A model generated the notes under the pieces. That model worked only from the letters and a program-made list of their open reading frames with translations. It did no database searches and had not been told where the DNA came from. A stretch of 64,000 bases of DNA from the NCBI GenBank assembly GCA_053919585.1, contig CM132814.1; one strand, 5' to 3'. The position numbers and the translations under genes were made by a program. The stretch is from Euprymna scolopes. Its lineage: Eukaryota. Below are positions 1 through 64,000 of this stretch, piece by piece (within the stretch, counting starts at the first letter, position 1; each line of letters starts with the position of its first letter).

Positions 1-226
1 ATAAATAGTGCCACAATATTACATACAAAAATTAAAACAGCACAAACACCTCTTATGTATTCATCTCCTAAAACAAAATATAACTGCCAAAAAAGCATAA
101 ATTCAGGCTATAAAAAGATTGTAAGATGTTCTATATTAATATACAGTAATCGAGCAACGTGTTGATTCTTCTATTAAAGATCCTACTTAAATGAGATATT
201 TCCCACTGATCATAATTATCATAATA

Positions 227-995
227 CTAGCATTTCAGCCCGGCTTTGTCCAGGTGATTGGATGTGTATGTTGAGCAAAAAAAAAAAGTGGTAGTAGGAA
301 AGCAGGCTCGAACCCGTTCGCCAAATGTAGGAAAGGACGGGGAAAAACCTGATGTCTTTGCTGTTACAACCAACACCAAACCGGAAGTGACGTAGAATTT
401 ATTTAAGGCTAGACAATCGAAAGCAGAGGATGACTTTCAAAAATATCGCCGAACAAAGCGCCCCCCCCTGTAGAAAAGTGACAAGTCGAAGGTGAATATA
501 TTAATGTTTTAGCCAACTTTTCGATATTTGACATCTGAAAGGTCGAACTCTAAAACCATACTGATCTTGGTAAAAATCCGTCGCCTCTGTCGAAAGTGTT
601 AGGCAGACATGCAAACATGAAAATTTTCGATTAAAAGCTTGCCCTATATCTGAATACTCTTTATGTCCAATTTCAAATGTTTAGACCAGAAATTTTCTGA
701 GTAATTTAGTAGATACCGCAGAGGTCAACTTTTTTTAAAACTTTGACCCCTATTATGATCCCTTAAAATTCATTGTGTTGGCCTCAAATCAAGTTATTGA
801 TTTAAATCCATATCCAAGGGTCGATATTTAAAATTTCAATTATTATATCCTAAATTGGCGGAAGAGTTTGGTGGAGTTCTCAGAGTTGAAATTGTTGAAT
901 TTGACCCTTTAACAATAACATTTATGGTGGAAATCGGACTACAAATAGTTTCCCCAAACCCAGTAGTCAGTCTGTATATCAAATTATATATGTAG
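227..995 (-). mobile_element. Non-autonomous Helitron-like element (degenerate)
   Basis: On the minus strand a GC hairpin (cctggacaaagccggg) lies about 10 nt before a terminal CTAG (227-230), the usual Helitron 3' end. A 5'-like ctacatatataa occurs at about 995. The boundaries are approximate. Confidence 0.45.
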
Positions 996-1715
996 TTTCT
1001 TGCTTCCTTATATTTCTATTGCTGTGTAATTTAATAGCTTAGTAACTATGCCTCGCAGATAAATGTGGTGTACATAGGGACTTTTTTTTTCGTATTCATA
1101 CTACGTTGTTAAATGTGTGATAGCAGTTCACGCGTGATTTATAATCTTATAGTTCATAGTATTTAATAATTAATGATGTAACTGTTTTAACGTTGTATTC
1201 TGCAGTATAGTTAAGTAAACATAGTCGTATTTTCTCTTTTACTAAAAGTAATAAAATTTTATTTTATAATCAATATTTCTTTATATATTTTACTGGCAAT
1301 ATTAGAACATTTATTTATAATACGAATTACACGTTCTTTTACCGGAATTAAAAAAAAAAAAAACATAAACATATTTTACAAAACTTATTTAATTAGGAAA
1401 ATTGTATGTTGTAATTTTTAAAACCTAACCAGAATTTATACATAAATAAAAACTGTTTAACACCACACGTTTGCAAATAGTGTAAGACAAGTGCTGTTTT
1501 AATTTATTTAGATTTTTAAGAATTTAAGTAAGAAACAACGTAATGAATGCACGGTAATGCTAGTAAAATGTAATTTAGAATCAAATTGAAAATAATAAAG
1601 TAATCCTACTTAATATAATTTGTATAACGTTCTCTGGTTTATCTATCTATACTCCTATGGCTTCGTTTTTCTTTTGTGTGTATTGATATTCATATTAAAA
1701 ACCCTCTTTTATATT

Positions 1716-2440
1716 AGTATTTATTTGCCTTCTCACCAGAGCAAAATGTGAGACGAGGTCGTTTTTAATGTGGGTTTATTTCAGCTCTCTAAAAAAAAGG
1801 GAAAAGCGCAGTCCGGTTTGGACAAAAACTAATAATTGTCCTAGTGTAGAGGGTTCCCCTCTGATGACCGCGACAAATTACCCTTACGTACAGAACAGAT
1901 ACTTTGCTTTTATCCCGACCAGAAGGCCAAGAACAACAGGGTATTTATTTGCTCCCCCATCGAGCAAATTAGGCACAAGGCCGATTTTTAATGTGAGGAG
2001 TGAGGGGGAATGGGGACAACTCTCCGGGGAGTAGGGGAGCTGGATAGTTACAATTAGTATGAAGGGTTTCCCTTACATTGATCAAGGTCTTATATGTGGG
2101 GTCGCCCCAACATATGATCTTTGCTTGCAGTATCTGTCGGAACAGATACTACACTTTGATCTCAGCCCGAATGCCAAGAACAACAGGGTATTTATTTGCA
2201 ACCCCACTGAGCAAATTAGGCGCAAGGCCGTTTTCTAATGTTGAGAGTAAAGTGGAAATGTTACCAACTCCCCGGGGAGTAGGGGATCTGGAGAGTGACA
2301 ATTGATATGAAGGGTTTCCCATACATTGATCAATAACTTATATGTGGGGTTGCCCCCACATATGGTCTTTACTCGCAGTATCTGAGGTAAAAGATACTGC
2401 ACTTTGATTTCGTCCCGAGGGCCAGTACAACAGTTTATTT
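1716..2440. repeat. Diverged tandem repeat, about 247-bp period; related copies at about 6820-7190
   Basis: The motif gccaagaacaacagggtatttattt recurs at 1926 and 2173 with a variant at 2421. Segment 1716-1915 aligns by eye with 6893-7100. Confidence 0.75.
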
Positions 2441-3299
2441 AGTGTTTGACCCCGGCCCTTGCATTATCTACTGCCAGAACCTCATTGGGGGTTCAAAGCA
2501 CTTAGGCATAAAGCCGGTAGGGTCAATGGGGGTCGAGGGTCATTCTAACTATGATCTAAGTCTTTGAGTAGACTTTATTAAGTTCCCTACACTAAGACAT
2601 TATCAGCATAATACCTCTTTTTACCATGGAGTTTATCTACTTGAAATCTCCCCAGCGCATGAGTCGGCTTTATATACAATCTGAAAACATGAATATTTAC
2701 ATGTTAACAAAACCAAAATTATATATACAAACACAAATGATTTTTTTAAAATAAATGAGAGATGAGATGATGGGGAGCGGGCAAACTAAGATACACCCAA
2801 AAATAAAGAAAAATAAAACAACTAAACAAAATGCCTATGGAGGCGGGCTAGTAAGGGTCCTCCCAACCTACTTCTGAATATGGAGCGACCACTGTCTTCC
2901 GGTCCCGAAGGTTGAAAGCAAGTAAGTCGATCCCTAGTTGGAAGTGAGGAACCTAGGTACGATATTTCGAATTTAAATTAGGTAAAGTTGTGTGATGTTG
3001 GGAATGGATAGCGTTTTCCAATACAAATGTAAGTGTAGTAGCAACAGACCGGGGACAAACAAAGACTGGATTGCGCATCTGTGAAAGCTCCTTTAGTGGC
3101 GATGAAAAATAAAATCGGGGACTGGATCAACTATCGTCTTTGCCCTAGTCTAGCACCTAATAAACTTATTTCCACTCGACGTTGTTACAACCTATATAAC
3201 CCCACGCTAAAATAATTTGCTCGGGGCTGGGTTCCGTAGGACCTTTAGCACCACCTGACCAATACTTCTAGGGTGGGAAAACAAACTCAAACCTGCCGC

Positions 3300-5950
3300 C
3301 TCGTCGGATGCTTAAACTAGTTTTGTGCACCCATCTTCTATCAAAGTCTATACGATGTAATCTTTTCTAATCGCATCTGATATTAACTTTACGCCGATTC
3401 GAAACACATTCAACCATATAGACAATGTTTAGATGTGTAACCCACATCACTAATCTAGTTACAGCTTAGGATTGCGAAAAACACCAAACGTTTTTCACCA
3501 GTAAAAAGCGGGTCGATTTTGTCCACGACATACACCAAATGAAGTGGCACCAACCGCTCCGGGTCAATGCGAGCCGTTACCTCTCCGATGTGCACCCAGA
3601 GCCTCCGAACCTCCTCGCAGCGGGGGCAAAAGGTAACGTATTCATCCTTCTTGCAGACCCTCACAAACACGCCAAAAAGTGGCAGCGCATTCCGGACAAG
3701 CCGCCATGTCAAAGAAAATTATGAATTATTTGTGTAGCTTCTGGCTGGCGCCCAATTCCACTGAGAGAGGGCCTCCTCTCTAAACATGCGCAACCGCTCA
3801 ACCAGCGGATCTCTTGCGGTACCCACCACTAAATCTCGATATAGCCTCCTTCTAGGCCGTGCAAGGTCACTGGACCCCGGCAATGCCCGAAGGGCGGCTC
3901 GGCATTCCCATAGAAACTACCGTTCCCCCACCTGTCTTTTGCGACCTTTAGCGGCAGGGGAGGATATTAGCTGTCGAACAGCTTGCTCCACTACTGGTGC
4001 CTAATGCAATTCCTCAAACAGTTTTCGACTCATGAACTTATGACTTAATAAGTCAGTCATTCACAAGCCTCCCTCACTGAGTTACTGTGTACTGGCCTGT
4101 CTACGGATATACGGCTTTCCCCTTTCCACAATAGTTAAAAAATGGAATTGCTCTAAATCCTTACAGCGAACCGCAAGCAGGGGAAGTACTGACAACCGGT
4201 AAAGGATCAGCACATCCAAGACCTTTCTGACCATTTCACCTTCGTCTGTACCAATTTTTATCCAGCTGGAGTCCAGGCCCGAACCACACACCGAGAATAC
4301 TCACCGGGTTATCCGTCTAGCCGAACTCACCTGGAAGCGAGTCTACCCCGGTCAAGCCGCCCAACCAGAAGCCAAAGGACTTACTGCGATTGAATACGGC
4401 CACTGTGACTTCTTCATAAGCAGCGACCGCCGCCATCGCCGCTTCAGTAGTGTGACAACTCCTTTGGTTACCTGTTCAAGGCTGGATCCCTGAGCAAGCC
4501 ACTGGTTAAACCCGCCCATCAGTAGAGGAACAAACATGGGAGACGTCCTCAAATACAGCGATATTGGGCGGGTAAAGGTGACACTGAGTTGCACTTCAAG
4601 GAATTTTATCGGGTCTTTGATTCTTTTTAAATCTACGTACAGGAGGTTCGCGAAATTCTTTATTTGCTTCGTTTGCCTCCAGTTTAACTCTGCCAGTGCG
4701 TCCGCCGTTTCTACCTTAAAATATCCACCACAAATAGAAAGGGCAGCTCTCTTGTCTTTTCAGTGGTTGTCACTTTCGGCGAGGTTACTGCCTTCTCTTC
4801 TTTAACAACTTTGTCGTCTGGGGCTTCTACCTCCTCCTCAGCTTCCTCCCCCTGTGGGTTCTGCATAATGGGTATAAAAGACGAGAGGAGTATTCGGCTC
4901 CATCGTGGTGTGGGGTCTGGAAGTGTTCTCAGGAGCAGGGTTGTTGTCTTCTTTCGCCTTTTTCTACATTCTCTTCTTACCCTTCTTTTCTGTCTCTTCC
5001 TCCGATTCTGAGGAAGGCGGCACCAATTTCCTTTTTTCACACCCTCTTTCGTCCTCTTTTCTGCTTAGGGTGGACTTTTTCTTCTTCTCGACCGTTTTCC
5101 AGTCGGACGGGTGTTTCCCTTCCTCTCTGCTACTTTTGCATCTTTTGGCGACGGAGTTGTTGCAAAAATAGCGGCCTGGCTGTATGTCTTGCTTGACTCT
5201 GCTGGCACTTTTAGCGGGCACGGCTTTACCATGTAGCCCGGCTTCTGGCAATGCCAGCAACATAGTTGTATTCCTTCAAATATAAAGGGCATCGTCCAAC
5301 GTTCGCACTCCAGCTGTGGGGGATGGAGTTAAGATATCTCTGTCAACTTTCATCATTATGTGGTAGTCCCTGGTCTGGATATCCTTGGGCCCCGGACTGG
5401 GTCACCGCCTCAACGTCTCCATGTTGTTACAATATCGCACCGGAAAATTCCGCACTTATGCAGCATGGGACCTATTACCGACACTAGCGTCCTTCTTTTC
5501 TCCATATATTATGCTTTGAATGTAATCCCTTTCCAGATGAGACCCCCTATCGCGAGCCTCTCCGCTTTTTTTTTGTATTCACCAGATGTTCCCACATTGC
5601 ATGGCTGCGCCTGGTGAAGTATAATGCCGTGACATTCTGAGCTACAAATATCTCCTACCAGCCCTTTCTTCTTGGTGCCCAATATTAGAAATGGCACACT
5701 CCTGTCGCGCAAGGTTTCTGATGTGCCTTTATTCCTCCGGGATCCTCTGTGCCTTTAGACCCCATGGAGATTTGCCAGGGCTTCTCCCCTGTACCGGGCT
5801 AGTCCGCGACTTGTCATCCTGCGCCTTTTTCCCTTACTTTAACTGGCATCTCTCTTTGACGCTGGTGGACCTGCCTCCACTCTTTTTGTCGTCGTATCCA
5901 GATTTGCAGACTGACACTTCCTTAGATATTTAATCGTCTGCGGGATGCAT
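3300..5950 (-). mobile_element. Degenerate Tx1/L1-clade non-LTR retrotransposon with internal deletion
   Basis: An ORF1-type zinc-knuckle remnant CWHCQKPGYMVKPC (5065-5292) is followed by a Lys/Glu-rich tail. A post-RT motif ILYRLSVLPL lies at 4082-4291 and a zf-RVT-like WRLVRNALP...CPRC at 3455-3712. The RT core is not seen, and there are many frameshifts. Confidence 0.7.
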
Positions 5951-6208
5951 ACTGCTGTCCTCAACATTCTCCATGCATATCGTTAAGCCTATGGATATAT
6001 GCTACGGTCTCTAAAGCTCCTTGGTAACTGCCATAACCCTCCAGGGTAATCTTCGAGCGAGCTCTTTAAGCTTTCCGGAGTTGCAGCCATTTACTCGACA
6101 AAATAATGCCGGTTGAAGATGCGAACTGGAAACATCCCCCTCGATATCTCCCGCCTCGCACGCTTGAGCTGGGCTTGCAATCGGGGGTTCATCGGGTGTG
6201 ATACCTAT

Positions 6209-6500
6209 CGACACGAACACTTGGGCAGCACCAGGTGGTGTGCCCTCAAACTGACCATCGACACGAACATTGGAGAACCACAGTGGGTTGTTCCCCCCGG
6301 ACCGGTTGCTGGGGTACCACTGTGTCTGGTGCCCCCGCCACAAACATTGGATCACCACCGGGTTTGGTACCCCTCGAACCGATCACTGGAGTACCACCGA
6401 GTGTTGTGCGCCCCGCCACGAACATTAAAGCACCACCGGATGGGGGCCCCCCGAACCAATCACTGGGGTACCACCGGGTGTGGTACGCTCCGCCACGAGC
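6209..6500. repeat. GC-rich tandem repeat, about 77-bp period, upstream of the Tx1-like ORF1
   Basis: cg(a/c)cac(g/a)a starts at 6259, 6336, 6414 and 6491, with a partial copy at 6209. Confidence 0.8.
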
Positions 6501-6819
6501 AAAAAGCCCCACCTGTGTTGTGCCGTCCGATTCGATTCCTACACAAGGGGCGTCCCTGCTCCCTCTATGCGCTGGCCCAGTTCATTCCCTTGACTCGCCG
6601 GTTCCCCTAGATCTGCAGTCTGCTTTAGTCATGTTCTGACATTGGATAAGCTTGAAGAGATCGAAAAAACTGTTAGTCAAAAAACAACATCCGTAAAAAA
6701 CAAGGTTTAAGGGACCACTAACCCTAAGAAGGGTCGGTCCATATAGTGAAGCAATAAAAACCCTTGAACTTATCCAACGAGGGTAAAGTGTGTAGTCCTT
6801 TTAAAAGAGAAAGCCAGTA

Positions 6820-7190
6820 TACTGAGAACAGATACTCCACTCTTACTTGGTCAAAATGCAAAGAAAAACAGAAAAAGGTAACCACTGTTTCTAGTAGTAT
6901 TTATTTGCTTTCCTACCAAAGCAACATATGACACGATGTCGTTTTTTAAGTTGGGGTTAAACCAGCTTCCCGACAAAAAGCAAAATGGGCACTCTGGTTG
7001 GGACCAAAAATAGTAATTGTCCCAGTATACATGGTTTTCGCTCCATTGACCGTGACAAGTAGCTTAAGTGCAGCATCTGCGGAACAGGTACTAAACTTTG
7101 AGATATTATATTTTTATTCACAAGAAAAATACAATTGCGGAAATGAACAAAAAAATTTAGGCACGAGTCCAACTTAAAATGAAGGGTGAT
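6820..7190. repeat. Further copies of the 247-bp repeat family
   Basis: gaacagatact at about 6826 and ggaacaggtact at about 7081. The segment tgggaccaaaaatagtaattgtcccagt matches tggacaaaaactaataattgtcctagt at about 1819. Confidence 0.65.
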
Positions 7191-8457
7191 GTTGGGGTTG
7201 GTTGATCCATCGAGGCTTTATTGAAAATTTTAAAAGATTTCTCTCTCAGCCAGAATATTTTATCATGGCTACCTTTTTACATTTGTATTTATGGTTCTGT
7301 GTTGGTAGGGGGTGTGTCTACTTAAACCCAATTTCAAAACATTTTTATTTATATCCATAAATACAAAAACATAACAATATTATTATTAATAAAATTGCAT
7401 TTGTGTCGAGGGACATGGGAAAATAAAACAAAAAAAAAACTGATTGGTATAGCCCCCGCAACCCTGTTTTAAATTCCAGACCACCCGTTTCGCTTTCATA
7501 TTGAAACAAACAGTGTTTCGCTGGTAGTCTCCAAATTGAGGGGGAGGGGTGAGTCTTAAATAGGGGTGAAAAGAGCAAAACTTGCGGTGAGCGAGAGGCG
7601 GGTTAGTGTTTGATTTGATTTCCTCCAAGATGGGATGAATTTCGAGAGGGAGGTGCAAGAGAAAATGTGTTGTTTTTTGGGGGTGGGGGGCTTAGAGGCT
7701 TTCTAATAAAGGAAACAAGATTTATTCGGCTGGCTGAGAGGCTACAGGAAGAAAAATTGGAAAGTGGTGGAGGTCCAACGGAAAACCCAGAACCGTGCTC
7801 AACCAAGACCGTCTTAAATACAAGATGGCCGGTAAGCAAAAAAAATTTAATCTGATGACGTCATCACGGATAGTCCCTTAGTTGCTTGACACCGGTAGTC
7901 ACCGGTAGTCACTCGTAACTCGTAACGTCTTGAAGTCAGTGTAATATTTCTTTTTTTATTAAAATGCCTTCACGGTGCATCGTTCCAAATTGTCGAGGAA
8001 ATTATCGTAAAGGACCAAAAAGTGACAGTATTTTCATTTCCGAAAGATAAAGAATGATAATGCAGTAAAAAAAAAAGATTTTACACCATCTCCATTCAGC
8101 AAAGTAAGTTTTTACGTGGCCCCACTGTATTTAACACGATTTAACTATAATTTAATTCAAGATTATCATCCTAAGTTTTTATACCATTAAAAAGAAGAAG
8201 CTTCAAATAAATTGGTAATATTAAAAAAAAAAAAATTACAGCATACAAAACTAATGAAAATGCGAGACAACATCGACTCTTTAAAACACGTTCTTTTGAA
8301 GAGACGATTTTTTCAAGCTGTTGACACACATGTTTTACAAATCTAGCAAAAATTAATTTTCCTGAAATTTTTCAATATTTAAAAATAAATTATTCCGGCT
8401 GATAAAATTGTTAAACTTTTTTTAAAGCTAGAAAGATACAATTTTAAAATAGATATT

Positions 8458-8518
<61 letters not shown>

Positions 8519-8578
8519 CTAAACTAAAAACTAACGCGCGTTCACTCGTGGTCTTAAAGTTCATTTCATTAACGTAGT

Positions 8579-9169
8579 TGGGTTTGTATTAATGTACACA
8601 TAGATTCGAAAAAGTTGTCAAAAAACAAATATATAACAAAGAAATGTTATCAAAGGCAAGATAAGTTACTTTTCTACCAACTATCTTTCGTGTTTTTATT
8701 CAATGTAACATGTTTATTCAGCTCGAAAAACATACATTGTTTACCGATGTATTCGAAAATCCAAGATGGTGTCTGATTCTTTCTTTAACACGGTAAGTTT
8801 GGGATAAGGTGTTATAAATAAAACACTATACAAAATACTATAGAAACCCGCCGAAATATGTCAACCTATGTCACTGTAACATATATTGAGCGAGTTTTTC
8901 ACAGTATTTATCCGGTTTTGTATTTATAACACCTTTTCCCAAACTTACCGTGTTAAAGAGAGAATCAGACGCCCTCTGGAATTTCGAATACATCGGTAAA
9001 CACTGTATGTTTTTCGAGCTGAATAAACATGTTACATTGAATAAAAGCACGAAAATATATATCCAGTTTGGTAGAAAAGTAACTTATCTTGCCTTTGATA
9101 ACATTTATTTGTTATATATTTGTTTTTTAACAACTTTTTCGAATCTACGTGTACAGTAATACAAACCCA
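8579..9169. mobile_element. Palindromic MITE / foldback element with about 250-bp inverted arms
   Basis: 8579-8825 (tgggtttgtatta...gtgttataaata) is the reverse complement of about 8918-9169 (tatttataacac...taatacaaaccca) with few mismatches. The spacer is about 90 bp. Confidence 0.85.
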
Positions 9170-9352
9170 CGTATTTTAACAAACTGAAAATATGGATATA
9201 AAAAAAATGATTTTGCATGTTATTTTTGTTATGTGGTGAAATAATCTTAAATAAGAAACATGATTTTTTTCTTTAGGTTAATTATTTTTTTACTGTGCAA
9301 TATTTCATGAATTTATTAAAAATAATGTTTTTGACTTTGAAAAAATATTATG

Positions 9353-9745
9353 GTTCATTTGCATTTAACAATATTGAGGTTCATTTTGATTAAAAATATT
9401 TATTTTGATTTAAAACAATATTGTTCATTTTTATTAAAAATAATCATTTTGATTTAAAAAAACATATTGTTCATTTTCATTAATAAATATTCATTTTGAT
9501 TTTAAAAAAATATTGTTCATTTTGATTAAAAAATATTCATTTAGATTTAAAAAAAATCATTTTGATTAAAAACAAAAGTCATTTTGATTTAAAAAATACT
9601 GTGCATTTTGGTTTAAAAATATGATTCATTTTGATTTAAAAATATAGTTCATTTTGATTTAAAACTATTGTTCATTTTGATTTAAAAATATTGTTCATTT
9701 TGATTTAAAAATATTGTTCATTTTGATTAAAAAATAGTTTAATTT
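9353..9745. repeat. AT-rich minisatellite, unit about 20-25 bp (ttcattttgatttaaaaatattg)
   Basis: About 15 or more visible imperfect copies. Confidence 0.9.
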
Positions 9746-10404
9746 TAATATTTGTTTATTGTCTTAACTCATATCAAATATTTTGCTTGAGTTCTGCTTC
9801 AAATATTAATAATCTTACATGCATAATTTTCATTTAATTATATTAAATAAACTTCAAGTTTATTTCAAATCAAATCGTGTTCCTTCACTTTTTTAAAATG
9901 TAATTTATAAGTAATTAAAGAACACATTTAATCTTTAAAATCTATAATACAACGAAAGATTAAATTGCTTATAATACTTAAACAAAGAACTTGTGCTTTT
10001 TATTATTTTTTTATTATTAATATTAGATGAGTTTCAGTATAAATCATCGTGTTTTTTCTTTATTGCTTTATTTTAATCCAATTTTGAAGTTTTTTAACGC
10101 TGTCTGTAAAAATTACTGTTCATTATTGACAGTCTAAGAGTTCCACATATCTTGCTTGTTGGAACCTCGGCGATGATGTCATTTTTTCAGCTGGCCGGCC
10201 ATCTTTATAACGAAGGCCACGGCTCAACACACCTAGGCGGGGAACACGTATTAAAATTTGGCCCGTCTTCGTATACACAGACTTGCTACTTGTATCCATC
10301 TTCTTTCAAACGCCACGCGATGCAGCCTTCTTCTGTCGTTTCTGATCTTTACTCGTAGTGAGTGTTATAGAAACAGATCAGATCAGATATATATATATAT
10401 ATGC

Positions 10405-10440
<36 letters not shown>

Positions 10441-10724
10441 GTGTGTGTGCATGTGTGTGTCTGTATATGTGTGTTGGTCTGCCTGTTTATTTAAGAAACA
10501 GCATGGCCGTTAAAAGTAACACAATTGACCTAAAAATCAATAAAGAAAATTGTGAAATATGAATAAAACAATTAAATCATAGTATTAAGAAACTTATCTC
10601 TTTCAACCAGAGGAGAAATGCAGTGCAAGCTTATATGTAATATCTAGAAGGATGGGATAAAACATTAATATATACTGAAAGTGAAATATGTGCTAAAGAA
10701 TATAAATATATCGTGATATGTTTG

Positions 10725-10778
<54 letters not shown>

Positions 10779-10839
10779 ATGTGTGCGTATGTGCGTTGGT
10801 GTGGGTGCCTGCATGTATATGATAGAGTAGAGTATTCCT

Positions 10840-11013
10840 TTTAACACAAGACGTCTTTCGCCATTCTCTTCAGGACTGAACAATGGCATTTTGATTTTAA
10901 AAGTAGGTGGGTAAATGTAAATATAGATGAAAATGGCTTATTTACAATTAATATAAAATCAATATGTACATGAAGAATGATAAGAGAGAAAAGACAAAAA
11001 GGGGGCGTATATA

Positions 11014-11044
<31 letters not shown>

Positions 11045-11074
11045 CTGTGGGGGCATGTGGCGTGTGGATATTGA

Positions 11075-11123
<49 letters not shown>

Positions 11124-11950
11124 ATATTTCTTTTAAAAAGTAGATTTCTTTTAAAAAGTAAATATATAACTTTCTACAAAGAATCTGCAAAGTCCAACGT
11201 ATTAATGGCCCTTCTCTGTCAGCAGAGAGATGGTTGAATCGTTAAATAGAGACAGCTTCGATAATTTTAAGATAATTACTCGGTCTGCCTTGAAATAGAA
11301 TTGCAAGAATTTGTTCTATTATGCAAATCACATTCTGGATTATCCAATAAATGTTTGCCAGTCGCGGAATCTAAATAATTGTGAGTAGAGTTGAGGAAAA
11401 TTCTATTTTTATTTTTATATTGTAAACATGAAGGAACATGTTGTCCGACTCTTATTTCAATATGAACGCTTAATCGCCTCAGTCAGACAGCATCACATTG
11501 ACACTGGAATTTAGGTATAATATTACTAAGTTTGGTGGAGTAAAATTGCGTTTTTAAACAAAGAAGAAAGTACAGTTCTGCATTGGAAATCACGCGAAGT
11601 CGAACAGACGGAAAACAAGTGTTGACAATCTGCTTTACTTGGTAAATGAGATTGACGCTTTTTTCCAACTCATGACAACTTAATAAATATAGGACATTTA
11701 GAAGGGACAATGGTGCCGTCTTTATAAAATCGGTTAATTTTTAATTTAATACATTTATAAATAATGAATTCCAGGTAGCCGTTATTGACCAGGAATTCTT
11801 TAATTTTAGTAATTTTAGCATCTAGTCGATAAGATAAACAAATAACCTAGACACTATGTCCTGACATATACATCAAAGCCAACTTAGGGCGGTCGGTGTA
11901 AATGAACACCATTAAGTATATAAACCTGTAAAAGTTGGTTTTCTCTATAT
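10840..11950 (-). mobile_element. Penelope-like element remnant (RT C-terminus plus GIY-YIG endonuclease, 3' pseudo-LTR)
   Basis: Minus-strand translation gives PTFTGLYT*W (RT thumb), SNIIPKFQCQCDAV...IRVGQHVP and DSATGKHLLDNPEC...PSLC*Q, which match Penelope GIY-YIG motifs. A hammerhead-like core lies at the 3' end. Confidence 0.75.
10841..10880 (-). ncRNA. Vestigial minimal hammerhead ribozyme motif of the Penelope pLTR
   Basis: The minus strand reads CTGAAGA-g-aatgg-c-GAAA-gacgtc-TT, giving the core boxes, a 1-bp stem II and a palindromic stem III. Stem I pairs poorly. Confidence 0.45.
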
Positions 11951-11989
11951 AGAGAAGTTTATTTTTAATTAGAAAAATGATATGAATGT

Positions 11990-12460
11990 ATTTTTTTCTT
12001 TCTTTCGGTGTCCAGTTTGGTACTGCAGACATCGACAAACATTTCTCTCCATTATTTTCTGTTATTAGTTATTCCTATGAGCTGTTTGTTTGCGCCGTTT
12101 TTATTCGTTGGCAATTTGTTTAAACTGTGATTTTGTGCGTTGCCTTCCTCTACACCTGTTTTTGCATATTTTGCAAATCTATAGCAGTTTTTCCTAGTCT
12201 ATCATCCCTGGTTATCTGGCCGAAAATGTGGTTGTCTTTCTATGATGTTATGGAGTAGGGAGTTATTTTATCTTTTGCATTAATTTATTTTTTTTTATTA
12301 GACTTTTATGATTATCCTGATAAACCCCATCTCCGCTGCTTCTAGTAGCTGTTCTGCGTCTTTGGTTCGCGTCTAGCACCCGTATTGAAGAAATGACTAC
12401 ATGTAGGTTCATATAACATATATCTTATTCTTGAGGCGTATCTTAAATTTGGGAAAATAT
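11990..12460 (-). mobile_element. RTE-clade LINE 3' remnant
   Basis: Minus-strand fragments FGQITRDDRLGK, RGRQR and NRK*WREM resemble the RTE C-terminal FGHI.R/RGRPR/DR..WR motifs. Confidence 0.5.
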
Positions 12461-14132
12461 GTATCAGAACAGTAAAAAAAAAAAAAAAACAATTTAAATG
12501 TGTTAGTATGTCTCTTTACTGATGAAGGCGAAATCCACAATGTTTAATTTTTAATCGGTCCTAAGGTCTAAACCATGGTGAAAAAAAAAACAAATTGACT
12601 TCGTACGGAATAAAACAAATATAGATTTAAACCAAAACATTCTTATTATTGCTGGCGTATTGATTAAAATCAATTAGTGATTAAATTAAGACACTAATAT
12701 TATAAAGACGATGAAAAAATAACATATTTCCATTGAATAAACATAAGCAAAATATCATTTTTCAGTCGAATTTGTCATTCAGCTAAAAAATTAATACATG
12801 TTCGTATGTTAGTTTGTGGCCATCACATAACTTTGCCAAATGTCATAGAACTCAATATAAATATCGGTTATTTTCTAACTTGAAACATTCGTTTTATTTT
12901 ATGATGTCTAGCAGGAAAATCAAGATAAAGGTCACCACAGAAATCCAGCTATTTGCCATTACTTCAGATCCTTTATTCGGGTACCAGTGCCTTCGTCCAT
13001 ATTGTAATAATTTGATCAAAGTTCATTAACAATTCTAAAAAATGTTCTCGTCTTCAGAATATCCTGGTGAACTCTCGAAACTTATTAAACCTTTCCGGGC
13101 TTTTTTCGTATTGACACTTTTATTGATAGAAGACACATGAAACTCTACTCCTTTCGAAGTAATCTTTCGGGCTACATGCATATTTTGTGCCGGCCCGAGC
13201 CACTCTGGAAGNNNNNNNNNNNNNNNNNNNNNNNNNNNNNNNNNNNNNNNNNNNNNNNNNNNNNNNNNNNNNNNNNNNNNNNNNNNNNNNNNNNNNNNNN
13301 NNNNNNNNNNNNNNNNNNNNNNNNNNNNNNNNNNNNNNNNNNNNNNNNNNNNNNNNNNNNNNNNNNNNNNNNNNNNNNNNNNNNNNNNNNNNNNNNNNNN
13401 NNNNNNNNNNNNNNNNNNNNNNNNNNNNNNNNNNNNNNNNNNNNNNNNNNNGTTAAGAAGTAAAAAGTCGAAAATTGTTACTCGGGATATTTGGATGTTT
13501 AGCTGTCTTTCAACTGTTTCAGGCTGTGCACATGCGAATAATTCATATGGCAGCTTTCCAAAGTGTGAAAAAGTATGGTCTAGAAAAATTATATATAGAT
13601 CGTGACAAGCTGGTCTAATAGTTATCGTATTAATTCACTTTCTTTATATTTGTTTGTGATGTCAACCTGAGTATGCTTCTTTTATTTACAAGAAGTGAGC
13701 TCTTTAGAAAAAAATCACACTCGAATGCACATGTCTCAGATTCTTTCATTTTTATTTTTCTAAATCAGTTTACNNNNNNNNNNNNNNNNNNNNNNNNNNN
13801 NNNNNNNNNNNNNNNNNNNNNNNNNNNNNNNNNNNNNNNNNNNNNNNNNNNNNNNNNNNNNNNNNNNNNNNNNNNNNNNNNNNNNNNNNNNNNNNNNNNN
13901 NNNNNNNNNNNNNNNNNNNNNNNNNNNNNNNNNNNNNNNNNNNNNNNNNNNNNNNNNNNNNNNNNNNNNNNNNNNNNNNNNNNNNNNNNNNNNNNNNNNN
14001 NNNNNNNNNNNNNNNNNNNNNNNNNNNNNNNNNNNNNNNNNNNNNNNNNNNNNNNNNNNNNNNNNNNNNNNNNNNNNNNNNNNNNNNNNNNNNNNNNNNN
14101 NNNNNNNNNNNNNNNNNNNNNNNNNNNNNNNN

Positions 14133-14170
14133 TGTGAAACAACGAAACAGGTCTGTATGTCGATGACTAA
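14133..14170 (+). ncRNA. Type I hammerhead ribozyme, 3' half (5' half in the gap)
   Basis: Identical to the 3' half of the complete copies downstream. Confidence 0.7.
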
Positions 14171-14354
14171 AATATATTTTATAAAGCTCCCCTCTTCGGT
14201 AGAGCACTCTCGTAAATTATCTTACTCGCTACTTAATTTAGCTGAAATAATGCGAAGCTCGCAATTTGTTTACAAACAAAACGTTTGAGCCCTCTACGAG
14301 TGGCGGACGGATGTTTATTTTAATACGCATTCGGACAGTTTAATTTCGGTCACC

Positions 14355-14426
14355 GATTCCGTAGTCAGGGGGTAGGACTGCCGACTGTCATCACGACGGT
14401 TCTAGGTTCGATCCTCGGCTTGGGAG
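14355..14426 (+). promoter_or_regulatory. tRNA-Asp/Glu-derived SINE-like head with Pol III A and B boxes (copy 1)
   Basis: A-box-like TAGTCAGGGGG at 14362-14372, AGGACT, CT-GTC-A anticodon-loop remnant, B box GGTTCGATCC at 14405-14414 and a 3' GGGAG. The acceptor and anticodon stems do not pair, so it is not a functional tRNA. Confidence 0.75.
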
Positions 14427-14431
14427 AGGTG

Positions 14432-14492
14432 TTAGTCTAGCGGCACTGATGAGTTGTGAAACAACGAAACAGGTCTGTATGTCGATGACTAA
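14432..14492 (+). ncRNA. Type I hammerhead ribozyme (copy 1)
   Basis: CTGATGA at 14446-14452; stem II GTTG/CAAC with loop TGAAA; GAAA at 14466-14469; stem III ACAG-GT-CTGT; GTA cleavage triplet (cut after 14479); stem I CGGCA/TGTCG plus distal TTAGTC/GACTAA around an internal loop. Confidence 0.93.
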
Positions 14493-14676
14493 AATATATT
14501 TTATAAAGCTCCCCTCTTCGGTAGAGCACTCTCGTAAATTATCTTACTCGCTACTTAATTTAGCTGAAATAATGCGAAGCTCGCAATTTGTTTACAAACA
14601 AAACGTTTGAGCCCTCTACGAGTGGCGGACGGATGTTTATTTAAATACGCATTCGGACAGTTTAATTTCGGTCACC

Positions 14677-14748
14677 GATTCCGTAGTCAGGGGGTAGGAC
14701 TGCCGACTGTCATCACGACGGTTCTAGGTTCGATCCTCGGCTTGGGAG
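14677..14748 (+). promoter_or_regulatory. tRNA-derived Pol III head (copy 2)
   Basis: Same sequence as copy 1, offset +322. Confidence 0.75.
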
Positions 14749-14753
14749 AGGTG

Positions 14754-14814
14754 TTAGTCTAGCGGCACTGATGAGTTGTGAAACAACGAAACAGGTCTGT
14801 ATGTCGATGACTAA
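14754..14814 (+). ncRNA. Type I hammerhead ribozyme (copy 2)
   Basis: Identical to copy 1, offset +322. Confidence 0.93.
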
Positions 14815-14998
14815 AATATATTTTATAAAGCTCCCCTCTTCGGTAGAGCACTCTCGTAAATTATCTTACTCGCTACTTAATTTAGCTGAAATAATGCGAA
14901 GCTCGCAATTTGTTTACAAACAAAACGTTTGAGCCCTCTACGAGTGGCGGACGGATGTTTATTTAAATACGCATTCGGACAGTTTAATTTCGGTCACC

Positions 14999-15070
14999 GA
15001 TTCCGTAGTCAGGGGGTAGGACTGCCGACTGTCATCACGACGGTTCTAGGTTCGATCCTCGGCTTGGGAG
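14999..15070 (+). promoter_or_regulatory. tRNA-derived Pol III head (copy 3)
   Basis: Same sequence as copy 1, offset +644. Confidence 0.75.
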
Positions 15071-15075
15071 AGGTG

Positions 15076-15136
15076 TTAGTCTAGCGGCACTGATGAGTTG
15101 TGAAACAACGAAACAGGTCTGTATGTCGATGACTAA
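15076..15136 (+). ncRNA. Type I hammerhead ribozyme (copy 3)
   Basis: Identical to copy 1, offset +644. Confidence 0.93.
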
Positions 15137-15320
15137 AATATATTTTATAAAGCTCCCCTCTTCGGTAGAGCACTCTCGTAAATTATCTTACTCGCTACTT
15201 AATTTAGCTGAAATAATGCGAAGCTCGCAATTTGTTTACAAACAAAACGTTTGAGCCCTCTACGAGTGGCGGACGGATGTTTATTTAAATACGCATTCGG
15301 ACAGTTTAATTTCGGTCACC

Positions 15321-15392
15321 GATTCCGTAGTCAGGGGGTAGGACTGCCGACTGTCATCACGACGGTTCTAGGTTCGATCCTCGGCTTGGGAG
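15321..15392 (+). promoter_or_regulatory. tRNA-derived Pol III head (copy 4)
   Basis: Same sequence as copy 1, offset +966. Confidence 0.75.
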
Positions 15393-15397
15393 AGGTG

Positions 15398-15458
15398 TTA
15401 GTCTAGCGGCATTGATGAGTTGTGAAACAACGAAACAGGTCTGTATGTCGATGACTAA
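15398..15458 (+). ncRNA. Type I hammerhead ribozyme (copy 4, C3U core variant)
   Basis: As copy 1, but the core reads TTGATGA (C>T at 15412). Confidence 0.85.
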
Positions 15459-15460
15459 AA

Positions 15461-15500
<40 letters not shown>

Positions 15501-16217
15501 ATATAAAAAAGAGGAGTACATGTCATATAAATGTAATTATTGAAGGCAAACCAATAATCAAAAGTAAGGGTAAACTTTAATAAGAAAACTTTTAAGCTAA
15601 GTACATCAGAGAAAAGATAAAGAGTAAATATACAAGTTTACCTTGACAGGATTTTAAGCTACAAATTTTGTCAAACATTCTTCACATTCTTAGTATTCTT
15701 ACATGGATCTACTTTCACATCTATTAACATGATTACACTAGTATTTTAAGAATTACGCAATACTTTACAAATACTTTCTTCATATACGAATATTATACTA
15801 ATATCTGATGCCCACACATGTTTTACTAAATTAGATACGTAACCACGTAACACACTCTTCCCTTTTCGGAACCCTGAATACTTCACTGCAACCCGTATCA
15901 TTTCATATTATATAATACAGGGTGTTCAAAATGTCACAACAGAGTAATACATATGTCATTTTGCCATTAATAAATGTGTTTCTATTTCATATGCTTTACA
16001 AATAATATTTTGAAAATATATATATACATGTGTGTGTGCGTGTGTGTGTATAAATGTACTTTATTTACTCACATAAAGAATTATACAAAAGTATAAATTT
16101 ATGCGTAGACTTAAAGTATTTACTGCAACATTGCTCAATACGTACGCAGAGCTAGTAAGTAAGTTATAAAATATATATGCCGATTAAGCTACAAAGAACA
16201 TTTCGCGTTAAATCCAC

Positions 16218-16444
16218 GCTTATGCGAGAACTTTGTGGTTGCATCGCGTTTTTATATACGCACCTTCTATTGGGTTTTACTAATCCAATAAACTTTCTAG
16301 TATCCACCGCACGATTCCTAATCAGCCAATGAGCAAGCACTTACAGGAAAAGGGTCCAGGTGACTTCGGTTGACCCGTTCCTTTTTATTTGCTATTTAGC
16401 GTAGATATATTATATTGTCTTGGCCTGTTTTAAATCTAGGTTAA
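16218..16444. repeat. Left arm of a diverged inverted repeat pair (partner 20790-21014)
   Basis: gcttatgcgagaa...aaatctaggttaa is reverse-complementary to ttaacctagattt...ttctcgcataagc. Confidence 0.8.
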
Positions 16445-16458
16445 TTGTTCGTATGCGT

Positions 16459-16519
<61 letters not shown>

Positions 16520-16529
16520 CATATATATC

Positions 16530-16910
16530 TGGAATATTTTATGTATATGCATGTTTTTATTTGTTTATGTTCTATTATTATTGTTAGTTTTTAAATTATT
16601 TGTATCTTAATCCTAGAGTTAGTTTTATGCTGTGAACACAGTTATTTGCGATTTCTTTCCTACAGTTTAGTACATGATGTGGTTCTTTAAAGTATAGGAT
16701 AGCAAATGTTTCATGAAGGAATAATCTACATTGATCGTCTAGGTCTCTCTACATGTGTTTGCTTGTCTTACAATTGTCAATTCGACTACCGGCGAACTTC
16801 CGCTTACCTTCAGTTACCAGTATTTCTTCGCTATAGTTGGGTTTATATGATGTTTATAATAATAAATAAATAAATAAATGAACAGGTATATACATACACT
16901 ATCACCCACA
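16530..16910. repeat. About 380-bp direct repeat, copy 1 (copy 2 at 19559-19935)
   Basis: tggaatattttatgtatatg...tatacatacac is present twice with scattered substitutions, and each copy is preceded by (TA)n. Confidence 0.9.
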
Positions 16911-19179
16911 TATGATGGACTCTCCGTCGATTTTCGACGTTTGAGACTCCGACAATTAGCCTGAAGGTCTAGAACTCAGGGTGTCGACAATCACTTTGAC
17001 GTATGTGGTACTTTAGTCCTGCTAGAGACTTGCAATTGCGTCCGCAGTGGTGACAGACATATAAATGCGAGAATTTAGCTCCACACTGCTCAGTATTATT
17101 TTTTGACTTGACTCTCGCTTCTTTTAGTTTTTCGATGCCAAACGCCTTGATTTTTCTGTCACACATTTCTATCCGCTCCTTTCTGTCTTTTGCAGTTAGC
17201 TCAATGTTGTTGTATTCAACATTTAGAAGCTGTAAATTAGACTTTATTTTGTCTTTGTAACGCAACCATGGTCGTCCCACGTTTCGACGGCCTCTCTCTA
17301 ATTGGCCATACAGGAGTTGCTTCGGTATCCTATCATCATCCATTCGCATCACATGACCCGCCCATGGAAGCTGCGACTGGATTAAGAAGCTTTCGATGTT
17401 GCTGATTTTACAAAGTGTGAATAATTTCGCATTTGATATTTTGTCTTTCAAAGTAAAACCGAAAATGGCACGTAGACATATCTTATGGAAGATGTCAAGT
17501 TGCGAAATTTGTTTTCGGTACGGGGTCCACGTCTCCGAGGCATACAAAAGTGTGGACATTACCACAGCATTATATACATGAATTTTTGTCTTTAGGCTTA
17601 AACCCCGAACATTCCATAATCTTGTGTGCAGCTTGCCAAAGGCGCTGCTTGCTCGGGAGATACTGTTGATAACCTCATGGTCAAGAGATGCACTTGAATC
17701 AACCACACTTCCCAAGTATGTAAACTTGTTAACATACTTCAGGTTTTTCCCATCTACCTGAATCGACATCTGAGGAAAATTGTGCACGGTTTGTTTCTGT
17801 TTAACACCCTCTACTTGTTTCGGTGTAGATGGTGGCTGTTAGATGATTCCGTTTTCTTATACTGATTGTCAAGCCAAAGGCTGTACATACAGTAGAAAAC
17901 CGATTTACAAGATGTTGAGCCTCCTCCCGAAAAGTCGCGACAAGGGCAGCATCATCTGCAAACAGAAAATCTCTTATAATGGTTCTTCGGAGAAGTGTTT
18001 TCGCTTTGAAGCGTTGTTGATTAAAAATCCCACCATCTGTACGTAATTGGAAATAAACGCCAGTGTCAACATCTGCAAATGCATATTTCAGCATAACAGA
18101 GAAGTAAAGCGCGAATAGTACTGGAGCCATTACACAACCTTGTTTTGTTCCATTGGTCACATTGAAAGGCTCAGAAGAGTCCCCATTGGACATCACTGAA
18201 ACCTTCATGCCATCATGGAAGGATGTTATTACTTTTACCATATTGTCAGGTATACCAATTTTCTTAAGGATTTTCCATAGGGCAGTTCGGTTGACAGTGT
18301 CAAAGGCTTTAGTAAGATCAATGAACACTATGTATAGCTCTTGGTTCTTTTCTCGAACTTTCTCAGAGACCTGTCGCAGAGAAAAGATCATATCTATTGT
18401 ACCCCGGAGAGAGCGGAAATCACACTGCGATTCGGGATATATCTCATCTACAAGATATCTGATTAATCTGTTGATTATTAGTCTGGCCATGATTTTTCCA
18501 GCAATTGAGAGCAGAGATATGCCACGATGATTCTAACAGGAATTCCTCAAGCCTTTATTTTTATAAAGATGGTGAATTGATGCATTTTTAAAGTACTGTG
18601 GGACTTTTCAAGATGTCCAAATGGACAGGAAAAGTGCATGTAGCCTTCTGGCCAGGTTATGGCCACCATATCTGTAGACTTCCGGTGGTATACCGTCATT
18701 TCCTGGTGCTTTACCCAATGATGTGTGTTCCACTGCTGCAAGGACTTCTGGGAGAGTTGGTAACACGGATAGTTCTGATCTCTCGGGGACCTGCTCAATT
18801 GAGTTTATGATCTCATCGTCTGTTACCGAAGAAGAATTTAACACTGTTTCAAAATGTTCCTTCCAGCGTCTCAAGATACCGTCCTTGTCTGTCAGTAATG
18901 CCCCGTCTTCAGCTCAAATTGGCGAAACTCCTGATTCTTACGGCCGAAAACCTTCCTTATACCTTCATAAAAGGCTTTTGTGTCCTTTCTGTTGAATGCT
19001 GACTGAACAGCTTCTGCGTGTGCGGTCCACCATTTCTCTTTCATCTGTCGTAGTGTCCTCTGCCCTTTCCCTTTGCAGGTTTTGTATGCCAATCTTTTTT
19101 CAGTAGAGTTTTGGTCGTCAATCCATGCTTTATGAATTTGATGCATTTTCTGAATTTGATCCTGGGCTTCTATATCCTG
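16905..19179 (-). mobile_element. RTE-clade (BovB/RTE-1-like) LINE, 5' end lost in or near the gap, frameshifted
   Basis: RT motifs PESQCDFR...FIDLTKAFDTV...GTKQGCVMAP...FLFADD at 17801-18490. FTYLGS, WAGHVMRMDDDRIPKQLLYGQL...GRPWLRYKD and a C-terminal CHHC...H zinc finger at 16969-17787. GKAPGNDGIPPE upstream. Confidence 0.93.
17801..18490 (-). pseudogene. Reverse transcriptase domain of the RTE LINE (disrupted ORF)
   Basis: Canonical non-LTR RT motifs. The reading frame is broken from the flanking ORF segments by frameshifts and stops. Confidence 0.9.
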
Positions 19180-19494
19180 NNNNNNNNNNNNNNNNNNNNN
19201 NNNNNNNNNNNNNNNNNNNNNNNNNNNNNNNNNNNNNNNNNNNNNNNNNNNNNNNNNNNNNNNNNNNNNNNNNNNNNNNNNNNNNNNNNNNNNNNNNNNN
19301 NNNNNNNNNNNNNNNNNNACATCGAAGCCCACAAGAGCCATGACAGTCAAAGAACCGGAAGTCCAAGACTCGAGTTTCGCCCTCATTTTGCGATATTGGT
19401 TGGCTGTGGAATTTATTATATACAATCTCTCACATTCTGAAAATAATTTTGCGATGTTGTTTGGCTGTGGAATTTATTATATACAATCTCTCAA

Positions 19495-19558
<64 letters not shown>

Positions 19559-19559
<1 letters not shown>

Positions 19560-19923
19560 GGAATATTTTATGTATATGTATGTTTTTATTTGTTTATTTT
19601 CTATTATTTATGTTAGTTTTAAAATTATTTGTATCTTAAACCATAGAGTTTGTTTTATGTTGTGAACACAGTTATTTGCGATTTCTCTCCTACAGTTTAG
19701 TACATGATGTGGTTCTTTAAGGTATAGGATAGCAAATGTTTCATGAAGGCATAATCTACATGGATCGCCTAGGTCTCTACATGTGTTGGGTTTGTCTTAC
19801 TGTTGTCAATTCGACTACCGTCGAACTTCCGCTTACCTTCAATTCCCAGTATTTCTTCGCTATAGCTGTGTTTATACAATGTTTATAATAATAAATACAT
19901 AAACATGTATATACATACACCAT

Positions 19924-19935
<12 letters not shown>
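19559..19935. repeat. About 380-bp direct repeat, copy 2
   Basis: See 16530-16910. Confidence 0.9.
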
Positions 19936-19956
<21 letters not shown>

Positions 19957-19988
19957 TATTTTATTCGATTGGCAAAATTTTAGAATAA

Positions 19989-20625
19989 TTATAAAAAAGT
20001 GAACCATCGCGTACATTCAATCAACTAAAAAATGGAAACCGGGGTGAGGTAAAGAAAGGGTCATAAGTCTGAAAATTATTATTTTTTAGAATATGTGGTA
20101 GTGATATGGAATAAGAGCGGAGAGGAGGTTAAGAAAAAAAACCCTGACTAACCAAATAATTCTAACTGAAGCCGGAGGTTTCTCTGCTTGCACAAAGTAG
20201 GGGGTTTAGCAATGATGGCAAGTGCTTCGAGGACGGACAGGTGGAACTTTGTGCGTCCTCGGTACAAAACAGAAAAACACTCCGGAGAGAAAACAAGACC
20301 GCGCTTCTTTTTATCGACCAAATGTTGGCCGATGGAAGATTCTATCAGTTGAGATTTTCTGGTAGTAGGTTGATGATATCGGATGAAACGGGGAACATGT
20401 TGGGCGATTCTGACCTGAAGACGTTCTGTAGTCAGGTTTTGTTTTCTTAACCTCCTCTCCGCTCTTATTCCATACCACTACGAAATATTCTAAAAAATAA
20501 TAATTTTCAGACTTATGACCCTTGAAAATGTTTGTCTGAACGAAAAGTGCTTTGGGTGTATTTTAACGATCGTTTTTTAATCGACTTATTTATTTTTATT
20601 GAATTGTACATATAATTTGCCCCAT

Positions 20626-20668
<43 letters not shown>

Positions 20669-20733
20669 CTTTTCCTCATCCCGGTTTCCATTTTTTAATT
20701 GATTGAATTTACGCGATGGTTCACTTTTTTATA

Positions 20734-20734
<1 letters not shown>
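19989..20734. mobile_element. MITE-like element with nested inverted repeats
   Basis: The outer arms 19989-20057 and 20666-20734 are reverse complements, as are the inner arms 20058-20150 and 20429-20521. Confidence 0.8.
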
Positions 20735-20764
<30 letters not shown>

Positions 20765-20789
20765 TATATGTACTGACATACAAAGACAT

Positions 20790-21014
20790 TTAACCTAGAT
20801 TTTAAATGGGTCAAGACACGAGATATCTACGCTAAATAGCACACACAAAGTAACGGGTCAACCGGAGGTCAACTTGCACTTTGCCCAGTAAGTGATGCTG
20901 ATTGGCTGATTAGAAAGTGTGCGATGGATATTAGAAAGTTTACTGGCTTACTAAACACTCAATAGAAGGTGCATATATAAAAACGCGAGACAACCGCAAA
21001 ATTCTCGCATAAGC
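20790..21014. repeat. Right arm of the inverted repeat pair (partner 16218-16444)
   Basis: Reverse complement of 16218-16444 with moderate divergence. Confidence 0.8.
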
Positions 21015-21041
21015 CTGAGAAATCCTAGTGTGGGTGAAATC

Positions 21042-21112
<71 letters not shown>

Positions 21113-22303
21113 AGCATTGAACTCCTTACGCAACTAGTAAAATTGTTTTACCAAAATCAGGGGTCAATTGTTTTGACTCAAACAGTTTATCGACGGCATC
21201 ATCATGTACACAATTGGCAACATATTGAAACGGTCTATGTTTATGAACTCTGCAAGGATTGAATGAAACCATCAGAAACGAAATAACGGAATCAAATCGC
21301 AATCTAGAAATTGTGTATGATGTCATGTGTAATGAATATAAAGGAGCACAAATATGCCAAGCTGAAACTGACGATATTTAAAATACATTTATTATTTAAA
21401 AAAAAACGTTTAAATTTTTGCATGTTTTAATCACAGTGTTTTATCATCGAAAATAAATACTCTATTTATATCCAAAACCCTTTGTACATTTTTGATACCT
21501 TATATTATATTGTTTTAACATTTGCTTTTGACTCATTTTTTTTACATTTTTAACATTCTTCTAATCCCATTTTCCATAATATCAATATTATTTAATATTT
21601 TCTTATTTTTTAAATATTTTCCATGTGTTTATGTATGCATATCCGCAACCCTTGTTTGCTGTTCCTTTTTCATATCCATTTCTCCTTACTTTCGCTTTCA
21701 TCTCTGTTCTAAGGTGTTTGTTTTATTATTGTATTTTCTTTAGTGTTTCCCATTATTTCATGGTAACAAATAGCGTTGTACTAATACTACCCATTCTGTT
21801 TTCCCGTATTTGTCTTACCTAATTTTCATCACTATTTACGTTTTTATTCAATTATTTCAGTTTTTATTTCATATCTATATTTCATTAAGCCAGTTTTTTT
21901 CTATATTTGCATTTCATATAATTTAAGCCCTTAAACTTTTCTTGTGAGAAGCATTAAGTTTCTAAATGCTATTGACTTAAGATGGGCAGATTATATTTCT
22001 GGATATTAGTCGCTATTTATTGAATAATTATCACCTATAACCATAAAGCACGTGCATATATTGTAGCAAGCCATGATAGTAAGATTTTAATTGAAGAATG
22101 TATTTTTATATGAATTCCAGACACGCGTTAGTTTTCCAGGAAAATATAAGACGCAATGTTTTTGTATACAAGCACCACAATACTACTTTGAAGGTGTTAC
22201 CAACCAGTCTGATAACAGTTACCGATTTAAATATTATAGCACGCACATTTTTACTTTTTAGATATCAACAATCGGCCGTTAGGTTTCAATCACAAGAAAT
22301 TAT

Positions 22304-22362
<59 letters not shown>

Positions 22363-22599
22363 ATATAGAGAGAAAGATACGATGAGGCAATTATATTTTT
22401 TGTTTGTTTGTGGTTTTTAATAATTTGAACCAAAATGAGCAACTGTTCCTGAACTTAAAGATAATTTATATGCAAAAATGTTCACGTAGCGGGTGTAGTA
22501 GATGAAGATGACATGCTATACTAAGCGTAAACGATGTTTCAAGCGTGCTGATAACATATAGCATAATCAACTAATATAATAATGTAATGTTAGAAAGCA

Positions 22600-23940
22600 C
22601 TTAATGAAATAACCGGAAAAGTCTGGAGTTGAAGAGTAAAATACCTGTCAATTTCTGTGGTGAGAATAAGTTGCGCCGAAAGGATAAAAAAAACCGACAA
22701 AGACGAATGAAATAATAGCGATTTCTTCGATGAGGAGATCCAAGGAATATTTGCGCTGTCAATGAAAACGATAAAGGGGAGAATAATTAGCGTGTAAGTA
22801 TTGTGCTCCGGACCCAGAAAGCCCTTTGGATGGGAGAATGTGTGTTCCGGAAAGAAAACAGAATGTTAAGGTCATTCTAGCGGACCTGGCTCTTATATAG
22901 GCCGGGAATTGAATCAAAATGGAGATATCTACTGCCAGAAGGATCCCACCATTTTTCCACTGATACTGGTAACTGATTTTACGTAAGTGTCACATTTAAG
23001 AAGTAAACGTCAAGCATAGAAGCTTACAAAACATGGTGCCTCCCCAACGCGTGAGCTATTCATTTCAACTGATGCCAGATTTTGGTCAGAGCGTTGATGA
23101 TGTTAAAGTAGGATTTGGTTTTAAGCTCATGAAAACTAACTTGCCGCCTCTTTCACCTTTCTACCACGTGATCAAAATAATCGTGACCAGAATCAGAGAG
23201 ATATTGATCCTTTTCAGTCTTAGATGTGTTGTCATAAATTCTACGGATGATCTTAGGATGTTATTTGGAAGATCATTAATATAGACCAAGGAGGGCTTTG
23301 GGCCCAGAATGGCCACCTGAGGAACTCCAGCATTAATACTATGAAATTCTAATTTCTGCTTATCAACCACTATTCATATGAACCTATCAGAGATAGATTA
23401 TTTTATAACTTAGAAGGCATTCCCGTTATATGGTAGCTGGACGTAAACATTTTTGCCATACCCTATCAAAAGCCTTTCAAATGCAAAGAGCAATTGGACT
23501 AGAAAGCAAATCTTCGTCAAGAAATTCGCTAAACTGTATGATTTATAAGGGTTAATACATCTGCTGCAAATCTAACAGAACAGAAACTATATTTCATGCA
23601 ATAAGAAGGTTGTTTTGGCTGACTTCACTGTTTAACACAGATTCCAGATTCTTATGACGTGCAGGAAACTTATTTGTCTGTTCTGAGATGGAAATAGCCG
23701 ATCACTAGAACAGGGCATACTGATGAGGTTTTTCATTGTGTAGAGAAGCAATTCTAAAACAACGCTTAAACAGCTTCGTAAGTATTTCAGCTGCTTCTAG
23801 TTGAACTTTTTTCAGCACTATCATGGACATTTGCTTTACTGGAATCAAGGATTTCGATTAGCTTGGCAACATCACATACCGATATTTGTATTTCACATAG
23901 CCTGTTCTCTGATGCAATAATGAGGGGGAAGGAGACATCT
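22600..23940 (-). mobile_element. CR1/Jockey-group LINE RT remnant
   Basis: INAGVPQVAILGP...VYINDLP (23161-23370) is a decayed GVPQGS.LGP...YINDL motif. It shares DNA motifs (aacgcttaaacagctt, gattagcttg.caacatcac) with the element at 33100-35690. Confidence 0.7.
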
Positions 23941-24887
23941 ATATAGTTCTGTTATGCTTCTTTCTTAACTCATATAGAAAGGAGAGAGGGTGATGTACAG
24001 TTCTTATAACACAGAAAAGGGGAAGAGAGATACCTTTCTTGTAAGGGTTACATAAAGTCCATATGTATATTATTCATACATTACATTCAATTTTTAAATG
24101 GCAACACGAAGACAACAGTTACAAAAATCGATGATGTTCTTTATTTTATTTGACAGGTCAAAATGATGATGACGTCAGGAATCCACATTGGTTCTACATG
24201 GTTAAAATTCTACTCCTTCGATTCTGAGGGTTGCCTCCTCTGACTATGGCAGCTCTTTTGGAGCGATTTTGCTGACTGTTCGAACTTGACTGACCGACTG
24301 CTCGACTCTTCTAATCTGCTTATACTAGCTACTATTATTGCTATTACGTCAAATGTGTGGTTCCAAAACTTGACTAACTCATGTGGCTCAGCACACGTTG
24401 TCCAAACACCCATTCGACAACAAAGTATTCTCAATTAATCTATATAATTCAGTGTTCATAACAACGGACAATTAAATTCCTTTTGCAATACAAACAATAT
24501 CTAGCTATTTCCAAAACAATAGCTATATTCTAACATTCCAGTTTCTGAATCTATTCTAAATCTTGCTTACAAGGTTCGAGTCTCGGCTCATCCTGATCTC
24601 ATATTACTCTCATCTAATGGTTTCTTATTTACAGGAAAAGGGGGCGCCCTCTTTTCTCTGTAACAGTTTTGCCAACAACTCGGCCGGTCTGGTATTGAAG
24701 AAATTGTAACACCAGTTTTTATCGTCCTCTATATTGTCTATTTATATAGTTCGATAGGAAGCGTAAAATATATTAATCCGTGTGCACACACTTCACAGAA
24801 TATAATGGATGGGGGAGGACCTACCTTTTGAGTTCTTGGAGTGTATTTTGATTACTGGCTAGCGTTCCTAATAAGGCATATAGTTTT

Positions 24888-25870
24888 CACTGGGGGCTGT
24901 TCACTAAATTAATATATTTCACGTGATTAAGCTGAGAGATGTAAATAACCTTGATTATGGAAGCTATTTCGATAAATTTCCAGTGTATCATGCCCTCACA
25001 GTTCTTAACAAATGCAGATCATTGAATAAAGATCAGAATAGACTTTCGGATGTATATCTTGGGGCAACTCCCTTTTGTTTGGTTTTACTTGATGTTTAGG
25101 TATGGGGACTGTTACTTATCTTACGTTCCAACACACTCCAAAAGAGCTTTTATGACAATGCGTGTCTTCATAACGAATGAGAGATTTAAAAGCAATTTGA
25201 AGGTGATATTTAGTTCTTTATTTAACCTCAGCAGGCAAACACATTCTTAATTTCTCAGCAAATCCCACGAAATAGAGATAATTGCGTGTTGATTTTGTTA
25301 TCACCCTTTGTTTTATCGGCTTATGCATGACTTGATTCGTGACCGTCTTCTTCTAAAAGTGTGTGAGGTGCTATTCTTCAGGTTCAGAATGGTTTTAGCT
25401 GCGATGCGTATCGTCGATATCAAGAGCTTAATTTTCAAAAAAACTTTCTAACATATTCCCGCGATGTAAACTCGCATGTGACACCTTTTACGCATAACTT
25501 GAAAAAGTCCCGGGTTGCTTCAGCCGTTGTTATCTCTTTATAATAAGAGCAAGTGTTTAAAATGTTGCGCTTTATCACTTGGATATTCTATTCCGAAGCC
25601 TAAATAGTGATAAACAGGATTTATTTGTCTAAAAGATAATTTATACATTTTTGTTCGACGGGAAAATCTCCATCGAATGAATATCATACATTCTTTGGAA
25701 AGCAACGACTTGTAACAAAAAAATGATACGAACTTATCCATCAACCCAAGGAACGATTCATAAAGTAATGTTTTTCAATTATAGTTCAATGTTTTAAACA
25801 AACGAAATGTACTAATAGATCACTCCAAAATATAGAATTATCCGTACTTTCGAGTCCTTCCAATAAGTCT
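24888..25870 (+). mobile_element. Possible highly decayed mariner-like transposon
   Basis: A TIR-like gggctgttcactaaatt lies at about 24893, and there are faint transposase-like fragments. No intact motif was seen. Confidence 0.25.
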
Positions 25871-26734
25871 TATTGATATCAAAATTATTGGTATCGAACT
25901 CGGGATTTTGTACAGAATTTCAAACGGAATAATTATTTTATTCTGGAAAGCTTTCTGCCTTTCATACCATGACTGGATAGAAGTTATGAATATTCTGACG
26001 TGTATTCTTTCAATCGCGTGGATACAGAAGTAAACCTTACATAACGTATACAGTACAATTGGTAATTAGTTTACACTTCTAGTCGGTAATGGTTGGTGAA
26101 CACTAACAACATATTTCCATTGGGAAAATAAGTGTTTCTGTCTGACGTGCGTAGATATATTTAAGTTTAATTAATGATTCTCGAGGTCCAAAAGATGCAC
26201 TTTACGACGAGAAGTTACTTTGGCATTAACGTTCTGATAATCACCTTATATATATGAACAGTATTCCGAATAATAGAACACATTTAAACTCATAAACAAA
26301 ACAACAAAAACTTGGATGACGCCGTTTTTGCGAGTAGAAATACCGGAAAATATTTTGTTTAATTTTTAAAATGCTTTTCATTTTTTCTTTTTCTGCAGGT
26401 AATTAACAACGGTGCTGAATTGTAATTATTGGATGAGGTAACTGTGCATTGCACTTATATCGGCAACAAAGGGCACTTCCTCTGATAAAGAATTACCAAG
26501 AGACAATTTAATTAGACGCACAAAAGATCATTTACATACAATATGACGTCGTTCAGTCTCAAAGAAAACCATACAATAAAAACGATATATCGCGGCGCAG
26601 TTATATCCCACTCATCAAGTTGACTGCCAACTTTACACAAGTCGTCCTGATTTCACTTATACATTGGATAAATGTGAACATCTTTCTTTTCTACACGGTC
26701 TTGCGAACAGACATTAATCGAAATATCGTCAGCC

Positions 26735-26893
26735 ATGACGTTTAACGAAACATACGAAATGCCCGAACTAAATTACACATTCAATTACACCCAAGCTGCA
26801 ACGAATTTTACATTCGATAATCCATTTAACAAAATGCATATCAGAGTGACATTCTGCACTCTGTATACACTAGTATTTTTTGTTGTTTTTTTG
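26735..26893 (+). CDS. Putative first coding exon of a class A neuropeptide GPCR (trissin-receptor-like N-terminus plus TM1)
   Basis: The ATG at 26735 is in a gccATG context. Four N-glycosylation sequons (NET, NYT, NYT, NFT) precede the hydrophobic IRVTFCTLYTLVFF, and a splice donor GTGAGT follows at 26894. An upstream polypyrimidine-CAG acceptor ends at 26398. The family assignment is from recalled similarity and was not searched. Confidence 0.65.
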
Positions 26894-27779
26894 GTGAGTA
26901 ATAGCACATCTATATTTTGAAGCTTGACATAACTGTGTACAATTGTTTTTTTGTTGTTTTTTTTCAGATGAAAATTATGATAATTTTATTTCTCTGGTCA
27001 CCTTTCATTATATCCAATGTCAGTGACGAAGATTTATGATAACAAAGATGGTTGTCTTGAGAGGAATGTGCACTTTTGATGTTTTCATATACGTATTAGA
27101 TGACTACCATGTTTTTCGGTGGTATCCGGTCATAAAATACGCATAAACATATTTTAATTAATGCAAAATTCCGTATTTATTATTATAGATACAATTATGT
27201 ATTTATTGTTATAATATGACCAATATATAGTAATTGTTTCAAAAGTAAAAAAAAGAATAAGGCTAGTCTGTCATCAGATAGAATTGAAAGCAACACATGT
27301 AGCTCTTCAGCGGAATTCACTAGAATATGACATGATTACATTTTAATGTAACTAGCGTATAAATGTGTTCATAATTAGGCTATTAAAGTCGACTCACGCC
27401 TGACAAATTTTCATTTTTCGATTTTGACTTTCTAACGGGAATTTTTACTGGCTAAAACAATCGAAATTGTTCCACAGATCCTAAACCTCTATATCATGTT
27501 TCAAGTTTGTAGACCGAAAATTGACAGAGAGGTGTGATAGAAACAATTTTACATACACACACATACAAGCCAGATTGGTATTCTTAGATATAATTTTGAT
27601 ATCTGTAAATAGATTTTAATCAATTATTCTGCCTTTTCCAGTAAATAGCAAAAGTTATGAGAAAATTATGTTGCCAGATCACACGGCATCTCTTCGTGTT
27701 CAATTTTAAACAATTGTTATGAAAACATTCATATTAATGGATTGTTTTGCAGATGGGCAAACATTTTTACATTTAGATG

Positions 27780-30290
27780 CGACTGTATATTTATTTCGCC
27801 TAGAATAGATTATTTGAGGCACGGTTTTTTTCATCTGCTGGTGTATATTGAAAAATTAACGATAATAGCTGTTTAAAATCCGTAGCATTTTGAAAATAGT
27901 CTGACATGTCCGTCAATAAAGCCAATAAAGCGGTTCCAGTGATTTCTTGGCTCAGTTTGGCATTCCTCCTTAAGAATAGGTATGCTTTTAAGCAATTTTT
28001 TCTCTGCTTTTCAACAATTCTTTTTTCCGTGTTAGATATTTTCTCCGTGACGGTTCCAGAAAATTGCATATTTTATGGAAATTACAAAGAAGTATTAGCA
28101 GGTCTTATACTTGGGTGCAATATCGCAGCTCTTTTAGATGCGTACCAAACTGAAAAAAAAAATCATTAGATGGGTCTGAAAACCAATTTATTTGATTATT
28201 GATAAAATACATTGTTTTATTGTAAATGTTTTATTGTAGTAGTCTAAGCTTATACTAAATTGATTGCATTCACAAAAATCATCTGTATTGTCATTTTTAT
28301 GACGCAGGTCTACATCAACACAAGAAGAGTGAGATCGGCTTTGTATTATCAGTCTCAATTTATTGAGAACTTTGCTAGCAATGTTTGAGCATATGTTTTC
28401 AATAATTAGCAATGCCTTATTATGGATTCCTTGTATATAAGCTATATAGTTATTAGTACATTAACTAGGTATTGGATTAAGGGAATTACCATCAACTTTA
28501 TGTGATTCATATTTCTCCCATAAATGTTGGAAATGAAGAAGACAAATGAATTATATGATTGCATTAATGCATAGAATTGATTAGAAGATGGTATGTTATA
28601 CACAACATTAGTTGATACATGCTAGTGCCCATCATCTTTCAATAAATTTAGAGCTTACAGGTATTATAAATCTGGCATGTGTAGCGAGATTCTTATTTTT
28701 CCGTTGTTGAAAATACATGGTCAGAATGAAAAATAAGAGTCTTCTTGTGGTTTCTTTGAATATACCATGTTGATAGTTGTTTTTCTCGTTTGCGTCGTTC
28801 AAATGGTTTCTACACATATCCATAAGCATTTCCGAAAACAGCAGTGTGTTCGCTAATGCGTCGATTACAGATACCGTTTAAAAAGCCGTTAAATATTGTA
28901 AAAACAGTTGAACGGTAGATTCAGATCTGGTTGTTGTATATTTGAAGTAAGGAGTAAACATATTGCGCATTTTTATAGACATACTGTTATGTTAACAATA
29001 GCCGGAACTTGTTTCTGTATGGAGAATGGAAGAATTGTTTATATAGCCTGATCGCTACTCATGAATTTTCTGGCTTGACGTTGTGCGATTTCATTGATAT
29101 GTATGTTTGCATTCATATAATTTATCTTTATATGCAGATCAAAATTGTTATATCAGTATATTTGCTTTCATGTATTCAAATTTAGAGTTGAGTGGCTTAA
29201 CTGCGTTATAAATTTTTACATTTGGAGGTGTTTCATGGCAAATGCCAGTAGAAAACAATCAACCGATCATCCACGTCAATATCCTCGGTTGGCTTTTGTA
29301 GCAATGCTACTTTATAAATATTTTCTGCTAACATTTTACTGAATAACCGATACTCCTCTGTTCCTGTAACTGCTTTGATTAGTAATGACGGGAATATAGT
29401 TTTCCCAGCTAACATGCATAATGTAATTCAAACCTTTATTCTACATGGTACATGTGCCATACTTTTATTACCACTTCATGCAATTTTTTATCAATGTCAG
29501 CATCAGGTATTTTGCCGCATACAACATTGTAGGTTAATTTTGGACCGATGTAAAGACACATACTTATATGTCTGTAATTCCGTTTTTGTAATGTTACCGA
29601 AGACTTGAAGCATACCAACATTCAACTATTGGATATTTAACAATGAAATCTATTAACAATTTCAGCTCCTCTCTAGAAGTTCTCGCTGTGACATCCTTCC
29701 TTATCAACCGATCATTGCTCAGGGAGCAAGATTTTTTTTTGCATCATCCGGAGCTGGTTAACATGAGAATGTACTGTTGCGATAACGTTCCACACAATAA
29801 CGAACACATGCAATTGCATCTCAAGCCTACTCGTGCATATGAGATAATTTATTTTTTGGATGCAATTACACATGTCCACTTTCTCTCCCATGGCAAAATA
29901 CATTGAGAATTGTGTTGAATATGTAGAGGCATAAATTTTCGAGTACAACTTTGTTTTTGTAGTTCTGCAACTTTTAGTTTTATGAAATAGGAGGTTGTAA
30001 TTTGGAATGTAAATGTCATCGGGTGGGAAGATGGGTCACAATTCAGTTATAGTTCGATTGTAATGATAATCATTAGCTGACTTGAACCGAATGCAAGGTG
30101 ATTAAGAATGTATTATTTCTTTGAGCATGCAGTGTAAGAGAACTTTTTACTGTTTCTCCTTGGCGTCTGTCAGCAATTGAAAGTAATGTTTGGTGAAAAC
30201 AAAGCAAATATTAATATGGCCAAAATGATCGTTTTAATTGCAATGCTTCATTCTCAATTCTCGTTGCACGTGACTTGATTTTATGTTTCC
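27780..30290 (-). mobile_element. Degenerate Helitron Rep/helicase coding remnant
   Basis: The minus-strand fragment IHNKALLIIENICSNIASKVLNKL (about 28350-28430) resembles the Helitron linker YNEALI.IED.C..IANK.L.QL. The flanks are heavily frameshifted and the boundaries are approximate. Confidence 0.5.
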
Positions 30291-32169
30291 GTGGTACACA
30301 TTAATATTATTCTCCATCTTATGTACTAGTACGACAGGTTGTTTATTTCCTTTTTTGAACAGTCAAAAAAAAGCCCGCTGCCACAATCATCTTACGTGTG
30401 AGTATGCATATCTTTCTTTTGACCAACTCTAAAAGAAAAACAGAGTAAATTATTCCTTTACTAAAATTGATTTAGAACATTCCTAAACGATCTTTCAATT
30501 AAGAAGGTTTTTTTCTAAAAATATAATGAAGGCAGATTAACGAACCCTAAACTTCCAAAAATAAACAGTATATTTGCTGCCTGTCACGTCCTCTTATTCT
30601 CAGTTATTCAGGGGCAGTCATTTTATATGCACCGATGAACAATGGGTGTGCATGAACGTCCCGGGGGTTCTGTGTCAGACGAGGATCGTTTAAAAAATTA
30701 GAGCCTCTTGTTTTCTAACACAAATTGTTTAAGAGCTAGAAAAATGTACCATTAAAAGGACAGGCATTTTATTCTCAGGAATTTATTGTTCTATATATTC
30801 ACACAATATTCAAAATAGTTGCTTATGAATCCAATGCCGCATATCTGCTTCTAACGCACTAGTATGACAAGTTTCGCTTTTTGTCAGTCTCCTATCGTCA
30901 TTATCTGCAATTTATAAAGGAGTAGTTTGGATTACTAAATGAATAGCTTCATTTAGAAAGAGGTTTTATAAGTTCTGTATATATAAGCTATTCCTAGGCT
31001 TAATGATTATCATCAGAACAGCAGAAAATAGCTTGGGGACACATATAAGAAATGCCACATACAGTCCTTGATGTATTATGCCAGGAAATGTTAAATGGAA
31101 TGTATACGGTATGCATGGAAAAAAGAAAATAGATGTCCGAGAAATGGTATAGCAGTAATAGAGTTGGTGACGTTGTTTAATCTACAGCGGACAGATGAAC
31201 GTGATACTTCTTGTGTAAGATTCTGAAGGGAAAATTCAGGCGTGTAGAAATAGGAAAAAGCTGCCAAAATACGATAATGTGAACGACAAAATAATAATAA
31301 AAGAATATGCATGAAAGAAGATGTAGGTATGTAAGTATTCAAAACTGCAGATGCAAACAAATCAATAAAAATGTAAAAGTAAATTCATGTATGTCTATAT
31401 TTATCTATTAAATATGTCTATGTTTTATTTCCTATTTACGTAATGCTTCACTCAGAAATTTATAATTTCATATACACTAATAAGCCTCTATATAATAACT
31501 GTTTCCACATTCTCTATTCCATATTCACAGAAACATACACATAGAAAACACACACGAGAACATATCCACAATAGATAGATAGTAGAGGGAAAGAGGGATA
31601 GATAGATAGAAAGAGAGATAAATAGATAACCGTGTAGTGCTGTGGGAACAAACCCGAGCAAAGTCCTCGACTACAAAGAAAACACATTTCAATATAACCT
31701 CAAAATATTTTTTTAACATTACCAAGGGTCAGAAAAACGATTGGCCCATTCACTTTTAACTACTATATAGTAGAACAAGATTATGCCCAGGGAATATTAG
31801 ATTCTCCTCAGCTACTCACTTTATAGTATCCGTGTATTTATTTTATCTTTAACTCATTAATTATTTTTTTTATTTCTATTGTTTATTCAGTATATTTATA
31901 GTTTAAGAATTTACTATTTCTTTTTTGTAAGTATTTTGTGTAGCTGGCGGTCTTGTGTATTCGCAGTTTCAGGTCAACTCTTTTTTTATCATGCGTTTTT
32001 TTTAATATTATTTCTTGGCTTTTATATAATTACGAAAATATAACATGAAACAAAATGCATTATTCTTACGTTTTCCATTGCATAATAAACACATTTTATT
32101 TTTATTTGTTCTTGAGTGTACATAAAGCTAAACGATGTATATGTTCGTCTATTACCTCTTGTTTTAGCA

Positions 32170-33000
32170 TTAGTAATTCTTCAATATATTAAAGGTTATT
32201 TTTAATAAAATTCGTTGGAAACCCATTTAACCATTGCATCCGAATTATTGAGGAGGGTATGGAAAGACTTAGATGATATGAGCAGCCGTATAAGAAACAG
32301 AAAATCTACTTTGCGTTAACATTTATTAAGAGCTCATGAAAAGTAAATGTCGTTCATAAATTTCCATAAGATTCATTTGATATTTTCCAAAATAAAAATC
32401 CAAACAAAATTAAAAAAATAGTCAGAACAATCAGGAGATTAAAAAGAACTAATTATTTTTCCCCGGGAGAACTTATATTTATACATAACGAGAAAAATGA
32501 ACAAGCACGATTAACTATACCATAAAAATACCAAGTATAAAACAAAATAAACTTTCATATCTCTAAACCGAGCCACCACATAAATAGCAACCAAACTATA
32601 CATCTAATAATTGAACAAATAACTTACGGAAAAGAGGAGTTTGTGTAAGTAAAGGATCATACATAATTTCCCTAATACGCATACAGACATATTAGCCAAG
32701 CTACATATGAAATAGCTTTCAACAGTAAATCAATCATTAGAAAAATAGTTGCAAATAGATGCAAATTCACCTGACTAAACGTTGTAGATTTTCACACTCC
32801 CATTCCAACATATTCTAAAAAAACATTGTTATTCGAATCCACATATAGCAATATAAGTGATCTCGAAAAGAGACATTAATTGAGACAAACACGTCTATTA
32901 TTCTAAAGAAAGAACCATGCTAAAAATCAACCGCCGAATATTTTAATTTGAGCCGGGATGACGCACCCAAAAATTAGAGATGGAAAAGCACACATCGTAT
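32170..33000 (+). mobile_element. Possible decayed Penelope-like RT fragment
   Basis: Fragments RWKPI and RLLF*RK-EP..KK resemble the N-terminal and RT regions of Penelope-like ORFs. Very degenerate. Confidence 0.3.
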
Positions 33001-33099
33001 TTAATATGATCTAAACCCGTGTTTATTTTTACAAAGGAATCACAACTTATCAAGGCCCAGAAGCCGCTCGATGAAAAGTGTCAATGAGTGTACAGTAAT

Positions 33100-35690
33100 C
33101 AAAGGGGCAATATCATAGTAATCCTTAGTAGTGGAAATTTGGTCAATTGGATTTATTTAAGAGAACGGCTTATAAAGAATTTGTTTAAGTTGGAAGACGA
33201 TCATATTGTAGTCAGCTCGAAAGCAGGTAAACAGAAGAGAGTTCCATAGGTGTGCAGTTCTAAGAAAGTGGTATTGTTTTCATGAACTGTATGTGCAGGT
33301 TTAGGCATATATAAAGAGTGGGGGAAATTATTGATAGTGTTTCAGGTAGATGAGTGTGCCTCGTAAATATTTGGCGATGGGGAGACTATAGATTGAAACT
33401 CAGACGAGCACTTGCATTAAAAATAACGATAAAACCGAGACATGCTCACACCGTCTCTTCTGTTAGAAAGAGGTGGCAGGGAAGAAAATAGGGCACCCCC
33501 ACTAAGTTAGGAAGTGTATTTTAAACTTTGTCAATGCAGGATAACGTCGTTCTAGCAGCTCCTGTTTGATGTGATACAATACTGTATGCTTGGACGTACC
33601 TGGCTTATATAGGAACAGAATTACATCAGCAGCTAGATATGTATTTATCGATAGAAGTTTCCCACTATTTTTGTGGCGAACTTGAAAGCGGATCAAGTCA
33701 CGTGTTTTATTTAACATCAGGAGTAATGGTCAAGCCTAGACGCTTGTCAAATCATTAAACCTCTCTAAGATAAGATACATTCATTTCTATTAATGCTAGA
33801 TGGGGATCGGAACGTTGACGGCGTAAAGGTAGAAGCCTTGTTTTAGATGCATTAATAGGAACCATCCGCCTTTTTCCCTATTGTACCACATGCTCAAGAT
33901 CAGAGGAGAGAGAATCAAAGAGAACTTGATCGTTAAGATGGTAGTGTCATCAGCATAAATGTCTACGAATGTTCTACGAATGTTATTTTGAAGATCATTA
34001 ATATTGATTAGGAAGATAGGTGTACCCCCGAGTGATTAGAACATTAATACTATGAACTACCAATTTCTGTCTATCAACCACTAGTCTTATGAACATATCA
34101 AAGAGAAATAGTGTAATAATTGGATAGACATTTCCAGCTATACCATAGCTGGAAATCTTGTGAAGTAGACCTTTATGTCATAACCTATGTAAAGGTTGGC
34201 TATGTCAAAGAGAATTGCCCTAGAAAGGAAGCCTCTATAGAGAGATTCGCTAATCCTTTGAAATATACCTGCTGCAAATCACCAAATTCTTGAGTACGGG
34301 GAATACTGATGAGATTTGGGAAATGATGCTCTTTTAGAACGCTTAAACAGCTTTGTACTTAGGGTAGCTATTTCTGGTTGAAGCTTTTTCAACACTATAA
34401 TTGAAATGCCGCCTGGGCCAGTCGCTTTACTTGAATCAAGGTTTTTGATTAGCTTGACAACATCACGCACGGATATTTGTATGTCGTATAGCGTGTTTTC
34501 TGATATGACTATACGGGAGGTAAGCGACTTGGTCGCATTAGGTAGACTTTGCTGCAAAATTCTTTGCAAAGAGTTTGACTTTGATGCTGACGAGATTACC
34601 ACAGGTCAATTGATTATGGGTTGTATAGTGCACACGCTTATGTTCAGGATTATGTTTGCAATTTTCAAAACAGGTTGGAATCAAGCCGGTAGTCAAGCAC
34701 TTTGGACTTGACGGACTGAGCATAAAACTTCCCAGCGTTCTTCATTACTTTTCTATGGTGGTGGCTGGAAAACTTTAAACGGGGTATAGTCTCAGTATAT
34801 CGCGCAATGGCAGCAGTAAATTCTGGAGAAAACCACGGATGGACGTTAGGTATTTGCTGGAATTGTTCGAGGGTATTAAACAATTTATACCTATAATTTA
34901 CCATTCTGGCAGGTCTGATACTATAGAGGACACGAGTTTAAACATAGACGCAGAGGTAGATCTAATATAAATATAGGGAGCTATTGAAATAAGCCATAGA
35001 GTGTCGATATAATGTAGATAGAAAGGTATGTGTGAGCTCCGATTACATTTCGTTTTTATCTTAACTGATATAACAAGGTGTTCGGAAGATCCCAGTGGAG
35101 ACAGAACGGAAGATGAAAATAGCTCAGGGCAAGTTTAAAGGAAAAAGATCTGGGAGACTTTGCATACTGTCCGTCAGTATCCGGAACTCGGCTGGGTTCG
35201 CGAACAATATGAGTGAGGACATAAGCGATGGAAAAATCGTAACAGAATATCTACTAATCACCCGTCTTGTTCAAGTGGGTAACCCATTTAATAATGTGAA
35301 TGTTAGATTAAGGATGAGCAGAAATAATGTGGTTAATTTTCTAAGATACCCTATTAATTATAGTAACTCCGCTGTTGTGGAGGCGATAGTGCCCAAATCT
35401 AAACGCAGCCGTGTAAGCCAGTGCAACCCGGAAGCACAAATAGGATAATTTAGGATATTCTCTGGGGATGTACTTGCCACATAGACTACCATCTTGAATG
35501 TAGGCACATATCCCTTGCCAATATCGATCTTGGGGGTCAGATTTGGTTGTTAATTTGAGTATCTTTTAATTCCAAACTCTTTTAGGGAAATAGTCGGTCT
35601 TATTCCAGTTTCGCTTAGAAATATTAAGTTTGGTGTGTCTCTTGAAATTGAGGTTACTCCTCTGAAAGGTTGAAACGTTGACCCTTGATG
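33100..35690 (-). mobile_element. CR1/Jockey-group LINE remnant (endonuclease plus RT)
   Basis: PNLIFLSET (APE endonuclease, about 35610), KLIKNLDSSKATGPGGISIIVLKKLQPEIA (34279-34602), FLININD and DIYADDTTI (about 33940-33965). Confidence 0.8.
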
Positions 35691-35851
35691 TTGAAATCGG
35701 AGACATGGTATTGGGGGTCTACGTTGTATTCGGTTTAACCGTGTGTTTTGTTTCTGGAAAATGTTCGTTGAATTTTCTGATGTGTGGAATAGGTCGAGAG
35801 ACTTGCTTAGAGAAGGGAAGAGAAGGACAGTAAGGGGAAAACGAAACGAAG

Positions 35852-35919
<68 letters not shown>

Positions 35920-36490
35920 GTTTTTGTAGCAAATGATAAGGTGATACCGTAACAAGTAGCCACTAATAGGGCATCTAAAAACCTAATAAGAAGTTTTCAG
36001 AATCCATTCACAACATGCCAATATAGCAATATAGCATCCCTAGTAATTGGCACCTGATAGGACAACCTCCTTAGATTTTATCCAATGTACGGATCCCTGA
36101 GTATTAGGTTGGTGACATCAGCACAGATAAAACGCTTAACTCCGGCACCATTACTAGTGATATGGCCACAAAGAGAGGCATAAAAACAGATCTTTGCCGC
36201 TTGTTCACATAAAATACTGCTAACCTAGAATATATCTTTTCTTGGCCCTTTGTCAGAAAAATCATCCATTAAAAATGAAGACAGAGGGAAAATAAGGATA
36301 AGCGAGATTAACGGGAGCTACCGTTAATCGATGCACAATGCATTATCTACTCATCATTAAAATAAAAAAATATGATTATATTCAGTATTTTATTTCATAC
36401 AAGTCTAATTGACGTATTTAAGTGAAAGTATTGTGATGGATTCCACTCTAAACTGAAAATAAATAGAAGTGTGGAAGTTATTTATGCTAT

Positions 36491-36846
36491 TGTTGGGATC
36501 AGACAAATTTATAATGCAAAAGGGAGTAACGTGTTGCTTCTTTGGGGAAAGTTACCCCCCTTTGTCCTTTAGCCCTAAACTTTGACTTTGAAAATGGCGA
36601 GATGAAGATCATGCCACTCCTTGATTTTAATATTTGGACTTCTAACTTTCATCTATCATGTTTTGAATTAGAGTTACGTGTGCGCGTGTCTCTAAATAAA
36701 CGTATATCGTTATGTATCAGTGAAATGCATTTTCCGTAAGTTAAATGTGCTTTCCTTATAGGTGCTACATACCAACCGCGAAGACTGGACTCCCTGCGGT
36801 GAGATATTTTTTGTTATATTGAGCTAATGCATGCCACGATATAACA
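36491..36846 (+). repeat. 5' LTR
   Basis: TG...CA; aligns to 40958-41367. Confidence 0.9.
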
Positions 36847-39800
36847 AATTAGCGACCAGCATCTGGAAATAAAATAAACAAAAGCACTTTTTAAAAAAAT
36901 GTCTATCTCCACAGATGTTCGCAAACAAATTTTGGCGCAGCAACAGGATCAGTTTGAAAGAGTCTAACTGAATCAAATAACGACATTAATCCAAAAATGT
37001 CAGTTGCAAGACACCGGGAATTCATCTAGTGTCAATCATTCCAACTTTATTACAGAATTTTCCCATGACGGCGTCAAAACTGCACGTTCAGCTAATGGTT
37101 TTCACGATGGAAGGACGCATTTTACCATGGGTTTTGTAGCAAGGACGACGAGTGGAAAAAAACTGTTTGCTGATACGAAAGGTGGGTAAAAAGAAAACGA
37201 AAGGTTCGTAAATGTTATTTGAACCCAACAACCTTCTGATATGAGTTTTACTGAGACTATCCGCATATCGACGAACATTTTTGGGGAACAACAATCTCTA
37301 TTCAATATTCTTTATAACTGTTTCAAACGTTCAATAAATTACTCTGATTATTTGCTCACGTATGCCGCACGTGTGAATCGCGAGTGCGAGAGTTTTCATC
37401 TCCATACACTGACTGAGGACCAAGTTTAATGTTTAATTTTCATATCAGGTCTACAGCCACCAAACGATTCAAAATTACGTTCCTGAATGCTAGTAACGCT
37501 TGAAAAAATAAACACGTAACCGTTTATGACCTGAGTGTAACAGGTTGTTTAACTTAAAAAAAGGGCACAATGTTAGTCCAACAGTGACACACACTACCGT
37601 CAGAACGTCACACGTCAACTTAAATTATAAACCCATATTTTGGAATAAAATACCACCGTCTGCATGCTGGTCTGGCGGTGAATTGCACTGTTATCGTTTT
37701 TGTCCCATCAGAAATCACAAGCCCGACGTGTGTCATAAACGTAGCCACAAAGAACATTTTTCATCCCCCTAGGGCCGATCCCCTACTCAGCAAAATTACA
37801 AGAAAAAACCAGCAGAGGTAATCAAATGTAGTGTCTGACTCATTTAAGATCGATTACAATCTCGCAGAAAGTGCAAAAGTGTCGTATTAAATAAGTGCCC
37901 AGTTCGTTTCCAATTCGACACAACATCAACCATTACTTTAATCTCGCAAAAAACATAGACAAAAATCGGAAAACCGGACCCATTACAAACCAATCATGTT
38001 GTCAAGAACGCGTTTGGGAATGACATCTACCTTGCTGGGGAAGTAGATTTGTCTGTTTCCTTCCAAGACAGAGTATTTGCTGGAAGCTGTTATGTTACAT
38101 ACACTGATGTAAACCTGATCAAGTTGGATTGAATCGAATAACTCAATCTTGTCAGGGTCCCATTGGAATCTGTCTTCAGGACACTGAAGCCATTTTATTC
38201 AGACGCTTAATCTAAGTTTAGTGATGTTTTTTCATTAGAATTTTGGGTGTTGCTCAAAAATGAAAGCTACTCTCAAGTTGAAAACAGATAGGAAGCCGAT
38301 ATTTCGACCCAAACGCTTTGTCTCTTATACAGCTCTCAACATAGTTGAAAAGGACCTGGATCGACTTAGAAAAGCTGGAGTAAAAGAGCCAACAAACTAC
38401 TCCAGATGGGCAGCCCCTATTGCTGTGGCCGAAAAGCAAACGCCAAAGTTCGCATCTTCACAGATTATTCCACGGGACTAAATAATGCATTAGATACACA
38501 CCAATATCCCCTGCCAATAGCTTAAGACTTTTTTTGCCAAATTAAACGGTGGAACATGTTTTGCAACAAATAATCTTTTGGTGCATTCCTACTAATCGAA
38601 GTTGGTGAGGACGCCAAGAAGCTTCTTACAATCGACACTCACAAGGGATTATCTCGATAAAACTGTCTTCCATTTCCGGGTTAAACTGCCCCATCACTAT
38701 TTCAGCAGACATTGAATGCGATGCTAACAGACATAACAGGAGCCACAGCATATATTGATGGCTTCACTATCTCTGCCACATCTAAGGATTAATTCCTCCA
38801 AGGTCTGATCGCTGTACTTGATAGGATCCAACAATATGGTCTCCAGGTGCAAACTACAAAATATCAATTCTACCGAACGTCAATAAATTAGCTGGGGTTC
38901 ATCTTTGACAAAAGAGATCGACGACTCAACCCAGAGAACGTATAAGCCATTAAACATATGCCAACTCCAACAGACGTCAAAACTCTATGTTCTTTACTTG
39001 GGTCGGTAAGCCATTATTGCTCATTTTTACAAGACTTACACCGCATCCCAACCCCAGTCAATAACCTCATGAAAAAAAAGGAATTGCCCGGAACTTGTTT
39101 CTAGAGTGCAAAGCAGCTTTTGCCAAAATCAAAGTTTTACTCTCTTCAGACCCTCTCTTGGCCAATTTTAATCCATCGTTGGACATTATCGTGGTTTCTG
39201 ATGTTTCTGACTATGGTGTTGAGGCCGTGATCTTTCATCTTTGTTCTTGACGGCAGTCAAAAAGCTATCATTCATGCATCTAGGTAATTGACATTTGCAG
39301 AAATGAACTACAGTCCAATCGATAAAGAAGCATTGGCGATAATATATGCTGTAATGAAGTTCATAAAATGATATACGGACGTCGCATTAATTTGATTGCA
39401 GATCATAAACCTTTGGTGATCATTTATGGATCCAGGAAAGTTATCCCAGTGTATACTGCCAATCGACTACAACGATGGGCTACCACATTATTCGACTATA
39501 ACTTCACAATAAGGTACCTTTCAACCAATTCAATTGGACATGCAGATGCCCTGTCGAGATTAATTAGTACACACAAGAGGCCACCTGAATACTCTGTTGT
39601 TGCAGCAATATTCCTGGAGCCAGAAATCGCTTCAACGCCCAAACGTACGATAAAGGAACTGCCGTGTATTCTGACATGATTAAAGAAAATCCAGCTTCTG
39701 ACACTCTACTACAAGTCATTCACTACCACCGTACCAAGTGGCCAGCAGTACCCATAAACAAACAGTTACTGCTATTCTTTCAACGAACATCTTCTTTTTC

Positions 39801-40957
39801 AGAGGTTAATGGTGTATTTCTCCGTGCCGAATGGGTCATCATTCCCTCATCATTGCAAAGCAGAATTCTAAAACAATTCCATTTGGAACACCGAGGCATC
39901 AGTCGCTTGAAAGTATTTGTACCTGGATACGTTTATTGGCAAAAAAAATAAAAGTAGCTGGAAGACCTTGCACGCACTTTCTCTAAATGTCAGCTAGCAG
40001 CTAAATTCCGTCGAAAATCTACACTTTCTTCATGGACTACTCCAGATCACCCCTGGTTCCGCCTCCACAGATTTTGCAGGACCCACAAATCGACACCCCG
40101 TCTAGTTGTCGTGTGGATTCCTACAGCAAATGCCCCGATATATTCCAAATGAACCACCTTACTTCTGAGGAAACAAATTTCTAAACTTCAGAAGATATTC
40201 AGCAGATTTGAGATTCCTCTGACTTTGGTCTCTGACAACGGCACCGCTTTTAGCTCAGTCAAGTTTTCGATTTTCTGCTAACAATACGGTATCAACCACA
40301 TTCCCACATTCCCATTTAACCCCTAGTCGAACGGTCAAGTTGAACGTATTGTGAACACCTTTAAAAGAGGCCTTTTAAAAATCAGTGGAGACATCAGAGA
40401 TACTTGAAACTTTCTTCACAAACTATAGACCAACACCAAACCCTAACACAGAAAACGGTAGCTCACCAGTCGAATTCTTGATGAATACAAAAATCCGACT
40501 ACATATCAATGGCCTACGCTTAAAACAACCTCATTCCATAAAGAAGAATACAAAAATGGAGCGGCAGTAAATCGCCACCATGCTTAACTCCAAAGAAAAT
40601 TCTTACCAGGTCAACAAGTCCAAACAAAAGACTACGGGGACAACAAAGAGTCATGGATCCAAGGCTACATTGTACGACGAACAAGAAAAGTAACGTACGA
40701 GGTAAATGCCCGACATTCAATTTCGGTTCGTCACTCCAACAAACTGTGACAATCGCATTTCCCATAAAGAATACCAGCTAACTCTATTCAACTAAACATC
40801 TTATTGGACACCTACAGCTTGTCACAACAAACACCAGAAGCCTCTCAGAACACTGAAGCTGGACTGCAAGAACCTAACATCCGGAAGTAAGCTCCAACAT
40901 AATATTCGCAGGTGAATCCCCAACTGAGTCGTACCAGCGAAAATATTTAAAGGGAGA

Positions 40958-41367
40958 TGTTGGGATCAGGCAAATCTATTATGCAAAGGGGAGCAACGCT
41001 TTGCTTCTTTGGGCAAAGTCGCCTCCCTTTGTCCGTTACTCCTAAACTTTAATTTCTCGCGATTTCTCGCGAGAGGAACGACCGGAAGTGGACAGTTGAG
41101 GGAAAACAGAGTGACTTTGAAAATGGCGGGATTAACATCATGCACATTCATCGATTATTGTATTTGACTTTCTAACATTCATTTACTATGTTTTTAATTG
41201 TATGTGCGCGCCTCTTTATAAACGTATATCGTTATGTATCAGTTAAATGTTTCCTTATTTTTTAGTAAGTGTCATGTTCTTTTCTTATGAGCTGCTACTT
41301 GAAGACTGGACCCCCTGCGGTGAGATATTTTTTTTAATGTTGATTCAACGCTTTCCACAGTATAACA
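40958..41367 (+). repeat. 3' LTR
   Basis: Follows the PPT; TG...CA; carries about 50 bp that the 5' LTR lacks. Confidence 0.9.
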
Positions 41368-41641
41368 GTTATATTTAAAATTAACTTGCTAGATATAATG
41401 AATACATGTATTGAAGAGAAAATATCTTACTAGATAAAACAATCACATGAAAACATATAAATGAAAAAAAATATTAACAATAATACAACAGACAATACAA
41501 ATTACAATTAAACAACTTTAATGCTTACATATTCCGTTGTCAATGAATAATATTAAGGGTTAGGTTCAGTTCAGCGCCCAAAAAAGATTTTAAAATGAGC
41601 CGTTCAAAAAGCAACTCTTGTTATACAGATAGGGTTCGTTA

Positions 41642-44600
41642 TGTTTTAAAGAGCATGTAAGAGTATCTTGTGTAGTTTCCGACGTGTAGGAGACGGGGAG
41701 TCTCGTCGTGGGCGACGAAGCGTTTCACTGAAGTACCAACAAACAATGACAGCCACGGCGCGAAGGTAATTAACAAAGCTCAGCTGACTGCACGAATAGA
41801 AACGGAACCCAACGGTCACTGTACTGATCGCCACGAACGTCAGAACCCGACTGACTCGCACCTCCAACGGACCGATTTTTATTCCTCAAGATGGCCTAGC
41901 TAATTTGCATCCCCGCGAGATCTCGCGCGATCCTGCGAGATTCCGTCTCTAATAAAAGCAGGCAGGCGCCATCTTGGAACTCTTTCTTCCGCTGCCCCGA
42001 CCACAGGATCAGCCACCACCCCGCACGCCAGGCACACACGGACCCTCTTGCGCCGAGGGCTACGGTTAGTCTCACACTCCCCCCTGGTCTCCAGATTACA
42101 TACGTGACACGGCGGACGTGGCCGTTTGATTCGAGCACTCCTGCAGAGGGGTATTGCCGGGACTTCCTCATCGGAGCTTTCAGAAGTGGCATCGGAAGCA
42201 TCAGCTTCAGCATTAGAGCCCGCAGTTGAGTCATTAGGTTCGTGGGGCACAGGTTGAATCCATCGCACGTCGTCGGATGACTCGCTCCTTCCACTGCTCG
42301 CAGTTGAGTCACCAGGTTCGTGGGGCACGGGTTGGATCCATCGCTCATCGTCGGATGACTCGCTACTTCCACTGCTCGCCGATTGGTCAGCGCTTAGAGC
42401 GGGCCGGACATCCCTTACGTGGCGCGGAGTATCATCGACTAGTATGGCCTGTTCACTGATGACGCCGGTGACCCGCCCCCTCCAAAAGCTGTTGGTGCAC
42501 CGGCCGCCGGGTGGCTTCACCCAGACGGTGTCTCCCACTTGGTACGTCCCCTGGGGTTCTCGTTGGTCGGGTAGACACACTTCAACGCCCTTGACGTGCA
42601 CGTGGTAGTGATGAATCGCATCAGCGGGCGCACTGCCGCCAGTCACGGCGTCCTTAGGCGTTGTGTTGTATCTGTAAACCGCCTCCGCGATCGTACACTT
42701 CTTCCTGGCCGCGATCCTCTTCACGGTTCAGTGGCACCGCTCCGCTACGCCGTTGCCGCTCGGCACATACGCGCATCGGTGTCGAACGCGGATCCCCCAG
42801 TTGTCCATAAAATGCCTGAATTCCCTGCTGCAGAACGCCGTGTCGTTATCCGTGAGGATCTCCTCAGGAAGCCCCCTTTCGTAGAATATGGATTCCAATT
42901 CGTGGATGGCACTGGTGGAATCCTGCCTCGCTAATTGGCGCCAAATGGCGAACCTCGTTGGCCCACAGTCTATCAGCGTGAGGAAGTGTTAGCTGCCGTA
43001 GTGGGTTATATCCATACCCAACCGACTCCAGGTCGCGTCCACTCCCAGCTGTCCTTTCCGCCATCTGGCTTGGGCGGGGTCGATGGACTGGCACGTTTGG
43101 CACTCCCTGACCACTGCTCTTACTGCGCTTTTTGGTATTTATGGTCTAGCCAACTTCACAAAGCAGTTGTCCCGATGTACTCCAGAGTGCCCACTGTCGT
43201 GATGTATCTTCCTGATTTCGTCCTCCTCGACGGAGGCAGCACACAGAGGCAATGGCTTAGCTTCTTTCTTCATAGCCTCATACCATCTCCGTAGTACCCG
43301 AGTGAGCTTGTCGGCGAGGTTGTAGTCCGAGGTGACGAGCACTACGTCTACGGACAGGTTGTACTCCGTCACCAGTTTTTTTACAGTCTCCAGCCTCCGT
43401 CTTATCAGCATTTCGCTGGCTGCCTTTGTGCGTGCCCTGGCCTTGCTCGTGAGTGTGTCCGACACCCAGTGGTGCACGCAAAGTGAGTCAGTGTGAACAC
43501 GCAGTTTCTTCACTTCCCATTGAAGTGCCAGGTTAATGCCCTTTATTACAGCGTCGAGTTCTGCCAGGTTGATATGGGCAGCATCATTTGCCGGTCGCAG
43601 CCAGCAGCCATCCTCAACTACGGCCCCATCTTTCTCCAAAACTACACCGATCGCTAGAGAACTTGCGTCCACCCACACGCTCAGTTCGTCTCCCTGCACG
43701 CACCAGTCCCCTGTGGCGGGGGCATTCTTTATCACACTAGCGACGGTCTCCTTTAACATTCGAACCAATAGTTCGTCGGTTATCTCATCGTCCCAGCCTT
43801 TGGTGACCGCATTTGCCCTCCTTTTTTATGACGCCTGTCGCCGCACGAACCCATCCGCATACTGGAAGGTGCCCCACAAGTTTCCCGCACATGGAGAACA
43901 CGGCACGTCTTGTGTAAACGTCGGGTACGTCGGGAACTGCGGTTCCACGCCTCCACTTCAGGATCCCTCGCTCCTCTTGAACGCTCAAGCCCAATACGCG
44001 GGCGCCATCCTCAAGCCGCTCAGAGTCCTTGCAGTTTAGACCAAACTCGGCAAGTTTGGATCTTACGCGCGAAGATGACACGATATCTTCGTTCACGTAT
44101 ATATCGTCAATGTACTCCGATGTTCCCTTTCTGATCCATTCTTCTTGTGACAACACGGCATTGACGATAGCCTTCATTATCTGGGGTGCTACGTTTAGCC
44201 CAAATCCGAGTCGCGTAAGACAGTATCTCTTCCCGGAAAACATCACTGTCTGGAAAGGTCACATCGCCTCGCCGATCCGGACCTGCAAGTATGCTTTTCT
44301 CAAGTCCAGTAGGGACACATTAGACCCCTGCCGGCGCCACTCTCGCAGTTTGCTGGCACAGACGTCGGCGTCCGCTGTGAACGCATCAACGTGCGCATTC
44401 AACTCGCGGTAGTCCATTACCGGCCTCACCTTTGACTTGTTAGGTTGGGCAACTGCCATCAGTGGTATCAGGCCCTTGGGGGTCCACGTTTGTCGTAGGG
44501 GTATGGAATCAGCCAACCGTTCTTAATCCATTCACGGAGCTAGCTTTCGTATGCAGGCCTTATCTGGTCGGGCATACGGTACTCTGCCACTTTGTTTTGT

Positions 44601-45085
44601 AGTTTGGCCGGTTCCTTGTCTTCTGACCACGTCCAAGTGGCGGTCCACGCCTTCTGTTGGTCGTCGAACTCCGCACTGAAGTCCGGCTGGTCGGCGCTTA
44701 GTGCTGCGCACACCGGGGGCATATCCTGAAACTCTACAACGCCAGCGCGCGTTATGCGTACGCCGTCCAGGGCTTTGATGGCATCGTAGCCTAGCAACAG
44801 GTCGAAACTCAGCGGCTTTTCGCGTGTCACCGGCGCTTCGACGTTGGCCGAGTTTCCAGTTTTTGTGCGAATGTGTACCACACCCACGCCGCAACACATT
44901 CGTATTTTTCCAGTAATGGTAGTTATCCTGACGTTCTTCTTTTTCCACGCCCGACAGAAGTCCGCACACACTATGGTGCGGGAGCAACCGGAATCAAGGA
45001 GGGCTGAACATAACGTGTCATTAATTCGGACCTGAATGACAGGGAGCTCCTTGTTTATTTTCTGTTCGGGAAAGGCACACAATAT
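41642..45085 (-). mobile_element. GC-rich LTR retrotransposon (PR-RT-RH-INT order, Gypsy-like), lacking gag and 5' LTR
   Basis: Protease ALLDSGCS (44540-45082); RT LDLRKAYLQV, RLGFGLNVAP, YIDDIYV; RNase H WVDASS...INLAELDA...HTDS...NLADKLTR; integrase with TDND core. PPT aggggggag, then an LTR starting TG at 42076. Few frameshifts. Confidence 0.9.
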
Positions 45086-45248
45086 ATTCAGCGGATAAAC
45101 ACGCCAGAGTCAAAACAATGAACGAATATACTAATGTCACAGCCGGGCATATCACTAAACGCAGCTGTTCTGTTAAGTATCTCCCTCTTTCTCTTTCTTT
45201 CCCACCTGTCTCTCAATGGCAAAATATGAATTGTAAATACTGTCAAGA

Positions 45249-48200
45249 GTGCGACGTTTTCTAGTAGACAGAAGTTTAAAGAACTGATTCGTTCAACTCT
45301 GATAAGAATTTCTAGCGCGTATATCGCTTAACACAAATTATTCAGCTTTCTCCTCCCTCGTGCTGCGGCAAGCTATCCCGGATATTTGATCCAAAACTTA
45401 TACCTATATTTGATGGCAGTGAATCTGGACAGTCAGTAGTGGAGTGGTTGGAGAACACTGAAGTAATATGTCAGCAAAGTAGCGTAAAGCGCATTGAATG
45501 TGTAATTCCCATGCGTTTGTTAAGCGGCGCATATGCAGTGTACCAGCAATTAAGTGAGGAAAAACGAGTCGATTTTGGGTGTATACAGGATACGCTGTAC
45601 ACAGGGTTTGCTTTGGATCCGTTTGCTGCACGGAAGCAGTTCGCAGCTCGTCGTCTCAAACCAGGTGAAACAATCGACGTATTTTTGTCGGAACTGCGCA
45701 GGCTAGCAGTCCTGTTTGTCGGCGTATCTAATCAATGCCTGCAATGTGCATTCATTCCTGGTTTGCTAGAACATGCGGAAAACTTGTTGCGGGCATCATC
45801 CCAGATAGATAACTTGGATCTATCTCATGCGCTGGTGCGGGATCGTGCAATTTTTCTGACTAACTCGATAGTTCCAGAGCAAGCTGCCTTAGATGTACGA
45901 TCGACACCAGTTTACCCCAAGGAGACATATAATTCACGGATGTGTTACAAGTGTAATCGACTGAATCATAGGGCAAACAATTTCCTGTTGGATAGTGTAA
46001 CAGGAGGAGATGTCGGGGTAAGACATCGGGACCCAATCACGTGTTATCAATGTCGGCGGCGAGGGCACATTGCTCGATGTTGTCCGGGACACGAGCAAAG
46101 GGGCGAGAAGTGAGCGCCAATCCCCCAAACTGGTGTAAATGGCGCCTTACAAATTGTCACGGTTCTCATCAATGCACTAACACGCACAGCTCTCGTGGGT
46201 ACCGGATGCACACAGTCACTGGTCCGCAAGTCATGTTACAAGTATTGGACGAGGAAAATAACGCCAATGCTCACAGCAGATGGAAGCACACTAAGATAAT
46301 GGGGAGTAGGAATGGTGCATGGTGACTTTGGTTCAACACGGAACATTAGCATATAAGTCCTAATCGTGGATGGATACTTACTGGGATTTGATTTATTGTT
46401 TGGACTGGACGCAATCCAGCGACTGGGAGGAGTAGCTGTGTCTAGCACAGGAAAGGTGACCATTCCACATTTTATCAAGGTCAATTGTGCTGCTATCACT
46501 ATTACCGAACATGACTTCTCTGCCAAATATGACCAAGATACTCAGATGTGGACTACATCGTGAAAGTAGGCTGGCAACCAACCTCCACTTTCATTGAGAA
46601 ATAGCACTGTAGAGAAACCAGCGCCAACAGCGATTCCCGATGAATACGATCGGGAATTGCAGGTGTGGATTGATAATAGTTGGTTACTGCCATATCCCGA
46701 GGACGATCTTGGCTCTCCAAAAGGTATAATACGTCTCATGGTTCTTGTGCAGGAGAATAAACAGAATGTGTGTTCCGTTATGTATTATCGTTAGCTAAAT
46801 GAGTGCGTCGATGTGCATTCGGTCAACGCGGATGTTTGATTACAAAAATTGAGGAAATGGAGAGAACAGGGACCAAACGTGGCAGTGCGGGACCTACGCT
46901 GAACCTATTTGCAAGCACCTGTTTACAAATCTCTGTTGCCGTTTCAAACAGTAACAATTGAGTAAGGGAATGCGACATTGTATTACCCGCCTCGGATTCG
47001 GGCTTAACGTTGCGCCTCTAATAATGCGAGTCATTGTTAATACCTTCCTCATTTAGGATAAGAATATAAATGAGGCTACGTCCTCATATATTGATAACGT
47101 TTTTGGGAATGAAAGAATATGTTCGGCAACCCATAAAAGAAACATTTGGAAAAGTTTGGCCCGGAAAGCAAGACCCCAGAACAGTGGTAGCGACAGGATT
47201 CGGCTAGTGTCATTAAGGATTTGCAGAGTATAGTCTGCGAAAGGTGGCCGCCGACCGAATTACTCACAGATAATGGTGCAGCATTTTCCGGAAAGACAAT
47301 TGCTGATTTTACACAAATGTGGGGCGTGCACATTCGATTCCGGTGTGCCAACGAACCCTCCGACACGGTATAATGGAGCGATCCCATCGCACTATAAAGC
47401 GCATTGCGGCAAGACCATGGTGCACGATCTTGGAGGCAGTGAACTGGTACAACGTCACGCCTAATAACACCTGCGAATATGCGATACAATTATAGGATCC
47501 GTATCAAAGGTATTGATGAAGTGAGGCTGCCCGAGACCGCAGTGGCTAATCCATAAAAGGAAGGGGATGCGGTTTGGGTGAAGAATCCCCGTGAAAGATG
47601 CACAACTCAGTTCGGTACAGGAACAGTGGCAAAAATAAACTGTCAACACTCAATATAAGTTGCTGGAAAACAACACCACATAAAAGCTGTGCGCCAAACA
47701 TGGCGACATGATGTTATAATCAATGATCAAATCAATTCATCATATGACTAAGACCCACTGCTCTACGAATGGCCAGATGACGGAAGCTCTTCACAAGATG
47801 ATGAGTATCAAGAGCAGGAGGAGTTTAATGATCCGGCAAACGAAGGCACCACTGAGGAAGTTCCTGGATCTGTACCATTAAGGCGAAGTACCCGGACGAA
47901 ACGGCCTGCCCAGCATTGTTACATATGTGATCTCGAGATCAGGGTGGAGTGTTACGAGCATGCGCAAAAACGCACAAAATATATGTTGTGCGAGCCTGCG
48001 TCGTGGAGCGAACCTGCGACCGTTAGATTACAAAAAATACGTTTGTGAGTGATACTCGCATTTCCACAACAATTGGGTTCGCCCGATGGCTAAAAAATGT
48101 CAAGCCGAAACAAAACTTTCGAGTCATTTCTTTTTTTGGTCGGTCGACGGTTGAAAAGAACTTGCTTGTGAAGCGTGCGGCGTTTTCGAGAAGACAGAAA

Positions 48201-48296
48201 TCGAGAGATCTGATTCGTTCAATTTTGAAAATAATTTCTGGCCTGTATATCGTTTTACACAAATTACTCAGCTTTCTCCTCCCTCATTCTGCGACA
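45249..48296 (+). mobile_element. Related LTR retrotransposon, internally deleted (gag, PR, partial RT, integrase tail)
   Basis: gag ORF 45439-46113 with CYQCRRRGHIARCC; FDLLFGLDAI protease; RLGFGLNVAP; LLTDNGAAF. The partial 5' LTR 45249-45370 matches the end of the 3' LTR 47950-48296. PPT agggtggag. Confidence 0.88.
45439..46113 (+). pseudogene. gag-like ORF with two zinc knuckles (first one degenerate)
   Basis: CYKCNRLNHRANNF and CYQCRRRGHIARCC. Confidence 0.8.
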
Positions 48297-51200
48297 AATA
48301 CATGTTGACAAAATACGTCTACTTTGATTCTGAGAATGACGGCAAAAGACTTATAAGTGTATATACTTTCGCACCTATTTGAAGTTTAGATTAGAAAAAT
48401 ATATACACATTCAAGAACGCAATACGGACACCTATTAAAAGGGGTGACCTGATTCCAAATATTTCTCATATGTTATATTAGTCCGCCTTTGGTATCAAGG
48501 TACGATTATGGTTCTCACTGAACTTTATTTTATGTATTAAAATCAAAGTGGGAAGATATAACATGAGAATTATTTGGAATCATATCTCCCTGTACTGTTA
48601 TATCAAATCATTTAAAACAACAGCAGCAACTTTTATTCTCTATTATATCAAAGCAAGGAGTATTAGATAGTTCATAACTAATATGCAAAAGTAGAAAAGT
48701 AAATGACTAAGAGTGGAATATTGGTGAACATGCATTATCTTTCAACCCTTAAAAGCCATTTAAAATTATAGCTATTATAAGTGTTCAAGGGTGCTGAAAA
48801 CGAATCTCAGGAAAGCAGTAGTTTCCAAGATATGAAGAAATCATGGTATTACAAATGGCGGATAATCTTTCTAAAAGGTTTTAACGTAAAATAAACTCCC
48901 AATTTATGGCCACTTTTTTTCGGAGGGGGTCAGTTAATTTTATTTTATTGGTGTTAAGTTGTAATTGTGGTATTGCAGACCAACACAAAATGTTTATAAA
49001 CTCCTTGTTTTCTATAGGTTTTCTTGTATGAAATCAAATATAGTATTCATATTGAAGCAATGCAATTAAATATGTTATAAATGAGGGGCATTGTCTTACG
49101 CGCTGGTGAACATATTTTTGCTCACTACCCTGAAAATTATCTATTTGCGAAAAATTTAAATGCGACGTTCGTTTTCAACACACAGGAAATCCTAGAAAAA
49201 CAAGTTTTTCAGGTAATGTTTTGTTGGTCTACTAGGCCACTATAAAAGCCACCCCTAAAAACAGAAGATCACCTAAAATTGTTGTCCTTAAAGTGCGTCC
49301 ACATTTGAAGTTAAGTTAATATACAAAACTGAATCCCCACTGCTGATACAATAATGCGTGACCTCAAACGTTAAATCTGCCCCGCCCACTACACATCTTT
49401 CCAATTTTTATAAAATTCTCATCAATAGTCGCCGAGATTCGAAATTATAAAATTGCCAAAAAAGTTAGTAAATATATAGACTTTTATGAGGTTTTTATAC
49501 TATTCTATGGTATGACACTTAGTAAACAAACATCAAGTTTCAAACAAGTAAAATATGGCAAACTTTGCGTATATTACTCTATATAATGACATGTCAAGGC
49601 AGCTCTTATTTTTACTGCTTTGGAATGCATTTTACTTTGTTTTTTTTCTGGTTGGTTTATACTGTATAATTTCCAGGCTACTGGCTTTACAACTTGATCG
49701 TTACTGTTCTCATGTTCTTTTTGGGCTTCTTCAAAGTCTGCATTTGCTGTTTTCTTCTGTCCTGCCGGTCTATGCCTTTATGTGGTTGGTTCTAATCTCG
49801 TTATCACTACGGCTGTTATAAGGGATGCAGTTACTCTGCTAAGGTTTTCTTTTACAGCAATGCCCAAGTGTTTGCGTCCGTCTCATCTTTTTCGTCCTTA
49901 TGAATCATCCATGTGGTGGTTTCTCTTTCCATTTTTAGTCGTCTTGTCCTGTGTTTTTGTTTCTGTCTTGTTTGCTTTTTAGTGTCTTTTGTTGCAGTAA
50001 TTACTCTTTTAGGGCCCCGCATTATGTATTATTTTTTCTTCTTTCATTTACACGATCTTTTAAACAGTCATTCGACAGAGCACCATCTCAACTGAGAATG
50101 TCATCACTGCTATGAAAGTAAACATTTAAAAACAGCAGGTGTCGCCGGTTTTACGATGTTAATGAAATTAGGTTTTCTAATTCCTTGATGTAAGCAAAAT
50201 ATTTAAAAATGTCAAAATCAGCATCTATACATTTTCCAGATTTAAATGGGAATAGTTCAATTTAAAATGGAAATTGTTCAGTTCAAAATCGAAATATTTC
50301 AATTCCCAATGGGAATATTTCAGTTCCAAATGGAAAAATCATTATAAGTATAAATATAAACTATTTTATAAATTATTTTAGCAATAAAATTGTTAGCGTT
50401 TTAAAATATTGAAGTCATTTATTAGAACATACCATGTTCTATTTCTACAGCTGAAGGAATTTTAGATTGAATTCCAGCTAAGAAACGACTGCATAATTCT
50501 GGTGTATCCCTACCCGATTCTTCCTCAATTACTAAAGTCAAAGCTATTGCCCTTTGTTCAGTATTTGACATATCACCTCTTCCATCTACTTTGACAGAAT
50601 ACTCACAATTCTAGCAACCAATTCCTGCTTGACGTAATTTCTGATTTATAACCATACTTGTTCACATGGATTGGCTGTATTCCCTCAGCCTAAGCACTTC
50701 ACGTCCTAGAAATTCTTCTCCACATAAAACTTCTTCAATGTTTAAGTGACATGGGGTATTGTCAACAACTATCAAAACTGGGCCCCCTATATTACCTCCT
50801 TGCAACTCTCAAACATTTTCGCATCCAAGTGTGAGCGCTTACCGTTTGAAAATATTCTCTTTGAATTTTATGCTACTCGAGGACATAGTGAGCAATACAT
50901 CCAATACATGAATATTTGCACCCCGACTAACGCCTGCAATCACGTTACATAGCCTTACATTTAGAAAACGCCCATCTCTCCTGAAAATATACACATTAAA
51001 GTTCATCTCATCCATGAATGAAATGGGGTGTCCAGTGGATTAGTAATTCAATAATTTTGAACAAAATAAACCACTTTATTTTTATTCTCAATTGGATTTG
51101 CCCTCTCAGGCACACATCTTACAGCTCTAAGCGAATAAGTCATGTTATCTAGGTGCTTCGCTACTGTAGAATTGGCCAATTTAAAGTCAAACTGGCATTT

Positions 51201-51795
51201 AATCCATTTACAGATCACATTTTATCTGATCCTAGGATGTCCGTCCACTACTGCTTCAATAAAATCCAAAATCACCTGTTTGGCCTTACAATTTATATGC
51301 CCTCCTCTTCTATAAGGTTGATTTCCCTTACTTATCCAGTGATAAAGGCTGGTTTTCGCAATAGAAAATTTTCCGCTATGGCTTTCTAATTTCAACCCAT
51401 CTCATATACCTCTAAGATACGTGCTTTCGCTCTTCTCCTGTTACAGAACTTTTTAGTTGACCTAACCATTAGCCTTAAAAAGGTAACAAATCAATGCCTT
51501 GTGGCACCAAAGTTATTTATAAATTTAATTTTATTTTTAATTTCTCATCTTGAATTGAAATATTCCTATTTTGAACTGACGAATATCACAATTAAAGATG
51601 TATTTTATTAAACGTATCAAGGAATGCTGAGGCATGGTGTAATTGTTGACGTATTTTTAAGTGTGTGCCCATGTAAGACACGAGTCAAGAAAGAAAGAAA
51701 TGGATAAATTGCCCGAAGTTTGTGAGAATGTAAAATGTTCTGGAAATAAATAATCTGGTATAAAGCTAGGGTTGTAAATATGTATAGTCGCTAGG

Positions 51796-51796
<1 letters not shown>

Positions 51797-51860
<64 letters not shown>

Positions 51861-52597
51861 CTGTCTGTTGCCGCGTGTGTGTGTGTCTGGTCACGAATAG
51901 GCTCCTATATGGTTGACTATCAAGAAATACTGATTACATATAATGATAGAAGATGTATCGAGACACAGGAATTGATATGTTTAATCTGGCAGAGCGGTGG
52001 TTCATTAAAATTGTGGGGTATGCGTTCGCACCTTGTCCACAAAGTATGGAAATAAAAAAATTAAAATTAAAAAAAAAAACGTTTACAAGTGTTTTTGATA
52101 TAGATGTATATGATAATACTTTGATAAGTATGTTTTAATTTAAATAGCGATGGTATAATAAAATCGTGGGATCTGCATTCGCGCATGGCCTCCATAGAAT
52201 GGTAACAGACACACACTTTAATAAATACTTTTTTATATCTATCTGCGTAAGTATACTTTGATAATCATGTTTCAGTTTGAAGAAATATTGTATAATAAAA
52301 TTATGGGTGGTTTTGTTCGCACCGGGCCTCCATAGAATGGAAATATGTCACAAAGTTTAACAAGGTTTTTTAATATACATCCACAGAACAATGTGATACG
52401 TGTTTCAGTGTGAGAAGGTATGGTATAATAAATTATGTGGTTCATCTATTCATATTTTGCTTTGGTTTTAATACGCCCAAATTCGAAGCTATCTTTTTAC
52501 AACCCTTCCATTTCATAACCAACCATACTTTCATAAATCAAAGCCCATTTCCTAGAGGCTATTTTTTAACCCAGTCAACGACGGGTACTGTTGCTAG
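51797..52597 (+). mobile_element. Non-autonomous Helitron-like element
   Basis: A 5' (TA)n-aagctgtctg-(GT)n head, an internal repeat ggcctccatagaatgg (about 52187, 52325) and a 3' hairpin cccagtcaacgacggg followed by CTAG (52594-52597) then T. Confidence 0.7.
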
Positions 52598-52688
<91 letters not shown>

Positions 52689-53299
52689 TAGAATGGTAAA
52701 ATCTGAATTAAAATATGCAATAAAAGATAAGAAAGATACATCTTTCTCTGACTGAGGAAAAATGTTCTTTTTACAGAAGAAAATGTGTGTTTCTTTTTTT
52801 TTCCGAACAAGGAAAATAAACTTTGTTGGTTTAATCAGTTCCTGGTTATATGTTTTTGTGTGTTTGGTAATTTATAGAAGCATCTTATGAAATTGTAACT
52901 GAAAACCATATTCATCTTATTAAATTAGAAAAGGTTTCGGTTATCTCCCTTTCACTGATAAATCGTATCGTTGCTTTAACAGAAATTTTATTTGGCCGGT
53001 AATTTGAGTCTCTAAATTCTTCTTTTTTGCTCGACGACTATATTTTAACGTTGTCGGAAAATTACTACTGGTTGTTTCGTCCTTTTTCATATTCCCATGT
53101 TAGAATCTTTCGTTAACTGCGTTATGGAGAGTGTCGAAATATCATGGCGTAGCGGGATTTGCTTTCCTGAATAGAAACAAATAAATTTCGGATAACAACG
53201 GCCTTAGCTCGGAAATCCCAAAGGAATTTTTCTCCGGATATACAGTAATGGTATCCGAGCTGCATGATTCTTACAGCCAGTCATTTATAAAATCCTCTC

Positions 53300-56200
53300 T
53301 AGATGGAAAGATTCAATATTTGTCCAGATTTGGCGGAAGTTTTACCAGAAGTTAGGGAGAAATTGACGAGTATGAAACTTAAACCTGAAAAGTCTAATTA
53401 TATTGATTCTATAAAAATGTAATCAGAGTGTTCTCAATTCAGTGAGGATCTGTCCTCAAATAAATTTGAAGTTCGTAGTTTCCTTAGAAAATTGGAGTTT
53501 TACACATCTAATTTAGATTATGCGGATAAACTCTTTTTACTAAAATCTAAATTGGCGGTAAAGTCATTCTATCTCATGTCCAATTTTGATCCAAACCCCG
53601 AAAATTACGAGAAGGCTTTGCCTTGTTTGAAGGGGAAATGTTTAAATCCACCCTTTATTATGAACCACATTTTGGAGGAGAGTATTCCTTAATCAGTACA
53701 ATTTTTGCCAATTAAAGACCTCAAAATTCTTCACGAGCGCGTTAATCACAAATTGGCTGAGATGGATGAATCATACATTTAATACAGATTTTTGCTGATA
53801 ATTCTACATCAAGAACTATGGTTTCTCACATTCTGTTCGCTTAATTTCTGAACAGCGTGCGCAGAGAGTTAATGAATACATCTAATGAACGTTTCTCATT
53901 TTTCAATTACGTCGTACTTTTTCGACATTGTGGATATTATGATGGCATCGCCGTTAGTTGTGCCAAGGCGGGAAAATAACCCACCAAGCTATTTGCTTCT
54001 TTACCGGATCCCAAATCTAATATCGAAATGAGTTCTGAGCCTAAATACATTAATTAAAAAAGAGTAGTAGTACTGCTCTCGCTAATAATGGTAAGGTTAC
54101 AAAATTTTGCGAATTATGTAGAATTACTGATCAACCGACTAAATGTTTTCCCCAAAATTGAAATTTGAATCGAAAAGTATAAGACCCAAACAACTCAAAT
54201 GTTGTGTCAGGTGCCAAGGTGAGCACTTTGGGACTGTTTGCAAGGAGATAAAGGGTTTTCATTATCCTTGTGCCGTTTTTGGTTTTAAGTACTTTTTTCT
54301 ATTATGTGTCCCCAAAGACCAAATCATTCTCGAGAGAGGAAAACTTATATAACCTGTATTGAAAATATCAATGAAGGCGAAGGGGTGTCCGGCCTCTTTT
54401 GACTGTCTTTTGGATACGTTAGCCAAACATCCTTCCTATTTTTAGATAATATTTAAGCGTTTATGTTCCGGAAATAAATTAAAACCAGAGGTGAGGAAAT
54501 GTCTCTTTATACACTTGTGGGGACAAATTAATTAAAACTTACGGGTCTGCATGTGTCTCTTTAGTAAGGACATCAATGTCACATTTTTCAGATTTGTTTG
54601 CAAATGATTATAGATTAAATTTACAAGTGGACAAATTTGGTGTCAAAATTGATTAAAGAGGGATTTAATCTTTGTCTTGGATATTCTAAATTGAATGGGT
54701 CTGCAATTCATGGCATAATAGAACTGGATCTTATTCAAGAAATAAATAATGTTCGTTTTATTACATTTTGGGAGGTTCTGCATGGAAATTCACCATTACA
54801 TTCGGCGGCGGGGGTCTACATTTTTGAATTTCACTGCAAAGGTTAAGGAAGAATTACCAGTCTTCGAAAATGTTATTAAAGCACTACGTACGTGCAAGTC
54901 TACGTAATTGATAACGGGTTTAATCCTATAGCTACTAAGATGTATTTCGACCGTTATCCAATTATTCTGCTGTAAAACGTGGAGTGAAAAGGTTTTTATC
55001 TCTGGACCCCATTAGTTTTGAGGAACCTTAAGTTGTCCTCTTTAGATAAAGAAAAAAATGCCTTCAAGAAGGCTATTGTTCTTAGGAACTGCAACTATTA
55101 TACCGTTATATATCGTTATATTGTATCGTATTAGTTATTAGTTATATCGTTCTATATCGTTATATTATATCATGTTAGTTCTTAGGAACTGCAACTGTTT
55201 ATATATTATAAAGCCATGAGGCTTTAAACACTTCCTAAGTAAGATTCCGATTATTCGGACTCACTGAATAATGTAGAAAGTTGCCCAGTCCTTAGGGAGT
55301 AAGAGGTTGTATGATGATCATATGCAAGTCTTCAAGAAGTATAAAGACTGCGGGATTAGTGAATCCTTATTAGTTCTACATGGAACATATGAGAATTATT
55401 GATGGCTTCCCCACACCTGTGATTAAAGAAGACCAGGGTGTAAACTTAAAGTCGCAATTGATAGCTATTTTACTAGCTTTAAGGGAACACAAATATGTTC
55501 TTCTGGGTGATTTACGTAAACATTGTTACAGATCCGAGATAACAATATCTGTTTTATCTTTTTTAAGGTGGACAGTAAATTCTACACCTATAGATTTAAT
55601 ACAGTTATATTTGACCTTAATGCCAGTCTATTTATACTAAGTTTGTACTGAAGTTACATGTTGAAACAATTAGGCTACGATTTCCAAAAACTGCGATGTT
55701 GAAAATTTAGTCACTACTGGAAGGGACAGTGATTCTATTAATTTCAGTTTATAGCAATGTCCGTGACAGGTTAAAGAAGACAGGTGTTGATCTTCAATCC
55801 TGTAATTCCAATTGCATAGTTGGAAGGTTGTACTATTAGATATCCGTACCGCACCTATGAAAAGGTGATGGGGTATCAATATTCCTATCAACGGGATTCC
55901 TTTAAAATAATTTACGCAGTAATACACGACAATGTCAATACAAAACGGGGGATAGTGTCTCAAGTATTGAGTGTTTACGATGCGTTATAATTACTTCTTC
56001 ATGTCAATGTTTTGGGGAAGATAATTAGTATTCAATTAGGGAAAACACTTATCTTGGTACCAGCCAATCCCTAAAGATTGTATTACCTCGTTGCAAGTAC
56101 ACGCACAGGGGGTGAATAATATATGGGACATTGATTTTCCTAGATGTGTATTTCTGGAAGACGCCTAAACTGAAATCATTTGTTTCTGCGATGCATCTAA

Positions 56201-58200
56201 GCATGCTTACGGATTGTCTTTATATGCCAAACTGTGGTCTCGATGTTCCTTGATATTCACCAAAGGTAATGTGTCTCCCATGAAAGGGAAATCACTCCCT
56301 ATATTGGATTTGATAGTTATATATCTCACCCTTAAAGTTATTCCTCAAGTTTTGGAGGATAAATGCCTTTCAATATCAAATCCTTTTCCTTATGCCTGAT
56401 GCACAAGTAGCCCTGTTGTGAGTTTTAAACGGATATATTAAAAAAAACGAATATTTTTGTGGAAACTCGTATATGAGATATAAAAAAATCTATTGAGAAG
56501 CTTAGCCTTAAAAATGGAGAAAACCCTAAAGTCAAATATGTTTCTGCACCAGACAACCCAGCGGATATTTTAACCAGAGGCATTACAACCTCTAGATTAT
56601 AACAATTGTTCGAATTTGGGTCTGTGGATCAGATGCGTATACTCTAGTTTCTATCAGCTTACCCATATCTCTCTTCCCCTGTCTTAACGGCAATAACTAA
56701 TATACTCTGGCATGTACCTTCTGGGATGAAGCTTAATTAAAGGAGAAGCGTTTACCAATAAAAATGACTGATTTATCTGCCTTACCTAAGGCGATTAATG
56801 TCTTGGATAAAGTTTTAATATTCGGTGACAAATTACGACATCGAGTGCTGACACCTTTAAAAGAGTATATTGTTGTTTCTCTCTAATATACATAACGAAG
56901 CTTTTCCATGGGAATTGGTTTATTTAAAGCAACCTTCGAAAGAGGTTGCAACATCATAGGTTACAACCCTTGGCTTATTTCTAGATAAGGATAGACTAAT
57001 GCGAACCCAGGGACGCATTCAGAACTCCGATTTTCATGTAAAAGTTTTATACTGTTAGGAAAAAAGTAACTTGACCAAGATGGGCATTAATTGCCGTCAT
57101 ATAGGAATAAACTCTACCCTTAGCAAATTACGGTTATCCAAGGGAGAGACAAGCGGTGAAATCCATTCTCCGCACGTTTATGATATGTGAGAGAATTAAT
57201 TAGTCTTCATGCAAGACCCCCTTCAGGTCTTAAATGCCCTCTCAAAGGGAAAGTTTTGTCCAAACGTCCAAATATGTGGGTGTAGATATTACTGGACATT
57301 TGTTTGTCAAAAATATTAATAAGGACGTCAAAATATACGTCTACTGTTTACTGGTATGAGCTTGCGTGCTATATGTCTTAAATTACTGCCAGGCATAAGA
57401 ACATGCTTTTCTTTATTAGCCTTTGTTAGTTTCACTAACTTATTTGGTGTACCAATTCTTGTGTATTCCGATAATGCTAAATCATTCTTGGTGTCATATA
57501 TTGTATTTTCAGACATATTTGTTCCTGACAAATTAAAAAAAAATATTTCAAATCAAATACTATTGTTCATTATAATATTCCCCTGTACTCTGCTTGGTAT
57601 TGTGGAACATAGGAAAGATCGATTAAAACTGTTAAACAGTGTCTCTCAAAGTTGTTGGGTAGGAGGAAAGGAGGTTATTTTGATTTCCTAGTCGTCCTTT
57701 CGGACGTCAAATGACAAAAATTATAGGCCACTAACAGTTATTTACGCTTCAGATATTAGCCTTGATATTTTTACCCCCAACTGTTTTTTAACGACGGGAT
57801 ATCACCCTCGCTTGCTTAACAATAATTACAGTTCTAAGTATATTTCTCCCGAACATCTTAATAGAAATACAATCTTGCATTTCCTTGAAAGGATGGATGA
57901 ATTCGTCAGTAAATTTAGACGTATTTGGCACAATGACTATTTACTGTGAATTAAAGAATAGACGTCAACATTAAAGATGGCGCCCCCCTCAAATGTGTCG
58001 GAGAGCGAAATCGTTCTCATCAAATCACCAAATAAGCCGCGACTGTTCTGAGGTTTTGGCAATCAATTAAATTATTGGTCCGTAACGACCATACGGTGCG
58101 GTCGGTCTCGGTTTTGAAGGAAAGGTGTGCTCAATTAAAAAATATTATCCTTTAGATGTAAAAAATATTTAAAAAAAAAAATATATTATCCCCGAGATGT
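53300..58200 (+). mobile_element. BEL/Pao LTR retrotransposon remnant
   Basis: QGVNLKSQLIAILLALRE...LGDLRK (RT), CFCDASKHAYG (RNase H), YVSAPDNPADILTRG, VGVDITGHLFVK and GVPILVYSDNAKSF (integrase). LTRs were not confidently matched. Confidence 0.85.
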
Positions 58201-58599
58201 AAAACATAATTCTGAATATGTAGTAGCAGAATTTACGGGAGAATGAGGTTTCTACTTTTGTCCTACATGTTCGATCGCCAATGCATTAATTGGAATCATC
58301 TCAGTTGTGTTGGAATTTACAAGCGGGATAACATATGTGAGTTGATTTGCCGGATTTGCACGTACAAAATTGAAAATTAGTTATTGTATTCAATTATCAG
58401 GGTCATCGACTCAAGTTAAACAACTTTTCTTAATTATTGATAATTTACCTAGTAATACTAGAATTAATGGTTATATTTTTTTAATTTTTGCAACAGACAG
58501 ACACATAGTGAATTAATTACTAGGTGTTTATGTTAAGTCCTTCGGGGAAAAATTATTTCACTTATTGACAGTTTTTTTTAACAGTAAATCATTATCTTA

Positions 58600-59375
58600 T
58601 TTTAAAAATGTAACGATTTTCCATAACTTTTTTCTTTCTTTCCTTGCCAGGGTGTGAGAAGTGCTGCAGAAATAAGCAGGTTCTTCATTGGTCGGTTTGT
58701 CCAGGCAACATTTTGTGGGGACCATTCATATTGCTGAGGATTCGCTTGGCGCGAAATGTATCCTTTAATATCACTAGATTCGATACAAACAGGCTTTGGA
58801 ATGGACGATCGAATTCTCACTGAAGGCATGTAGAATCAAATCACTTTGTCTTTATTGTGGGCAAAATGAAATTATTATTTACAAACACCAATCTCCTTAT
58901 GGTAGGCGAATTACTTTATAATCGCACGCTGTTGTGGCCTCTATATAACCTGACTTTAATTATCACACTATATTTTCTGTCAGTGACATAAATAAATGTC
59001 TATAGGTTGACATGTCATTTGCCCGCTATTTAAACACTTATCTACAATCTACTCCTCGAGGCTACCCGACTTGCTGTAACCGTCCTAGAAGATATCACTT
59101 AACTCTTCAAACTGTGCAAAGTTCTTCGACGGCAAATCTATCGAGGATGAACAATTACCCCTTTGGGGTGTTACCAACTCATTACGGCAGATAGTTGAAG
59201 TTGGCGCATCTTTTGCACCTTTGATCTTTTTGATGTAAGACAATTAACCTTGAAGATGAGCCTGTAGGCATTATTTCGTTCATTCTGCCAGGGCAAAACC
59301 TATGTGTTGAAATTCATTAGAGTGTGCGTTATCATGATTTTCCCGAGTTTTTGATCAAGATGACCCAGTTCTTCT
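58600..59375 (+). mobile_element. Possible CR1-like LINE 3' remnant
   Basis: Weak motif remnants (LQTVQ, and *NSL resembling WNSL) ending in a trinucleotide tail. Confidence 0.3.
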
Positions 59376-59376
59376 T

Positions 59377-59413
59377 TACTACTACTACTATTATTATTAT
59401 TATTATTATTATT

Positions 59414-59446
<33 letters not shown>

Positions 59447-59461
59447 ATTATTATTATTATT
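59377..59461. repeat. Compound trinucleotide microsatellite (TAC)n(TAT)n(TGT)n(TAT)n
   Basis: Direct reading of the sequence. Confidence 0.95.
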
Positions 59462-61299
59462 TAAGGAATGTACGTGTTATAAACTGGGAAAGTGAAAGTA
59501 AGTGTTTCGATATACAAAATGGAAAGATTGAAAGAGAAACAATTACTAATTAATATTGTTACGGTACACTTTGGAAAATACTCCGTATGTTACTGCGATA
59601 TATTCCGGACGGTAATTTAAATAAGGGTATATACTGGAAATGCGATTCACATAATTAAATAAAATAGAGTGTATCGGACATGAAATGCACGATAATTATG
59701 ACACGTAAGATCGTTTGCGTGATCAATACACGTACTGTAACATTGCTCAGTTTATTTTGTGTGCTCGTTCAGCACTTCGTGTCGAGGTGCAGCGCGCTTT
59801 GCAAAAAAAAAAAAAATAATAACAGAATCCTCTGCGAAAACCCTGCCATTACCCACCACCTCAGACTCTTAACATTTTCGGCGCCGGATAATTCTCTATT
59901 TCTTGTTCATTGACCTTTACAGTAGTGATACTCACATGAATGGTTACATGCCGTAAATATGTAAGTATTTCATCTTTACGGGGCAGAATTATGTCTTAAC
60001 CAAGTTTATAGTAAGCTTTGTCTTCCTTAAACTCTAAAATACTTTCTGACTCGTTTCGATATGTTCTGCTGATGAGTCGTTGTATATTACTCTGTCATTC
60101 AAATATGCATCAACATTCGCCGTTCCAGCAAAACACGCGTTCATTTGCTTCACAGATGTTGCTTGTGAGTTTCGCATCCAACAGGCATTATCCTATAATT
60201 TGCTACTACTGGTTAATCTGTCTGTTTGACACTGAGTCATCGTAGTAGATGCAGCATTTATTGCAAGTCACTAGAGCACCAAAACTGTAGAATCTGAATT
60301 GCGCAGTTCGAGCCCCTTTCTTCTGTTATAGTAACATATTTCTTTTTGTTCTTCTCTGAAAAAAAAAAAACTGAGAAAATCTCCAAGCAAATTTTCCGTA
60401 TCTTCAATCCGTCGCCAATACTTGTGTGTACAGCCCCACACTAACATCAAACGCTAAACTATGTTTCTATAATCACAGGACGGTTTTTATCTATGTGATT
60501 TTTTATTTGTTCAATCTACCCCTGTGCTCTGACACTCTTACTCTTCTTACACATCTCTCGTTTCTTGAACTCCTTATCAAATTCAAAAACTGATGTGTCG
60601 GTCAGGGCTAATTGTCCAAATAGAGTTTGAAACAATCCATGCGTTTATTTTCGTACTTTTCCTAGTTTAAAACATAATTCGGTTGCATATATTTTTCTAA
60701 AATGCCCAAATAACACTTTTGAAATCCAAAATTGTGACGATCAGGCTTTTGTAGGATGTATTCTTTTTTCTGTTGCAGCTGTTTATTTGAACGTGGAATC
60801 TAAACATTGCTCAATGGACTTATACGACGTATCGCATTAATACACTGAATTTTCAAACGTTTACGACAATTTTTTGTGCATGTACAGGAAGATCTGGAAA
60901 ATTATTAGAGCCACCTATTTTATTTTTACTTGAAATACGAAACTATGAGTTATTGTAGAAATTTAAAGTTTGGTACATGTTACTATTATTGTATGTCATC
61001 CTAGTAATCATATGTATTTTAACTACGAAGGCCACGCGGCGTTGTTCGGGACCGTATAAGACAATGAGAAAAAAAATGTCAACATACCTGTTATTAATAG
61101 AATAGAGGGTGTTTGTTTATGTTTATGTATCATTTGGAATCGCGAGCAAAATAATATATTACCTAACCTAGGTCGGACATTACACAACATATATATGGAA
61201 TAATTGTACCTTCATTGGACAGAAAATTTACAGCACGTATTTGGAAAAAGATTTCATTACCTAGGGTGGGTTATGTATAACACACATTTAAATTTTTTG

Positions 61300-62380
61300 C
61301 CATAAATTTCTGTTGTGCTACATTTTCGGTATATCACAGGTAAGAGTGTGTGTTTTTACATCAGAGTGCTATAGTGGAACAGCACCGTTTTTTTTGTATG
61401 GATGTTATACTAGTCGAATGTACTACATGATTTTCAATTTTGATATCTAATGTAAGTCACAGATAAGAATTTCTTAGTTTTTTTATATGAGTGCTTTACT
61501 GTATGTATGTATGTATTTTCCTGGATAAGATACTGTAGAATTACCATTTTTTTCTATTTGAAACATGTAAAAACTCGATACTTTTAGTCATTTTCTGGTG
61601 TGCAAACTTTTCTGTGCATTTTGAGTAAGAATTTGTTTGTTTTTTATATATTGTTATAGTGAAGAAGCACTGTATTTATCATTTAAAAGTCATGCTATTC
61701 GAATATATAAAGAGATTTCCGGTTTTAATGACTTTTATGCACGTCAAAAGTATGATTTATTTGTTTTCCATATGAGTACTATAATACACAAGCACCTCAT
61801 TTCTTGAATAGTATAATGTTCAAGTACCATATATAAAATATGCAGATGAAACCACTCGATGACTATACATAATTTTCTGTTGTGCGAAGTTTTCCGTATG
61901 TCAGAGGTGAGAGTTAGTTTCTTATAATAGAATGCTATAATAAAGAAGCACGCTATTTCTAATATAAATGTCATACTACTCGAATGTATTATATAATTCT
62001 AAGTTTGAAATACGTTTATGTACACAATGGGCAAGATTCCCTTTGTTTTCAGATCGGTACTATACATACAAGTACCTTGTTTATCGGTTAGGATATTGTA
62101 CAAATAGTGTTTTTCTAATTTAAAAATTTAAGAACTCGATACGTTTATGTAATTTTCTGTTGTGTTATATTTTCTGTACGCCAGGGGTAAGAATTTGTTT
62201 ATTTTGTTATCTGGGTTCAATAGTGAAGACGCACCTTATTTCTCATATGTAAGTCATAATCACCGGGATTGTCGGAGTGAAAACATTTCATGTATGTCAC
62301 ATGTAAGATTTTCTTTGTTTTTTCAAGATTACTATACTACACAAGCACCTTATTATTTGATATAATTTCTTGTACACATT
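61300..62380. repeat. Diverged tandem repeat, about 280-bp period
   Basis: tttctgttgtg...g(t)aaga...atagtg(a)ag(a)agcac recurs at about 61307, 61608, 61873 and 62153. Confidence 0.6.
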
Positions 62381-62459
62381 AATACATAAAAAAGTGTATG
62401 CACTTTTGGAATATGACTATACAAATATACAAACATATATAATATATTAAATATAAAAT

Positions 62460-63233
62460 TATAAGTTATTAGTGCAGGAGTGACTCCAATACATACAAAT
62501 ATATGAGTATATATGTATACTAACCATTCATAATGTTCGGTTTATTAGTTTTGGTGTGAATCCATATAAATATATAAGCATATAAACAATTATAATGCAC
62601 AATGATCGATTAATTATTCTAGGAGTGAATCACATTCATGCACATATCTACACATAAACACATCATTAAACTTCATAATGATCGCTTATTTAGTTTAGGA
62701 GTGGATCCAATACACACAAATATACAATCATATACAAAAAAGATAAAATTAATAATGATCGGTTGATTAGTTTAGGAGTGATTCTAATACATAGAAATAT
62801 ATAAGCACATACGTATAATTAAAAGTCATAATGATCGGTTAATTAGTTTAGGAGTGAATCCAATAATACAAATATGTAACTATATACACATAATTAAAAT
62901 TCATGAATATCGGTAAATTATTTTAAGAGTGGATCCAATATAAACGTATACACATAATTACAATTAATAATGATCGGTTAATTCCTTAAGTGGTGATTTT
63001 AATACATAAGATATATAAATATATACACATAATTAAAAAAATCAAAATGATCGGTTAATTAGTTTAGGAGTGAACCAATACATAAAAATATATACATATA
63101 TGCACAAAATTAAAATTCATAATGATCGTTTAATTAGTTTATGGATGATTCCAATACACACAAATATATAAACATATACACATGATTGAATGTAATAAGG
63201 ATCGGTTAATTTGGTTAGAGGTGATTTCAACAC

Positions 63234-63307
<74 letters not shown>

Positions 63308-63340
63308 ACATTTTATAATGGTCGGTTTATTAGTTTAGAA
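62460..63340. repeat. Tandem repeat, about 75-bp unit (aatgatcggttaattagtttaggagtgaatccaatac...)
   Basis: About 11 copies, e.g. 62601, 62677, 62754, 62830, 63046 and 63121. Confidence 0.9.
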
Positions 63341-63540
63341 ATTACAAATGTCATTACTTGATCTATTTACGTGATTTTTGGAATGTAACAAATAAAACGA
63401 TATATCATATGTATTTGAATATGACATTTTAGTTACGTAAAGGAAAAACATTCGTCGATTGTTTTGTTAGTAAAAGTCTTATTGTGTATTCAATATATAA
63501 CATTTAAAAAATCAAGAAAATCGGAATGTAAACAAAGAAG

Positions 63541-63609
63541 AACTGATGCGATCGAAACCGGAACACTTGTGCTAGTAATCGGTCACGTTAGCCATTGCAC
63601 CAAAGAGAC
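63541..63609 (-). pseudogene. tRNA-derived (SINE-head-like) remnant
   Basis: The minus strand reads GTCTCTT-TGGTGCAATGG-CTAACG...GGTTTCGATCGC, with an A box, a degenerate B box and a tRNA-Asn-like 5' end. The cloverleaf is broken. Confidence 0.5.
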
Positions 63610-64000
63610 AATCGCCTTCAAGTCGTTGTGAAATATCTTAATATATACATTTCACTTTTACTCGAGACAACGCATGCGCATATTGCCGCCATTATACTCC
63701 GCTATTTAAGGCATTCAACTGTGAACCCTTTTTAAAGCTCTTAGCAATCATGTTCATCGATTAAATGCCCCTAATAAAATTCTGCACTAAAAATGAAATC
63801 GTTTGAGCTATTTCACGTATTCCAACGATTATCCGTCTAGGTGAAGAAACGATTTGAAAAACGGAAACAGACAGACACACACACACACACACGCACACAC
63901 ACACAGATAGTGTGAGATTTATATATTAGACTAGAATTTTGAACATGCCTTATATATTTTCTGTTATGCGAACTTTACCGCATGCCAGAGGTGAAAGTAT

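What the first reader, a model, noticed from the sequence alone, without database searches (positions are those of the whole stretch)
14133..15470. Tandem 322-bp array in which every unit is a tRNA-derived Pol III head fused to a complete type I hammerhead ribozyme
Seen: four units plus a partial unit at an exact 322-bp period, nearly identical. Each has CUGAUGA, a 4-bp stem II, GAAA, stem III, a GUA cleavage triplet and a two-part stem I with an internal loop placed to contact loop II (UGAAA). A tRNA-Asp/Glu-like A/B-box head ends only about 5 nt upstream of the ribozyme. Known: tandem type I hammerhead repeats (Schistosoma SM-alpha, newt satellite 2, Dolichopoda pDo500, metazoan non-LTR retrozymes) yield monomer RNAs by self-cleavage, and some form circular RNAs. 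Inference: this is a young, non-coding, self-cleaving mobile RNA family that would release 322-nt monomers or circles and be copied back as multimers by a host-genome RT. Whether this family is already described cannot be judged without a search.
Basis: partly seen in the sequence, partly recalled or inferred. Interest (0 to 1): 0.93.

Follow-up and report, generated by a model that had tools for sequence, protein, structure and literature searches.

The report
tRNA-headed hammerhead retrozyme array
This is a young copy of a mobile, non-coding repeat in which a tRNA-derived promoter-like head sits next to a self-cleaving hammerhead RNA motif. It has copied itself through RNA into at least 1,800 (TA)n microsatellites of this genome. 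That design was known from blood flukes, and it is shown here for a second, unrelated host.

Summary
Window 14133-15470 holds 4.2 units of exactly 322 bp, and each full unit differs from the reference unit by at most one base. Each unit has a complete hammerhead core, a 4-bp stem II, a two-part stem I and a GUA cleavage triplet. A 70-nt tRNA-Asp(GTC)-like segment ends 4 nt before stem I.

The family is dispersed and very young. The exact 43-nt ribozyme occurs 4,405 times in the genome. The exact 3' terminus followed by (TA)n occurs 1,807 times. Arrays are 5'-truncated at variable points but always end at a 14-nt TA palindrome inside a (TA)n microsatellite, which points to target-primed reverse transcription.

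No array ends at the cleavage site. Array starts, however, are enriched about 5-7-fold exactly at that site. This is an indirect footprint of cleavage in vivo, and it implies circular or uncleaved multimeric templates.

Stem III is too weak to form in a monomer but gives a 10-bp helix between two copies, so the ribozyme probably acts as a dimer. Rfam's Hammerhead_1 threshold is not reached.

A second, unrelated 410-bp family in the same genome has the same layout with a different tRNA-like head.

Verdict: a non-LTR retrozyme of the Schistosoma SMalpha type. It is a new member of a known kind. Cleavage, circles, Pol III transcription and the partner reverse transcriptase remain unproven.

The parts
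14133..15470 (+). Tandem array of 322-bp units: 4 full units plus a 50-nt partial unit. The 5' edge is hidden by the masked stretch 13774-14132.
   Evidence: TRF gives period 322, 4.2 copies, 99% matches.
14358..14427 (+). tRNA-Asp(GTC)-like head of unit 1, repeated at 14680-14749, 15002-15071 and 15324-15393. It has an A-box-like TAGTCAGGGGG at 14362-14372, a B box GGTTCGATCCT at 14405-14415 and an anticodon-loop-like CTGTCAT.
   Evidence: Collinear alignment with this genome's ARAGORN-verified tRNA-Asp(GTC): 45 of 71 positions identical, score 32 against shuffles 14.6 +/- 2.5, 0 of 1000 reaching it. Not recognised by ARAGORN or by the Rfam tRNA model.
14432..14492 (+). Type I hammerhead 1, with predicted cleavage between 14479 and 14480. 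Identical copies lie at 14754-14814 (cleavage after 14801) and 15076-15136 (cleavage after 15123).
   Evidence: Core and stems read directly from the sequence. The imposed hammerhead fold has -9.8 kcal/mol. The exact 43-mer occurs 4,405 times in the genome. Rfam gives only Hammerhead_3 at 18.6 bits, E 0.87.
15398..15458 (+). Fourth hammerhead, with the core mutation C3>U at 15412 (UUGAUGA). It is probably inactive.
   Evidence: The role of the C3-G8 pair comes from established hammerhead biochemistry; the U3-A8 covariant is described in PMC4209133.
14490..14503 (+). 14-nt perfect palindrome TAAAATATATTTTA, which contains the unit's only T4 run. It recurs at 14168-14181, 14812-14825, 15134-15147 and 15456-15469. 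The last copy is the 3' terminus of the array.
   Evidence: the repeat finder pairs I23-I25. All 16 sampled arrays end here. This terminus followed by (TA)n occurs 1,807 times genome-wide.
14480..14801 (+). Predicted 322-nt monomer RNA, from cleavage site to cleavage site. The second monomer is 14802-15123. GC is 44%, and the head plus ribozyme lie at its 3' end.
   Evidence: Inferred from the cleavage sites. Fold energy is -94.5 kcal/mol as a linear molecule and -88.5 as a circle; z = -2.1 against shuffles.
15471..15498 (.). (TA)n microsatellite joined to the array's 3' end; this is the insertion target.
   Evidence: TRF reports 15460-15498 with period 2. The 3' flank is (TA)n in all 15 other sampled arrays, and about 12 of those 15 also have TA repeats on the 5' flank.

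Best explanation
The array is one recent insertion of a non-autonomous, RNA-mediated mobile element. It is a non-LTR retrozyme of the Schistosoma SMalpha design.

Each 322-bp unit carries a degenerate tRNA-Asp-derived head, with A-box-like and B-box elements and therefore probably an internal Pol III promoter. A type I hammerhead follows 4 nt downstream.

Inferred life cycle:
- Transcription from a head runs into the next unit.
- Hammerheads of neighbouring units pair through their self-complementary stem III, forming a double hammerhead, and cut after GUA. This releases 322-nt monomers whose promoter lies at their 3' end.
- Monomers are probably circularised by a host RNA ligase.
- A reverse transcriptase nicks a (TA)n microsatellite. 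The DNA end anneals to the TA palindrome 11-24 nt downstream of the cleavage site.
- cDNA synthesis then runs around a circle, or along an uncleaved multimer, for a variable distance. This yields arrays with a fixed 3' end, a variable 5' end and 1 to about 19 units.

The partner enzyme is not identified. A Penelope-like element is favoured from the literature.

Shown here: the anatomy, copy number, youth, (TA)n targeting, fixed 3' end, variable 5' ends, and the bias of 5' ends to the cleavage site.

Inferred: Pol III use, cleavage, circles, and the partner.
For: Anatomy.

tRNA-Asp origin of the head: the alignment beats 1000 of 1000 shuffles. The D arm, T arm, 5-nt variable loop and 7-nt anticodon loop are kept, read directly from the sequence.

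Dispersal and youth: at least 189 BLAST matches at 96-100% identity on many chromosomes. The ribozyme 43-mer occurs 4,405 times. The 3' terminus followed by (TA)n occurs 1,807 times, 916 on the + strand and 891 on the - strand. Forty sampled units are nearly all identical to the consensus.

Retroposition signature: every sampled array ends at unit position 45-51 (numbered from 14455 = 1) and starts at scattered positions.

Target: the 3' flank is (TA)n in all 15 other sampled arrays, and about 12 of those 15 also have TA repeats on the 5' flank.

Template form: no array ends at the cleavage site followed by (TA)n, against 1,807 that end at the palindrome. A doubly cleaved linear monomer therefore cannot be the template.

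Cleavage footprint: 11 of 42 distinct 5' junctions near the site are exactly (TA)n|UGUCG, and 5 more are within 1-2 nt. Genome-wide there are about 114 such loci in the 13-nt window. Two control windows of the same size, both with TA or TAT microhomology, hold 42 and 19 loci, with 4-6 in their best class. The control anchors are about as frequent as the test anchor: 3,873 against 4,405.

Dimer: stem III does not form in a monomer (0.0 kcal/mol) but gives a 10-bp intermolecular helix of -11.4 kcal/mol. This matches the short helix III with a palindromic loop described for metazoan type I hammerheads (PMC4209133).

Expression: contigs of four RNA-labelled runs cover the unit at very high summed word depth. 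The frequent variants inside the ribozyme fall only in loop II, loop III and the end of stem I.

Recurrent design: an unrelated 410-bp family has a tRNA-like head (Rfam tRNA 27.1 bits, E 0.002) 10 nt before a Hammerhead_1 match of 53 bits, and also ends at (TA)n.

Precedents: SMalpha (PMC6765202, PMC2770079); non-LTR retrozymes (PMC7229834); the link to Penelope-like elements and their (TA)n bias (PMC8557442, bioRxiv 10.64898/2026.07.22.740005).
Against: There is no Rfam hit at the gathering threshold. The best hit in the hammerhead clan is Hammerhead_3 at 18.6 bits, E 0.87.

The minimum-free-energy fold of the 61-81 nt ribozyme region is not the hammerhead fold: -14.8 against -9.8 kcal/mol, with z = -0.5.

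ARAGORN and the Rfam tRNA model do not recognise the head. Its acceptor and anticodon stems are broken.

The RNA evidence comes from assembled contigs only. It gives no read ends and no strand, DNA carry-over is not excluded, and circles cannot be told apart from tandem transcripts.

The family is too young for covariation.

The excess of 5' ends at the cleavage site could partly reflect the 3-nt TAT microhomology with (TA)n.

No 5' ends pile up at the expected Pol III start, around unit position 205-218.

The unit's T4 run lies between the ribozyme and the rest of the unit, so Pol III would have to read through it.

Some arrays (L027, L028) carry variants in only a subset of units. A single round-the-circle copy does not predict that.

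No Penelope-like ORF was found in the window or in flanking loci.
Confidence: 0.72

Rival explanations
1. It is a classical tRNA-derived SINE moved by a LINE. Pol III transcripts start at a head, read through weak T4 terminators to give linear multimers, and a LINE enzyme with a preference for TA-rich tails copies them. The hammerhead only trims transcripts or is a passenger, and no circles are involved.
For: The head is tRNA-like. The array's 3' end coincides with the unit's only T4 run, as expected for a Pol III terminator. 5' truncation is typical of LINE-type reverse transcription. Some arrays have variants in only some units, which fits a heterogeneous multimeric template. A LINE-type RT lies 1.5 kb away.
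Against: The 3' junction varies within the palindrome: it can end at ...ATATAT...TATTATATA or ...TTTTATA. That fits annealing registers better than a fixed RNA end. No 5' ends cluster at the expected Pol III start. Arrays of up to about 19 units would need about 19 read-throughs. The nearby LINE does not end in (TA)n; the apparent shared end is a local 440-bp duplication found only twice in the genome. The 5'-end bias to the cleavage site shows that the ribozyme acts on templates.
Confidence: 0.13
2. It spreads at the DNA level. A rolling-circle (Helitron-like) or extrachromosomal circular DNA copy of the unit integrates into (TA)n by recombination at the TA palindrome. The tRNA and hammerhead motifs are cargo.
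For: About a quarter of the listed arrays both start and end within the TA palindrome, so they hold a whole number of units (many starts at unit position 36-40). Helitrons insert at A|T dinucleotides and can form tandem arrays; this rests on general knowledge, and the preprint 10.64898/2026.07.22.740005 notes a Helitron-like distribution of retrozymes.
Against: Most 5' ends are scattered, which a site-specific nickase does not predict. There are no Helitron termini (5'-TC ... CTRR-3'). The 5' ends are enriched at an RNA cleavage site. The sequence is abundant in RNA-labelled runs.
Confidence: 0.06
3. It is an inert satellite. Local tandem duplication of a sequence happens to contain relic tRNA and hammerhead motifs, with no present RNA-level activity.
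For: Rfam and ARAGORN do not call either motif. The last ribozyme in this array is mutated. Unit-subset variants suggest some unequal exchange after insertion.
Against: There are 4,405 identical ribozymes and 1,807 independent termini on all large contigs and both strands. Sequence identity is near-perfect. Variants in RNA contigs avoid the ribozyme core and stems.
Confidence: 0.03

Closest known systems
Schistosoma SMalpha / Sjalpha SINE-like elements (Ferbeyre et al. 1998; Laha et al. 2000; summarised in PMC6765202; tRNA-Gln-TTG-like head per PMC2770079)
   Same: Both have units of about 330 bp that are tandem as well as dispersed. Both place a tRNA-derived Pol III promoter directly before a type I hammerhead, so that after cleavage the promoter sits at the 3' end of the monomer and at least two units are needed to propagate. 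Both have a weak helix III.
   Different: The host phylum differs. The head comes from tRNA-Asp, and from a different tRNA in the sibling family, rather than tRNA-Gln. The strict (TA)n target and the fixed TA-palindrome terminus are documented here, and I found no such report for SMalpha. Unlike the sibling 410-bp family, this ribozyme scores below Rfam RF00163.
Metazoan non-LTR retrozymes (Cervera and de la Pena 2020, PMC7229834; review PMC7761336)
   Same: Both are tandem 170-400 bp non-coding repeats with one type I hammerhead per unit and GC below 50%. Both are dispersed and highly represented in RNA data. Target-site duplications are unclear in both. Where helix III is weak, the ribozyme works as a dimer.
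   Different: Those papers report no tRNA-derived head and no conserved motif pointing to the integration machinery (PMC7761336). Here a tRNA-like head, a fixed TA-palindrome 3' end and a (TA)n target are evident. Circular RNA is shown for those retrozymes but not here.
Penelope-like elements and their pLTR hammerheads (PMC4209133, PMC8557442)
   Same: Both have a type I hammerhead with a short palindromic helix III. Both give tandem, 5'-truncated insertions. A microsatellite bias including (TA)n is reported for Naiad and hypothesised for Neptune. An inverted plus tandem arrangement is seen for the sibling family (C3:89840417-89842627; window 19319-19496).
   Different: There is no RT or GIY-YIG ORF here. 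No such partner was found here. Naiads are reported to lack hammerheads and to be long inactive in cephalopods (PMC8557442).
Newt satellite 2 and cave-cricket pDo500 hammerhead satellites
   Same: All are tandem repeats of about 330 bp transcribed into self-cleaving multimers. The ribozyme is active only as a dimer because helix III is weak (Forster et al. 1988, cited in PMC4209133).
   Different: The newt transcripts appear to be made by Pol II (PMC6765202). No tRNA head and no microsatellite targeting have been described for them.

Membership tests
Hammerhead ribozyme, type I | Conserved core C3 U4 G5 A6 N7 G8 A9 ... G12 A13 A14 ... A15.1-U16.1, with H17 not G | tested here: met
   CUGAUGA at 14446-14452, GAAA at 14466-14469, A14469-U14478 and A14479. 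The core is intact in 3 of the 4 visible copies; the fourth has C3>U.
Hammerhead ribozyme, type I | Three helices around the core, with helix I open and helices II and III closed | tested here: inconclusive
   Stem I (5 + 6 bp) and stem II (4 bp) pair as required. Stem III is 3-4 bp with a 2-4 nt loop and does not form alone (0.0 kcal/mol), but it forms a 10-bp helix between two copies (-11.4). The hammerhead fold is -9.8 against an MFE of -14.8 kcal/mol.
Hammerhead ribozyme, type I | Reaches the gathering score of Rfam RF00163 (34 bits) | tested here: not met
   There is no hit at gathering. At E<=10 the only clan member kept is Hammerhead_3 at 18.6 bits. As a positive control, the sibling family scores 53.1 bits.
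Hammerhead ribozyme, type I | Mg2+-dependent self-cleavage 3' of H17 | not testable with these tools
   Only an indirect footprint is available. Array 5' ends are enriched at exactly this bond: 11-16 of 42 junctions, against 4-6 in the best classes of the controls.
Non-LTR retrozyme | Short (170-400 bp) non-coding tandem repeats, each with a type I hammerhead, dispersed in the genome, GC below 50% | tested here: met
   Period 322, no ORF of 150 aa or more, GC 44%, at least 1,807 loci.
Non-LTR retrozyme | Expressed as abundant monomeric circular RNA | tested here: inconclusive
   The unit is covered at very high summed word depth in 4 RNA-labelled runs. These are assembled contigs without ends or strand, and a circle cannot be told apart from a tandem transcript.
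SMalpha-type SINE-like element | tRNA-derived head with A and B boxes directly upstream of the hammerhead | tested here: met
   A 71-column collinear alignment with the genome's tRNA-Asp(GTC), 63% identity, beaten by 0 of 1000 shuffles. The B box GGTTCGATCCT matches 10 of 11 consensus positions and the A box 8 of 11. The gap to stem I is 4 nt.
SMalpha-type SINE-like element | Transcription by RNA polymerase III | not testable with these tools
   Inferred from the boxes only.
SMalpha-type SINE-like element | Sequence homology to SMalpha | not tested
tRNA gene | Cloverleaf recognised by ARAGORN or by Rfam RF00005 | tested here: not met
   ARAGORN finds none. RF00005 gives no hit even at E<=10 on 106 nt. 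The acceptor and anticodon stems are broken.
Element mobilised by a Penelope-like element | An autonomous RT/GIY-YIG partner that shares the hammerhead or terminus | tested here: inconclusive
   None was found among ORFs of the window or flanking loci. The insertion style, tandem, 5'-truncated and biased to (TA)n, matches descriptions in PMC8557442.

The most novel reading that the evidence does not exclude
This genome, which is probably a decapodiform cephalopod (a group said to have almost no SINEs), may host a superfamily of Pol III-driven circular-RNA retrozymes. In it, different tRNA heads (one Asp-like, one resembling tRNA-Ala) were recruited independently next to a type I hammerhead. 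The elements integrate specifically into (TA)n by priming on a TA palindrome of a circular RNA. On this reading, the genomic junctions themselves record rolling-circle reverse transcription and in vivo ribozyme cleavage: zero 3' ends but a marked excess of 5' ends at the scissile bond.
Probability: 0.3. Interest if true: 0.7.

Novelty: new member of a known kind. Interest (0 to 1): 0.55.

Why it matters
How animal retrozymes are transcribed and re-inserted is still open. The 2020 review states that their repeats show no motif pointing to the integration machinery (PMC7761336).

This family is young and uniform enough that its junctions can be read directly. They show a fixed TA-palindrome 3' end, a strict (TA)n target, no 3' ends at the ribozyme site and an excess of 5' ends there. 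That gives testable constraints on the template (circular or uncleaved multimer) and on priming (microhomology with the target).

It also shows that the tRNA promoter plus hammerhead design of schistosome SMalpha is not a flatworm oddity. It recurs, twice and independently, in another phylum.

Finally, thousands of such units probably sit among the "unclassified" repeats of genomes reported to lack SINEs (PMC13218726).

Tried and rejected
Rfam at gathering on the whole window gave nothing. At the E-value threshold it gave only weak Hammerhead_3 and RAGATH-1 hits.

ARAGORN on the window found no tRNA. Rfam on the head alone gave no tRNA hit.

Read laying could only use assembled contigs, so it gave no molecule ends, no strand and no test for circles.

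I looked for the partner enzyme among ORFs of the window and of flanking loci. I found a LINE-type RT, a Tc1/mariner transposase fragment and a Gypsy-like element, but no Penelope-like ORF.

I considered the neighbouring LINE (16969-18490, - strand) as the partner because its downstream side seemed to end at (TA)n. This was rejected. The shared sequence is a local 440-bp direct repeat (16469-16910 and 19498-19931, 90% identical), and its 20-mer occurs only twice in the genome.

Covariation in older subfamilies and a full 5'-end spectrum could therefore not be computed.

Covariation between the two families was not scored, because my motif scan required pairing and the result would be circular.

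Ferbeyre 1998 is not held.

Disclosure: a script that printed array flanks included locus L003, which is the window's own place in the genome. It thereby displayed 70 letters overlapping the masked stretch 13774-14132. This was unintended. I excluded loci L001-L004 from later scripts, have not repeated those letters, and base no claim on them.
Full report
WHAT IS THERE

Tandem Repeats Finder reports a 322-bp period from 14133 to 15471, with 4.2 copies, 99% matches and no indels. Units 2 and 3 are identical. Unit 1 differs from them at one base and unit 4 at one base. The array starts directly at a masked stretch (13774-14132), so its 5' edge cannot be read. It ends at 15470 in a (TA)n microsatellite. 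There is no ORF of 150 aa or more in the array.

THE HAMMERHEAD

Each unit has the full hammerhead core:
- CUGAUGA at 14446-14452.
- Stem II GUUG/CAAC with loop UGAAA.
- GAAA at 14466-14469.
- A15.1-U16.1.
- A at position 17 (14479), so cleavage would follow the GUA at 14479.
- Stem I of 5 bp, an internal loop (UAG/AU) and 6 more bp.

Three qualifications apply. First, Rfam does not call it. There is nothing at gathering, and at E<=10 the only clan member kept is Hammerhead_3 at 18.6 bits. The same tool gives 53 bits for Hammerhead_1 on a sibling family, so the method works. Second, the hammerhead fold is not the minimum-energy fold of the isolated region: -9.8 against -14.8 kcal/mol. Third, stem III (ACAGGUCUGU) is too weak to form within one molecule (0.0 kcal/mol). 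It is self-complementary, however, and forms a 10-bp helix with two central G.U pairs between two copies (-11.4 kcal/mol). This is the short helix III with a palindromic loop that the literature describes for metazoan type I hammerheads acting as dimers in tandem transcripts (PMC4209133, PMC7229834).

The fourth ribozyme of this array has C3>U (15412) and is probably dead.

THE tRNA-LIKE HEAD

ARAGORN and the Rfam tRNA model do not recognise the head. I pulled this genome's own tRNA-Asp(GTC) genes, verified with ARAGORN, and aligned them. The head (14358-14427 and its repeats) aligns collinearly over 71 columns at 63% identity. The score is 32 against 14.6 +/- 2.5 for shuffles, and none of 1000 shuffles reaches it. 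tRNA-Thr, Lys, Cys, Gln and Ser score lower. tRNA-Glu was not in the panel.

Read against tRNA numbering, the following are kept: the D arm, the T arm with B box GGTTCGATCCT, a 5-nt variable loop and a 7-nt anticodon loop CTGTCAT. The acceptor and anticodon stems are broken. The head ends 4 nt before stem I.

THE FAMILY IN THE GENOME

The genome has 5.9 Gb in 925 contigs, with at least 46 large ones. This is compatible with a decapodiform cephalopod (haploid number about 46, PMC13218726), but that is my inference only.

- The unit has at least 189 BLAST matches at 96-100% identity on many contigs.
- The exact 43-nt ribozyme occurs 4,405 times, with reversed control 0.
- A 34-mer from the body occurs 3,873 times.
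- The exact 3' terminus followed by (TA)n occurs 1,807 times, equally on both strands.

There are therefore at least 1,800 separate insertions, with about 2.4 ribozymes each. Forty full units from 16 arrays are almost all identical to the consensus, so the burst is very recent. The window's array carries two variants shared by all four units and absent from the other 36 units. This shows that its units descend from one variant template or were homogenised.

HOW IT INSERTS

All sampled arrays end at the same place, a perfect 14-nt palindrome TAAAATATATTTTA that lies 11-24 nt downstream of the cleavage site. The register varies slightly. The end is followed by (TA)n. The 5' ends are scattered over the unit. 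About 12 of the 15 other sampled arrays also have TA repeats on the 5' flank, so (TA)n is the target rather than a tail. A fixed 3' end with variable 5' truncation is the signature of target-primed reverse transcription.

Exact-pattern counts sharpen this picture.
- No array ends at the ribozyme cleavage site followed by (TA)n, against 1,807 that end at the palindrome.
- Among junctions where (TA)n lies within 12 nt upstream of unit positions 16-28 (numbered from 14455 = 1), 11 of the 42 distinct loci listed are exactly (TA)n|UGUCG, which is a 5' end at the scissile bond. Five more are within 1-2 nt. About 114 such loci exist genome-wide.
- Two control windows of equal size, both containing TA or TAT microhomology, hold 42 and 19 loci, with 4-6 in their best class.

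The simplest reading is as follows. cDNA synthesis is primed where the nicked (TA)n anneals to the palindrome, on an RNA in which the upstream ribozyme site is intact. That RNA is either a circle or an uncleaved multimer. A fraction of the templates have a 5' end made by the ribozyme, where the enzyme runs off. This is indirect evidence for cleavage in vivo. The 3-nt TAT microhomology at that site is a partial confounder.

EXPRESSION

Contigs of four RNA-labelled runs of one organism cover the whole unit at very high summed word depth. Coverage is highest over the 3' half of the head and the ribozyme. The frequent variants inside the ribozyme fall only in loop II (14460), loop III (14474) and the outer end of stem I (14432).

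Because only contigs were available, there are no molecule ends and no strand. DNA carry-over is not excluded, and circles cannot be separated from tandem transcripts.

A SECOND FAMILY

The best Hammerhead_1 matches in the genome belong to an unrelated 410-bp tandem family. BLAST finds no similarity to the 322-bp unit beyond the core. In that family a tRNA-like head (Rfam tRNA 27.1 bits, E 0.002; it resembles tRNA-Ala(TGC) from memory, untested) lies 10 nt before a hammerhead with a fully palindromic helix III (ACUCGAGU). Its copies also end in a TA-rich terminus at (TA)n. The design is therefore recurrent in this genome.

That family also shows head-to-head inverted plus tandem arrangements (C3:89840417-89842627; window 19319-19496). 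This is a style described for insertions of Penelope-like elements (PMC8557442).

COMPARISON WITH WHAT IS KNOWN

The closest known system is Schistosoma SMalpha/Sjalpha. These are units of about 335 bp, tandem and dispersed, with a Pol III promoter followed by a type I hammerhead. After cleavage the promoter lies at the 3' end of the monomer, so at least two units are needed (PMC6765202). Their head is tRNA-Gln-like (PMC2770079).

The broader class is the metazoan non-LTR retrozyme (PMC7229834), now argued to derive from Penelope-like elements (bioRxiv 10.64898/2026.07.22.740005). Microsatellite and (TA)n insertion bias is reported for some Penelope-like clades (PMC8557442).

I found no held paper that describes tRNA-headed hammerhead repeats in cephalopods. 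One squid genome paper lists 235 Hammerhead_1 hits without comment (PMC6962438). A cuttlefish paper reports almost no SINEs (PMC13218726).

I could not find the partner enzyme. The neighbouring LINE is not it.

VERDICT

The element is a new member of a known kind, an SMalpha-like non-LTR retrozyme. It comes with unusually clear insertion signatures.

Self-cleavage, circular RNA, Pol III transcription and the identity of the reverse transcriptase remain to be shown.

Noticed in passing
L031-L040 (e.g. L037:1026-1134); genome C8:10432194-10435515: An unrelated tandem family of about 410 bp. A tRNA-like head (Rfam tRNA 27.1 bits, E 0.002) lies 10 nt before a canonical Hammerhead_1 (53-57 bits) with palindromic helix III ACUCGAGU. 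Copies end in a TA-rich terminus at (TA)n.
   Followed up: partly
window 19319-19496: Fragments of that 410-bp family in a complex arrangement. One piece lies on the - strand (unit positions 12-80, including the 3' half of the hammerhead). It is followed by two short + strand repeats of the 3' terminal region, next to (AT)n at 19498-19559 and a masked stretch at 19180-19318.
   Followed up: partly
genome C3:89840417-89842627: Two units of the 410-bp family on the - strand are followed by four on the + strand. This is a head-to-head inverted plus tandem arrangement, as described for insertions of Penelope-like elements.
   Followed up: no
window 16969-18490 (- strand): A 5'-truncated LINE-type retrotransposon. 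It has an RVT_1 domain (E 5e-25, FADD motif) and a C-terminal part with a C2H2-like zinc finger. Homologues are unnamed RT-containing proteins from diverse invertebrates.
   Followed up: partly
window 16469-16910 and 19498-19931: A 440-bp direct repeat at 90% identity, each copy beginning with (TA)n. The two copies bracket the LINE and the 410-bp-family fragments. A 20-mer from it occurs only at these two places in the genome.
   Followed up: partly
window 41900-46113: A Gypsy-like LTR retroelement remnant. ORFs match aspartyl protease, RNase H/RVT_3, DUF7047 and a CCHC zinc knuckle.
   Followed up: no
window 15412: C3>U in the catalytic core of the last complete hammerhead of the array. The 3'-terminal ribozyme of this locus is therefore probably inactive.
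   Followed up: partly
genome C11:1.68-2.16 Mb; C19:127.55-127.58 Mb; C14:19.09-19.37 Mb: Very large tRNA gene clusters. There are hundreds of tRNA-Thr(TGT/AGT) and tRNA-Lys genes every 144-290 bp on C11, and tRNA-Asp(GTC) genes at a spacing of about 335 bp on C19. The Asp anticodon-arm 22-mer matches 718 times at up to 2 mismatches.
   Followed up: no
window 1893-2441, 9379-9736, 62421-63253: Other tandem repeats in the window, with periods of 248, 23/46 and 76/153 bp. There are also about 17 (AT)n microsatellites, so (TA)n targets are plentiful in this genome.
   Followed up: no
L020:172-1032 (- strand): A Tc1/mariner-type transposase fragment (HTH_Tnp_Tc3_2, E 1e-19) beside one of the 322-bp arrays.
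   Followed up: no
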